Below, one piece after another: positions 1 through 32,000 of a stretch of 32,000 bases of DNA. The notes beneath the pieces are model-generated. The model made no database searches. It worked only from the letters and a program-made list of their open reading frames with translations, and was not told the origin of the DNA. Location: assembly GCA_030149205.1 (NCBI GenBank), contig JASBSB010000007.1:240001-272000 (forward strand). Reading direction: 5' to 3'. Origin of the DNA: Candidatus Heimdallarchaeota archaeon (GTDB lineage Archaea; Asgardarchaeota; Heimdallarchaeia; Heimdallarchaeales; Kariarchaeaceae). The position numbers were made by a program, and so were the translations under genes. How positions within the stretch are numbered: position 1 is the first letter of the stretch; the number at the start of each line of letters is the position of its first letter.

Positions 1-1308
1 TTGAGTTATTTTCACTTTAAAAAATCCAGCTGGTGTTTTCTCTTTAATTTCTTGAAATAGTTTATATGGTAGATTTTCAACTTCTGTAGAGTTTATTTCA
101 CCTATTGAAACTTTAGAATTTCTAGTAAAAGTAAGTTCTAATTGTTGTTGATAATTATTGTATCTAACTAGCAAATTTTCTAAGGTTATGTTAGTATTTA
201 CCTTTGCATTTTCAAACTTTTCAATCTCCTCATTCCAAATATTTAGTGGAAGTACTCCGGTATCATCCATCAAATAAAGTTGGGTTAATTTATATTCACC
301 ACCTTTCCCTTCAATAGTTTTGGTTTCCCCAATGTTGGCTATGTTTGCAGATAAATTAATTCCTGTATCTATTAACTCTTCAGTGATATCTGATATCTTT
401 AATATTGTTTTTGAATCTATTCTTTGATTTAGTTTGCTCAATTCTTCATCTTCAACAATTTCAAATGATGAGTAATCTGCAAAAGTTAGACCCAATTCAT
501 TGTTTTTATCTTTTTTAACTTGCAGATTATAAAATTCAAAAACCGAACCAACCTCGAATTTTTCTAACAAAAGACTTTTTTCATTCCAGAAAGTAATTCT
601 TATAGAACCAGATTTATCAATAAGTAATATACTTCCCACTTTCCCACTTGAACCGTCAGCTCTTTGGAAGGTGTTAATTCCATTGTTAAATTTTATTAAC
701 CCCTTAACACTTGTATCTTGAAATTTTTCAGGGTCAATTTCATTAATAGGTATTATTGGAGGTAAGGTCACTTCAGGAAATTCATCTTCATTAATTCCAA
801 TTACATTGGGATCTATTATCGATCCTGAGGTCATAGAGATTTCTACAGTTTCATTTCGACCTAACCTTGGGTCTACATTTGATACACGAACTAATTGTCC
901 AACTGATAGACCTAACTCTTCAACTAAATCAACAGCTTTATCCCAAAGAGTTAAAACTATACCCCCAGATTTATCAATTAATTCAATTTTTCTGAACTTT
1001 CCTGCTGTGTTGTCTTTTCTGGTAAAATGTCTTGTTCTATAAATTTTACTGATTCTACCTATTAAAGAGACAGGCCCCATTCCTGGAGTTAGATCTTCAA
1101 TCAATAACTCTTTTGATCCTCCTGAGGAATCAGTATTTAATGGAACCTCAAGATTGTTTGCTAAAAGATAAGCCGCTCCCTGTTCATTAACAAAATTGTT
1201 TAACTTTTCTTGAGTTTCCTTAACAAGTTTATAAATTTCTTCTTTTGATTTCCCGGTTTTTTTGCTTATTAGGGAAACCACTTCTTCCGTTGATAATTGG
1301 GTACTCAT
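1..1308 (-). CDS. rpa: Replication protein A (multi-OB-fold ssDNA-binding protein), runs off the left edge of the window
   Basis: Not in the ORF track. Manual translation from ATG at 1308 gives MSTQLSTEEVVSLISKKTGKSKEEIY..., an N-terminal helical domain followed by three OB-fold-like repeats (LIDKSGGIVLTLWD, LIDKSGSIRITFWN, LMDDTGVLPLNIWN). No stop seen before position 1. Confidence 0.85.
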   Translation of the reverse strand, partial: MSTQLSTEEVVSLISKKTGKSKEEIYKLVKETQEKLNNFVNEQGAAYLLANNLEVPLNTDSSGGSKELLIEDLTPGMGPVSLIGRISKIYRTRHFTRKDNTAGKFRKIELIDKSGGIVLTLWDKAVDLVEELGLSVGQLVRVSNVDPRLGRNETVEISMTSGSIIDPNVIGINEDEFPEVTLPPIIPINEIDPEKFQDTSVKGLIKFNNGINTFQRADGSSGKVGSILLIDKSGSIRITFWNEKSLLLEKFEVGSVFEFYNLQVKKDKNNELGLTFADYSSFEIVEDEELSKLNQRIDSKTILKISDITEELIDTGINLSANIANIGETKTIEGKGGEYKLTQLYLMDDTGVLPLNIWNEEIEKFENAKVNTNITLENLLVRYNNYQQQLELTFTRNSKVSIGEINSTEVENLPYKLFQEIKEKTPAGFFKVKITQ

Positions 1309-1414
1309 ATTGCTGCCTCGAATTCCTCGGTAATTATAATTAGACTTTGGTTATTTAAAGAGATAGGATAGACACATCATTAAATATAATAATAAACAAT
1401 TTAGCAGACGGGGG

Positions 1415-2581
1415 TTAATTTAATGCGAACTCTCTTGTTGACCCTATATATGTAACATCTAATTCTGTGCATACAGCCTCATTGTTTATTATTTCACTTA
1501 AATTTGGGATTGTTCTTGAATTATCTCCTGATATGAATTCTTTGATGTAAGTTCCCCCCTGGGCTTTTATTAACACTTCAAGTGTTTTAGGGTCGTATTT
1601 TAATATCTCAATTTTTAAAATGTCTTTATGTCTTATTTTGTCAACTCTCCTATGTAAAACTCTTCGAGGTGTTGCTTGGTTTATCTGAAGTGGGTATTTT
1701 ATCTCTTTGATTTTACTTAATTTAGTTAAATCCAACTCATTAGTTAATTTGATTAAAGCTCTGTATTCTTTTACATTAAATTGGGACAGCTCTTTTAATT
1801 CCTTTATTTTTTTTCTGTCACAAAACTCAAGAGAGTTGACACTAACAATATTGGATGCGTTGATTTGTCTTTCTATTAATTCTAAATCCATATTTCTGGT
1901 TGTTGGATTTTTTAATTCTAAAACAAAAGGTCTTCCTTCTCCTAACATTTTTGCATCAATATCTTCCCTTCCTGCTCCATGAAAACTTGAACTTGTATAT
2001 TTTGTTTGAGATTCAAAAGGGTGTGAAATTATCTGTTCCACTGAGAGTTTATACTGTAGTCCAGTTTGACCGCAATTTCTACACCCTTTCCCTTTACATT
2101 TTCTACATGGCCATTTTGTTTGTGGAATCTCTCTAGAAAATTTTCTATATCTTCCATAAATATAAACTGATTTTAACTGAACAGATAAATTAAGTTCATG
2201 TATTGAAATAAAATGAACCTTTATCAGCATGTCAGGATAATTTGAAATCTCAATGTTTCCGAATTTTTGTTCTATAACATTACCAATCTGATTTTTTACT
2301 AAAGTTCGAAGTATCTTGTCGTCAAAATTTAAATTCAACTTCTTGTAAATTGATTTTTTTGTTAGGTTCGGTGCAAAGGAAACCCTAATATTATAACTTT
2401 TGAATTCAAAGTTAGAAATTTTTGTTAGTTTTAACTTTAATATTTTTGCAATTTCTAAAAACATGCCATCACAAAAATTACATTGTCTTTCAGAAGGTTT
2501 ACGAGGTTCTAACGCTAAATTCTCATAAAGATTGAGACTTTTACAAACTTCACAATAAATTGGTACTGTGTTCTCAACCAT
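1415..2581 (-). CDS. pus10: tRNA pseudouridine(54/55) synthase Pus10
   Basis: YIYGRYRKFSREIPQTKWPC, catalytic GREDIDAKMLGEGRPFVLE, and GGTYIKEFISGD motifs; N-terminal CxxC pair. Confidence 0.95.
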   Translation of the reverse strand: MVENTVPIYCEVCKSLNLYENLALEPRKPSERQCNFCDGMFLEIAKILKLKLTKISNFEFKSYNIRVSFAPNLTKKSIYKKLNLNFDDKILRTLVKNQIGNVIEQKFGNIEISNYPDMLIKVHFISIHELNLSVQLKSVYIYGRYRKFSREIPQTKWPCRKCKGKGCRNCGQTGLQYKLSVEQIISHPFESQTKYTSSSFHGAGREDIDAKMLGEGRPFVLELKNPTTRNMDLELIERQINASNIVSVNSLEFCDRKKIKELKELSQFNVKEYRALIKLTNELDLTKLSKIKEIKYPLQINQATPRRVLHRRVDKIRHKDILKIEILKYDPKTLEVLIKAQGGTYIKEFISGDNSRTIPNLSEIINNEAVCTELDVTYIGSTREFALN

Positions 2582-2652
2582 AATTAAATTAGAGGTTAAG
2601 AGCTATAATTATGTTTAGGTTTATTTCATACAGCTTGATTATGATGTAATCT

Positions 2653-4248
2653 TCATTTATTTAACAGTTTAATTAAGTTAATATCGTGTGATTTCAAATT
2701 TATGATTATTACCTCTCCAGGTGTGGGCGTAATGTTTAGTGCTTTTTGATAGCTTGTTTGATTTTGCATAGTTCCACTGTTTACTATCTTTACTCCATTG
2801 TAACTCCCTAAATCATTTATGTGAATATGTCCCCCATGAAATACATCGGGTACTTTTTCAATTACCAAATTATCTATTGGTTCTGGAGCTATTGGGGTTT
2901 TACTGTCCCAAATAGGTGCTAAATGCCTTGCTTGTAGCATCTTAATCATCACTTCTTTTGGTTTTTCAATTTTCAATCCTGGTATGTGGTTTATGATATC
3001 GGGAAGACTAGTACAATGATATAATAAATTGCTTACACCATGTATTGAAACCTGAGAAGGATTAGGTAAAGAGACAACATTTTTATTCTTGTGTAATTCA
3101 GGTGAATAAACTGGATTAATTCTAGGTTGGGGCTCTGCAGACCTTACATGGTCATGGTTCCCAGGAATTATAATAATTTGAACGTCATCCGGGAACTTCT
3201 CAAGATACTCTGCGAACTTATTATATTGGCTTTTTATATCAGAAATTACAAGTTCTTTTTCCTGATCAGGATAAATTCCAACCCCATCAACAACATCCCC
3301 TGCAAAAATAACATATTTAGTATTTTCTCCTAAACTTCGAGTTTTTTTGTTCCCCCATCTCCCATTTAAAAACAAAATAAAATTTTCTAATGCATCCTCG
3401 ATGAATCCATCAGATCCTATGTGAATATCAGACAAATAAGCTACGTGTACTGGTATTTTAGAATAATGTGTTCTGTTCAATTTTGGAATATCTGGAAGTA
3501 TGATTTCAGATACAATGACTAAATCCTGAGACTTTACAAATCCCTTGATGGCAATGACCATATCATTCATCAAACGAGTCGCCTCCTCGACAAGTCCTGG
3601 GTTACTTTTTGGAACTATAACTGACACAGCAGCTTCACAATTTGGGTCTTCTAAAGTTAACGTTGCACCCCCTCCACTTGAAAATTTTTTGTCTGTAATC
3701 ATACCAATAATTGAAACATTTTTTTCTTTTACATTTTTTACATTTTTAAGTGAAATTAAATTTTCTAAATCTCTTCTATTTATTAATATTGATTTTAATA
3801 TTGAAAACCTGCTTCGAAAATAAGTCAAAAAATCATCAATATGACCTAATCTTTTCTTGCTAAATTCTGGTTCCCATAATATTTCAATATCAGGTTCAAA
3901 GTTCAACAATGGTTGTAAGTCAACTTCCTTTGATTTAATAATTGCTTTCCCAGAGAAATGACTGGCAGTCGATTTTCTAGTTATTTCTGTTAATGGAATA
4001 TTGGTAACTGCAGATTGGGTATATATGGCTTGTTCATTATTAATTGTGAAACTCAATATTCCATGGTTTTGCAGAACATTTTTGATGTCATTAAATTGAT
4101 TTTGGTCTAAATTTTTCTCAAGAAACAACTCTAATGACCCCTCATTTGTCTCCAGAAACGATTTTAATGAATTTAGTGTTTTGGGTGTAACTGGATACCC
4201 CTTGCTTAAAAGTACCTTAACTACATTTTTAAGCTTTGTTTCTTCCAT
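2653..4248 (-). CDS. polD1: DNA polymerase D small (proofreading exonuclease) subunit DP1
   Basis: OB-fold region plus calcineurin-like motifs SDIHIGS, GDVVDG, PGNHD, GGHIH; LQARHLAP. Confidence 0.95.
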   Translation of the reverse strand: MEETKLKNVVKVLLSKGYPVTPKTLNSLKSFLETNEGSLELFLEKNLDQNQFNDIKNVLQNHGILSFTINNEQAIYTQSAVTNIPLTEITRKSTASHFSGKAIIKSKEVDLQPLLNFEPDIEILWEPEFSKKRLGHIDDFLTYFRSRFSILKSILINRRDLENLISLKNVKNVKEKNVSIIGMITDKKFSSGGGATLTLEDPNCEAAVSVIVPKSNPGLVEEATRLMNDMVIAIKGFVKSQDLVIVSEIILPDIPKLNRTHYSKIPVHVAYLSDIHIGSDGFIEDALENFILFLNGRWGNKKTRSLGENTKYVIFAGDVVDGVGIYPDQEKELVISDIKSQYNKFAEYLEKFPDDVQIIIIPGNHDHVRSAEPQPRINPVYSPELHKNKNVVSLPNPSQVSIHGVSNLLYHCTSLPDIINHIPGLKIEKPKEVMIKMLQARHLAPIWDSKTPIAPEPIDNLVIEKVPDVFHGGHIHINDLGSYNGVKIVNSGTMQNQTSYQKALNITPTPGEVIIINLKSHDINLIKLLNK

Positions 4249-4353
4249 AATTAAGGATTACCTTACTTTAATATAAGCCTTTATAGTTTGAACATAATAA
4301 TATTGACCAGATTATAACCATATTCTTTTAATTTTAGAATATTGTACTTGATT

Positions 4354-6210
4354 GTGACTCGTCTCGCCATTGTTGATCCAGATTCATGCAAATCAAGTGA
4401 ATGTGCACTTGAATGCATAAAATATTGCCCAGTTAATCGCACAGGGTCAGATTGTATCGTTTTAGGAGAAAACAAAATTGTTTCAATATCAGAAATTCTC
4501 TGTAACGGTTGTGGAATTTGTGTTAAAAAATGTCCTTTCGATGCTATCACCATCATTAACCTGCCAGAAGACCTAGATAGTCAAATAACACACAGGTATG
4601 GGGCAAATCTGTTCAAGTTACATCGATTACCCATACCGAGGGCAGGTAAGGTGGTTGGTCTTGTAGGTCAAAATGGTGCAGGGAAATCAACCTCATTGAA
4701 AATTTTAGCTGGTCAAATCATTCCAAATTTAGGGTTAGTTGACAAAGACGTATCTTGGGATGAGGTCATCTCTCATTTTAAAGGGAGTGAACTTCAATTA
4801 TATTTCGATAAGCTCTCTAAAGGTAAAATTCAAATGGCTGTAAAACCACAGAATATCGAACTCATCCCCAAAGTTTCAACTGGTATTGTAAAGGATCTGA
4901 TTTTAAATGTAAATTCCTCCAGATTTCAAGAACATGAAATTATTCAAAAATTTCAGCTTGAAAATATTTGGGATAGGTCAATTTCACAACTAAGCGGGGG
5001 TGAATTGCAAAAAGTGGCAATTGCAGCGACCTTGGTAAAAGATGTCGAAGCATATTTTATTGATGAACCAAGCAGCTTTTTGGATGTCAAAGAACGAATG
5101 AAAATGGCCTCTCTAATTAGAGAATTGGCTCAAGAAGACAAGATGTTAATAATTGTTGAACACGATTTGACCTTATTAGATTATTTGAGTGATTATATTC
5201 ATATCTATTATGGTTCTCCAGGTGCTTATGGAGTAGTCACCCAACCTCTTAATGTACGTGAGGGAATAAATATTTTCCTTGATGGATTTATACCGTCTGA
5301 AAATATGAGATTTCGCGATGTTCCAATTAAATTTCAAAGGTCAGAATTATCTTCTTCTATCGTTCATCAAAAAGACCCTTTTATTAGATACGGGGCGTTT
5401 ACAAAATCATATGATTCTTTTACGTTTTCTAATGAGAGTGGTGAACTTTATAGTGGTGATATTGTTGGTATAATCGGGCCAAACGGAATAGGTAAAACAA
5501 CATTTGTTAAAATGATTGCAGGGGTACTTGATCCCACAACAAAAAATGGTGATTTAGAGCTATTACATAAACGAGTTTTTCAAGAAGAAGAAGAAGAGGA
5601 ACAAGAGAATGAATCTGATATACAACCTTTAAAAATAAAATTAAAACCACAATACCTAGTTGACTATTCAGAATCAGAAAAAACAGTTCTTGAATATATC
5701 AATTCAATTGATCCCACATCAATTAATAGTGCATTTCTAAAAACAGAACTGTTTACACCCTTAAATATTGATGCAGTTTTGAATAGAGAGTTAAAAACAC
5801 TTAGTGGGGGTGAATTACAGAAAGTAGTTATAATGTTAACCTTAATTGATGATGCAGATTTATACCTTTTTGATGAACCATCAGCATTTATTTCCGCTGA
5901 AGACCGTGTCCGTGTTGCCAAAGCAATAAGGAGAATTACATTAAATCGAAAATCAACAGCGATAGTTATTGAGCATGATTTGCTACTTCAAACTTATATA
6001 TCAGATCGAATAATTTATTTTTCAGGTGAACCTGGTAAAACGGGTAAGGCAAGCTCTCCTCTCTCCATAAAGGAGGGTATGAATACCTTTCTAAAAGACC
6101 AATCAATAACATTTCGAACTGACCCTGACACAAAAAGACCACGTGTAAATAAACTTAATAGCAAATTAGACAAGTTACAAAAATCACAAGGAATTTATTA
6201 TGAGACTTAA
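4354..6210 (+). CDS. rli: ABCE1/RLI ribosome recycling ATPase (FeS domain plus two ABC domains)
   Basis: N-terminal FeS cysteines (CKSSECALECIKYCP, CNGCGICVKKCPF); Walker A GQNGAGKS and GPNGIGKT; LSGGELQ twice. GTG at 4354 (MTRLAIVD) preferred over TTG at 4342 because it matches the usual N-terminus. Confidence 0.97.
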   Translation: MTRLAIVDPDSCKSSECALECIKYCPVNRTGSDCIVLGENKIVSISEILCNGCGICVKKCPFDAITIINLPEDLDSQITHRYGANLFKLHRLPIPRAGKVVGLVGQNGAGKSTSLKILAGQIIPNLGLVDKDVSWDEVISHFKGSELQLYFDKLSKGKIQMAVKPQNIELIPKVSTGIVKDLILNVNSSRFQEHEIIQKFQLENIWDRSISQLSGGELQKVAIAATLVKDVEAYFIDEPSSFLDVKERMKMASLIRELAQEDKMLIIVEHDLTLLDYLSDYIHIYYGSPGAYGVVTQPLNVREGINIFLDGFIPSENMRFRDVPIKFQRSELSSSIVHQKDPFIRYGAFTKSYDSFTFSNESGELYSGDIVGIIGPNGIGKTTFVKMIAGVLDPTTKNGDLELLHKRVFQEEEEEEQENESDIQPLKIKLKPQYLVDYSESEKTVLEYINSIDPTSINSAFLKTELFTPLNIDAVLNRELKTLSGGELQKVVIMLTLIDDADLYLFDEPSAFISAEDRVRVAKAIRRITLNRKSTAIVIEHDLLLQTYISDRIIYFSGEPGKTGKASSPLSIKEGMNTFLKDQSITFRTDPDTKRPRVNKLNSKLDKLQKSQGIYYET

Positions 6211-6256
6211 TTTTAAGTTCTTTTTAATTGAAAATTGAATATTAATATGAGAGAAT

Positions 6257-7099
6257 ATGTTTGATTTCATTAGTTTCATATCTTCGCAATTTCCTTATCC
6301 GGTTAGTGAAAATTTAATAAATTTTAGAATTTTAATCTATTCTGGATCATTATTTTTTATTTCAATAATTTTGTTGATATTTTATGTTAAAACAAAAAGA
6401 GATGTATCAAATCCATTTATGAAAAAGCTTTCTCGCAGCTATTGGAATTCCCTCGTTGGATTAGGATTGATTAATTTAAATTTCTTTTTGACTTCTCTTT
6501 CTTTGCTTTTAACTCACGGTAAAATCATGATCTTTGGCAATGAAAAGTCTTTTTTCTATTTACTTGGAAACCTTATGTTTTTTTTTGGAATTATGAAAGT
6601 CTCTTTAAACATTATATCATTCACAAAATTTGGTAGAAAATTATATATTCTTTTTTCTTATTCTGTTATAGCAATTGGAATACTAGGTTTTATGATGATT
6701 TTTTCAGAAATATACTTGCATAACTCAAACAAATATCTGATTACTGGGAATTTTGTCCTTAAAATTTTTGGTATGTTGTATCTTCTTCTTCTATTAGTTA
6801 GCTTGGTTGCCCTAACCTTAGAAAGGAAAAACAACCCGAGTAAAATAGAATTAATGAGGATTAATTTTCTTTCTTTAATTCTCCTCTTACAGACAAGTCA
6901 ATTAATTCTTCGTCTATTAATACTGTTTTTTCAAAATAACCAGTTTGTCAGTGTCTATTTGATTTTTTTCATTTCCCCTATTTTAGATTTTGCTGTGATA
7001 ATAGTCTGTGCGGTTCTATTTTATTGGTCAATATATACCCCCACTTGGGTCATGATTAAATTCTCTGTGATTCCAAAAGGTTATCAATCAGTTATCTAA
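6257..7099 (+). CDS. Uncharacterised membrane protein with about 7 TM helices
   Basis: 280 aa with about seven hydrophobic segments counted by eye; no recognisable catalytic motif. Confidence 0.75.
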   Translation: MFDFISFISSQFPYPVSENLINFRILIYSGSLFFISIILLIFYVKTKRDVSNPFMKKLSRSYWNSLVGLGLINLNFFLTSLSLLLTHGKIMIFGNEKSFFYLLGNLMFFFGIMKVSLNIISFTKFGRKLYILFSYSVIAIGILGFMMIFSEIYLHNSNKYLITGNFVLKIFGMLYLLLLLVSLVALTLERKNNPSKIELMRINFLSLILLLQTSQLILRLLILFFQNNQFVSVYLIFFISPILDFAVIIVCAVLFYWSIYTPTWVMIKFSVIPKGYQSVI

Positions 7100-7695
7100 A
7101 CCTTTAACACGTGTCCCCCATCTCTTAAGATTATATTTTTGTTTCCACTCAAATCAACAATCGTGGATGGTTTTCCACTCAATTCATAATCCCATTTTAT
7201 GAGCACACCAATCTTCTCAATTAATTTCCAGTTTAAATTTTCCACAACAGTTGGCACCTTTTCACCTGAAATATTTGCACTTGTAGTAACTATTGGATGT
7301 CCTAACTTTCTTATAATTTGTGAAATTTCCCCGGCTATTATCCGAATTCCTATAGTATTCTGTTCCACTTCTAATTTTTCTTTTCCTTTTTCTGTTAGAT
7401 TAACTACAAATGTAAAGGGTCCCGGTAGATTTTTTTTTAATATTTCATATGCTTTCGAATCTAGATTTGTATATTCGGTAATTTGCTTTAACGTCCCAAA
7501 TGCCGCACTTAGAAATTTAGACCCATCTCTTTTTTTTAGTAAATTTATTTTCCAACATATCTCTTTTTTATAAATTCCTCCTATACCTGCAACAGTGTCT
7601 GTGGGGTAGATCATTAGCTCCCCCTCTTTTAACAAATCTACTATTTCATCCTTCTTTTCTTCTGACATCTTTTCAAACTTATATTGTTTTAGCAT
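7096..7695 (-). CDS. sua5: Threonylcarbamoyl-AMP synthase, short YrdC/TsaC-type Sua5
   Basis: IYPTDTV, KKRD, LPGPFT and TTSANISG motifs; 199 aa with no C-terminal SUA5 domain; SD GAGGT upstream. Confidence 0.92.
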   Translation of the reverse strand: MLKQYKFEKMSEEKKDEIVDLLKEGELMIYPTDTVAGIGGIYKKEICWKINLLKKRDGSKFLSAAFGTLKQITEYTNLDSKAYEILKKNLPGPFTFVVNLTEKGKEKLEVEQNTIGIRIIAGEISQIIRKLGHPIVTTSANISGEKVPTVVENLNWKLIEKIGVLIKWDYELSGKPSTIVDLSGNKNIILRDGGHVLKV

Positions 7696-7698
7696 TTT

Positions 7699-7771
7699 AT
7701 AACCTCAGAACTCAAATAGCTCGTCATCAACATTAAATTGTTTCAGTAAGGCAAGATTCATCATCAGTTAT
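7699..7771 (-). ncRNA. Box C/D guide sRNA
   Basis: Minus strand reads ATAACT-G-ATGATGA (C)-ATCTTGCCTTA-CTGA (D')-12 nt-TTGATGA (C')-CGAGCTATTTGAGTT-CTGA (D)-GGTTAT. All four boxes are near consensus and the ends form a 6-bp stem in K-turn geometry. Confidence 0.85.
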
Positions 7772-7906
7772 CCTCTTTTTTATTGTGGTAATTTAAATTT
7801 TCCCTAACTAATTTTTTGATTTTTTTTGAAACATTCCTTATTTTTGTTTGAAAATATTAAAATTAGATTAACAGTTATTACCATATGTACATTGGTGCTT
7901 AATTAA

Positions 7907-8422
7907 ATGGATGAAATTTTAGATATTTGTCATTCAATACTTGTTCAAACCCCTGGTGTTTCACGAGTTATTGTTGCCGATAAAACTGGTCTTACAATAG
8001 CAAATGTGAGTCGGTTTGAATTTAACCTTAGAGATTTAGACGCTATGGGTGCAATTTCATCCGCTGTTTATCTCGCATCAGAACAACAAGGTTCTAACGT
8101 TGGTTTGTCAGAAATGAATATGTTGGTCGCAGAATTTAAAGGAGGGAAAATTATGATAGCCTCTTGTGGTAGTGCGGTACTTTGTGTTTTTACTGATAAC
8201 GATGTTGCTCTAGGCATGGCAAGAATGACCATAAATAAAGCAGCAAAGTCAATTGAAGATATTCTAAATAAAAGAATATCTCAAAGTTCTTCATTAGATC
8301 ACATAGGTTCACTAGAGGCAGCACTTGAGAGTGATATTCAATCTCTTCCAGACAACGTCGAAGAAGAGGATGAGTTTCTCACAGATCTTCAAAGTGCTTT
8401 GAAAGAACTAGAACATTTCTGA
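7907..8422 (+). CDS. Roadblock/LC7 (MglB-like) domain protein with acidic C-terminal extension
   Basis: PGVSRVIVADKTGLTIA ... GAISSAVY ... GKIMIASCG..AVLCVFT ... LGMARMTI roadblock pattern, then about 50 aa of acidic tail. Confidence 0.85.
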   Translation: MDEILDICHSILVQTPGVSRVIVADKTGLTIANVSRFEFNLRDLDAMGAISSAVYLASEQQGSNVGLSEMNMLVAEFKGGKIMIASCGSAVLCVFTDNDVALGMARMTINKAAKSIEDILNKRISQSSSLDHIGSLEAALESDIQSLPDNVEEEDEFLTDLQSALKELEHF

Positions 8423-8428
8423 ATTATA

Positions 8429-8707
8429 CTATTCATTTTCAAAAAATGTGTTAATCTCATAGCTCTTTTCCCATTTGCTAAACAGTTCTTTAATTAGTTT
8501 TCCTCCTTCATTATTTTCATTGATTAGAAATATCCTAATTTTCCCAAAATTTTTTTCTGTTACTATATTTTGGTCTTTCAACTCTTCCAAATAAATCTTT
8601 AATCGCGAATGATTTATTCTGGCTTTTTTTGCTATGGCTGTTACATTCAACTCTGTTTCTTTGGTTAACAGTGCTAAAATCTTGACCTTACTTGCTCCAG
8701 ATAACAC
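8429..8707 (-). CDS. ArsR-like winged-helix DNA-binding protein
   Basis: KVKILALL...ELNVTAIAKKARINHSRLKIYLEEL...IVTEKNFGKIRIF wHTH pattern; co-oriented 26 nt downstream of cdc6; GTG start uncertain. Confidence 0.8.
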   Translation of the reverse strand: MLSGASKVKILALLTKETELNVTAIAKKARINHSRLKIYLEELKDQNIVTEKNFGKIRIFLINENNEGGKLIKELFSKWEKSYEINTFFENE

Positions 8708-8733
8708 TTTTTCTAAAGGTGGTAGAGGACTAG

Positions 8734-9957
8734 TTAAGATTCTTTGTACTTTTGTAATATTTGCTGTAATTTCTTCAACAACTCCTGTTCTAACTCTAGT
8801 GCACTTGTATCTTGTATAGAGATTAATTTTGTATTTCCTCTATGACCCAACCCAGATTTTTCTGCAGCTATAATCTCTAAAAATTCAAGTTCTTGTATAT
8901 ACTCCCAAACTTGTGTGTGTTGGCGTGGTTCAATTTCTATCTCTTCTGCGGCTATTTTATATGCTTCTTCTGCATCTCCTGTGGTTATATAAGCACCCTT
9001 TGTTTTTCGTAATCTTTGCGTTATTCCGTATAGCAGAAGAATCTTGTGTATTGATAGTTCTTGTAGTGTTTCTCTTAGAAGAGATGGGTCTACGTTGGCT
9101 TTTGCTTTTCTAGCATGTTCAGGGTAAACAATTTTACTATTTTCACTGTCTGCAATCTTCCCGGCAATTAATAATAACTCAAGTGCGTGTCTTGCATCCC
9201 CTCCTCTAATTTCTGCAATATCTGCTATGAGTTGTGTTGTTTCATCAGTCACACTTCCTGGTCTGAAACATTCGTCAAGCCTATTTTGTATTATGCTTAT
9301 CAATTCTTCTTTGGAGTAAGGGGGGCAAGAGATAATTGGTGCTCTTAAACTGCTTGTTGTGCTTTTATCAAGATACTTAATAAATCTTGAACTTCTTGCA
9401 ATTACAAGTAAAATAAGTTGATGTTTTGTCTTTTGCTTGTCATCACTTGTTCTACTCAATGCGTATAAGAGCTCTTTTCCACCTTTATGGATCACATGCT
9501 CTATTTCATCTAGCACTAAAACGAGTGTTAATCTTTTATTTTCTAATATTTCAACAATCATCTCAAGAAGCTCGTCTGCTGCATACCCTCTACTAGCTAC
9601 CTTTGAATTTAACTCTCGAGCAACACTTAATAATATCATAAATGGTGTTTTTGTTCTTCTGCAATTTATATGAATAAACTTAATTTTGTTTTCCTTTTTT
9701 TCCTCTGACTTTAGTTGCAACCATTGTCCAAATTTTTTTGCAATTGATGTTTTACCTGACCCAACATTCCCTGTGATAATTATTTGTTTTGTCCCCAACT
9801 GGCCTGTAAATATCCCCCCAAGATAATTTGCCATTTTTTTAAGCTGTTCTTCTCTAAATGGAAGCTGTTTTGGGAGATATTCTGTTGAAAGTTTATTTTC
9901 ATCAATGATTACCGAGGGATGTTTTAGAGCTTCATCAAGAATATCAAGACTATCCAT
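8734..9957 (-). CDS. cdc6: Orc1/Cdc6 family AAA+ replication initiator (paralog A)
   Basis: LPFREEQ, Walker A GNVGSGKT, FIHINC, Walker B LVLDEIE, GDARHALELL, C-terminal winged helix. Confidence 0.95.
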   Translation of the reverse strand: MDSLDILDEALKHPSVIIDENKLSTEYLPKQLPFREEQLKKMANYLGGIFTGQLGTKQIIITGNVGSGKTSIAKKFGQWLQLKSEEKKENKIKFIHINCRRTKTPFMILLSVARELNSKVASRGYAADELLEMIVEILENKRLTLVLVLDEIEHVIHKGGKELLYALSRTSDDKQKTKHQLILLVIARSSRFIKYLDKSTTSSLRAPIISCPPYSKEELISIIQNRLDECFRPGSVTDETTQLIADIAEIRGGDARHALELLLIAGKIADSENSKIVYPEHARKAKANVDPSLLRETLQELSIHKILLLYGITQRLRKTKGAYITTGDAEEAYKIAAEEIEIEPRQHTQVWEYIQELEFLEIIAAEKSGLGHRGNTKLISIQDTSALELEQELLKKLQQILQKYKES

Positions 9958-10010
9958 TGTGAGTTTCTGTTATACTCGAGATATTTTAAGTAATTGAAGA
10001 GGGGGTTCTT

Positions 10011-10232
10011 TCAAAGTAAAGGTTTGTTGGTTGTAAATCTCAGAGCAAGGTATAACAAAGATAAATAAAATAAATTGTTTAAAACTAAGGAAATTTTTTC
10101 ATTCCTCTTTAGTGAAAAAACAACATTTAAGGAAATTAAAAGAAAAACAACCGAGATTAATACAAAAGAATATTTAGAAATAAACACAATTAATGAAAAA
10201 ACAAGATCTATGAGTAGATTAAAGAATACCAT
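10011..10232 (-). CDS. Small hydrophobic membrane protein
   Basis: 73-aa ORF with two hydrophobic stretches, 26 nt downstream of and co-oriented with the HerA-like ATPase gene. Confidence 0.55.
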   Translation of the reverse strand: MVFFNLLIDLVFSLIVFISKYSFVLISVVFLLISLNVVFSLKRNEKISLVLNNLFYLSLLYLALRFTTNKPLL

Positions 10233-10258
10233 GATAAAATTAATCCTGAATTAATTAT

Positions 10259-12769
10259 TTAAACGTCTACAACTGGTGAGGATACTAAGTCAGAAATCAC
10301 AGACTTATCCAATATTTGAAATATTGTGATTATGTTTGAAACGAATTTATTTCCTTTGTCGAAATTAAAGATTTTATATTCATTTACACCCAAAGATTTT
10401 GAAATACCCTGTAAGTCAATGATGACAAACAAATTAAAAATAATAAAGAGAGAAATAAACTTCAGTCTTTTAAGGTTGAATTGAGCAATATACCTCTTTT
10501 CAGAATAAAACTTTAGAATTTTCTCTGGGAGTTTGCTTAAAATTTGAACATCAATTATGTTTGGAGCGGGTGAATAAAAGTCTATGAAATCTTGAAAAAT
10601 GTTTTGCAAGGCTAATTTTTCAACTAAATTAGATCTAAAAAGCTCTGTTCCCTGAGCAGGAATTAAGCTCTCAAAATAAATATGAGACAAAACCTTATTT
10701 GAGACTTTAAATTCAGGAAGTAATTCCATTTTATCAAACTCAATGGAAGGAGAATTTAAACTATAACGATTGTCGAATTTAGTAACACTAGTTCGCATTA
10801 GAACTGGAGAAAAACCAAAAGATTTGAACTTAGCAACGGCGTGGAAATTGGGAAGGGTGGGAAGAATTGTAGACTGATCGTTGGTTAAACCAAGAATAGA
10901 GCCTATGAATTTATCATCAGTTCTAAATTGAACAAAAAAACCAACATTTTTCATAACTGAACTAAAGGACTCTACAGAAGTACCTGTAGCTATAACAGAA
11001 ATTCCTTTATACCGTAATGTTAGAACTGTTTCTTCCAGCTTTGAAAAATCATCAGAGACCTTGGAAGATGGGAAAAGATGTTGACTCTCATCTAAAAATA
11101 GAACGTGATTTAAATTAAACTTGTTTGTTTTATTCAAATCAAATCTGCTATAAGAAAGAACCAAAAGATTAACAATTACATCAATTAGAAACCTTACGTA
11201 TTTCAATGGGGATCGTTGAGCAATCAAAGAAAAGTCAAAAAAAACATTATTATTTCTGATTAAATCTGGAGTAAAGTTTGAACTAGAGGACCAAAAAATA
11301 TCCTTAAAGGAGGTTTGTAACCATTTTAACTTTGAAATCAAAGAAATCGAAGAGTTATTTTGATTGTTTGTGACCAACCTTTCTTTAGTAATGCCAACCT
11401 TTAATATGTTTTGAAAAAATACTGAGATGTCTCCATCATTTGTTACAGTAAATTGCAAAGCATCAAAAAGGATCTCTTTTTGAATAGAACTTAAATCTCC
11501 ATCAGAAAGAGTTGTAATAAATAATTGAAAAAGAAAATCAATATGCTCTTCTTTAGAGGTAGTGGGTGGAATTTCAAATAGATTGATGGAGAGATTTACT
11601 TTAGGTGTAAATAATACCCCTGAGTTTTGAAAGAACGGAATTTTAAAAGCATCTCCCTTCAAATCAAAATCAATAATCTTTATACCGGATATAATCATTT
11701 GTTTCATAATAGAAAGTCTAAGGTTAGTCTTACCAGATCCTATAGATCCAGATATAACACCCCCTTGATTAAAATCTTCCAAAGGACAATAAATCTCACG
11801 TTTTTGTGTGTCTGTGAGTTGTCTAAGATAGTTTCCTAAATAGACGTCTGATTTTAATAAATTACGGTTAAGTGGTATTTGGTGATTTGCTGATTGAAAA
11901 TTAAGCGTTGCAGAACTTAAAGAACCAAAGAGTTTTGGGATCTCAACCAAAGGAGAAATCAAATTAGGATGTAAGGTAAATGATCTAGTTCGCTTTGAAA
12001 TTTTGACGTTTTGAGCAACGCTTTGAAGGCTAAGGAGTGAAATATCTTTGTCGTGCTTTGAATTATAGAGAACTTTAAAGGAGTATGTGATTTGTTTCTT
12101 TTTCGACTTAAAATTCACCTCATAACAAATACTATTTTCTTGAGCTTCTATCACCTTCTCTATATGTAAATTTAGTTCACAGAGAGAAACTGGTGAATTA
12201 TGAAAGTCAACCCCTCTTGAATACCTCGGAAATTTTGGTTGTTTGACATAAGTAAAATTAACATTGCACAAATTAAAAATATAGCCAACCGTTGATTCCA
12301 GGTGCCTTGTTCTATAAGGAATCAACCAACTTGAAAATGTGAACATCACAAAAAAGGATTTCTTACCCTGAAAGGTTGAAAAAAAATACGTAAGGTTAAC
12401 ATTCTTAGTATTTAATAACCAACGAGTGATTTTTTTATCTTCGTATCCTTGGGTCTGATCAACTTTGACCCAAATATTCATTTTCCATTTCCATGTGATC
12501 GGATTTAACTGAATACTATGTCCGATCTTGGACCAAGGTAACTTAAATTGGAAAAAATAAAAAAAGAGAATCAAGGGAAATATCGAAATTAAATAGGGAA
12601 TAATCATCTGAAATAGACTAAGAGTAAGAATAAAGAATTCATTAATTTTTATGTCATTTATAAATATCACAAAGGCGTAAAACATGATAAGAAATTTTAA
12701 TAACATACGGATTTCTTTTCTTATGTTTTTATCTTGTGTATAATTAAATTTCGAGTTTCTATGTTTCAT
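10259..12769 (-). CDS. Membrane-anchored HerA/VirB4/FtsK-like (DUF87-type) ATPase
   Basis: Two N-terminal hydrophobic segments; VYLG...GGVISGSIGSGKT (Walker A), IIDFDLKGD, VLFLDESQHLF (Walker B), LRYKGISVIATG. Confidence 0.8.
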   Translation of the reverse strand: MKHRNSKFNYTQDKNIRKEIRMLLKFLIMFYAFVIFINDIKINEFFILTLSLFQMIIPYLISIFPLILFFYFFQFKLPWSKIGHSIQLNPITWKWKMNIWVKVDQTQGYEDKKITRWLLNTKNVNLTYFFSTFQGKKSFFVMFTFSSWLIPYRTRHLESTVGYIFNLCNVNFTYVKQPKFPRYSRGVDFHNSPVSLCELNLHIEKVIEAQENSICYEVNFKSKKKQITYSFKVLYNSKHDKDISLLSLQSVAQNVKISKRTRSFTLHPNLISPLVEIPKLFGSLSSATLNFQSANHQIPLNRNLLKSDVYLGNYLRQLTDTQKREIYCPLEDFNQGGVISGSIGSGKTNLRLSIMKQMIISGIKIIDFDLKGDAFKIPFFQNSGVLFTPKVNLSINLFEIPPTTSKEEHIDFLFQLFITTLSDGDLSSIQKEILFDALQFTVTNDGDISVFFQNILKVGITKERLVTNNQNNSSISLISKLKWLQTSFKDIFWSSSSNFTPDLIRNNNVFFDFSLIAQRSPLKYVRFLIDVIVNLLVLSYSRFDLNKTNKFNLNHVLFLDESQHLFPSSKVSDDFSKLEETVLTLRYKGISVIATGTSVESFSSVMKNVGFFVQFRTDDKFIGSILGLTNDQSTILPTLPNFHAVAKFKSFGFSPVLMRTSVTKFDNRYSLNSPSIEFDKMELLPEFKVSNKVLSHIYFESLIPAQGTELFRSNLVEKLALQNIFQDFIDFYSPAPNIIDVQILSKLPEKILKFYSEKRYIAQFNLKRLKFISLFIIFNLFVIIDLQGISKSLGVNEYKIFNFDKGNKFVSNIITIFQILDKSVISDLVSSPVVDV

Positions 12770-12812
12770 TGTATATATTTGAAAGTTTCATATAAAAATC
12801 ACTAAGAATGAG

Positions 12813-12826
12813 GTTCCAAAAGAAAC
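12813..12826 (+). promoter_or_regulatory. Possible ORB/mini-ORB element
   Basis: GTTCCAAAAGAAAC resembles the ORB core GTTCCAGTGGAAAC and lies in the AT-rich divergent gap upstream of cdc6 paralog B; single copy only. Confidence 0.35.
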
Positions 12827-12912
12827 ATCCGAAATATTCGACACATAGGTGCGTCATAAGGTCAAAGTTTTTTATTGAGAAAATTATCAAACGTTAGGTT
12901 TAGGTGGTTTAA

Positions 12913-14130
12913 ATTTCAGAACAATTTTCTATTGATGATATATTTGATCGATTTGCCCAACCAAAGTTTCAAATCTTTAAGGATAGGAATCTATTGAGGT
13001 CAAGTTATGTCCCAGATTCATTACCATATCGAGAAAAAGAAATGAAACAGCTTGCAAGCATTGTTGGACCTGTCATTGCAGGAGGATTTCCCAGCAATGC
13101 TTTCTTGTATGGAAAAACGGGGCTAGGGAAAACAGCAATTACTCAGAAAGTCTTGAATGCATTAGAAAAAAAAGTAAAGGAAATTGGTCGTAAGGTCGAG
13201 ATAGCATATATAAATTGTCAATTAATAGATACTACTTATCGAGTATACGCACATTTATGTGAGGCTATTGGGATTGAAGTCCCTATTACTGGTTTGCCAA
13301 CAGATGAGGTAATATCAAAATTTACAAAAAATCTTGATCTAAAAAAAATGCATCTGGTTGTTGTATTAGATGAGGTAGATTTTCTACAAAAGAAGGATTC
13401 TAAAACACTTTATGGATTAACAAGGATTAATTCCTCCTTAATGAATTCCAGTTTGTCATTAATTGGGATAACAAATGATGTGATGTTCAAACAGACAATT
13501 GATTCCAGAGTTAGAAGTACTTTAACTGAACAAGAGATAGTTTTCCTTCCATATGATTCAACACAAATTAAGAAAATCATTCAAAATAGGGCTGAGCTAG
13601 CTATGAATCCTGGAGTTCTAGACCCTTCTGCGATTAATCGTGTTGCTGCTATAGCAAGCCAAGAACATGGTGATGCTCGAAGGGCTCTTGATCTTCTAAG
13701 GGTAGCTGGAGAGATTGTTGAAAGAGAAGGAGAATCAAAAATATTGGATGAACATGTTAGACAGGCAGAGAAAATTATTGAGGTTGACGCAGTCACAGAG
13801 GTATTAAGCTCTTTACCGATACAATCTAAGGCTGTAGTAATCGCCTTGTATTTTCTTGAAATTGATAGGTCACCACGGGATGTTATAAACACTACAATAT
13901 TATATCAGAAGTATGACGAGGTTTGTAAATCTCTCCACATAGATCCATTGACCCAGAGAAGGGTGGGAGATTTGATTAATGAATTGGATCTACTTGGAAT
14001 GGCTAAAGCATCAGTGATCAGCAAGGGTAGATATGGAAGATCCAAATTAATTCAATTAACAGTTCAACCAGTTCAAATTAAACGTACACTCTCAAAAGAC
14101 TCAAGTGTATCTTTCTTATTTGAAATCTAA
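12913..14130 (+). CDS. cdc6: Orc1/Cdc6 replication initiator (paralog B, Orc1-1-like); probable ATT start at 12913 (ORF track uses TTG 12994)
   Basis: Walker A GKTGLGKT, VVVLDEVD, GDARRALDLL, LTQRRVGDLINELDLLG...SKGRYGR recognition-helix/wing motif; upstream in-frame IDDIFDRF..IFKDRNLL matches the Cdc6 N-terminus. Confidence 0.95.
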   Translation: MSEQFSIDDIFDRFAQPKFQIFKDRNLLRSSYVPDSLPYREKEMKQLASIVGPVIAGGFPSNAFLYGKTGLGKTAITQKVLNALEKKVKEIGRKVEIAYINCQLIDTTYRVYAHLCEAIGIEVPITGLPTDEVISKFTKNLDLKKMHLVVVLDEVDFLQKKDSKTLYGLTRINSSLMNSSLSLIGITNDVMFKQTIDSRVRSTLTEQEIVFLPYDSTQIKKIIQNRAELAMNPGVLDPSAINRVAAIASQEHGDARRALDLLRVAGEIVEREGESKILDEHVRQAEKIIEVDAVTEVLSSLPIQSKAVVIALYFLEIDRSPRDVINTTILYQKYDEVCKSLHIDPLTQRRVGDLINELDLLGMAKASVISKGRYGRSKLIQLTVQPVQIKRTLSKDSSVSFLFEI

Positions 14131-14744
14131 TGATAACTATTTTAATTTATGAAGCACGAGTATCACTACTAAATGATTTTGTCAACCACAAGAAGAATTT
14201 CAATAGAAAACAACATAGAGTTCCATTGCTTGATGCATCAATTCATCAACATTTAGTAAAGGACATACCCAAAGAACTTCGATATGATAGGCCAGATATT
14301 CTTCATTTTGGGTTGCTCACAATTTTAAGTTACCTTCCTGCATTGAATAATGAAAGTGTGAAAATTTATTTTTCTGTAAAAGGGAATATTTATGAAGTTC
14401 TTCCAGAAACTAGACTTCCGAGGGCCCAACAAAGATTTTATAATATAATATCACAAGTTCTTCAAGGGACTTATAAATTAAAATTCATTCGAAAAGTTAC
14501 TACAACATATGATGAACTGTTAATTGGTGAAAGAATCTACTTTACAAAATCAGGACAACAGTCATTAACTAAAGCCAAAGACCTCTTTTCTTTTGACAAA
14601 GATTATTCGTTAATTTTTGGGGGCCATGCGCATGGAACAACTGAAATCAAAGAATTTAATATCCATAAGACTGTAAAACTCTCAGAACAATCTTTAACTT
14701 TGTGGACTTCGATTAGTTTAGTTTTCTGTAAATTTCTTCACTAA
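14130..14744 (+). CDS. nep1: 16S rRNA pseudouridine N1-methyltransferase Nep1/Emg1 (SPOUT)
   Basis: RPDILHFGLL, ETRLPRAQQRFYNII, IFGGHAHG; TAATG overlap with the cdc6 stop. Confidence 0.85.
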   Translation: MITILIYEARVSLLNDFVNHKKNFNRKQHRVPLLDASIHQHLVKDIPKELRYDRPDILHFGLLTILSYLPALNNESVKIYFSVKGNIYEVLPETRLPRAQQRFYNIISQVLQGTYKLKFIRKVTTTYDELLIGERIYFTKSGQQSLTKAKDLFSFDKDYSLIFGGHAHGTTEIKEFNIHKTVKLSEQSLTLWTSISLVFCKFLH

Positions 14745-15112
14745 TTGGCGCCAAATTTGCCACCTGCATTCAATTTGTTTAAACAGAACATTGAAATTTG
14801 ACATTTAAAATAAATTAAAACATTTATTAAAATATCAAGAATAGGCTCTAACGGGTGCTATTAGCTAATTATGTTAATAAAAAAGAATTATTTTTGGAAT
14901 TCACACCGGTGTTTCGATTTTCGTATCAAAATTTGGGTTTTTGACTCTTCCTCGAATCGTTCTAAACGTTGGTCTAACCTTCATCATTTATAAGATTTAA
15001 AAAAAATGCATTTGTGTGTCTTGTAAGGAAAGAATTTGTGATAATTAAAAACTAATTTACGTTCTAACGTATCTTCAATACACTAAACAAGTTTCGCGGT
15101 GTACAAATGCGC

Positions 15113-15135
15113 GACTAAGTATATATTAATAAAAG
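15113..15135 (+). promoter_or_regulatory. Probable BRE/TATA promoter of the 23S precursor
   Basis: ACTAAGTATATATTAATAAAAG lies about 25-30 nt before a run of hairpins that leads into the processing stem. Confidence 0.45.
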
Positions 15136-15370
15136 AACATTATCTCATAAGATTTGTCGATGTTTTAACATCAACAAGTTTTCTACGGAAAACAAAGCCA
15201 GAAAATAAGCAATTTTCTGATATCTATGTGAAGTCTTTAATAAAGACTTTCATGAACAAATAATGCATTAGAAATAATGCAACATTGATGTGCAACGAGC
15301 ATGGTTTGACATGTGAGCCATCACTTCAATCAAAAAAAATTACGACGGATTTGAATGAAGAATCACAAAT

Positions 15371-15454
15371 AATTTGACTTGGTCAAATTCTCATCGAATG
15401 CTGGGAAAACCAAATGGTTAAAAAGACAACGTGCGGATATTATGACATATCCTG
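15371..15454 (+). other. 5' arm of the 23S pre-rRNA processing stem
   Basis: 15371-15384 AATTTGACTTGGTC is the exact reverse complement of 18733-18746; 15411-15419 pairs with 18712-18720; 15431-15454 pairs with 18686-18709 with 3-nt bulges (BHB-like). Confidence 0.85.
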
Positions 15455-15464
15455 GAAAGACAGA

Positions 15465-18400
15465 GTCTGCCAAACGGCAATTGGTGGATGCCTCGGCTGG
15501 TTAACCGATGAAGGGCGTGGCAAGCTGCGAAATGCGTAGGGTAGGTGCAGGCAACCTTCGATCCTACGATCCCCTAATGAGAATCTCTTGTACATTCAAC
15601 ATGTGTACAAAACCCGAAAGGGTAGGGAACCCACGGAACGAAAACATTCAAGTACGTGGAGGAAAAGAAAGCAATAGCTATTTCCTTAGTAATGGCGAAT
15701 AAAAGGGAAACAGGTCAAACCGAATGCCTTTGTGAAAACAAAGGTACATGTGGTGTTGTGGACCAAAATAAAGGTGTAAAAGGCTAATCTGAAGTAGACT
15801 GGAACGTCTCGCAAGATAGGGTGAAAGCCCCGTAAGAGTAAACCTTACATCTGTTTGGGATCCTGACTAGGGCGGATTGGATGTTCCGTCCAAACTCGAG
15901 AACTAACTCGAAAACCTAAATATTAAACCAGACCGATAGCAAACTAGTAATGTGAATAAAAGGTGAAAAGTGGCGGTAAAACGCTTATGAAAAGTGCCTG
16001 AAACCAATTGTCTAAATAGTGTAATAGTATGTAAGGAATTACGCTTCATGAATCCAAATTTGGCGACAAATAGTCGAGAATGAAGAGAGACCAGTACTAT
16101 TGCGTCAGTCTTGAAACACTGGCCAGGGAGTTTATTTGAGTGGTGAGGCTAAGGTGATATTGTAACCGTAGGGAAACCAATCAGCCCGCAGCAATTGCAA
16201 GGGGCAACGTGTGAAAGCGCGTGAAATCACTCGAATAAGATGCGAAAGGTGCCGATCTATGCGTGACCAGGTTGAAGTCGTGGGAAACTGCGATGGAGGA
16301 CCGAAGAGGTATTGATATACAACTCATTCTTCTGAGTTGCGTATAGTGGTCAAAGGCCAATCGAGGCGCCTGATAGCACATTCATGCAGAAGTGGAGCCG
16401 CAGTCCAGCGTAGCACGAGTATGAACCGTTGGTAGAGTACAGAAAGTGTTGGAATGGGGAGTAAAATCCTCGCCGCACCATCTAACTCCGAATGACGTTT
16501 CTACTTAGACTGCTGCAGTTGGGTGTGTCGCCGTAAGGGTGGCAACCGAGAAGCGAATAAGCTAGACTTGGGTTAAGGGCCCCAAATGTTGATTAAGTGT
16601 AAAAAGCGAAGGACGTCGTATCGCAAAGACAATGAGGTGGTTGGCTTAGAAGTAGCAATCCACTAACAAAAGTGTAACAACTTACTCATCGAGCGGTACG
16701 GCTCTGAAAATGGACGGGGCTAAAATCAACTCCCGATACCCAAGGGCACTATCTTCGTATAGTGATCCGGTATGCATGCGATTGGCGAGGATAGAAGTGG
16801 GTTAGTGATAACCTGTGGACCTCGTTAATGTGTAGATCCTGGTAGTAGTAGGCAGATTTATGGGTGAGAATCCCATAGGTCGAAAAGGCTAGGGTTCCTG
16901 AACAATGTACATCAGTTCAGGGTTAGTCGATCCTAAGAGTAACCTTAATACGGTCAACTCAAAAGGGAAACAGGTTAATATTCCTGTACCACGTGTTAAA
17001 ACGGCAACGATAGAATAAGATCAGACGCTTGTGGATAGGCGATCTTAGTTACTAAGTTAAGTGTATAACTCCGACGAGTAGTGTTGCACTGAGAATCGGA
17101 AGAAATCACAAATAGGAGCCGCCATGGTTCTATCGTTAATTTCCAAAAGCCCATGAAAATGATCTTATTTATTATAGCACGTGTTCGTACCGAAAACCGA
17201 CACGGGTGTCCTTAGGCTGAAAAAGCTAAGACCTTTTGGAGTAATCTAGGCAAGGGAATTCGGCAAAATAGATGGGTAACCAAGGGATAACCATTGCCTT
17301 TAGCTGTTCACGCGGCCGAAGGTGTCACTAACAAAGGGATCCCGACTGTTTAACAAAAACATAGCAAACTGCGAGGGCGAAAGCCTGTGTATAGTTTGTG
17401 TATCCTGCTCAGTGCTCGTAAGTCAAATCCCCGTTCAAGGGGGCTAAGCTCGGGTTAACAGCGGGAGTAACCATGACTCTCTTAAGGTAGGCAAATGCCT
17501 AGTCGGATAATTACCGACGTCCATGAAGGGACCAACGAGGATCCCACTGTCCCTGCCTAGAATCCAGTGAACCTGCGATCCGGCGAACAGACCGGATAGC
17601 CCAGTTGGGAAGAGAAGACCCTGAGAGCTTTACTACAGCTTCCAGCTGTTTACTTGGTCACCATACAGAGCGTAGTCAGGAGCGTCGAACCAGAATCTCC
17701 GGGTTCTGGGAATGCGATAATGGAACACTGACTATGGTGATTGAGCAAACTTACCCGTTGCGACGGGGACACCTGGTGGTGGGTAGTTTTGCTGGGGCGG
17801 CAAACCTCTGATAAAGAAACAGAGGTGCCCAAAGGTCAGCTCAGGAGGGACAGAAATCCTCCGTAGAGTGCAAGGGCATAAGCTGGCTTTACCGTGAATG
17901 TACCAATAGCGTTCGCGGTTACGAAAGTAGGGCCTAGCGATCCATCCGATTGTCCTTAGTAGACGCGGGTGGTGACAGAAAAGTTACCTCAGGGGTAACA
18001 GAGTTGTCGTGCGTTAGAGTTCCCAATCACTTTGGAATTCTAAATTAATTCTTATTGAACCACACTTCACACATGTTGTAAAGTAATTTATAGGGTCTTC
18101 TTCAGTCCACGATCTTAATAGAATAACCCATATACTATTCGATGATTAAGATTTGGCCTGAACTCTAGCTTTCCTTAAAAAGTAGCTGTAAGAATCAAAG
18201 TGATGAACACATTGACCGCACGGCTTGCTTCCTCGATGTCGGCTCTTCCTCGTTTGGTGTTGCATAAGGCACCAGGAATAGGGTTGTTCGCCCGTTAAAA
18301 GGGAACGTGAGCTGGGTTCAGACCGTTGTGAGACAGGTTGGTTTCTATCTAACTGGGCTGTCGGGTAAGTGTAAGTAAAGTGCCATCAGTACGAGAGGAA

Positions 18401-18685
18401 CGTGGTGTTGTGGCCTCTGGTGTATCGGTTGTCAAAAGGCATTGCCGAGTAGCTACGCCATCTCAGATAAGAGCTGAATGCATCTAAGCTCGAAGCTGAT
18501 CTTAAAAAGACTTACCCACCCTGAAATCATAAAGAATTTTCTTTACCGAGTGTTGGCAACAATGATCGGTGATTTTGGGCGAGTCCATGGGCAAAAGACC
18601 CGTTTGCAATGAATGCGGTGTTAGCGTCGAGTATTTACGAGATGTTTAGCCGACATTTAATTACGGACAAGGCGCTTTGTTGGAA
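15465..18685 (+). rRNA. rrl: 23S rRNA (ends approximate), interrupted by an intron at 18025-18210
   Basis: GGTGGATGCCTCGGCT 5' region; H69 GTAACCATGACTCTCTTAAGGTAG; P-loop GCTGGGGCGG; PTC TAACAG and CCTCGATGTCGGCTC; A-loop; sarcin-ricin loop AGTACGAGAGGAAC. Confidence 0.97.
18025..18210 (+). other. 186-nt archaeal BHB intron in 23S helix 89 loop (between E. coli-equivalent 2477 and 2478)
   Basis: GTTC(18019-22) pairs with GAAC(18205-08); 3-nt bulges CCA and ACA; inner stem ATCACTTTG/CAAAGTGAT. Removal restores GAGTTCCCATTGAC, colinear with E. coli GAGTTCATATCGAC. Confidence 0.9.
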
Positions 18686-18746
18686 CAGGACATGTTGTAT
18701 CTAAAGCACCAAACCATTTGTGCATTCCATGAGACCAAGTCAAATT
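18686..18746 (+). other. 3' arm of the 23S pre-rRNA processing stem
   Basis: Complementary to 15371-15454 as described for the 5' arm. Confidence 0.85.
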
Positions 18747-18748
18747 TT

Positions 18749-19744
18749 TTATTCTTCTATCCACAATATATCTTTACTATTAAGAGTTAATTTTTCAACT
18801 AATTCAACAAAATTGGATTTATCCCCATTAACAATATAAAATGAATATCCTTTGTTTTGAGCGATGTAAACATCACATCCTTTAATGGATTTAATAGGTG
18901 AAAGTAACCAAGGTGAGTCGGAAAGCATATTATTGAAATGATTTACTTTTTTTGGGGGAGGAGGCAATGCCTCTAAAGTAACATTCATCCTTTCCATTCT
19001 TGGATTAATTTTCTTGATTCTTTTTATATATGGTTTTGGAATAATTATTCCATTCTTTTCAGGTTGCTGTTGTTTTTGAATATTAAAGTAGGCAAAGATT
19101 AATTTTCTTTGTGAAATTTTATATTCAGACACTGTTTCAAGTCCAAACCAACTTTTTATTGGGTATTTTCTTATTTCTTTAAATGGAATGATGCTAAATC
19201 TACCATGGACTCTGGGGTCGCTATTTAGTATTTTCTTAACATTATTTGTGACCTCAATCTGATCTTCGCTTTGCCAATATCCCCCCTTAATCATTACTGA
19301 AACCTTTGATTGGTTATTTAACCCCTTTAACAAGCTAAGCTGGAATGAGAATCCATCGATTGAGTGTAATGCAAGAAGAGTGGTTTCAAATCCATATCCT
19401 GTAAACTCTAAATTGTTTATCTTAAAACCAACCCACTTTGAAGAGAGATTTTTGATTTCGTGAATCATTAAAGATTCCAAATTTTTTACGTTATAATCAC
19501 TTCTATCAAAATTTTTGGGAAGGAAATTTGTGAATATTCTCTCACTATCATGGATAAGCTTTTCTTTAGCCTGAGAGATATTTTGTTCTGATAAATAATT
19601 TCCTAGGAGTAAAATGATCTTATCTGTGAAAAACCTAAACATCATATAATCAAATGTGGTTTCAAGTACCTCAAGGAACCTAAAGAATCCCTTCTCAATT
19701 AAAGGAGACCCGCACACTTTTCTGATTTTATAAGATAAGATCAA
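18749..19744 (-). CDS. Hypothetical protein
   Basis: 331-aa ORF filling the space between the rRNA and atpA; no motif recognised; start uncertain. Confidence 0.7.
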   Translation of the reverse strand: MILSYKIRKVCGSPLIEKGFFRFLEVLETTFDYMMFRFFTDKIILLLGNYLSEQNISQAKEKLIHDSERIFTNFLPKNFDRSDYNVKNLESLMIHEIKNLSSKWVGFKINNLEFTGYGFETTLLALHSIDGFSFQLSLLKGLNNQSKVSVMIKGGYWQSEDQIEVTNNVKKILNSDPRVHGRFSIIPFKEIRKYPIKSWFGLETVSEYKISQRKLIFAYFNIQKQQQPEKNGIIIPKPYIKRIKKINPRMERMNVTLEALPPPPKKVNHFNNMLSDSPWLLSPIKSIKGCDVYIAQNKGYSFYIVNGDKSNFVELVEKLTLNSKDILWIEE

Positions 19745-19842
19745 TATTTTTTTTTTTTGCCAATTAAAATAGACCTATCAGAGAACCTCAGGTAATTTGT
19801 ATTCACACTTTTTTATATTAAATTTAGTTTATTAAGAACTTA

Positions 19843-21618
19843 TTAAACCACAACGACATTAAAATTATTAGACGAAAGTAGATTTATTTCTGAATTTAAT
19901 TTTTCTAACACTTTAAGGTCAGACTCATACTTCATCCTTGGTATCTTATCAAAGATCTCATTTGCTAGAATATCTTCTAAAACAACACCATTATTAAAGA
20001 GAGTTCTCATTTTATCATAAATATCGAAAATGTTTCTGAGCATAATGGCTTGTTTCTTTGGTTCACAAAATGCATCAACATCATGGAAGGCATTCTGCTG
20101 CAAATAGTCCTCTTTTAACATAGTTGCTGCCTCCAAAGTGATTCTCTCAACTGGAGATAATGCATCAGGACCAACTAGTTGAACAATCTCTTGTAAATCA
20201 TTGTCTTCTTGTAACAGTCTAAAAGCTCGTGTTCTAAGCTCTGGAAAATCCTCACTGAAATTTTCTTTGTAATAGTCTTCAAGAACATCCCAATATAACG
20301 TATAACTTTCAAGATAAGAAATTGCAGGGAAATGTCTTTGTTCTGCAAGTTTTTTGGTCAACGCCCAAAAAGCCTTGACGATTCTCAGGGTATTCTGTGT
20401 AACAGGTTCCGAGAAATCACCCCCGGGTGGAGAAACAGCACCTATAATAGATACTGAACCAATTTTATCTTCTCCTTTACCTAAAATTTCAACCCGTCCA
20501 CCTCTCTCGTAGTATGCAGCAATCTTTGATCCAAGATAAGCAGGATAACCTGCCTCCCCAGGCATTTCCTCTAACCTTCCTGATATTTCTCTCATTGCCT
20601 CTGCCCATCTTGAGGTAGAGTCAGCCATCATTGCCACATCATACCCCTGGTCTCTAAAATATTCAGCCATTGTGACTCCAGTGTAAACAGATGCTTCTCT
20701 TGCAGCCACAGGCATATTAGAGGTGTTTGCGATCATTGTTGTTCTAGCCATTAATTTTAAACCCGTTCTTGGGTCATCCAAATGGGGAAATTCTTCCAAC
20801 ACGTTTGTCATTTCATTACCCCTCTCACCACATCCTACATATACTACAATCTGAGCATCACTGAATTTAGCAAGTGAGTGTTGACTAACAGTTTTACCTG
20901 TTCCAAAAGGGCCTGGAATTGCAGCAACCCCACCCTTTGCAATCGGGAAAAATGTGTCAAAGATCCTTTGACCAGTCACCAGGGGCTGATTTGAAGCCAT
21001 TCTTCTCTTGAAAGGACGGGCAATTCTGACGGGCCATCTTTGATATCCTAAGACCTCTTTTGTTTCCCCATCTTCAGTTTCAACCTTTGCCAATACCTCT
21101 TCAATTGTATATTCACCTGACTTAGCGATTTCAACTATCTTCCCTTTTAACATGGGTGGTATCATAATTTTGTGAGTGTATGCAGGTGTCTCTTGAACTG
21201 TTGCAATCACATCACCTCCTTCAACAACATCACCCAGTTTTGCCTGTATTTCAAATTTCCATACTTTCTTCAAATCTAATGCTGGGGTTTCAATCCCTCT
21301 TTGAATGAATGCACCTGTTTGTTCTTTAATCGAACTCAGAGGTCTTTGGATGCCGTCATAAATTTGTGACATTATTCCTGGCCCCAACATAACAGATAAT
21401 GGTTCTCCAATTCCCACTACCTTTTCTCCAGGTTTGATGCCGTCTGTAGTCTCATAGCATTGAATTGTAGCTATATCGTTCTCCACTTGGATTACTTCCC
21501 CAATTAAACCAAGATTTCCAATTCTCGCTACATCATACAAACGCACACCTAACATATTTTTAGCCTGAACTACAGGTCCAGATATTCTAATAATTGTTCC
21601 TTCAATGTTAGTACTAAT
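19843..21618 (-). CDS. atpA: A/V-type ATP synthase subunit A; probable start near 21618 (ORF track starts at 21705)
   Basis: RISGPVV, GPFGTGKT, YVGCGERGNEM, EISGRLEEMPGEAGYPAYL, SPPGGDFSEPVTQ; strong SD GGAGGTG at 21630-21624. Confidence 0.97.
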   Translation of the reverse strand: MSTNIEGTIIRISGPVVQAKNMLGVRLYDVARIGNLGLIGEVIQVENDIATIQCYETTDGIKPGEKVVGIGEPLSVMLGPGIMSQIYDGIQRPLSSIKEQTGAFIQRGIETPALDLKKVWKFEIQAKLGDVVEGGDVIATVQETPAYTHKIMIPPMLKGKIVEIAKSGEYTIEEVLAKVETEDGETKEVLGYQRWPVRIARPFKRRMASNQPLVTGQRIFDTFFPIAKGGVAAIPGPFGTGKTVSQHSLAKFSDAQIVVYVGCGERGNEMTNVLEEFPHLDDPRTGLKLMARTTMIANTSNMPVAAREASVYTGVTMAEYFRDQGYDVAMMADSTSRWAEAMREISGRLEEMPGEAGYPAYLGSKIAAYYERGGRVEILGKGEDKIGSVSIIGAVSPPGGDFSEPVTQNTLRIVKAFWALTKKLAEQRHFPAISYLESYTLYWDVLEDYYKENFSEDFPELRTRAFRLLQEDNDLQEIVQLVGPDALSPVERITLEAATMLKEDYLQQNAFHDVDAFCEPKKQAIMLRNIFDIYDKMRTLFNNGVVLEDILANEIFDKIPRMKYESDLKVLEKLNSEINLLSSNNFNVVVV

Positions 21619-21844
21619 GATAACACCTCCATAGATAAATCTATGAGTTTTTTCTAATCTCAAGTCAACCCCCCTAATTAAAAGTTGATGATTGTTTATG
21701 CTCAAAATCTCTGTCTCTTTGACTCGTAATATTCAATTTTTTATCTATCATCAAAGAAGATTAAAGAATGCTACTGAGACCAAATCGATGGAGTTATATG
21801 CTCTCTGGATTAATAAGGATAACTTCAAACCTCGGTTTGTTTCT

Positions 21845-21958
21845 GCGGGGGTCGCCCAGTCTGGCCAACGGCGTTAGGTTGAGGGCCTAATCTCATAGGA
21901 GTTCAGGGGTTCAAAATCCTGCACAGTTGTGTGTATGATGAAAATCCCCTCTCCCGCA
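21845..21958 (+). tRNA. tRNA-Leu (anticodon GAG) with long variable arm and a T-loop intron; CCA not encoded
   Basis: Acceptor GCGGGGG/CTCCCGC; anticodon stem TTAGG/CCTAA with loop TTGAGGG; variable arm CTC-ATAG-GAG; T-stem AGGGG/CCCCT. Confidence 0.93.
21916..21944 (+). other. 29-nt BHB tRNA intron at position 59/60
   Basis: TTCA(21910-13) pairs with TGAA(21939-42); bulges AAA and AAT; intron hairpin TGCACA/TGTGTA; excision restores the T-loop TTCAAAT. Confidence 0.88.
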
Positions 21959-21968
21959 TCTATAGAAA

Positions 21969-22466
21969 ATGATTGGTTACATTATTGATTCAGGTATTTT
22001 TATGAATATTTCTCAAGTTAAGGAAGTATTAAGAGGTTCCATGTTCACCACAAGTTTGGTTTATGAGGAAATTAAATCTTTGCTCCCAAAATTGCAATTG
22101 GCTTCTCAAACTGCAAAGAACAAGCTTGAAATCCTTGACCCATCGATGAAACATATTAATCACGTGACTAAATCAACAATTCAATTTGGGGAAACGTCAC
22201 TATCACAGGCAGATATATCATTAATATCTTTAGCCTTTGAACTAGAAGATTTGGGAGTAAAAAGTATCTTAATTTCAGATGATTTTGCCCTAAGAAATTT
22301 AGCTCAAAAATTAGGCGTAAATACTAAAGGGTTTAAGACTAGCAAACGGTCTTTTCGAATCAGAACATACCAATATTATTGCAAAGCCTGTCATAGTGTC
22401 AATCCAAACAATGAAAGCTGTGAGGTATGTGGACACACAAAATTTAAGAAAATTTGGAAAACTTAA
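21969..22466 (+). CDS. nob1: Nob1-like PIN endonuclease with C-terminal zinc ribbon
   Basis: YIIDSG, YEEIK, LSQADISLISLA, SDDFALRNLA, then CKAC...CEVCG. Confidence 0.88.
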   Translation: MIGYIIDSGIFMNISQVKEVLRGSMFTTSLVYEEIKSLLPKLQLASQTAKNKLEILDPSMKHINHVTKSTIQFGETSLSQADISLISLAFELEDLGVKSILISDDFALRNLAQKLGVNTKGFKTSKRSFRIRTYQYYCKACHSVNPNNESCEVCGHTKFKKIWKT

Positions 22467-22762
22467 TTTACAACATCTAGAATGTCTGAATCTCCAGGAT
22501 TTATTATTGTTACCGCAGAAGTCAAATGACTCCTTCCACATAATATCCCAAGATCAAGTGAAGTTTTTGGGTATTCAATCACCGGAACTTCAGAGAGGTT
22601 TGCATAATACAATAAATCTTCCTTTTGTTCCTTTGGTGCGTTAGACGCAACAACTATTAATTTTGCTTCTTTCAATCTAGCAGCTTTGATTGCTACTTCC
22701 ATCCCTAATTTAGTTTGACCTGATTTTCTGGCAACACTAATGCTTTTTTCTAAATCAACCAT
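22463..22762 (-). CDS. rpl30e: 50S ribosomal protein L30e
   Basis: MVDLEKSISVARKSG..KLG...AKLIVVASNAP...SLDLGILCGRSH; ATG at 22762 preferred. Confidence 0.95.
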   Translation of the reverse strand: MVDLEKSISVARKSGQTKLGMEVAIKAARLKEAKLIVVASNAPKEQKEDLLYYANLSEVPVIEYPKTSLDLGILCGRSHLTSAVTIINPGDSDILDVVN

Positions 22763-22843
22763 TATAAACAATCCTTAAAACAGCTAAAATCTCAATAAAT
22801 TTAAACATATAGAAAGTTTTCAAAGAATCACCGAAAATTATTT

Positions 22844-23995
22844 CTAACTGTAGTTCTTCTTCTCAATTATCTCTCTTGATATTACTACTCTTTGTATTTC
22901 GGAGGTTCCTTCGTAAATTGCAGTAATTTTTGCATCTCTATAATACCTTTCAACTGGGAAGTCCCTAGAATATCCACTACCCCCATGGATTTGAAGCGAC
23001 ATATCGGCAGATCTTACAGCAGCCTCAGAAGCATATAGTTTTGCCATTGCTGCCTCTTTTGTAAATCTTTTCCCTTGATCCTTGAGTTTAGCTGCTCTAA
23101 AAGTCAACAGTCTTGCAGCTTCCATATCCATTGCTGAATCTGCAATTGACCATCTTAAACCTTGAAACTGACTAATTTTTTTGCCAAATGCTTCACGGAT
23201 ATTTGCATAGTTAACTGCGGCTTCTAATGCTGCTTGACCAATTCCTAACGCCTGCCCAGCAATCCCAATTCTTCCACCGTCTAAAGTGTTCATTGCAATT
23301 TTAAAGCCTTCACCTTCACTTCCAATTAAATTTTCAGAGGGGATGATACAATCATCAAAGTTTAAGGGGGTTGTTGGAGATGCCTTTATTCCCAATTTAT
23401 GTTCTTTTGGTCCAATCTCAAAACCTTTGGTACCTTTCTCAACAACAAATGCAGACATTCCTTTATGACCTAACTCTGGGGTGGTGTTTGCAAATATTAC
23501 ATATACCTCCGCTACCCCACCATTTGTAATCCACATCTTACTTCCGTTTAGAACATATCCATTTTCCTCTTTAACTGCGGTAGTTTTACCTCCTGCGGGA
23601 TCACTACCTGCATCTGGTTCAGAAAGACCAAAAGCACCAAGTTTTCCTCCTTCGGCAATTCTCCGAAGAAAATTATCTTTTATATAATCTGAACCAAATT
23701 TCTCTAATGGGTGAGCTGCCAGAGAGTTATTTACACTCATCATTACTCCTGTGGATGCACACGCTTTACTTACTTCTTCCATCGCAAGAACATAGCTTAT
23801 AGTATCTAATCCAGACCCCCCATATTCTGGAGAGACCATCATAGCTAAAAAGCCAGCATCTCTTAATGCCTCAAAAGATTTTTGAGGAAAGGTCTCTTTT
23901 GCATCATATTCTGAGGCTAACGGGGCAATAATATCTGTGGCTATATCTTTCGCAGTTTGTTTAATAAGTTGTTGTTCTTCGGTTAATTCAAGCAT
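22844..23995 (-). CDS. Acyl-CoA dehydrogenase (short-chain/butyryl-CoA type)
   Basis: GAFGLSEPDAGSD, LNGSKMWITNGG, TLDGGRIGIA, IHGGSGY, IYEGTSEIQR. Confidence 0.95.
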   Translation of the reverse strand: MLELTEEQQLIKQTAKDIATDIIAPLASEYDAKETFPQKSFEALRDAGFLAMMVSPEYGGSGLDTISYVLAMEEVSKACASTGVMMSVNNSLAAHPLEKFGSDYIKDNFLRRIAEGGKLGAFGLSEPDAGSDPAGGKTTAVKEENGYVLNGSKMWITNGGVAEVYVIFANTTPELGHKGMSAFVVEKGTKGFEIGPKEHKLGIKASPTTPLNFDDCIIPSENLIGSEGEGFKIAMNTLDGGRIGIAGQALGIGQAALEAAVNYANIREAFGKKISQFQGLRWSIADSAMDMEAARLLTFRAAKLKDQGKRFTKEAAMAKLYASEAAVRSADMSLQIHGGSGYSRDFPVERYYRDAKITAIYEGTSEIQRVVISREIIEKKNYS

Positions 23996-24160
23996 ACATT
24001 GATATTTTTTTGAGTTTTAATAACTTGGTTGATCGAGTAAAGACTTTTTATACAATTGGAGGTATTGTTTTGAACTAGCTTAAAATATATTGAATTCAAT
24101 AGAAGAACTTTAAGATATATGAAAAAAAAATTAACATAGAGTAAACGGATTGATCAAGCT

Positions 24161-25597
24161 ATGGAAGTAAAAAACGAATTAAGATCATTCAAAACAGTAA
24201 ATGAAGTCTCTGGACCATTGTTATTTGTGGATCTAGAAGGTAAGGGAGGGGTTAGCTATGCAGAAATCTGTGAGGTTGAAACAGGGTCTGGTGAAAGACG
24301 AAGAGGTCAGGTTTTAGAAATCACTAACAATTTGGCAGTCGTACAGGTCTTTGAAGGTACCTCCAGTTTGGATACTAAGGAAACTTCTGTAAGATTTATT
24401 GGAAAAACATTAGAAATCGGTGTCTCTGAGGAGATGTTAGGAAGAGTGTTTAACGGAAGGGGTGAACCAATTGACGGTGGTCCTAAGGTGATTTCAGAAG
24501 AAACTCGGGATATTACAGGCAATCCATTAAACCCTGTAGCAAGAGAATATCCAAGAGCTTTCATTCAAACTGGTATTTCTACAATTGATGCATTATTAAC
24601 ACTTGTCCGAGGGCAAAAACTTCCTCTGTTCTCAGGGTCTGGTCTTCCTCATAATCAAATTGGTGCTCAAATAGCCAGACAATCTACAGTTATAGGGGAA
24701 GGAGAATCATTTGCTGTTGTATTCGCAGCGATGGGTATAACTGCAGAAGAAGCTAGATTCTTTCAATCTGATTTCGAGAGAACTGGTGCCCTAGAAAGAG
24801 TTTGTCTTTTCTTGAACCTAGCAGATGATCCTGCAGTTGAACGAATAATTACTCCTCGAATCGCTTCTACAGTAGCAGAATATCTTGCATTTGAAAAGGA
24901 TTACCACGTCTTAGTGATTTTAACCGATATGACCGCTTATGCAGAAGCATTACGAGAAATTGGTGCAGCAAGAGAAGAGGTTCCAGGTCGTCGAGGATTT
25001 CCAGGATATCTATATTCTGACCTATCTACAATCTATGAAAGAGCTGGCAGGATTATTGGAAAGAAGGGGAGTATCACTCAAATTCCCATATTGACAATGC
25101 CTAATGATGACCTAACCCATCCAATCCCTGATCTTACCGGGTATATTACAGAGGGACAAATCTTTGTTGACCGTGCACTTCATCGTAAAGGTGTATATCC
25201 ACCTATAAACCCATTACCCTCACTGTCTCGGTTGATGAAGGAGGCAATAGGTAAGGGATCTACTCGAGAGGATCAATCTGCACTCTCCTCACAGTTATAT
25301 GCAGGTTACGCAAAGGGTAGAGAGCTAAGAGATCTTGTGGCTGTCGTAGGAGAAGAATCACTTTCAGATGAAGACAGATTATATCTCAAATTCGCCGAGA
25401 ATTTCGAGAACCAGTTTATTTCTCAGGGTGTAGAGGAGGAGAGAAGTATTTTTGATACTCTTGATCTTGGCTGGAACCTTTTAACGATTTTTGAGAATCC
25501 AAAAAGACAATTAAAACGAATTGATGAAAAATTAATTGATAAGTATCACCCAGATTCAAGGAAAGCAGGGTACAACTTCCACGACGTCAACGCATAA
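24161..25597 (+). CDS. atpB: A/V-type ATP synthase subunit B
   Basis: [61 protein letters not shown]. Confidence 0.97.
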
Positions 25598-25600
25598 TTG

Positions 25601-26338
25601 TTAGCTTTTATCCTTATTCTTTGTAATTATAATCCCACCCTCAAAACCTGTTAAGTCTTTTAAATCAATAAGGTTGTCTGTTTCTTCATCAATTTCAGAA
25701 AACTGTAAGAGATGAGGTTTAAAGTTATTTTTATACTCCATTATGATTTCATCAAGGGACACATTCAAATGCAATTTCCCTTCAACAATTTTCAGTAATC
25801 TATTAGTTATTCCGAATTCACGGATCTGATGATACTGATCCTCATGTTTCATAAGAATCGCCGTTAAGACCTTTCTAACATCTCTGTTTTCATTTAAATA
25901 GCTTTGGCTCAATAACTGGGTGGCTTTCAATTGAAGTGGTAATAATAATTTTAGCTCACAATTTGTTAATAAAGCTCCTTTATTCAGTTCAGAATCATAC
26001 CCTTGAAAAATTAAGACAAGATTCATAAATTTTAAGTCAACTTTTACCTTTCCAATGGAATCTAAAGCATCACGAGAGTAACGATAATTTCCAGTCTTAT
26101 CAGTTAATAACAATTGATTCAGCTTTGATGAATACTGTCGAATGTGAAATAATTGTTCATCGACAAGTTTTGAGGTTGAAAAAATATCCAATTTTAACGT
26201 ACTCACCCTCAGATCAATGGAATAGCTTTCACCTCGAAAAACACTTTCAATCTCCTTTACCAGCATTTCTTTTCCAAACTCGTTATTCATTTTTACTATG
26301 AAAGAGTTAGATTTTTGAGGTTTTTTCTTCATATACAA
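25601..26338 (-). CDS. Hypothetical protein, co-oriented downstream of cdc48
   Basis: 245-aa ORF; 31 nt gap from the cdc48 stop; no motif recognised. Confidence 0.7.
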   Translation of the reverse strand: MYMKKKPQKSNSFIVKMNNEFGKEMLVKEIESVFRGESYSIDLRVSTLKLDIFSTSKLVDEQLFHIRQYSSKLNQLLLTDKTGNYRYSRDALDSIGKVKVDLKFMNLVLIFQGYDSELNKGALLTNCELKLLLPLQLKATQLLSQSYLNENRDVRKVLTAILMKHEDQYHQIREFGITNRLLKIVEGKLHLNVSLDEIIMEYKNNFKPHLLQFSEIDEETDNLIDLKDLTGFEGGIIITKNKDKS

Positions 26339-26369
26339 AATTTACCCTAACAGTACTATAAGCTTTACT

Positions 26370-28538
26370 TTAAGTGAAATCTAAACCACTAATTGCTGGT
26401 GGCTCTAAAACATAGTTTTTATGATCCACTTTGATTTTTTTCTTTGCTCTAGTAAAATGCTCTTTATTAAGCCTCAGGGTCGATTTTCTCCATTTTCTAT
26501 CATCATTGACTATTTCTCTAATCAGGTTTTGTTTAGCCTCACGTACCAATAAGGCTATTTCTGCACCAGTAAATCCCTCTGTTTCTAAAGCTAGATTTGA
26601 TAAGTTGAGGTCATTCTCTAAATGCACATCCTTTAGATGGGTTTGTAATATCTTCTCCCTTTGCCTCACATCTGGATAACCTACAAAGATAAATTTGTCA
26701 AATCTTCCAGGTCTTACTAGGGCAGGATCTAGCACATCAGGGCGATTTGTCGCAGCAAGAATCATCACTCCCCTTAGTTCCTCCAACCCATCAATCTCTG
26801 TTAAGAGTTGAGAGACAACTCTGACTCCTAATTCATTTTGAGTAGATTTTCTAATGCTTGCGATTGAATCAAGCTCATCAAAAAAAATGATTGTAGGTGC
26901 AGATAATTTTGCCTTTTCAAATAATTCTCTAATAATTTTTTCTGATTCTCCTACATATTTTGATAATATTTCTGGACCTTTTATAGAAATGAAGTTGGCT
27001 CTCATATCATTTGCAACAGCTTTTGCGATCATCGTTTTCCCAGTACCAGGTGGCCCAAACAGAAGAATTCCTTTTGGTCTTGATTGATGTAATTCATCAT
27101 AAAGTTCAGCAAATTTTAATGGCCAAATCATTGTTTCCTCTAACTCTTCATGTACTTCTTCCAATCCTCCAATATCTTCCCAAGTGATCTCTGGATTATC
27201 TGTTGAAATTTCCCTTAAAGCAGAAGGCTTAATTGTCTTCATTGCTTCAATGAAGTTATTTTCATCTACTTCTAAGGACTTAAGAAACAGTAGAGGATCA
27301 AAATTGTCATTCAGCTTAAGTGATCTTTCCTTGATTGCTTTCAAGACCACTTCCTTGATTAGAAGACTGAGGTCGGCCCCCACATATCCATGAGTAAGTT
27401 CTGCAATTTTTTCAATGACTGTGGGATTTTTAAGGGGCAACGAAGCTCCCAATATGGACAAAATCTCAAAACGGCCTTGCTTGTTTGGGATACCAATTTC
27501 AATTTCTCTATCAAACCTTCCCCCCCTTCTTAAGGCTTGATCCAAGTGATTGATGCGGTTAGTTGCTCCAATTACAACTACCTGACCTAGGTTGTTAAGT
27601 CCATCCATTAAAGTTAACAGTTGAGATACCAATCTGTTTGATGTTTCACTTGTTTCTGATTCTCGTTTAGGAACAAAAGCATCAATTTCATCGATGAAAA
27701 TTATAGCTGGAGATTCTCTCTCTGCTCTTTCAAAAAGATTGCGTAGTCTTTGCTCACTCTCTCCTTGGTATTTAGACACCAGTTCTGGACCGTTTATACT
27801 AAAGAAGCTGGCATTTGTTTCATTGGCAACTGCTTTCGCAATCATCGTTTTTCCAGTACCAGGTGGTCCATGCAATAAAATCCCTCTTGGAGGTGATACT
27901 CCCAATTTCTCGAAAACCTCTGGATATTTCAGAGGTAATTCGATTAAATCTCTAATTCTGCTTACCTCTTCCCCCAATCCTCCTATATTTTCATATCTAA
28001 CTCCCAATCTTGTGTTTTCAAGATTATCTGTTCCTGATGATCCCTTAGAAATTAAAATGATTGTACTGTCAGTTACCACTGAGACCTTTGGTGGAGTTAC
28101 CTCCTCAACTTTAAATAAAATTTGCTTATCCAGCCCGATGTTGATCCTATACACCTCATTTTCTACAAATATTTTTCCCACACAAAATCTCTTAACAAAC
28201 TCATCAACAACAGAATTTGTTGTAATGCTGTTTTCCTTTATAATTAGTTTTAACTCTTGGACACTTTGGAGGCTTTCTACAACCTCAACACTTACTAAGT
28301 CACCTATCTTGACTCCAGCATTATCACGAATGGTTGGGTCAATCCTAATTATTTCTGATCCATTATCCACTGCAGAACGCCAAGCTTTTGCATATGTTGT
28401 TCGATTTCCAATTATAGCAATGGCATCACCTGAACGAATTTTAAGGCGTTCTGCAATATCTGAGGGTATTCTTGCAATTTGCTTGTTTAGATCACCAGCT
28501 TTAGCTTCGTCAACTATGAAATTAATTGAACTACCCAT
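26370..28538 (-). CDS. cdc48: Cdc48/VAT (p97) family AAA+ ATPase
   Basis: N-terminal double-psi barrel region; YENIGGL and WEDIGGL; two GPPGTGKT motifs; FIDEID and FFDELD; [11 protein letters not shown]. Confidence 0.95.
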
Positions 28539-28570
28539 CTAAAATACTCTAGACAATTAACCTATTAAAA

Positions 28571-29188
28571 TTAATCCTCGACATCAATAATAAAGTCTTC
28601 TTCAACATTTGTGTTAGGTAGGTGAAAGAGGGTGACTTCGAGTATACCATTATTCAATTTTGCTGCAATCCTCTTCTTGTCTATTGCTTTCACATGATTA
28701 AAGGTAACAAGTTTACTGTAGACAACATCCTGTTCTGAAGCTCGAGCCACAATATGTAACCCATCATTTTTGAGTTTTATTTGCAATCCTGATTTTTCAA
28801 CCCCAGGGATCTCTGCAATTATTATTGTCTTATTATCTACTACCGATAGCTCAGTATAGGGTTCTATTGTTCCATCAGGGTTTAATTTATCCTGAGGTGT
28901 TGGTGTAACAGTTTGATTTGCGAACCCTGGAATGAATGAAGGTGCACCATTTTTAAAAATGAAACCAAATGATTTTGCATCTAACCCACTTCCCTGAATT
29001 CCCATCTTATTGATCATGTCCATCATATCTTTCATCATCTGAGGTGTGAATTCAACACCTCCCTGGTTAAAAATGTTCCCAAAATCTTTTTGAAACTTTT
29101 CAATTAGGTCTTGTAAAGGCATTCCAAAGAACTGTCTTGCCAATTTGTCTAATTCTTCCCAATTAATATCGTCTGGTGTAAATTTCAT
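28571..29188 (-). CDS. hsp20: Small heat-shock protein (Hsp20/alpha-crystallin domain)
   Basis: EPYTEL...IIIAEIPGVEK...AKLNNGILEVTL; ATG at 29188 follows SD AGGTG; upstream of cdc48. Confidence 0.88.
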   Translation of the reverse strand: MKFTPDDINWEELDKLARQFFGMPLQDLIEKFQKDFGNIFNQGGVEFTPQMMKDMMDMINKMGIQGSGLDAKSFGFIFKNGAPSFIPGFANQTVTPTPQDKLNPDGTIEPYTELSVVDNKTIIIAEIPGVEKSGLQIKLKNDGLHIVARASEQDVVYSKLVTFNHVKAIDKKRIAAKLNNGILEVTLFHLPNTNVEEDFIIDVED

Positions 29189-29372
29189 ATAAAGCACCTA
29201 TTGTATCTCTTGTATTATACAATTACTACTATATCTTGCTCATATAAAAACCTGTGTATTCCTCAATACTAAAGTATTGATTCTATTTATAACTTACAAG
29301 CTATAGCTTATATTATTCTCTAACCTAATCTTTTTTAAACCTTTTCTCAATAGATGAAATGGTGAATTAACA

Positions 29373-29672
29373 ATGGTCGCAGGACTGGGATCTCAAGAAA
29401 TCTTATTGCTAGTTGGACTTGCGTTGTTACTCTTTGGACCTCAAAAAATCCCACAATTGGCCCAAGCTTTAGGGCAGGCTCAAGCAAAATATAAAGAAGG
29501 AGTCAATGAGGTGAAAAACTCTTTCACAGCTGCTCCATCACAAAATAATGGTATGGATCCAGCATTGACCCCTGAGGAACTTAGACTGATAAAGGTTGCA
29601 AAATCCAAAGGAATTCCAACGGAGCACCGTTCAATTGAGGCAATTGCTCAGGATTTACTAAAGGTTGAATAA
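29373..29672 (+). CDS. tatA: Twin-arginine translocase TatA/E
   Basis: GLGSQEILLLVGLALLLFGPQKIPQLAQALGQA...YKEG. Confidence 0.92.
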   Translation: MVAGLGSQEILLLVGLALLLFGPQKIPQLAQALGQAQAKYKEGVNEVKNSFTAAPSQNNGMDPALTPEELRLIKVAKSKGIPTEHRSIEAIAQDLLKVE

Positions 29673-29680
29673 CGAAAACA

Positions 29681-30700
29681 ATGGAGAAAAAAGACCCTGA
29701 AAAACTACCTGGGTGGATGAAAGAGGGAAGATTAACAGCAGCTGCGTTATCTGATGAATTAATTAATATCAGAGAACCAGGTGAACCCCTTCCAACATTC
29801 GTTAATGAGTTTTTGGAAGATCAGAAAAAACAAGAACCACTTTTTGGTTTAACTACACCGAAACTTAGCACATCACCACTTGTAAGATTACAATATGCTG
29901 GAGATGAACTTCCAGTGATGGACCATTTAGTTGAACTATGGACACTTCTAAGAAGGGTTGCTAAAATTGTATTTTTAATAACCCTCGCTGTGTTGGTAGT
30001 TCCTGGATATTCTAATGGTTTGATAACTATAAATCCTTATCACCCCCTCGTGCTTCAAATATTAAACGGAGTAATATCTTACGGTGTTTCAGCTCTAAAA
30101 CAAGGTAATGGGAATACTGATGTGTACATTCAAAGCCCACTTGCACCTGTATCTCTTTATCTTTCCTTTGCAGTTTTTATAGCAGTTATTATTTCCCTTC
30201 CTGTAACTGCCAAAGAGCTGTATTCTTATATCAGACCTGGATTAACTCAAAAGGAAGACCAAGTCATCAAAAAGGTCGGTTTGGTAGCTCTACTGTTGTT
30301 TGTCACAGGTGTAGCTATCTCATTTTATAGCATTGTACCGATTACTATGAGAATACTTGCTGTATCAACAACATTTATTGTCGATGTAAGACCATGGTTT
30401 AGTTTGGATTCACTTATCAATATACTTTTGTGGGGGACTTTAGGTGCAGGTTTACTCTATGCGTCTCCTATGATAGTGGTGGCATTGGTACAGCTCAACA
30501 TTTTGACCGCAGAACAAGTAGCTGCTAGAAGACGAGAAATGATTTTCATTGTTTTTACTCTTGCAGCAATACTTACACCAGACCCAACACCCGTTAGCAC
30601 ACTTATTCTCTCAATACCCATGTTACTGATAATTGAGGGTGTGATTCTTTGGTCTGTGAGTATAGAGCTCAATCGAAATTTGAATAATATTGCCACATAA
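29681..30700 (+). CDS. tatC: Twin-arginine translocase TatC
   Basis: DHLVEL, YSYIRPGLTQKE, RREMIF..AAILTPDP motifs; about six TM helices; follows tatA. Confidence 0.93.
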   Translation: MEKKDPEKLPGWMKEGRLTAAALSDELINIREPGEPLPTFVNEFLEDQKKQEPLFGLTTPKLSTSPLVRLQYAGDELPVMDHLVELWTLLRRVAKIVFLITLAVLVVPGYSNGLITINPYHPLVLQILNGVISYGVSALKQGNGNTDVYIQSPLAPVSLYLSFAVFIAVIISLPVTAKELYSYIRPGLTQKEDQVIKKVGLVALLLFVTGVAISFYSIVPITMRILAVSTTFIVDVRPWFSLDSLINILLWGTLGAGLLYASPMIVVALVQLNILTAEQVAARRREMIFIVFTLAAILTPDPTPVSTLILSIPMLLIIEGVILWSVSIELNRNLNNIAT

Positions 30701-30751
30701 ATTGTCTGTTAAAATCACTACAGATTTAATCTGATAAATTCTTTAATATTT

Positions 30752-32000
30752 ATGGTTCAACTTGAATTAATATTTCAAATCTCTTGGAATATTGCGGGGA
30801 TACTTTTCCTTCTGCTATACCCTATTGCTCATACCCTATTGGGAAGGGGAAAAATTAAGAGTGTGTTTTTTCACAGTCTATTTTTATTATTCTTAATATT
30901 GGCATTGGATTCGGTAATTATTGGATTAAAATTGTACTCGAACACAGTGGTTCCTGGATTAAGTGATATTTTAATTATTATTGCAATCCTTTATATCTTG
31001 AGGTTATATCCTGTTTCAACTTTAATTACTTATTCTCCCAATTTACCAGTTGAGCAGGTTAACAATGAAGTGTTAGATGCAGTTATGAAGGGGGTCAGGG
31101 GTAAAAAATCTCAAGTACCAAACCTTTTTGATGAAGAAATAAATGGATCTTTTACCATAACTACACCCTATAGGCTTTCTTATGAAATTGAAGTTGGAGA
31201 GGGAGATAATGCTTTTTTTATTGTGAGCTCTTCAATTTCAATCGTGGTAAAACTTGTTAATTTACTAATTGTATATTTGGGAACGTATAGTTTAATAAAT
31301 TCAAAAACAATTTTTGTGGTTCCTGCTACTACAACAACCTTAGATATCCCAACAACTATTGTGTTTCTTATTTTTGGGAGTTTAGTTATCATGTATCTTG
31401 AATATACGAGTAGCTTAACCTTAGGGAAGGAACTAGTTCTTTTATATAGACGGTTGTTGCAAAAGCAGGTAAACAGAAAAATGAATTCCTTGGAATCTGA
31501 ATCTGTTGCTGGAGAACTTCCCGAAGAAGAAGATCCCTCAGAATTAGAAAAGGCAAGAGAAAGAGCAAGGAAGATTCTTGAGTCGAGAAAGTTCGATGTT
31601 TTAAGCAAAAAGAGACAACAGTTAAAAGATAAAGTTGACACAATTTTTGAGAAAGATATAGAAACTCAAAGTTTTGATCTTGAGACGATTGAAAGAATCC
31701 GCTTGGTAAATGCCGTAAAAAGAGCAACAACCTCCACCCCCCCTTGGACCAAGGTCTCACTATCTCAAATTGCTGAACTTGTAGATGGCGAAGAAGAAGA
31801 AGTTGAACTTATTATTACCAACCTAAGACAGCAAGGTGAGATTCCTGGAATTTATGATATTTGGAAGAAGATGTATTTCGGGGTGAAAGATGAACAATGG
31901 ATTATTCATCAAACCCTCAATAAGTCAGAAGAACACGGAATGAATGTAAATCATATCATGGTTCATCCCGATGGAAAGACCGAGGTATCATTCAACTCAA
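30752..32000 (+). CDS. Multi-pass membrane protein with C-terminal PCI-like winged-helix segment, runs off the right edge
   Basis: Not in the ORF track. Manual translation from ATG 30752 is open to 32000: hydrophobic segments, a charged coiled-coil-like region, then VSLSQIAELVDGEEEEVELIITNLRQQGEIPGIYDIWKKMY. Confidence 0.75.
   Translation, partial: MVQLELIFQISWNIAGILFLLLYPIAHTLLGRGKIKSVFFHSLFLLFLILALDSVIIGLKLYSNTVVPGLSDILIIIAILYILRLYPVSTLITYSPNLPVEQVNNEVLDAVMKGVRGKKSQVPNLFDEEINGSFTITTPYRLSYEIEVGEGDNAFFIVSSSISIVVKLVNLLIVYLGTYSLINSKTIFVVPATTTTLDIPTTIVFLIFGSLVIMYLEYTSSLTLGKELVLLYRRLLQKQVNRKMNSLESESVAGELPEEEDPSELEKARERARKILESRKFDVLSKKRQQLKDKVDTIFEKDIETQSFDLETIERIRLVNAVKRATTSTPPWTKVSLSQIAELVDGEEEEVELIITNLRQQGEIPGIYDIWKKMYFGVKDEQWIIHQTLNKSEEHGMNVNHIMVHPDGKTEVSFNS

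Follow-up and report, generated by a model that had tools for sequence, protein, structure and literature searches.

A Box C/D Guide RNA Family of Asgard Archaea Predicted to Act on tRNA Precursors, with One Member Overlapping the Ribosome-Binding Site of tsaC/sua5

Results

A box C/D sRNA at the 5' flank of tsaC/sua5

The window (the whole stretch of DNA that was analyzed, 32,000 nucleotides of a contig from a Candidatus Heimdallarchaeota archaeon) carries at 7096-7695 an open reading frame whose inferred product is a Sua5/YciO/YrdC-domain protein. The product scores above the cut-off of the TIGR00057 equivalog, L-threonylcarbamoyladenylate synthase (137.7 versus 123.2 bits), and the gene is the only one in the genome with a PF01300 domain. 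An earlier reading made from the letters alone (the sequence-only reading) called the gene sua5, a label that is acceptable even though the protein is of the short TsaC type, which lacks the SUA5 domain; we refer to the gene as tsaC/sua5, or tsaC for short. Just upstream of it, at 7771-7699 on the minus strand, the sequence reads as a complete box C/D sRNA with a closing stem of 6 bp. The features of the region are as follows.

7791-7804, minus strand: BRE/TATA-like element GGGAAAATTTAAAT, about 20-33 nt upstream of the 5' stem; putative promoter
7766-7771, minus strand: 5' arm of the closing (K-turn C) stem, ATAACT, pairing with 7704-7699; all 6 pairs covary
7758-7764, minus strand: C box AUGAUGA, invariant or nearly so in the alignment
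7747-7757, minus strand: D' guide ATCTTGCCTTA, 11 nt, with 9 perfect bp to the pre-tRNA-Met intron
7743-7746, minus strand: D' box CUGA, from sequence and alignment
7721-7730, minus strand: C' box, in two overlapping readings, UUGAUGA (7730-7724) and AUGACGA (7727-7721)
7709-7720, minus strand: D guide GCTATTTGAGTT, with the perfect target AACUCAAAUAGC, whose N+5 position is its second C, corresponding to C34 of a CAA anticodon loop
7705-7708, minus strand: D box CUGA, invariant in a five-sequence alignment
7702-7706, minus strand: Shine-Dalgarno sequence GAGGU of tsaC/sua5, inside the D box and stem and 6 nt before the ATG
7699-7704, minus strand: 3' arm of the closing stem, GGTTAT, partner of the 5' arm, from sequence and covariation
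7096-7695, minus strand: tsaC/sua5, 199 amino acids, with the YrdC domain alone and no second copy in the genome, identified by domain and equivalog matches

Read along the minus strand, the order is ATAACT, a G, the C box, an 11-nt spacer, the D' box, a loop, the C' box, a second spacer, the D box, GGTTAT, AAA, and ATG. All four boxes of an archaeal box C/D RNA (C, D, D', and C') are present, with spacers of 11 nt for the D' guide and, when the C' box homologous to that of relatives is used, 12 nt for the D guide. That C' reading is AUGACGA, which in the alignment stands opposite the AUGAUGA found within the genus and makes the spacer 12 nt long, as is usual. The loop between the D' and C' boxes measures 12-15 nt here, versus 3-8 nt in the same-genus copies, and the D box, which is nearly invariant over all orthologs, occurs also in the variants CAGA and CGGA. 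The closing stem, which runs from U7766.G7704 to A7771-U7699, begins right after the A of the D box; in the standard geometry of a K-turn the bulge is the G-A-U that precedes the GA of the C box.

[quoted passage not shown] The sequence GAGGT, which is complementary to the 3' end of 16S rRNA (...GGATCACCTCCT), consists of the last two bases of the D box (the bases of the sheared pairs) and the first three bases of the stem, and the ATG of tsaC/sua5, at 7695, lies 3 nt (AAA) past the closing stem. The geometry of an L7Ae/k-turn operator, that is, a K-turn overlapping a Shine-Dalgarno sequence, is therefore present at the level of the DNA sequence. The sequence-only reading had described both a box C/D sRNA with the ATAACT/GGTTAT stem and a GAGGT that falls within the D box and the 3' arm of this stem, the sua5 ATG following 3 nt beyond; boxes, stem, and spacing were all found to be present.

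A new sRNA family present across the order

Several lines of evidence set the sRNA apart from a chance arrangement of boxes. A strict four-box pattern has a single match in the 3.3-Mb genome, at the site of the sRNA, and none in the reversed genome or in any of 10 block-shuffled genomes, and about 0.003 matches would be expected genome-wide as estimated from base composition. Partial BLAST matches in relatives turned out to be canonical C/D sRNAs in four genomes (G001, G003, G012, and G032; the present genome is G000). When a covariance model built from five copies was searched against 47 genomes of the order, 40 contained a match, and 33 of those 40 contained exactly one. All six pairs of the closing stem show double-sided changes in 30 copies, 25 of them distinct. 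On this alignment, which was fitted to the covariance model, 82.9% of the closing-stem cells are paired, a share that falls to 22-56% once the 3' partner is shifted along the sequence; none of 500 shuffles attained the observed values. The genome also has genes for fibrillarin (E = 1.2e-74) and Nop5 (E = 6.7e-51), which are adjacent to each other on contig C2. On its own the RNA lacks a stable fold (z = +0.78), and RNA-only folding misses the closing stem; such a failure is usual for K-turns, and we therefore do not count it either way.

About 15 C/D families of Rfam match 7703-7768 of the minus strand, all of them below threshold, the best scores being 25.9 bits for sR41 (threshold 54) and 21.6 bits for sR-tMet (gathering score 50). 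The sRNA reaches the gathering score of no Rfam family (sR41, sR-tMet, snoPyro_CD, and others). It is a member of no curated family, and we conclude that it represents a new family, of a known type, in Asgard archaea. As judged from sequence and alignment, the segment 7771-7699 of the minus strand is a genuine box C/D methylation-guide RNA gene.

The D' guide matches the intron of elongator pre-tRNA-Met

The elongator tRNA-Met gene of the present genome (G000:C8:~142485-142610) has two introns, and nucleotides 2-10 of the D' guide can form 9 perfect bp with AAGGCAAGA in the intron that interrupts the anticodon loop. By chance, 7e-4 occurrences of this 9-mer are expected in one 126-nt pre-tRNA. 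Nine genomes, representing at least six genera and differing guide sequences, gave matches of 7-13 bp between the D' guide and the pre-tRNA-Met intron. The guide TTTAGCCTT of G008 pairs with the intron sequence AAGGCTAAAT over 10 bp, TCTAGCCA of G004 pairs with TGGCTAGAT over 9 bp, and the guide of G010 pairs with ATTGGCTGGAT over 11 bp, one of them G-U; the corresponding values are 8 bp in G013, 7 bp in G001, and 10-13 bp in the genomes of the f2 family. For the f2 family the perfect D' target is AAGGGCTAGA, which is enriched relative to a control with the pattern reversed and sits in the introns of both pre-tRNA-Met(CAU) and pre-tRNA-Leu(UAA).

Guide and intron have changed together across lineages. 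A switch from CCTT/AAGG to CCAAT/ATTGG between guide and intron is compensatory, and in an 8 x 8 comparison of guides with precursors the own-genome pairings score 7-11 (up to 13 within f2), whereas unrelated combinations mostly reach 4-6. Own-genome pairs are the best or tied for the best in every row except those of G001 and G012, whose guides score higher with the pre-tRNA of a neighbor from the same group than with their own. This covariation supports the view that the D' guide pairs with the pre-tRNA-Met intron.

The sequence-only reading had looked to rRNA and had listed, as candidates that it called only moderate, methylation of 23S rRNA at G17487 through the D' guide and at C16960 through the D guide. 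Its arithmetic is correct, in that 17483-17491 gives 9 bp, 2 of them G-U, with G17487 at N+5, and 16956-16963 gives 8 perfect bp with C16960 at N+5. Both pairings, however, are shorter or weaker than those with the tRNA partners, and they leave the changes in the guides of relatives unfollowed: relatives have other D' guides (TCTAGCCCTT, TTTAGCCTT, TCTAGCCAA, and AGGGCCTT), each matching the pre-tRNA-Met intron of its own genome, and the proposed 23S stretch (in the region of helices 69-71), if invariant in these lineages as we expect, would be unable to track them. A role as an rRNA guide is very improbable on this evidence, and we rejected 23S and 16S rRNA, to which the matches are only moderate, as targets. 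To judge from the pairings, the sRNA has its partners among tRNA precursors and not in 23S rRNA.

The D guide is of a type suited to position 34 of pre-tRNA-Leu(CAA)

The D guides of four orthologs (G015, G016, G004, and G008) bridge the exon-intron junction of pre-tRNA-Leu(CAA) in pairings of 9-11 nt that place C34 at N+5. That of G015 is a perfect match to A31-A38 and the first two bases of the intron, and the pairing extends over 11 nt in G016 and in G004 and 9 nt in G008. The intron bases that take part change with the guide, being TAT in G004 (guide ATA) and TC in G015 and G016. In the present genus and in G007 the D guide is ATTTGAGTT and its target AACUCAAAU.

No tRNA-Leu(CAA) gene was found in the present assembly (completeness 93.5%), nor did G001 and G003 yield one, in searches with aragorn, the Rfam tRNA model, BLAST with tRNA halves taken from this genome and its relatives, regular expressions for stem-loops and D arms, and pattern scans (G000-G003 and family-wide); the tRNA-Leu genes recovered by these searches were those for UAA, CAG, UAG, and GAG. 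The 12-mer target of this genome's D guide matched none of the tRNAs or rRNAs found, and two exact matches elsewhere, at C7:445362 and C8:343402, were rejected as not tRNA-like. With the loop of the local tRNA-Met the D guide pairs at A31-A35 only, about 6 bp. A further candidate, Cm56 (T-loop TTCAAAT, six Watson-Crick and three G-U pairs), was rejected because the genome encodes Trm56 and because the guides of relatives do not fit.

A predicted partner that lies wholly within an intron

For the D' guide, the predicted N+5 position falls on a G of the intron, 12-14 nt downstream of the 5' splice site. Since this base is removed by splicing, methylation as such would seem pointless, and a guide whose predicted partner is wholly intronic is the variant feature of the new family. 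The pairing might serve as an anchor, with docking of the D' guide allowing an imperfect D guide to methylate position 34 of several pre-tRNAs. The D guide of the f2 family is perfect for Leu(CAA) but has two central mismatches with Met and a G-U pair at position 34 with Leu(UAA), and it is these imperfect substrates, Met and Leu(UAA), that bear the intronic D' site, whereas Leu(CAA) does not. An exception is G008, where the D' site is found also in the Leu(CAA) intron. The sRNA could also act as a chaperone. In the precursor of the present genome, the CAAGA found in the 5' strand of the anticodon stem recurs in the D' site of the intron. In the fold of lowest predicted energy it is the intron copy, in place of the exon copy, that pairs with the 3' strand; by masking the intron site, the sRNA may favor the fold that is competent for splicing. 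The similarity between intron and anticodon stem is weaker or absent in other lineages.

The juxtaposition with tsaC/sua5 is seen in one genome

The sequence-only reading had proposed looking in relatives for the fusion of the sRNA to sua5; it was absent from every relative examined. C/D boxes were absent from the 200 nt upstream of all 15 of the relatives' sua5/yrdC homologs examined (a sixteenth, that of G006, is cut at the end of its contig and stands outside the 15). Conversely, the present sRNA is the only one of 30 orthologs with the start of a same-strand open reading frame within 3 nt, and none of the 29 others examined abuts a start codon. The copy of G013 lies 10-19 nt before an unrelated iron-alcohol-dehydrogenase (Fe-ADH) gene, and the remaining orthologs are followed by T-runs or by no open reading frame within 79-300 nt. 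Of the 29 other orthologs, 14 have a T-run of at least 5 within some 50 nt of their 3' ends; the sequence between the present sRNA and tsaC contains no T-run terminator.

Both same-genus copies, in G001 and G003, stand alone. The copy of G001 adjoins an ortholog of the 280-amino-acid membrane protein whose gene here flanks the other side of tsaC, and that of G003 has a divergent neighbor that resembles this membrane protein in size. The stand-alone copies, together with the neighbor in G001, point to a local rearrangement. G001 and G003 carry a long Sua5 (about 350 amino acids, 27-31% identity) rather than the short form, and metagenomes yielded no closer homolog of tsaC, the one match being of 28% identity only. 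We read the juxtaposition as a lineage-specific by-product of the mobility known for C/D sRNA genes in archaea and not as a conserved or evolved switch.

Probable expression of the sRNA and tsaC

A motif of the type GGGAAA(A/G)T(A/T)AAA is found upstream of the f2-family orthologs at a distance similar to that of the BRE/TATA-like element here. [quoted passage not shown] Because no T-run separates the two, tsaC is probably carried on a read-through transcript. Assembly of the sRNP on such a transcript would, from the geometry of the K-turn, bury the Shine-Dalgarno sequence and the start region, and any such occlusion would depend on protein, as the RNA alone has no stable fold. Occlusion by L7Ae or the sRNP on a read-through transcript is physically plausible. 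TsaC could then be made from transcripts that escape sRNP assembly, from a processed mRNA beginning 3 nt before the AUG and hence effectively leaderless, or from a TATA-like element in the D'-C' loop. The last of these sources is speculative, since similar loops are found in orthologs that have no downstream gene.

Weighing the explanations

The sequence-only reading had supposed that the sRNA doubles as a leader of tsaC/sua5, on whose K-turn L7Ae or the sRNP represses translation, so that t6A synthesis would be tied to the amount of snoRNP protein available. The position of the Shine-Dalgarno sequence within the D box and closing stem, with the ATG 3 nt on, is what such a leader would call for, as are a BRE/TATA-like element placed for a start at the sRNA 5' end, the lack of an intergenic T-run (unlike in the 14 orthologs that have one), and the single-copy status of tsaC, and there is precedent in the 5'-UTR k-turn whose masking of a Shine-Dalgarno sequence by L7Ae leads to repression in Sulfolobus and in reporters (PMC5539422). 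Yet the fusion is confined to this genome among the 15 sua5/yrdC upstream regions and 29 other orthologs, with no closer relative in metagenomes, and its absence from every relative examined gives no indication of a guide/leader maintained by selection. The RNA, moreover, has no stable fold of its own; a constitutively assembling C/D sRNP would impose near-permanent repression instead of a graded switch; and transcription from the TATA-like element within the sRNA could leave the K-turn out altogether. The inferred link between snoRNP levels and t6A synthesis consequently finds no support in relatives, and we regard a dual guide and leader as decidedly unlikely. More broadly, we consider it unlikely that the overlap has evolved a regulatory role, although the data leave room for a young one. 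Since t6A is normally essential and tsaC is single-copy, selection on an arrangement that buries the Shine-Dalgarno sequence might be expected.

The sRNA and tsaC could instead be two overlapping but independent units, with tsaC transcribed from the TATA-like sequence AATTTAAT (7739-7732) in the D'-C' loop. This sequence resembles the upstream promoter motif and lies about 40 nt upstream of the ATG, so that transcripts would start near 7713-7708 and have a 13-18-nt leader with the Shine-Dalgarno sequence; the loop that holds it is, as noted, enlarged here. No K-turn would form on such an mRNA, whose short 5' UTR would hold the D box and 3' arm but no C box. Similar loops (ATTTAATG) in orthologs without a downstream gene nevertheless suggest that its likeness to a TATA box may be fortuitous, and we think this arrangement rather unlikely. 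Translation of the sRNA region itself, as a 19-codon upstream reading frame (ATG at 7764 to TGA at 7705) encoding a leader peptide or as an N-terminal extension of TsaC through the TGA, is scarcely credible: the frame is open, in frame with tsaC, and preceded by GAGG 8 nt upstream, but its ATGs and TGA are the C and D boxes themselves, it is lost from orthologs (that of G001 ends after 6 codons, at the D' box), conservation follows the RNA features and not codons, and the N-terminus of TsaC is already of normal length. We rejected this reading because the frame is unconserved.

In our view, the family is probably that of a functional, single-copy sRNA, kept across the order and acting on tRNA precursors, with the overlap with sua5 in this genome incidental. 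The sRNA, in complex with L7Ae, Nop5, and fibrillarin, would act on tRNA precursors, its D' guide pairing inside the intron of elongator pre-tRNA-Met and its D guide being of a type that in relatives spans the junction of pre-tRNA-Leu(CAA) and would direct 2'-O-methylation of the wobble C34 there. A local rearrangement, in this genome only, would have placed the sole tsaC/sua5 gene 3 nt downstream. Somewhat doubtful, and offered tentatively, is a fuller version in which the wholly intronic D' partner (of Met and, in some lineages, of Leu(UAA) or Leu(CAA)) serves as anchor or chaperone and the same sRNP gates the sole t6A synthase gene here.

Discussion

The sR-tMet RNA of Haloferax volcanii (RF02163; Joardar et al. 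2011, as cited in PMC6601510 and PMC4033218) reportedly guides the formation of Cm34 on intron-containing pre-tRNA-Met. The present RNA resembles it in being an archaeal box C/D RNA predicted to act on an intron-containing tRNA precursor and in its connection with wobble position 34, the site of 2'-O-methylation by sR-tMet; the two also meet in the sub-threshold Rfam match at the same coordinates (21.6 versus 50 bits), which leaves the present RNA a non-member. Unlike sR-tMet, however, the present RNA has a D' guide that contacts pre-tRNA-Met wholly within the intron, with an intronic N+5 position, and its predicted guide for position 34, the D guide, is tuned to tRNA-Leu(CAA). Elsewhere, position 34 is methylated by proteins in tRNA-Leu(CAA) (TrmL and Trm7/FTSJ1) and via guide RNAs in elongator tRNA-Met (sR-tMet and SNORD97).

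In humans, SNORD97 and SCARNA97 guide Cm34 of elongator tRNA-Met (Vitali and Kiss 2019, PMC6601510), and RNA-guided wobble methylation thus spans archaea and eukaryotes (PMC6601510). An Asgard representative would fit between the archaeal and the eukaryotic wobble guides, but the human RNAs target intron-less tRNAs, the match of the present D guide to tRNA-Met is imperfect, and the likeness is one without demonstrated sequence homology. A connection between tRNA introns and C/D-guided methylation of the anticodon arm is also known from pre-tRNA-Trp, whose intron contains a box C/D guide (Clouet-d'Orval et al. 2001, as summarized in PMC11408192 and PMC4033218); there the intron is the guide, whereas here it would be the partner of a free-standing guide. 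A literature search that was not specifically aimed at box C/D guide RNAs of Asgard archaea turned up no published ones.

Overlaps between sRNAs and protein-coding genes have been described in Pyrobaculum, where C/D sRNAs overlap the 5' ends of open reading frames in the sense orientation, at shifting positions and with co-transcription with the mRNA (Lui et al. 2018, PMC6009581), and the suggestion has been made that an sRNA left unexcised at an open reading frame's 5' end could attract L7Ae and so block initiation (PMC6009581). "Hijacked" sRNA promoters in Sulfolobus are cited in PMC5539422. The present case, which comes from an Asgard lineage, differs in that 5' overlaps in Pyrobaculum usually ruin the overlapping guide, whereas here the D box and stem overlap the Shine-Dalgarno sequence and not the coding sequence, and both guides are intact. 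A parallel to the geometry is the k-turn in the 5' UTR of l7ae, an autoregulatory element (Daume et al. 2017, PMC5539422). In both cases the K-turn lies at or overlaps the Shine-Dalgarno sequence in a 5' leader, and masking by L7Ae would be expected; the l7ae operator, however, is kept across many archaea and controls sRNP proteins, whereas the present element is a full guide sRNA, found in one genome before an unrelated gene, and its effect is predicted.

The overlap with the Shine-Dalgarno sequence of tsaC, the regulatory evidence for which comes from one metagenome-assembled genome, would provide a natural test of whether initiation is blocked when a complete sRNP occupies an mRNA leader. 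For the family as a whole, the covariation between guides and introns suggests that some archaeal tRNA introns persist as reading sites for guide RNPs. If so, recognition by a trans-acting guide RNP would be a role for archaeal tRNA introns, and one that bears on their purpose.

Pre-tRNA Targets and Their Introns

The gene for the elongator tRNA whose precursor is paired with the D' guide of the window sRNA lies elsewhere in the same genome (G000):

G000:C8:142485-142610, + strand, elongator tRNA-Met(CAU) gene (locus L096), outside the window

This gene, which is absent from the Aragorn matches and from the Rfam tRNA matches listed, contains two introns, one of approximately 32 nt in the anticodon loop and one of approximately 16 nt in the T-loop. 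Immediately before the 3' exon, the 3' ends of the pre-tRNA-Met introns at loci L097-L100, L128, L077, L083, and L085 have in common a motif that resembles a C box (GAGGAG[A/C]AA, GAUGAGCAA or GGAUGAGAAA) and that may be a strand of a K-turn or K-loop or part of the BHB.

Four tRNA-Leu genes (UAA, CAG, UAG, and GAG) were found in G000, all with a T-loop intron:

C4:455848, + strand, tRNA-Leu
C8:147221, - strand, tRNA-Leu
C2:~294950, - strand, tRNA-Leu
window 21845-21960, + strand, tRNA-Leu

No gene for tRNA-Leu(CAA), the precursor of which pairs with the D guide in relatives, was found in the G000 assembly.

Other Box C/D sRNAs and Probable Leader Arrangements

A second box C/D sRNA of G000 and two orthologs of the window sRNA in relatives are as follows:

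G000:C2:495833-495903, + strand, second box C/D sRNA, outside the window
G006:C335:51717-51818, - strand, ortholog (locus L126)
G013, L067:640-722, ortholog

The second G000 sRNA has a CCCC/GGGG closing stem, the C box GAUGAUGA, a degenerate C' box (AUGAGGA), and the sequence TTTAAAT approximately 30 nt upstream; it illustrates how C/D sRNAs of G000 escape detection when the search pattern is strict. In the G006 ortholog, the C' box and D guide are tandemly duplicated (two copies of GTATTTTGAGTA). An iron-containing alcohol dehydrogenase ORF with its own Shine-Dalgarno sequence (AGGTGA) begins 10-19 nt downstream of the G013 ortholog, which is likely a second, independent instance of an mRNA leader besides the window sRNA.

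A 19-codon ORF within the window sRNA (7764-7705, - strand), in frame with tsaC and running from the ATGs of the C box to the TGA of the D box, was rejected as a by-product of the boxes; it is not kept in the orthologs.

Origin of the TsaC-Type Gene

The sole Sua5-family gene of G000 (window 7096-7695, - strand) encodes a short protein (199 aa) of the TsaC type, the closest relatives of which are in other genera (31-40% identity). The Sua5 proteins of the same genus (G001:C6 and G003:C72), of approximately 350 aa, are 27-31% identical to it. As judged by these sequence comparisons, this greater proximity to other genera suggests that the short TsaC was acquired by paralog replacement or transfer.

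Follow-up and report, generated by a model that had tools for sequence, protein, structure and literature searches.

An ATT codon as the probable translation start of a Heimdall-group cdc6 gene, and apparent near-cognate starts in its lineage

At which codon does translation of cdc6-B, the main replication-initiator gene of this Heimdall-group Asgard archaeon, begin? The question arises because the conserved beginning of its reading frame is preceded by an ATT codon and by no canonical start. The window, that is, the whole 32,000-nucleotide stretch of DNA analysed here (G000:C8:240001-272000), belongs to a genome (G000) of 3.3 Mb in 12 contigs that is 93.5% complete. The features of the start region, with positions counted from the first letter of the window, are as follows.

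12896-12899, plus strand: a second AGGT, 4 nt before GTG 12904
12902-12908, plus strand: Shine–Dalgarno (SD) site AGGTGGT, matching AGGTGAT in the complement of the 16S rRNA 3′ end
12904-12912, plus strand: GTG GTT TAA, with the GTG inside the SD site and in frame, and the stop at 12910-12912
12913-12915, plus strand: ATT, the proposed initiation codon and the first codon after the TAA stop
12913-14130, plus strand: predicted cdc6-B coding sequence (Orc1/Cdc6, Orc1-1 type), 405 amino acids plus stop
12916-12993, plus strand: conserved N-terminus of 26 codons, lost if TTG 12994 is the start
12994-12996, plus strand: TTG, the first canonical in-frame codon and rival start, with a weak SD-like AGGA upstream

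The plus strand reads ...gttAGGTttAGGTGGTT TAA ATT TCA GAA CAA TTT TCT ATT GAT GAT ATA TTT GAT CGA TTT... Between the stop at 12910-12912 and TTG 12994 the number of in-frame ATG, GTG or TTG codons is zero, and the open frame reads ISEQFSIDDIFDRFAQPKFQIFKDRNL. A start further upstream in the same frame is impossible, because GTG 12904 is closed by the stop at 12910-12912. The original prediction had described exactly this arrangement (TAA at 12910-12912, ATT at 12913, and canonical codons absent before TTG 12994), and the sequence confirms it. The length of the gene depends on the start codons that are admitted: the table-11 start set gives the 405-residue frame, and ORF calling with ATG, GTG and TTG only gives 378 residues from TTG 12994. 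The predicted N-terminus is (M)SEQFSIDDIFDR (MSEQFSIDD...) from the ATT versus (M)RSSYVPD from TTG 12994. Initiation at AUU is established in bacteria, in infC and other genes, and ATT is a member of the table-11 start set.

The 16S rRNA of this genome ends in ...GGATCACCTCCT, and the ideal SD sequence is therefore AGGAGGTGATCC. AGGTG at 12902-12906 lies 6 nt from the ATT, as had been claimed. For the first canonical starts of long ORFs in the genome, the aligned distance from SD to start peaks at 13-16, and the cdc6-B site, at an aligned distance of 14 from the ATT, falls inside this peak. The predicted anti-SD duplex has an energy of -11.4 kcal/mol for the 18 nt before the ATT, compared with -4.6 kcal/mol before TTG 12994, where the weak AGGA also stands at an aligned distance of 14; only 3.6-7% of positions reach -10 kcal/mol. 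It had further been proposed that the spacing equals that of an hsp20 ATG in the window, and this part found no confirmation. The sole AGGTG-N6-ATG of the window (29199-29186, minus strand) belongs to a 205-residue, Pfam-negative ORF, and no HSP20 domain was detected in the window ORFs scanned, a scan outside which some small ORFs fall. The ORF finder places the start of this frame (28571-29197, minus strand) at the GTG inside AGGTG, and the SD-spaced ATG lies 9 nt downstream (29188). The GTG of a GGTG-containing SD is always in frame at 6-nt spacing and can systematically mislead the calling of starts in this genome. The window also carries a complete archaeal 23S rRNA gene (15460-18678, plus strand) with no adjacent 16S gene. 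The rRNA genes of this genome appear to be unlinked, because the only full 16S 3′ tail was found on contig C2, away from that 23S gene.

Comparison with other Cdc6 proteins argues that the stretch upstream of TTG 12994 is coding. Residues 2-27 of cdc6-B are 46-69% identical to those of its seven closest orthologues, compared with 62-75% for the remainder of the protein, the relatives used being at most 75% identical, so that a very recent loss of the start would escape detection. Within this segment, F22 and R25 do not vary across an alignment of 16 sequences, and the peptide QIFKDRNL corresponds to residues 4-11 in the chain sequences of the two crystallised Orc1 proteins, 2v1u among them. 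The ATT itself aligns column for column with Met1 of the orthologue P0003 (MSNQFSLDDIFDKF). A further comparison is available inside the window.

8737-9957, minus strand: paralog A, a divergent Cdc6 with 28% identity to cdc6-B (paralog B)

Paralog A has 22 residues before the L..Y.P..LP.RE motif, as had been stated, and its N-terminus aligns to that of paralog B from residue 6. The proposed resemblance of the frame before TTG 12994 to a Cdc6 N-terminus is thus upheld by the identity to orthologues, by the invariant F22 and R25, and by the alignments with paralog A and 2v1u. Between both cdc6 genes, and divergent from cdc6-B, lies an 836-residue ORF (10262-12769, minus strand) for which Pfam gave nothing at E<=1e-5.

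The rest of the protein is that of an ordinary archaeal initiator. Pfam matches comprise Cdc6_lid (5e-24), Cdc6_C (4.5e-22), AAA_16 and AAA_22, and the motif GKTGLGKT is present, so that AAA+, lid and winged-helix features are all found. Residues 20-400 align with A. pernix ORC1 (2v1u_A, E=7.4e-98) and with S. solfataricus (Sulfolobus) Orc1-1 (2qby_A, E=7.7e-95). The AAA+, lid and winged-helix domains are common to all three proteins, whereas cdc6-B differs in about 19 extra N-terminal residues, which it shares with Asgard orthologues, and in its non-canonical start codon. Its closest database relatives are Asgard proteins of 402-411 residues, and those that are named come from Kariarchaeaceae or Heimdallarchaeota. 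A search of 5.8 billion proteins returned no relative above 75% identity, and searches of metagenomes for closer relatives gave none with the protein query and nine distant loci only with the alignment query, which were left out of the comparisons. Convincing ORB-type origin repeats beside the gene were absent from 12600-13000.

The 5′ ends of the cdc6 orthologues of 29 relatives were read at the DNA level. ATG, GTG or TTG is present in 27 of the 29, four to eight codons before a conserved [SD]-[ILV]-[DE]-x-[IL]-F-[DES]-[RKN] motif. One of the remaining two (L023) is cut by a contig end. The other (L006), from genome G005 of the same family, has no canonical start and carries ATA at the codon aligned to the ATT, behind AGGGGGT. 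The start codons within the family are listed below by genome.

G000: ATT
G005: ATA
G006: TTG
G001, G003, G004, G007, G010, G011: ATG

Near-cognate cdc6 starts are therefore confined to G000 (ATT) and G005 (ATA) among the nine family orthologues with a readable 5′ end, and they are not conserved, since most of the family and the two congeners with a match (G001 and G003) have ATG. Because these two congeners carry ATG, the ATT of cdc6-B is judged to be young. The alignment of orthologous 5′ regions, which had been suggested as a check that would reveal either a conserved ATT or a switch to ATG, gave the switch; the ATT occurs in G000 alone, with ATA in G005.

To place this codon in a wider context, the genome was scanned for stop-to-stop ORFs of at least 150 codons in which the first ATG, GTG or TTG lies well inside the frame. 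At such canonical-start-free 5′ ends, ATT stands 5-8 nt after GGTG in 10/362 cases, versus 56/6755 for other non-canonical codons (Fisher p=0.0017). ATC, ATT and ATA are the top three non-canonical codons enriched behind SD matches of at least 6 nt (18/732 versus 58/6385, p=5e-4). Broader counts, based on 5-mer matches or on any strong SD in front of a long ORF, suffer from a high background of SD-like intragenic sites: the near-cognate share is 35% with the real SD and 21-31% in controls. They serve only for an order of magnitude, roughly 10-25 such starts among the long ORFs of G000. All near-cognate cases were ascertained from G000, and the genomes of relatives were probed one gene at a time, so that rates are not comparable between genomes. 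The individual genes that carry the comparison are given below.

G000:C2:413661-414659 (L040, L054): ribosomal protein uL3, start AGGTGATgcttt ATT, behind AGGTGAT
G000:C4:669392-670042 (L041): ribosomal protein uL1, AGGAGGTGATgacag ATA; ATC in three congeners, ATG in two other genera
C8:171690-172148 (L045): E2 ubiquitin-conjugating enzyme, ATT; ATA in four relatives, ATG in one
C7:363468-364496 (L043): 342-residue protein, ATT; ATT or ATC in all four genus genomes, in the congeners behind GAGGTG
C4:532119-534941 (L042): PPDK, AGGTG followed after 7 nt by CTG; ATG in congeners G001 and G003
C4:293655-295022 (L044): Rpb5-C fusion, ATT; ATG in congeners G001 and G003
C8:498445-500361 (L051): acetyl-CoA synthetase (ACS), ATT ATT; one congener without a canonical start
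19843-21705 of the window, minus strand: ORF of atpA (A-type ATPase subunit A), GGAGGTG at 21630-21624, ttatc, ATT at 21618-21616; GGAGGTGttatc ATT

The uL3 gene retains its ATT in G000-G003 and G007, and G006 has ATA ATT ATA at this place (L055-L058, L061). The match to the Pfam L3 profile covers the protein from residue 5 on, and the first canonical codon is residue 50. An element GGCCTCT(G/A)G is conserved across the family just upstream of the uL3 SD. In uL1 and the E2 gene an ATH codon (ATT, ATA or ATC) is kept across the genus, and in eS17 of G000 the conserved N-terminus precedes any canonical start. The atpA gene of three congeners has GGAGGT, 6 nt and ATG at the aligned codon (ISTNIEGTIIRI in G000 versus MSSQIEGTIIRI in the congeners); its case is less clean, as in-frame TTG codons upstream (21705 and 21663) would lengthen the protein by 29 or 15 residues that are not conserved. 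The ACS gene of congener G001 (G001:C71:9705-11584; L146, L147) is split into abutting frames covering residues 11-355 and 356-638, either by a frameshift or by an assembly error. The codons of uL3, uL1, the E2 gene and aIF1 (described below) recur, unchanged or as synonyms, in genomes that were assembled independently, which excludes sequencing error as the explanation of the phenomenon in the lineage.

Three other accounts of the cdc6-B start can be set against this body of comparisons. Initiation at TTG 12994 would yield the 378-residue protein, with the 27 codons upstream being the relic of a recently lost ATG. This is the first canonical codon and it has an AGGA at a suitable aligned distance; moreover, crenarchaeal Orc1 proteins have only about three residues before the IF motif, so that much of the cdc6-B extension is lineage-specific. 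The TTG start is nevertheless very unlikely, since it removes the conserved QIFKDRNL with the invariant F22 and R25, since the strong SD stands before the ATT and only a weak one before the TTG, and since ATT starts, such as that of uL3, are retained for long periods in the lineage. A base-call or consensus error at 12915 hiding a true ATG could be imagined in a metagenome-type assembly such as this one, the more so as congeners have ATG near the position of the ATT. It becomes highly improbable in view of at least nine other genes of the assembly with the same kind of start, several of them identical or synonymous in the independently assembled relatives; in addition, homopolymer errors in long reads mostly take the form of indels, which would disrupt the frame. 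Extremely improbable is initiation at GTG 12904, translation of the mini-ORF GTG GTT, and termination-reinitiation at the abutting ATT. The codons GTG GTT TAA ATT are indeed contiguous and in frame, AGGT lies 4 nt before the GTG, and the 342-residue gene repeats the layout as GTG CAA TAA ATT. This layout is expected, however, from the way in which cases were filtered: because a GGTG SD at 6-nt spacing always puts its GTG in frame, the filter for absent canonical starts passes such cases only when a stop intervenes, and the stop abutting the ATT was accordingly rejected as a meaningful signal. Near-cognate starts without a mini-ORF are found in uL3, uL1, ACS and aIF1, and the GTG in the cdc6-B SD is taken to be incidental to the SD sequence rather than the start of a functional uORF.

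Translation of cdc6-B thus very probably initiates at ATT 12913. This central claim of the original prediction is well supported by the conserved N-terminus, by the alignment of the start codon, by the strength and spacing of the SD, and by the other genes with starts of this kind. The full explanation, in which the ATT is used with the normal initiator Met-tRNA and is one case of a lineage-wide near-cognate habit seen in at least ten other genes of this genome and its relatives, is given a probability of roughly 0.8. According to this explanation, AGGUGGU would pair with the 16S 3′ end and anchor the 30S subunit. AUU would thereby be placed in the P site, where the CAU anticodon of the initiator Met-tRNA would pair with the first two bases and mismatch the third. 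The in-frame UAA just upstream would shut off any longer product, and the protein made would be a 405-residue Orc1/Cdc6 beginning with methionine. Across the Heimdall-group family, SD-led AUU, AUA and AUC, and occasionally CUG, would serve many genes and interchange with AUG over evolution.

A single, ordinary initiator tRNA was found (G000:C2:248973-249048, minus strand), with anticodon CAU, an A1:U72 pair and a GGG/CCC anticodon stem. No variant initiator tRNA with a non-CAU anticodon was found in G000 with ARAGORN, a program that misses many intron-bearing tRNAs. ARAGORN reported only 15-18 tRNAs in this genome, a low count that is presumably due to non-canonical introns. AUU would be decoded as a start with insertion of methionine, at an output below that of AUG; bacterial and Sulfolobus data predict such a lower output. 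Against the ATT start speaks the aIF1 of Sulfolobus, which rejects AUU model mRNAs (PMC4705826), so that efficient use of AUU would need relaxed stringency. The gene for this factor in G000 is the following.

G000:C4:157413-157619 (L084): aIF1/SUI1, reading TGA ACA ACA ATA TTC GAT GAT..., with AGAGGT upstream

The aIF1 gene of G000 has no ATG, GTG or TTG before the zinc knuckle. The codon of isoleucine in its "IFDD" sequence is ATA or ATT in G000, G004, G007, G009, G010 and G011, six of the ten family genomes, and TTG in G006 (comparison loci L106, L107, L113, L114 and L156-L160). In congeners G001-G003 an additional ATG stands two codons before this one, at a very short distance from the SD, and the sister family f2 mostly has GTG. 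The idea of an ATG loss specific to G000 was rejected, ATA or ATT at this codon being the family norm. A stringency factor thus appears from its sequence to have a near-cognate start in a family where such starts are common, which is a correlation only. It could be speculated that aIF1 translated from ATA or ATT limits itself as IF3 does, and that the AUH- or CUG-started mRNAs of Cdc6, uL3, uL1, eS17, ATPase subunit A and PPDK are translated according to the scarcity of aIF1; this is unlikely. If true, the initiation of replication would be tied to translation capacity and to energy supply through a start-codon-stringency regulon, in an archaeon closely related to eukaryotes.

A narrower proposal concerns cdc6-B itself. 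The original prediction held that the dosage of the replication initiator may be tuned by start-codon stringency, that is, that the ATT was selected to keep Cdc6 low or stringency-responsive in the manner of infC. Several observations lean in this direction: less protein is expected from a near-cognate start, the cdc6 gene of G005 independently carries ATA, and one can conceive of a set of stringency-responsive genes where the stringency factor aIF1 itself has ATA or ATT in most of the family. Against them stands the fact that the cdc6 ATT is not conserved, with ATG in six relatives and TTG in G006. The same codons head the abundant uL3, uL1 and atpA, where a low dosage is unexpected, and ATG and ATH interchange in several genes. 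Dosage control through this codon is decidedly unlikely, and the proposal did not receive specific support, given the ATG of the congeners, the ATT, ATA, ATC and CTG starts shared by housekeeping genes, and a product that is no fidelity factor. That uL3, uL1 and atpA carry such starts speaks for a modest near-cognate penalty in this lineage. Since the ATT appears young and starts in the lineage flip between ATG and ATH, the codon is read as tolerated drift in a permissive system, and any effect on the amount of Cdc6 is probably a side effect that is tolerated, rather than a dedicated control. Lineage-wide tolerance of near-cognate starts fits better than infC-like tuning.

The use of near-cognate starts has consequences for both annotation and evolution. 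Gene finders restricted to ATG, GTG and TTG truncate or mis-start such genes: Cdc6 loses 27 residues, uL3 loses 49, and the zinc knuckle of aIF1 loses its first two cysteines. These errors propagate to structure prediction, phylogenies and expression constructs. The retention of AUU, AUA and AUC by a Heimdall-group family on genes that are essential and abundant, and their exchange with AUG, points to relaxed checking of the third codon position, which bears on the evolution of the very strict start selection of eukaryotes.

Two reviews of archaeal initiation admit no start codons besides AUG, GUG and UUG, and aIF1 is described there as a factor that rejects AUU (PMC7531240, PMC4705826). Ribosome profiling in Haloferax saw near-cognate candidate sites and set them aside (PMC7261190), and no systematic description of near-cognate starts was found. 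One close precedent is the AtubA gene of the Kariarchaeaceae MAG 81MaySF_Bin13, to which a "rare ATT start codon" has been assigned by inference, together with a ribosome-binding site (2026, PMC13394414). It apparently belongs to the same family as the genome studied here, and in both cases the ATT was deduced from a truncated N-terminus and a well-placed ribosome-binding site. That paper treats one gene, without a survey or conservation analysis, and the Tubulin-family matches in G000 are of the FtsZ type only. The classic AUU-initiated gene is E. coli infC, which encodes IF3 (Butler et al. 1987, as cited in PMC4705826). Like cdc6-B, it has a near-cognate AUU behind an SD as the only possible start and uses the normal initiator tRNA. 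The infC codon is conserved and its product is a fidelity factor that represses its own AUU, whereas cdc6-B encodes a replication initiator and its codon is not conserved among congeners. Fidelity is the task of IF3 in the bacterial infC case and of aIF1 and aIF2 in Archaea. Autoregulation of the infC type does not fit cdc6-B, whose product is Orc1/Cdc6 and for which the stringency factor aIF1 is a separate gene. Eukaryotic eIF1 autoregulates through an AUG in poor context (PMC6237735, PMC4705826), which offers a possible parallel for the ATA- or ATT-started aIF1 of the family and not for cdc6. The gene that fits the logic of infC in this lineage is aIF1, the layout of which resembles that of infC.

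What the first reader, a model, noticed from the sequence alone, without database searches (positions are those of the whole stretch)
18011..18221. ORF-less BHB intron inserted in the apical loop of 23S helix 89, next to the peptidyl transferase centre
Seen in sequence: the 23S is colinear with E. coli from A2453 (18000) to 2477 (18024) and resumes at A2478 (18211), with 186 AT-rich nt in between. The junctions fold into a canonical BHB: outer helix GTGCG/CGCAC, 4-bp helix GTTC/GAAC, 3-nt bulges CCA and ACA, and inner stem ATCACTTTG/CAAAGTGAT. Cutting after the 2nd nt of each bulge restores the H89 loop exactly. Established: BHB rRNA introns are excised by the tRNA splicing endonuclease and are best known from Thermoproteales/Desulfurococcales, often with LAGLIDADG ORFs. 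Inference: an endonuclease-free intron at this site, in an apparently Asgard-like genome, may be an unreported insertion site or host. I cannot verify novelty.
Basis: partly seen in the sequence, partly recalled or inferred. Interest (0 to 1): 0.85.

Follow-up and report, generated by a model that had tools for sequence, protein, structure and literature searches.

The report
Spliced intron in 23S helix 89
The only large-subunit rRNA gene of this Heimdall-group Asgard archaeon carries a 186-base, protein-free intron in the tip of helix 89; it has the shape the archaeal tRNA-splicing enzyme cuts, so it is an ordinary kind of element, at a site many Asgard archaea share but that I found in no paper.

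Summary
The covariance model of archaeal LSU rRNA places a net 186-nt insert in the helix 89 (H89) apical loop, at window 18025-18210, between E. coli positions 2477 and 2478. The junctions form a canonical 3-4-3 bulge-helix-bulge (BHB) motif.

The intron reading is supported by comparison.
- I found 24 introns at this exact site, 30 to 470 nt long. They occur in the window's own family, three further families of its class and four families of other Asgard classes.
- The 4-bp central helix is paired in 87 of 88 cells, with U-A to C-G swaps between exon and intron.
- Every spliced product restores a 15-nt H89 loop.
- None of the introns has an endonuclease ORF, and the window's intron gives no group I or other Rfam match.
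- The genome encodes two EndA paralogues and RtcB.

However, an environmental contig 99.8-100% identical to a genome of the same family carries the circular-23S junction. It lacks that genome's 450-nt H89 intron exactly at the predicted cuts.

One addition: the long introns carry a covarying segment that pairs with the H89 5' strand and competes with the BHB.

The scan has noted this site before on other DNA. It is a new member of a known kind, of moderate interest.

The parts
15460..18678 (+). 23S (LSU) rRNA gene, single copy, not linked to the 16S gene
   Evidence: Rfam RF02540, 2377 bits, model positions 1-2987. There is one match in the genome. The 16S gene lies on another contig.
18025..18210 (+). 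BHB intron, 186 nt, no ORF (boundaries could equally be 18026-18211)
   Evidence: cmscan insert; BHB register i=27; 32% G+C and longest open frame 40 aa; no Rfam family at E<=10 beyond chance-level hits.
18009..18013 (+). H89 basal stem, 5' strand (GUGCG), pairs with 18217-18221
   Evidence: Sequence; consensus structure line of cmscan.
18217..18221 (+). H89 basal stem, 3' strand (CGCAC)
   Evidence: Sequence; cmscan.
18017..18018 (+). Outer BHB helix, 5' strand (G, A), pairs with U18213 and U18212
   Evidence: Pairs listed. Outer pair 1 is A-U in 22 of 22 cores and outer pair 2 is a standard pair in 21 of 22.
18019..18022 (+). Central 4-bp helix, exon strand GUUC (E. coli 2472-2475)
   Evidence: Paired in 87 of 88 cells across 22 cores, with U-A/C-G swaps at positions 2 and 3.
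18023..18025 (+). 5' bulge CCA; predicted cut between C18024 and A18025
   Evidence: The cut position rests on the established EndA rule and on the junction read in contig L108 for a relative.
18026..18035 (+). Inner helix, 5' strand, pairs with 18195-18204 (9 Watson-Crick pairs plus 1 G.U)
   Evidence: In relatives the first four inner pairs use all four Watson-Crick pair types.
18195..18204 (+). Inner helix, 3' strand
18205..18208 (+). Central helix, intron strand GAAC
18209..18211 (+). 3' bulge ACA; predicted cut between C18210 and A18211
18014..18023 (+). Exon strand of the alternative exon-intron hairpin (UUAGAGUUCC, E. coli 2467-2476)
   Evidence: Present in the MFE fold. The hairpin alone is -9.9 kcal/mol. 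Covariation table.
18034..18043 (+). Intron strand of the alternative hairpin (GGAAUUCUAA); mutually exclusive with the central helix and overlaps the inner helix by 2 nt
   Evidence: (p=0.004 against 1000 shuffles). Invariant in the same-genus genome G003.
18140..18166 (+). Block conserved within the genus (CGAUGAUU, 10-11 variable nt, CUGAACUC); function unknown
   Evidence: Alignment with G003. The same block is in G001. A C/D-guide reading is not supported.

Best explanation
Window 18025-18210 is an archaeal bulge-helix-bulge (BHB) intron in the apical loop of 23S rRNA helix 89 (H89), between E. coli positions 2477 and 2478.

Proposed course of events:
1. The pre-23S transcript carries the intron.
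2. While the 3' half is still unmade, the 5' strand of H89 (18014-18023) is probably held in a hairpin with intron bases 18034-18043.
3. Once the intron's 3' end is transcribed, a near-isoenergetic conformer forms. It combines the H89 basal stem with two outer pairs, a 3-nt bulge, the 4-bp helix GUUC/GAAC, a second 3-nt bulge and a 10-bp inner stem.
4. The splicing endonuclease cuts after the second base of each bulge. Here it is probably a heteromer of a catalytic, crenarchaeal-type EndA and a divergent second paralogue.
5. RtcB joins the exons, giving the normal 15-nt H89 loop, and probably closes the 186-nt intron into a ring.

The intron encodes no protein. It looks like a vertically inherited, fast-drifting descendant of an element that occupies this site in many Asgard lineages.

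Shown: the motif, its covariation, the enzymes, and RNA-level removal in a genome of the same family. Inferred: removal in this genome, the order of folding, the enzyme's composition and the circular product.
For: 1. Position and precision. cmscan places the insert in the H89 loop. Removing it at the BHB-predicted bonds restores a 15-nt loop, as in intron-less relatives, where the flanking stretch is 82 or 85 nt.

2. Recurrence.
- Every genome of the window's own family with this region fully assembled has an insert here: the window's 186 nt, plus 224-470 nt in seven other genomes.
- So do families f3 (221 nt) and f4 (329-339 nt) of the same order.
- In other orders of the class, one f5 genome has 46 nt and five f7 genomes have 68-71 nt.
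- Six genomes of other classes have 30-96 nt.
- Sister family f2, G061 and about 27 other sampled genomes have none.

3. Covariation. Across 22 distinct cores the central helix is paired in 87 of 88 cells. Position 2 is U-A 13 times and C-G 9 times. Position 3 is U-A 16, C-G 3 and U.G 3. Over all 12 scored pairs, 92% of cells are paired, against 33-50% with slid partners.

4. Content. Intron sequences are not alignable between genera. There is no homing-endonuclease remnant by tblastn. The window's intron gives no group I or other Rfam family.

5. Enzymes. There are two PF01974 (EndA) genes. One best matches the catalytic chains of the Aeropyrum and Pyrobaculum heterotetramers, 3p1z_B and 2zyz_B. 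The other is divergent and lacks the GxKFG block. RtcB is present.

6. RNA level, in a relative. Contig L108 is 99.8-100% identical to genome G010 of the same family. It joins that genome's 23S 3' trailer to its 5' leader across the processing stem, so it derives from circular RNA. It skips the 450-nt H89 intron, reading GTTCAC|ATTGACC. Fifteen more contigs with the family-specific spliced junction also lack the insert, and several are circularly permuted.

7. The BHB conformer lies only 3 kcal/mol above the MFE.
Against:
- Free-energy folding alone prefers the competing exon-intron hairpin.
- The outer helix next to the 3' bulge is only 2 bp, one of them G.U, before an A.G mismatch. The motif therefore leans on the H89 basal stem.
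- Cutting by this organism's enzyme, ligation by RtcB and a circular intron are inferred from other archaea, not tested here.
Confidence: 0.9

Rival explanations
1. The 186 nt are a retained expansion segment: they stay in the mature 23S rRNA as an extension of helix 89.
For: Asgard LSU rRNAs do carry large expansion segments elsewhere, at ES9 and ES39 (PMC7594248). No RNA from this genome was examined.
Against: - In a genome of the same family the homologous 450-nt insert is absent from RNA-derived 23S.
- Fifteen more environmental contigs with the family's spliced junction lack any insert.
- Length runs from 30 to 470 nt with no sequence conservation, while the flanking loop is invariant in length.
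- The helices that covary join exon to intron in BHB geometry. An expansion segment has no need of that.
- H89 takes part in the universally conserved L39/H89 tertiary contact near the PTC (abstract of PMC6326782).
Confidence: 0.04
2. It is a self-splicing (group I or group II) intron, or a degenerate one.
For: Group I introns occur in archaeal LSU genes, often in domain V (PMC6125680). The intron's 5' part pairs with the end of the 5' exon, which superficially recalls a P1 or internal guide pairing.
Against: - There is no Intron_gpI or group II hit at the gathering threshold in the window.
- There is none at E<=10 on the intron alone.
- 186 nt, and 30-36 nt in relatives, is too short for either ribozyme core.
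- The base before the 5' splice site is C, not the U of the group I U.G pair.
- The junctions fit EndA geometry instead.
Confidence: 0.01
3. It is an assembly artefact or a recent insertion of a small non-autonomous transposable element whose terminal inverted repeats happen to mimic the inner stem.
For: The inner stem is a 9-10 bp terminal inverted repeat, and the insert has the genome's low G+C rather than that of rRNA.
Against: - There is a single copy in the genome.
- A homologous intron sits at the identical site in two other assemblies of the genus and in many independent assemblies.
- There is no target-site duplication. Removal must be exact to the base to restore the loop, and it is.
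- This is the only 23S gene, so an unspliced insertion would disrupt H89 in every ribosome.
Confidence: 0.01
4. It is a BHB intron that is kept because it carries a functional RNA, for example a C/D-box-like guide or a kink-turn protein-binding site, which is released as a stable circle.
For: A block CGAUGAUU, 10-11 nt, CUGAACUC is conserved in all three genomes of the genus while the spacer varies. Rfam gives a chance-level SNORD26 hit there, E=3.2. An earlier, unchecked note reports a kink-turn hairpin in an H89 intron of another phylum.
Against: - The complement of the putative guide has no match in the 23S or 16S genes, and genome-wide hits equal the reversed-pattern control at 11 and 14.
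- I saw no second box pair and no terminal stem by eye.
- The motif is absent from introns of other genera.
Confidence: 0.04

Closest known systems
BHB introns of crenarchaeal 23S rRNA genes (Desulfurococcus mobilis; the two ORF-less mini-introns of Staphylothermus marinus; Pyrobaculum, Aeropyrum). Recalled from Kjems and Garrett 1988/1991, cited in PMC3326292; the papers themselves are not held.
   Same: The intron sits in a conserved functional region of domains IV/V of the single 23S gene. It has a 3-4-3 BHB at the exon-intron junctions and is removed by the tRNA-splicing endonuclease, with the exon sequence repairing into mature rRNA structure. The S. marinus introns likewise have no ORF.
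   Different: The host is an Asgard (Heimdall-group) archaeon, not Thermoproteota. The site is the H89 loop (2477/2478), which I did not find in any paper searched. I recall the classical sites near 1925-1950 and in other parts of domain V, but could not check them. No endonuclease-bearing version was seen at this site in about 60 genomes sampled.
16S rRNA BHB introns of Thermoproteales (Jay and Inskeep 2015, PMC4496867; listed, not read in detail)
   Same: Many rRNA introns of variable length, with and without LAGLIDADG ORFs, patchily distributed among close relatives and recognised by BHB motifs.
   Different: Small-subunit gene, another phylum.
Non-canonical BHB introns of Asgard tRNA genes
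   Same: Same enzyme system and the same genome. Short hairpin introns whose central helix uses a conserved loop sequence of the host RNA (UUCR in the T-loop, GUUC here).
   Different: The host RNA is rRNA. In this family the intron has grown to 186-470 nt and has gained an exon-complementary segment.
LAGLIDADG-bearing intron at 23S position 2450/2451 in other Asgard lineages, within a base or so of the L2449 site that I recall for the yeast mitochondrial omega intron
   Same: BHB intron in the same 30-nt stretch of domain V. It replaces the H89 intron in the sister family, and both occur together in two genomes.
   Different: It lies 27 nt upstream. Its BHB is relaxed, with no outer helix. 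The long forms encode LAGLIDADG_3 proteins, whereas H89-site introns encode none.

Membership tests
Archaeal BHB (splicing-endonuclease) intron | Two 3-nt bulges on opposite strands separated by a 4-bp helix and flanked by helices (hBHBh') | tested here: met
   Central helix 4 bp, bulges CCA and ACA, inner helix 10 bp, outer helix 2 bp followed by the H89 stem.
Archaeal BHB (splicing-endonuclease) intron | Cutting after the second bulge base on each side restores the conserved host RNA exactly | tested here: met
   The spliced loop is 15 nt, as in intron-less relatives.
Archaeal BHB (splicing-endonuclease) intron | The motif is maintained by compensatory change in homologous introns | tested here: met
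   Central helix paired in 87 of 88 cells, with U-A to C-G swaps at two positions; slid controls give 33-50%.
Archaeal BHB (splicing-endonuclease) intron | The host encodes the splicing endonuclease and an RtcB-type ligase | tested here: met
   Two PF01974 genes and one PF01139 gene. One EndA resembles the catalytic subunits of heterotetrameric enzymes.
Archaeal BHB (splicing-endonuclease) intron | The intron is absent from mature RNA, with exons joined at the predicted bonds | tested here: inconclusive
   Met for a genome of the same family: G010 against RNA-derived contig L108.
Archaeal BHB (splicing-endonuclease) intron | The excised intron is circularised | not testable with these tools
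   Needs reads across the 18210-18025 junction.
Mobile rRNA intron with homing endonuclease | An intron-encoded LAGLIDADG (or other) endonuclease ORF | tested here: not met
   The longest open frame is 40 aa here and at most 100 aa in any intron at this site. tblastn with the LAGLIDADG proteins of the neighbouring site finds nothing in them.
Group I intron | A match to the conserved catalytic core (P3-P9), and U.G at the 5' splice site | tested here: not met
   No Rfam hit even at E<=10. The base before the splice site is C.
rRNA expansion segment | The insert is retained in mature rRNA | tested here: not met
   The homologous insert is absent from RNA-derived 23S of a genome of the same family and from 15 other contigs of the family. 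Not tested for this genome itself.
Box C/D guide RNA | C and D boxes (and C'/D'), a terminal stem, and a guide complementary to an rRNA or tRNA target | tested here: not met
   There is only one imperfect C-like box and one CUGA. Guide-complement hits equal the control and none lie in rRNA.

The most novel reading that the evidence does not exclude
The long H89 introns of this order may be more than passive passengers. Their 5'-proximal segment is kept complementary to the 5' strand of H89 through at least six compensatory exon/intron changes. It would hold that strand in a hairpin that excludes both the BHB and native H89. Splicing, and therefore formation of H89, one of the helices lining the peptidyl-transferase cavity, would then be gated by a conformational switch during large-subunit assembly. 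That would make the intron a built-in folding timer or checkpoint for the catalytic centre.
Probability: 0.15. Interest if true: 0.7.

Novelty: new member of a known kind. Interest (0 to 1): 0.4.

Why it matters
- For annotation: 23S genes of Heimdall-group and other Asgard archaea are interrupted in the most conserved part of domain V. Uncorrected, this inflates rRNA lengths, distorts LSU alignments and trees, and can be mistaken for an expansion segment.
- For biology: every ribosome of this organism depends on the tRNA-splicing endonuclease, because the only 23S gene cannot form helix 89 until the intron is removed.
- For intron evolution: the site is shared patchily from 30-nt hairpins to 470-nt introns without any homing endonuclease. 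This gives a clean case for asking how protein-free BHB introns persist or recur at one position.
- For ribosome assembly: the covarying exon-intron hairpin is a testable hint that splicing and folding of the peptidyl-transferase region are coupled.

Tried and rejected
- Survey outside the phylum: my one scan of genome contigs was wasted. I wrote six N instead of five between ATCGAC and GGCTTGC, so the pattern misses even my known positives. It gives no information on other phyla.
- Group I or other RNA families in the intron: only chance-level hits.
- C/D-box guide reading of the conserved CGAUGA...CUGA block: no target above control, no second box pair.
- Kink-turn hairpin: the flanks do not form the required stem. 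This was by eye, so it is a weak test.
- Degenerate homing endonuclease in the H89 introns: none found by tblastn.
- Literature: seven full-text searches and targeted reading found no description of an rRNA intron at 2477/2478 or of BHB introns in Asgard 23S genes. The papers read were PMC12918454, PMC8813620, PMC7594248, PMC6125680, PMC11270868 and the 2026 tRNA-intron preprint. Penev et al. say only that 'known intronic regions were removed' and their supplements are not held. Kjems and Garrett 1991 and Tocchini-Valentini 2011 are not held.
- Sequence homology among the introns: none between genera, so no intron tree was attempted.
Full report
**What is there.** The window holds the genome's only 23S rRNA gene at 15460-18678 (+). 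The 16S gene is on another contig and is uninterrupted. A local covariance-model alignment shows 189 nt where the consensus helix 89 (H89) loop has 3, directly after window 18022.

- H89 basal stem, 18009-18013 / 18217-18221
- a 4-bp helix GUUC/GAAC, 18019-18022 / 18205-18208
- 3-nt bulges CCA (18023-18025) and ACA (18209-18211)
- an inner stem of nine Watson-Crick pairs plus one G.U, 18026-18035 / 18195-18204

The strand layout is outer, central, bulge, inner on the 5' strand and inner, central, bulge, outer on the 3' strand. That is the two-fold arrangement of a canonical BHB. Cutting after the second base of each bulge removes 18025-18210 (186 nt, with a 1-nt ambiguity because both sides have an A). 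The product is a 15-nt loop of the same length as in intron-less relatives.

The insert is 32% G+C, like the genome and unlike the exons. It has no open frame above 40 codons.

**Is it more than chance, and is it an intron?** I collected the homologous region from 41 relatives, then the whole class (83 species genomes held), then 400 genomes of the phylum. I fetched about 60 regions.

Where an insert occurs at exactly this position:
- every genome of the window's own family with the region fully assembled (186-470 nt in eight genomes); G001's contig starts inside a homologous intron, with at least 196 nt present
- two other families of the order (221 nt; 329-339 nt)
- one genome of family f5 (46 nt) and five genomes of family f7 (68-71 nt), both in other orders of the class
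- six genomes of other Asgard classes (30, 32, 35, 36, 52 and 96 nt)

About 27 other sampled genomes, one further genome of the class (G061) and the whole sister family f2 have an uninterrupted H89 loop.

In a fixed register, the 22 distinct junction cores give these counts:
- Central helix: paired in 87 of 88 cells.
- Central position 2: U-A 13 times and C-G 9 times.
- Central position 3: U-A 16, C-G 3 and U.G 3.
- These are changes in a conserved rRNA exon matched by changes in the intron.
- First four inner pairs: all four Watson-Crick pair types at each position.
- All 12 scored pairs: 92% of cells paired, against 33-50% when the 3' partners are slid by 1-3 nt.

Intron sequences are not alignable between genera. 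They contain no endonuclease remnant. The window's intron matches no Rfam family, group I included.

**Enzymes.** The genome has two EndA genes and one RtcB gene. One EndA carries the usual Tyr/His/Lys context and best matches the catalytic chains of the Aeropyrum and Pyrobaculum heterotetramers. The other is divergent and lacks the GxKFG block. A heteromeric, broad-specificity enzyme is therefore likely. That composition is inferred.

**RNA-level evidence.** As a substitute I scanned metagenome contigs for the spliced exon-exon junction in its family-specific form, AUUGACC instead of AUCGACC.

Sixteen contigs came back, all lacking the insert. Several are circular permutations of a 23S rRNA, or have the junction at both ends.

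One of them, L108, is 99.8% identical over 2605 nt and 100% over 309 nt to genome G010, a member of the window's family with a 450-nt H89 intron.
- The contig joins that genome's 23S 3' trailer to its 5' leader across the complementary processing stem. Genomic DNA cannot give that join, so the contig derives from circularised 23S RNA.
- It reads GTTCAC|ATTGACC where the genome has GTTC-ACA-[intron]-GGAT-AAA-TTGACC. The intron is missing exactly at the BHB-predicted bonds.

No contig is closer than about 94% to the window's own exons. For this genome, splicing therefore remains an inference from homology.

**A second structure.** Unconstrained folding does not choose the BHB. The MFE (-57.0 kcal/mol) pairs the 5' strand of H89 (18014-18023) with intron bases 18034-18043. 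That hairpin alone is worth -9.9 kcal/mol. The BHB-constrained optimum is -54.0 kcal/mol.

The hairpin is not a peculiarity of this sequence. In all twelve introns of 186 nt or more from the order, the best complement to the 14 exon bases before the splice site lies within the first 51 intron bases. Against 1000 shuffles, p is 0.001-0.005 in three lineages, 0.02-0.12 in the g2-g4 genera, 0.04 in f3 and 0.2 in g6.

The pairing follows the exon through double changes at E. coli positions 2467, 2468, 2470, 2473, 2474 and 2476. The partner was chosen as the best complement, so the table leans towards pairing; the shuffle test is the control. The 3' exon gives no such signal.

The hairpin excludes the central helix and part of the inner helix. 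It is therefore an alternative conformer, not part of the splicing motif. I read it as an early co-transcriptional fold that the BHB later displaces. Whether it has a function, such as timing H89 formation, is open. The short introns of 30-96 nt have no room for it, so it is not needed for splicing as such.

**Context in the gene.**
- The sister family f2 has no H89 intron. By my inference it includes the two complete Heimdallarchaeum genomes: genus g10 holds single-contig genomes of about 3.3 and 3.1 Mb, matching the 3.32 and 3.08 Mbp of PMC8813620.
- Family f2 instead carries a 335-423 nt BHB intron 27 nt upstream, between A2450 and A2451. It has a GGGG/CCCU central helix, a covarying inner helix and no outer helix.
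- Two genomes of another order carry both introns.
- In other classes the upstream site holds 665-791 nt introns encoding LAGLIDADG_3 proteins.
- Alignments against RNA-derived contigs show no other large insert in the window's 23S.

**Comparison with what is known.** This works like, and passes every sequence-level membership test for, the BHB introns long known in crenarchaeal rRNA genes. It fails the tests for group I introns, endonuclease-bearing mobile introns, expansion segments and C/D guides.

What may be new is the site and the host range. I found no paper describing an rRNA intron at 2477/2478 or BHB introns in Asgard 23S genes, but the older literature is not held. Earlier agents of this scan reached the same reading for H89 inserts in other Heimdall-group genomes and in DPANN archaea. 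My loci with 362 and 397 nt probably overlap two of those notes. The find is thus recurrent within this scan, and by their notes the site is used beyond Asgard.

**Verdict.** It is a new member of a known kind, at an apparently undescribed but widely shared site. The covarying exon-intron hairpin is the one feature worth an experiment.

Noticed in passing
Window-equivalent 17997/17998 (E. coli 2450/2451); loci L011, L013-L016, L019-L020, L022-L027, L029-L030, L041-L042 (family f2); L034, L037; L066, L067, L074, L087: A second BHB intron site lies 27 nt upstream of the H89 site, inside the GGGGUAAC sequence of the peptidyl-transferase ring. It has a GGGG/CCCU central helix, 3-nt bulges, a covarying inner helix and no outer helix. 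It replaces the H89 intron in the sister family and coexists with it in two genomes. Three long forms (665-791 nt) encode LAGLIDADG_3 proteins.
   Followed up: partly
L101-L116 (metagenome contigs); L108 against L117 = G010:C25:1500-9500: Environmental contigs of this family's 23S rRNA are circularly permuted, or carry the same junction at both ends. L108 joins the 3' trailer to the 5' leader at the processing stem. This fits circular 23S (or circular pre-23S) RNA in this Heimdall-group family, as reported for other archaea in PMC12918454.
   Followed up: partly
Window-equivalent about 18333 (near E. coli 2600) in G017, G024, G025, G026, G037, G042, G046; about 18310 in G065: BLAST matches split there, with about 150 nt (genus g11) or about 320 nt (G065) of extra sequence. 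These are further candidate introns in domain V. In other classes many matches stop at window-equivalents of about 18351 and 18364.
   Followed up: no
window 18140-18166; L003 and L004 (same genus): The block CGAUGAUU, 10-11 variable nt, CUGAACUC is conserved in all three genomes of the genus. It resembles a C box plus D' box at canonical spacing, but no target, second box pair or terminal stem was found. The CUGAACUC part can also pair with the exon GAGUUC.
   Followed up: partly
window 18019-18024 plus 18211-18216 (the spliced H89 loop GUUCCCAUUGAC; GUUCAYAUCGAC in relatives): The H89 loop resembles a tRNA T-loop (GUUCRANYC). Earlier notes say this genome has many T-loop (59/60) introns that use UUCR as central helix. 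The H89 intron uses GUUC, one base out of register. A shared route of origin is possible but untested.
   Followed up: no
Genus g14 genomes (G048, G050, G051, G053, G054, G061, G065), matches to window 18374-18494: A fragment of about 110-120 nt resembling the 23S region downstream of the sarcin-ricin loop occurs at several places per genome, on different contigs. These may be rRNA-fragment repeats or extra partial copies.
   Followed up: no
L043 = G047:C310:1-900: The 23S fragment on this contig reads like a bacterial sequence (GGGGATAACAGGCTGATC). It is probably a contaminant contig in that assembly.
   Followed up: no
G000 contig 2, 630352-631803 against window (contig 8): The 16S and 23S genes are unlinked single copies. 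The 16S gene (1452 nt for a 1478-position model) has no intron.
   Followed up: partly
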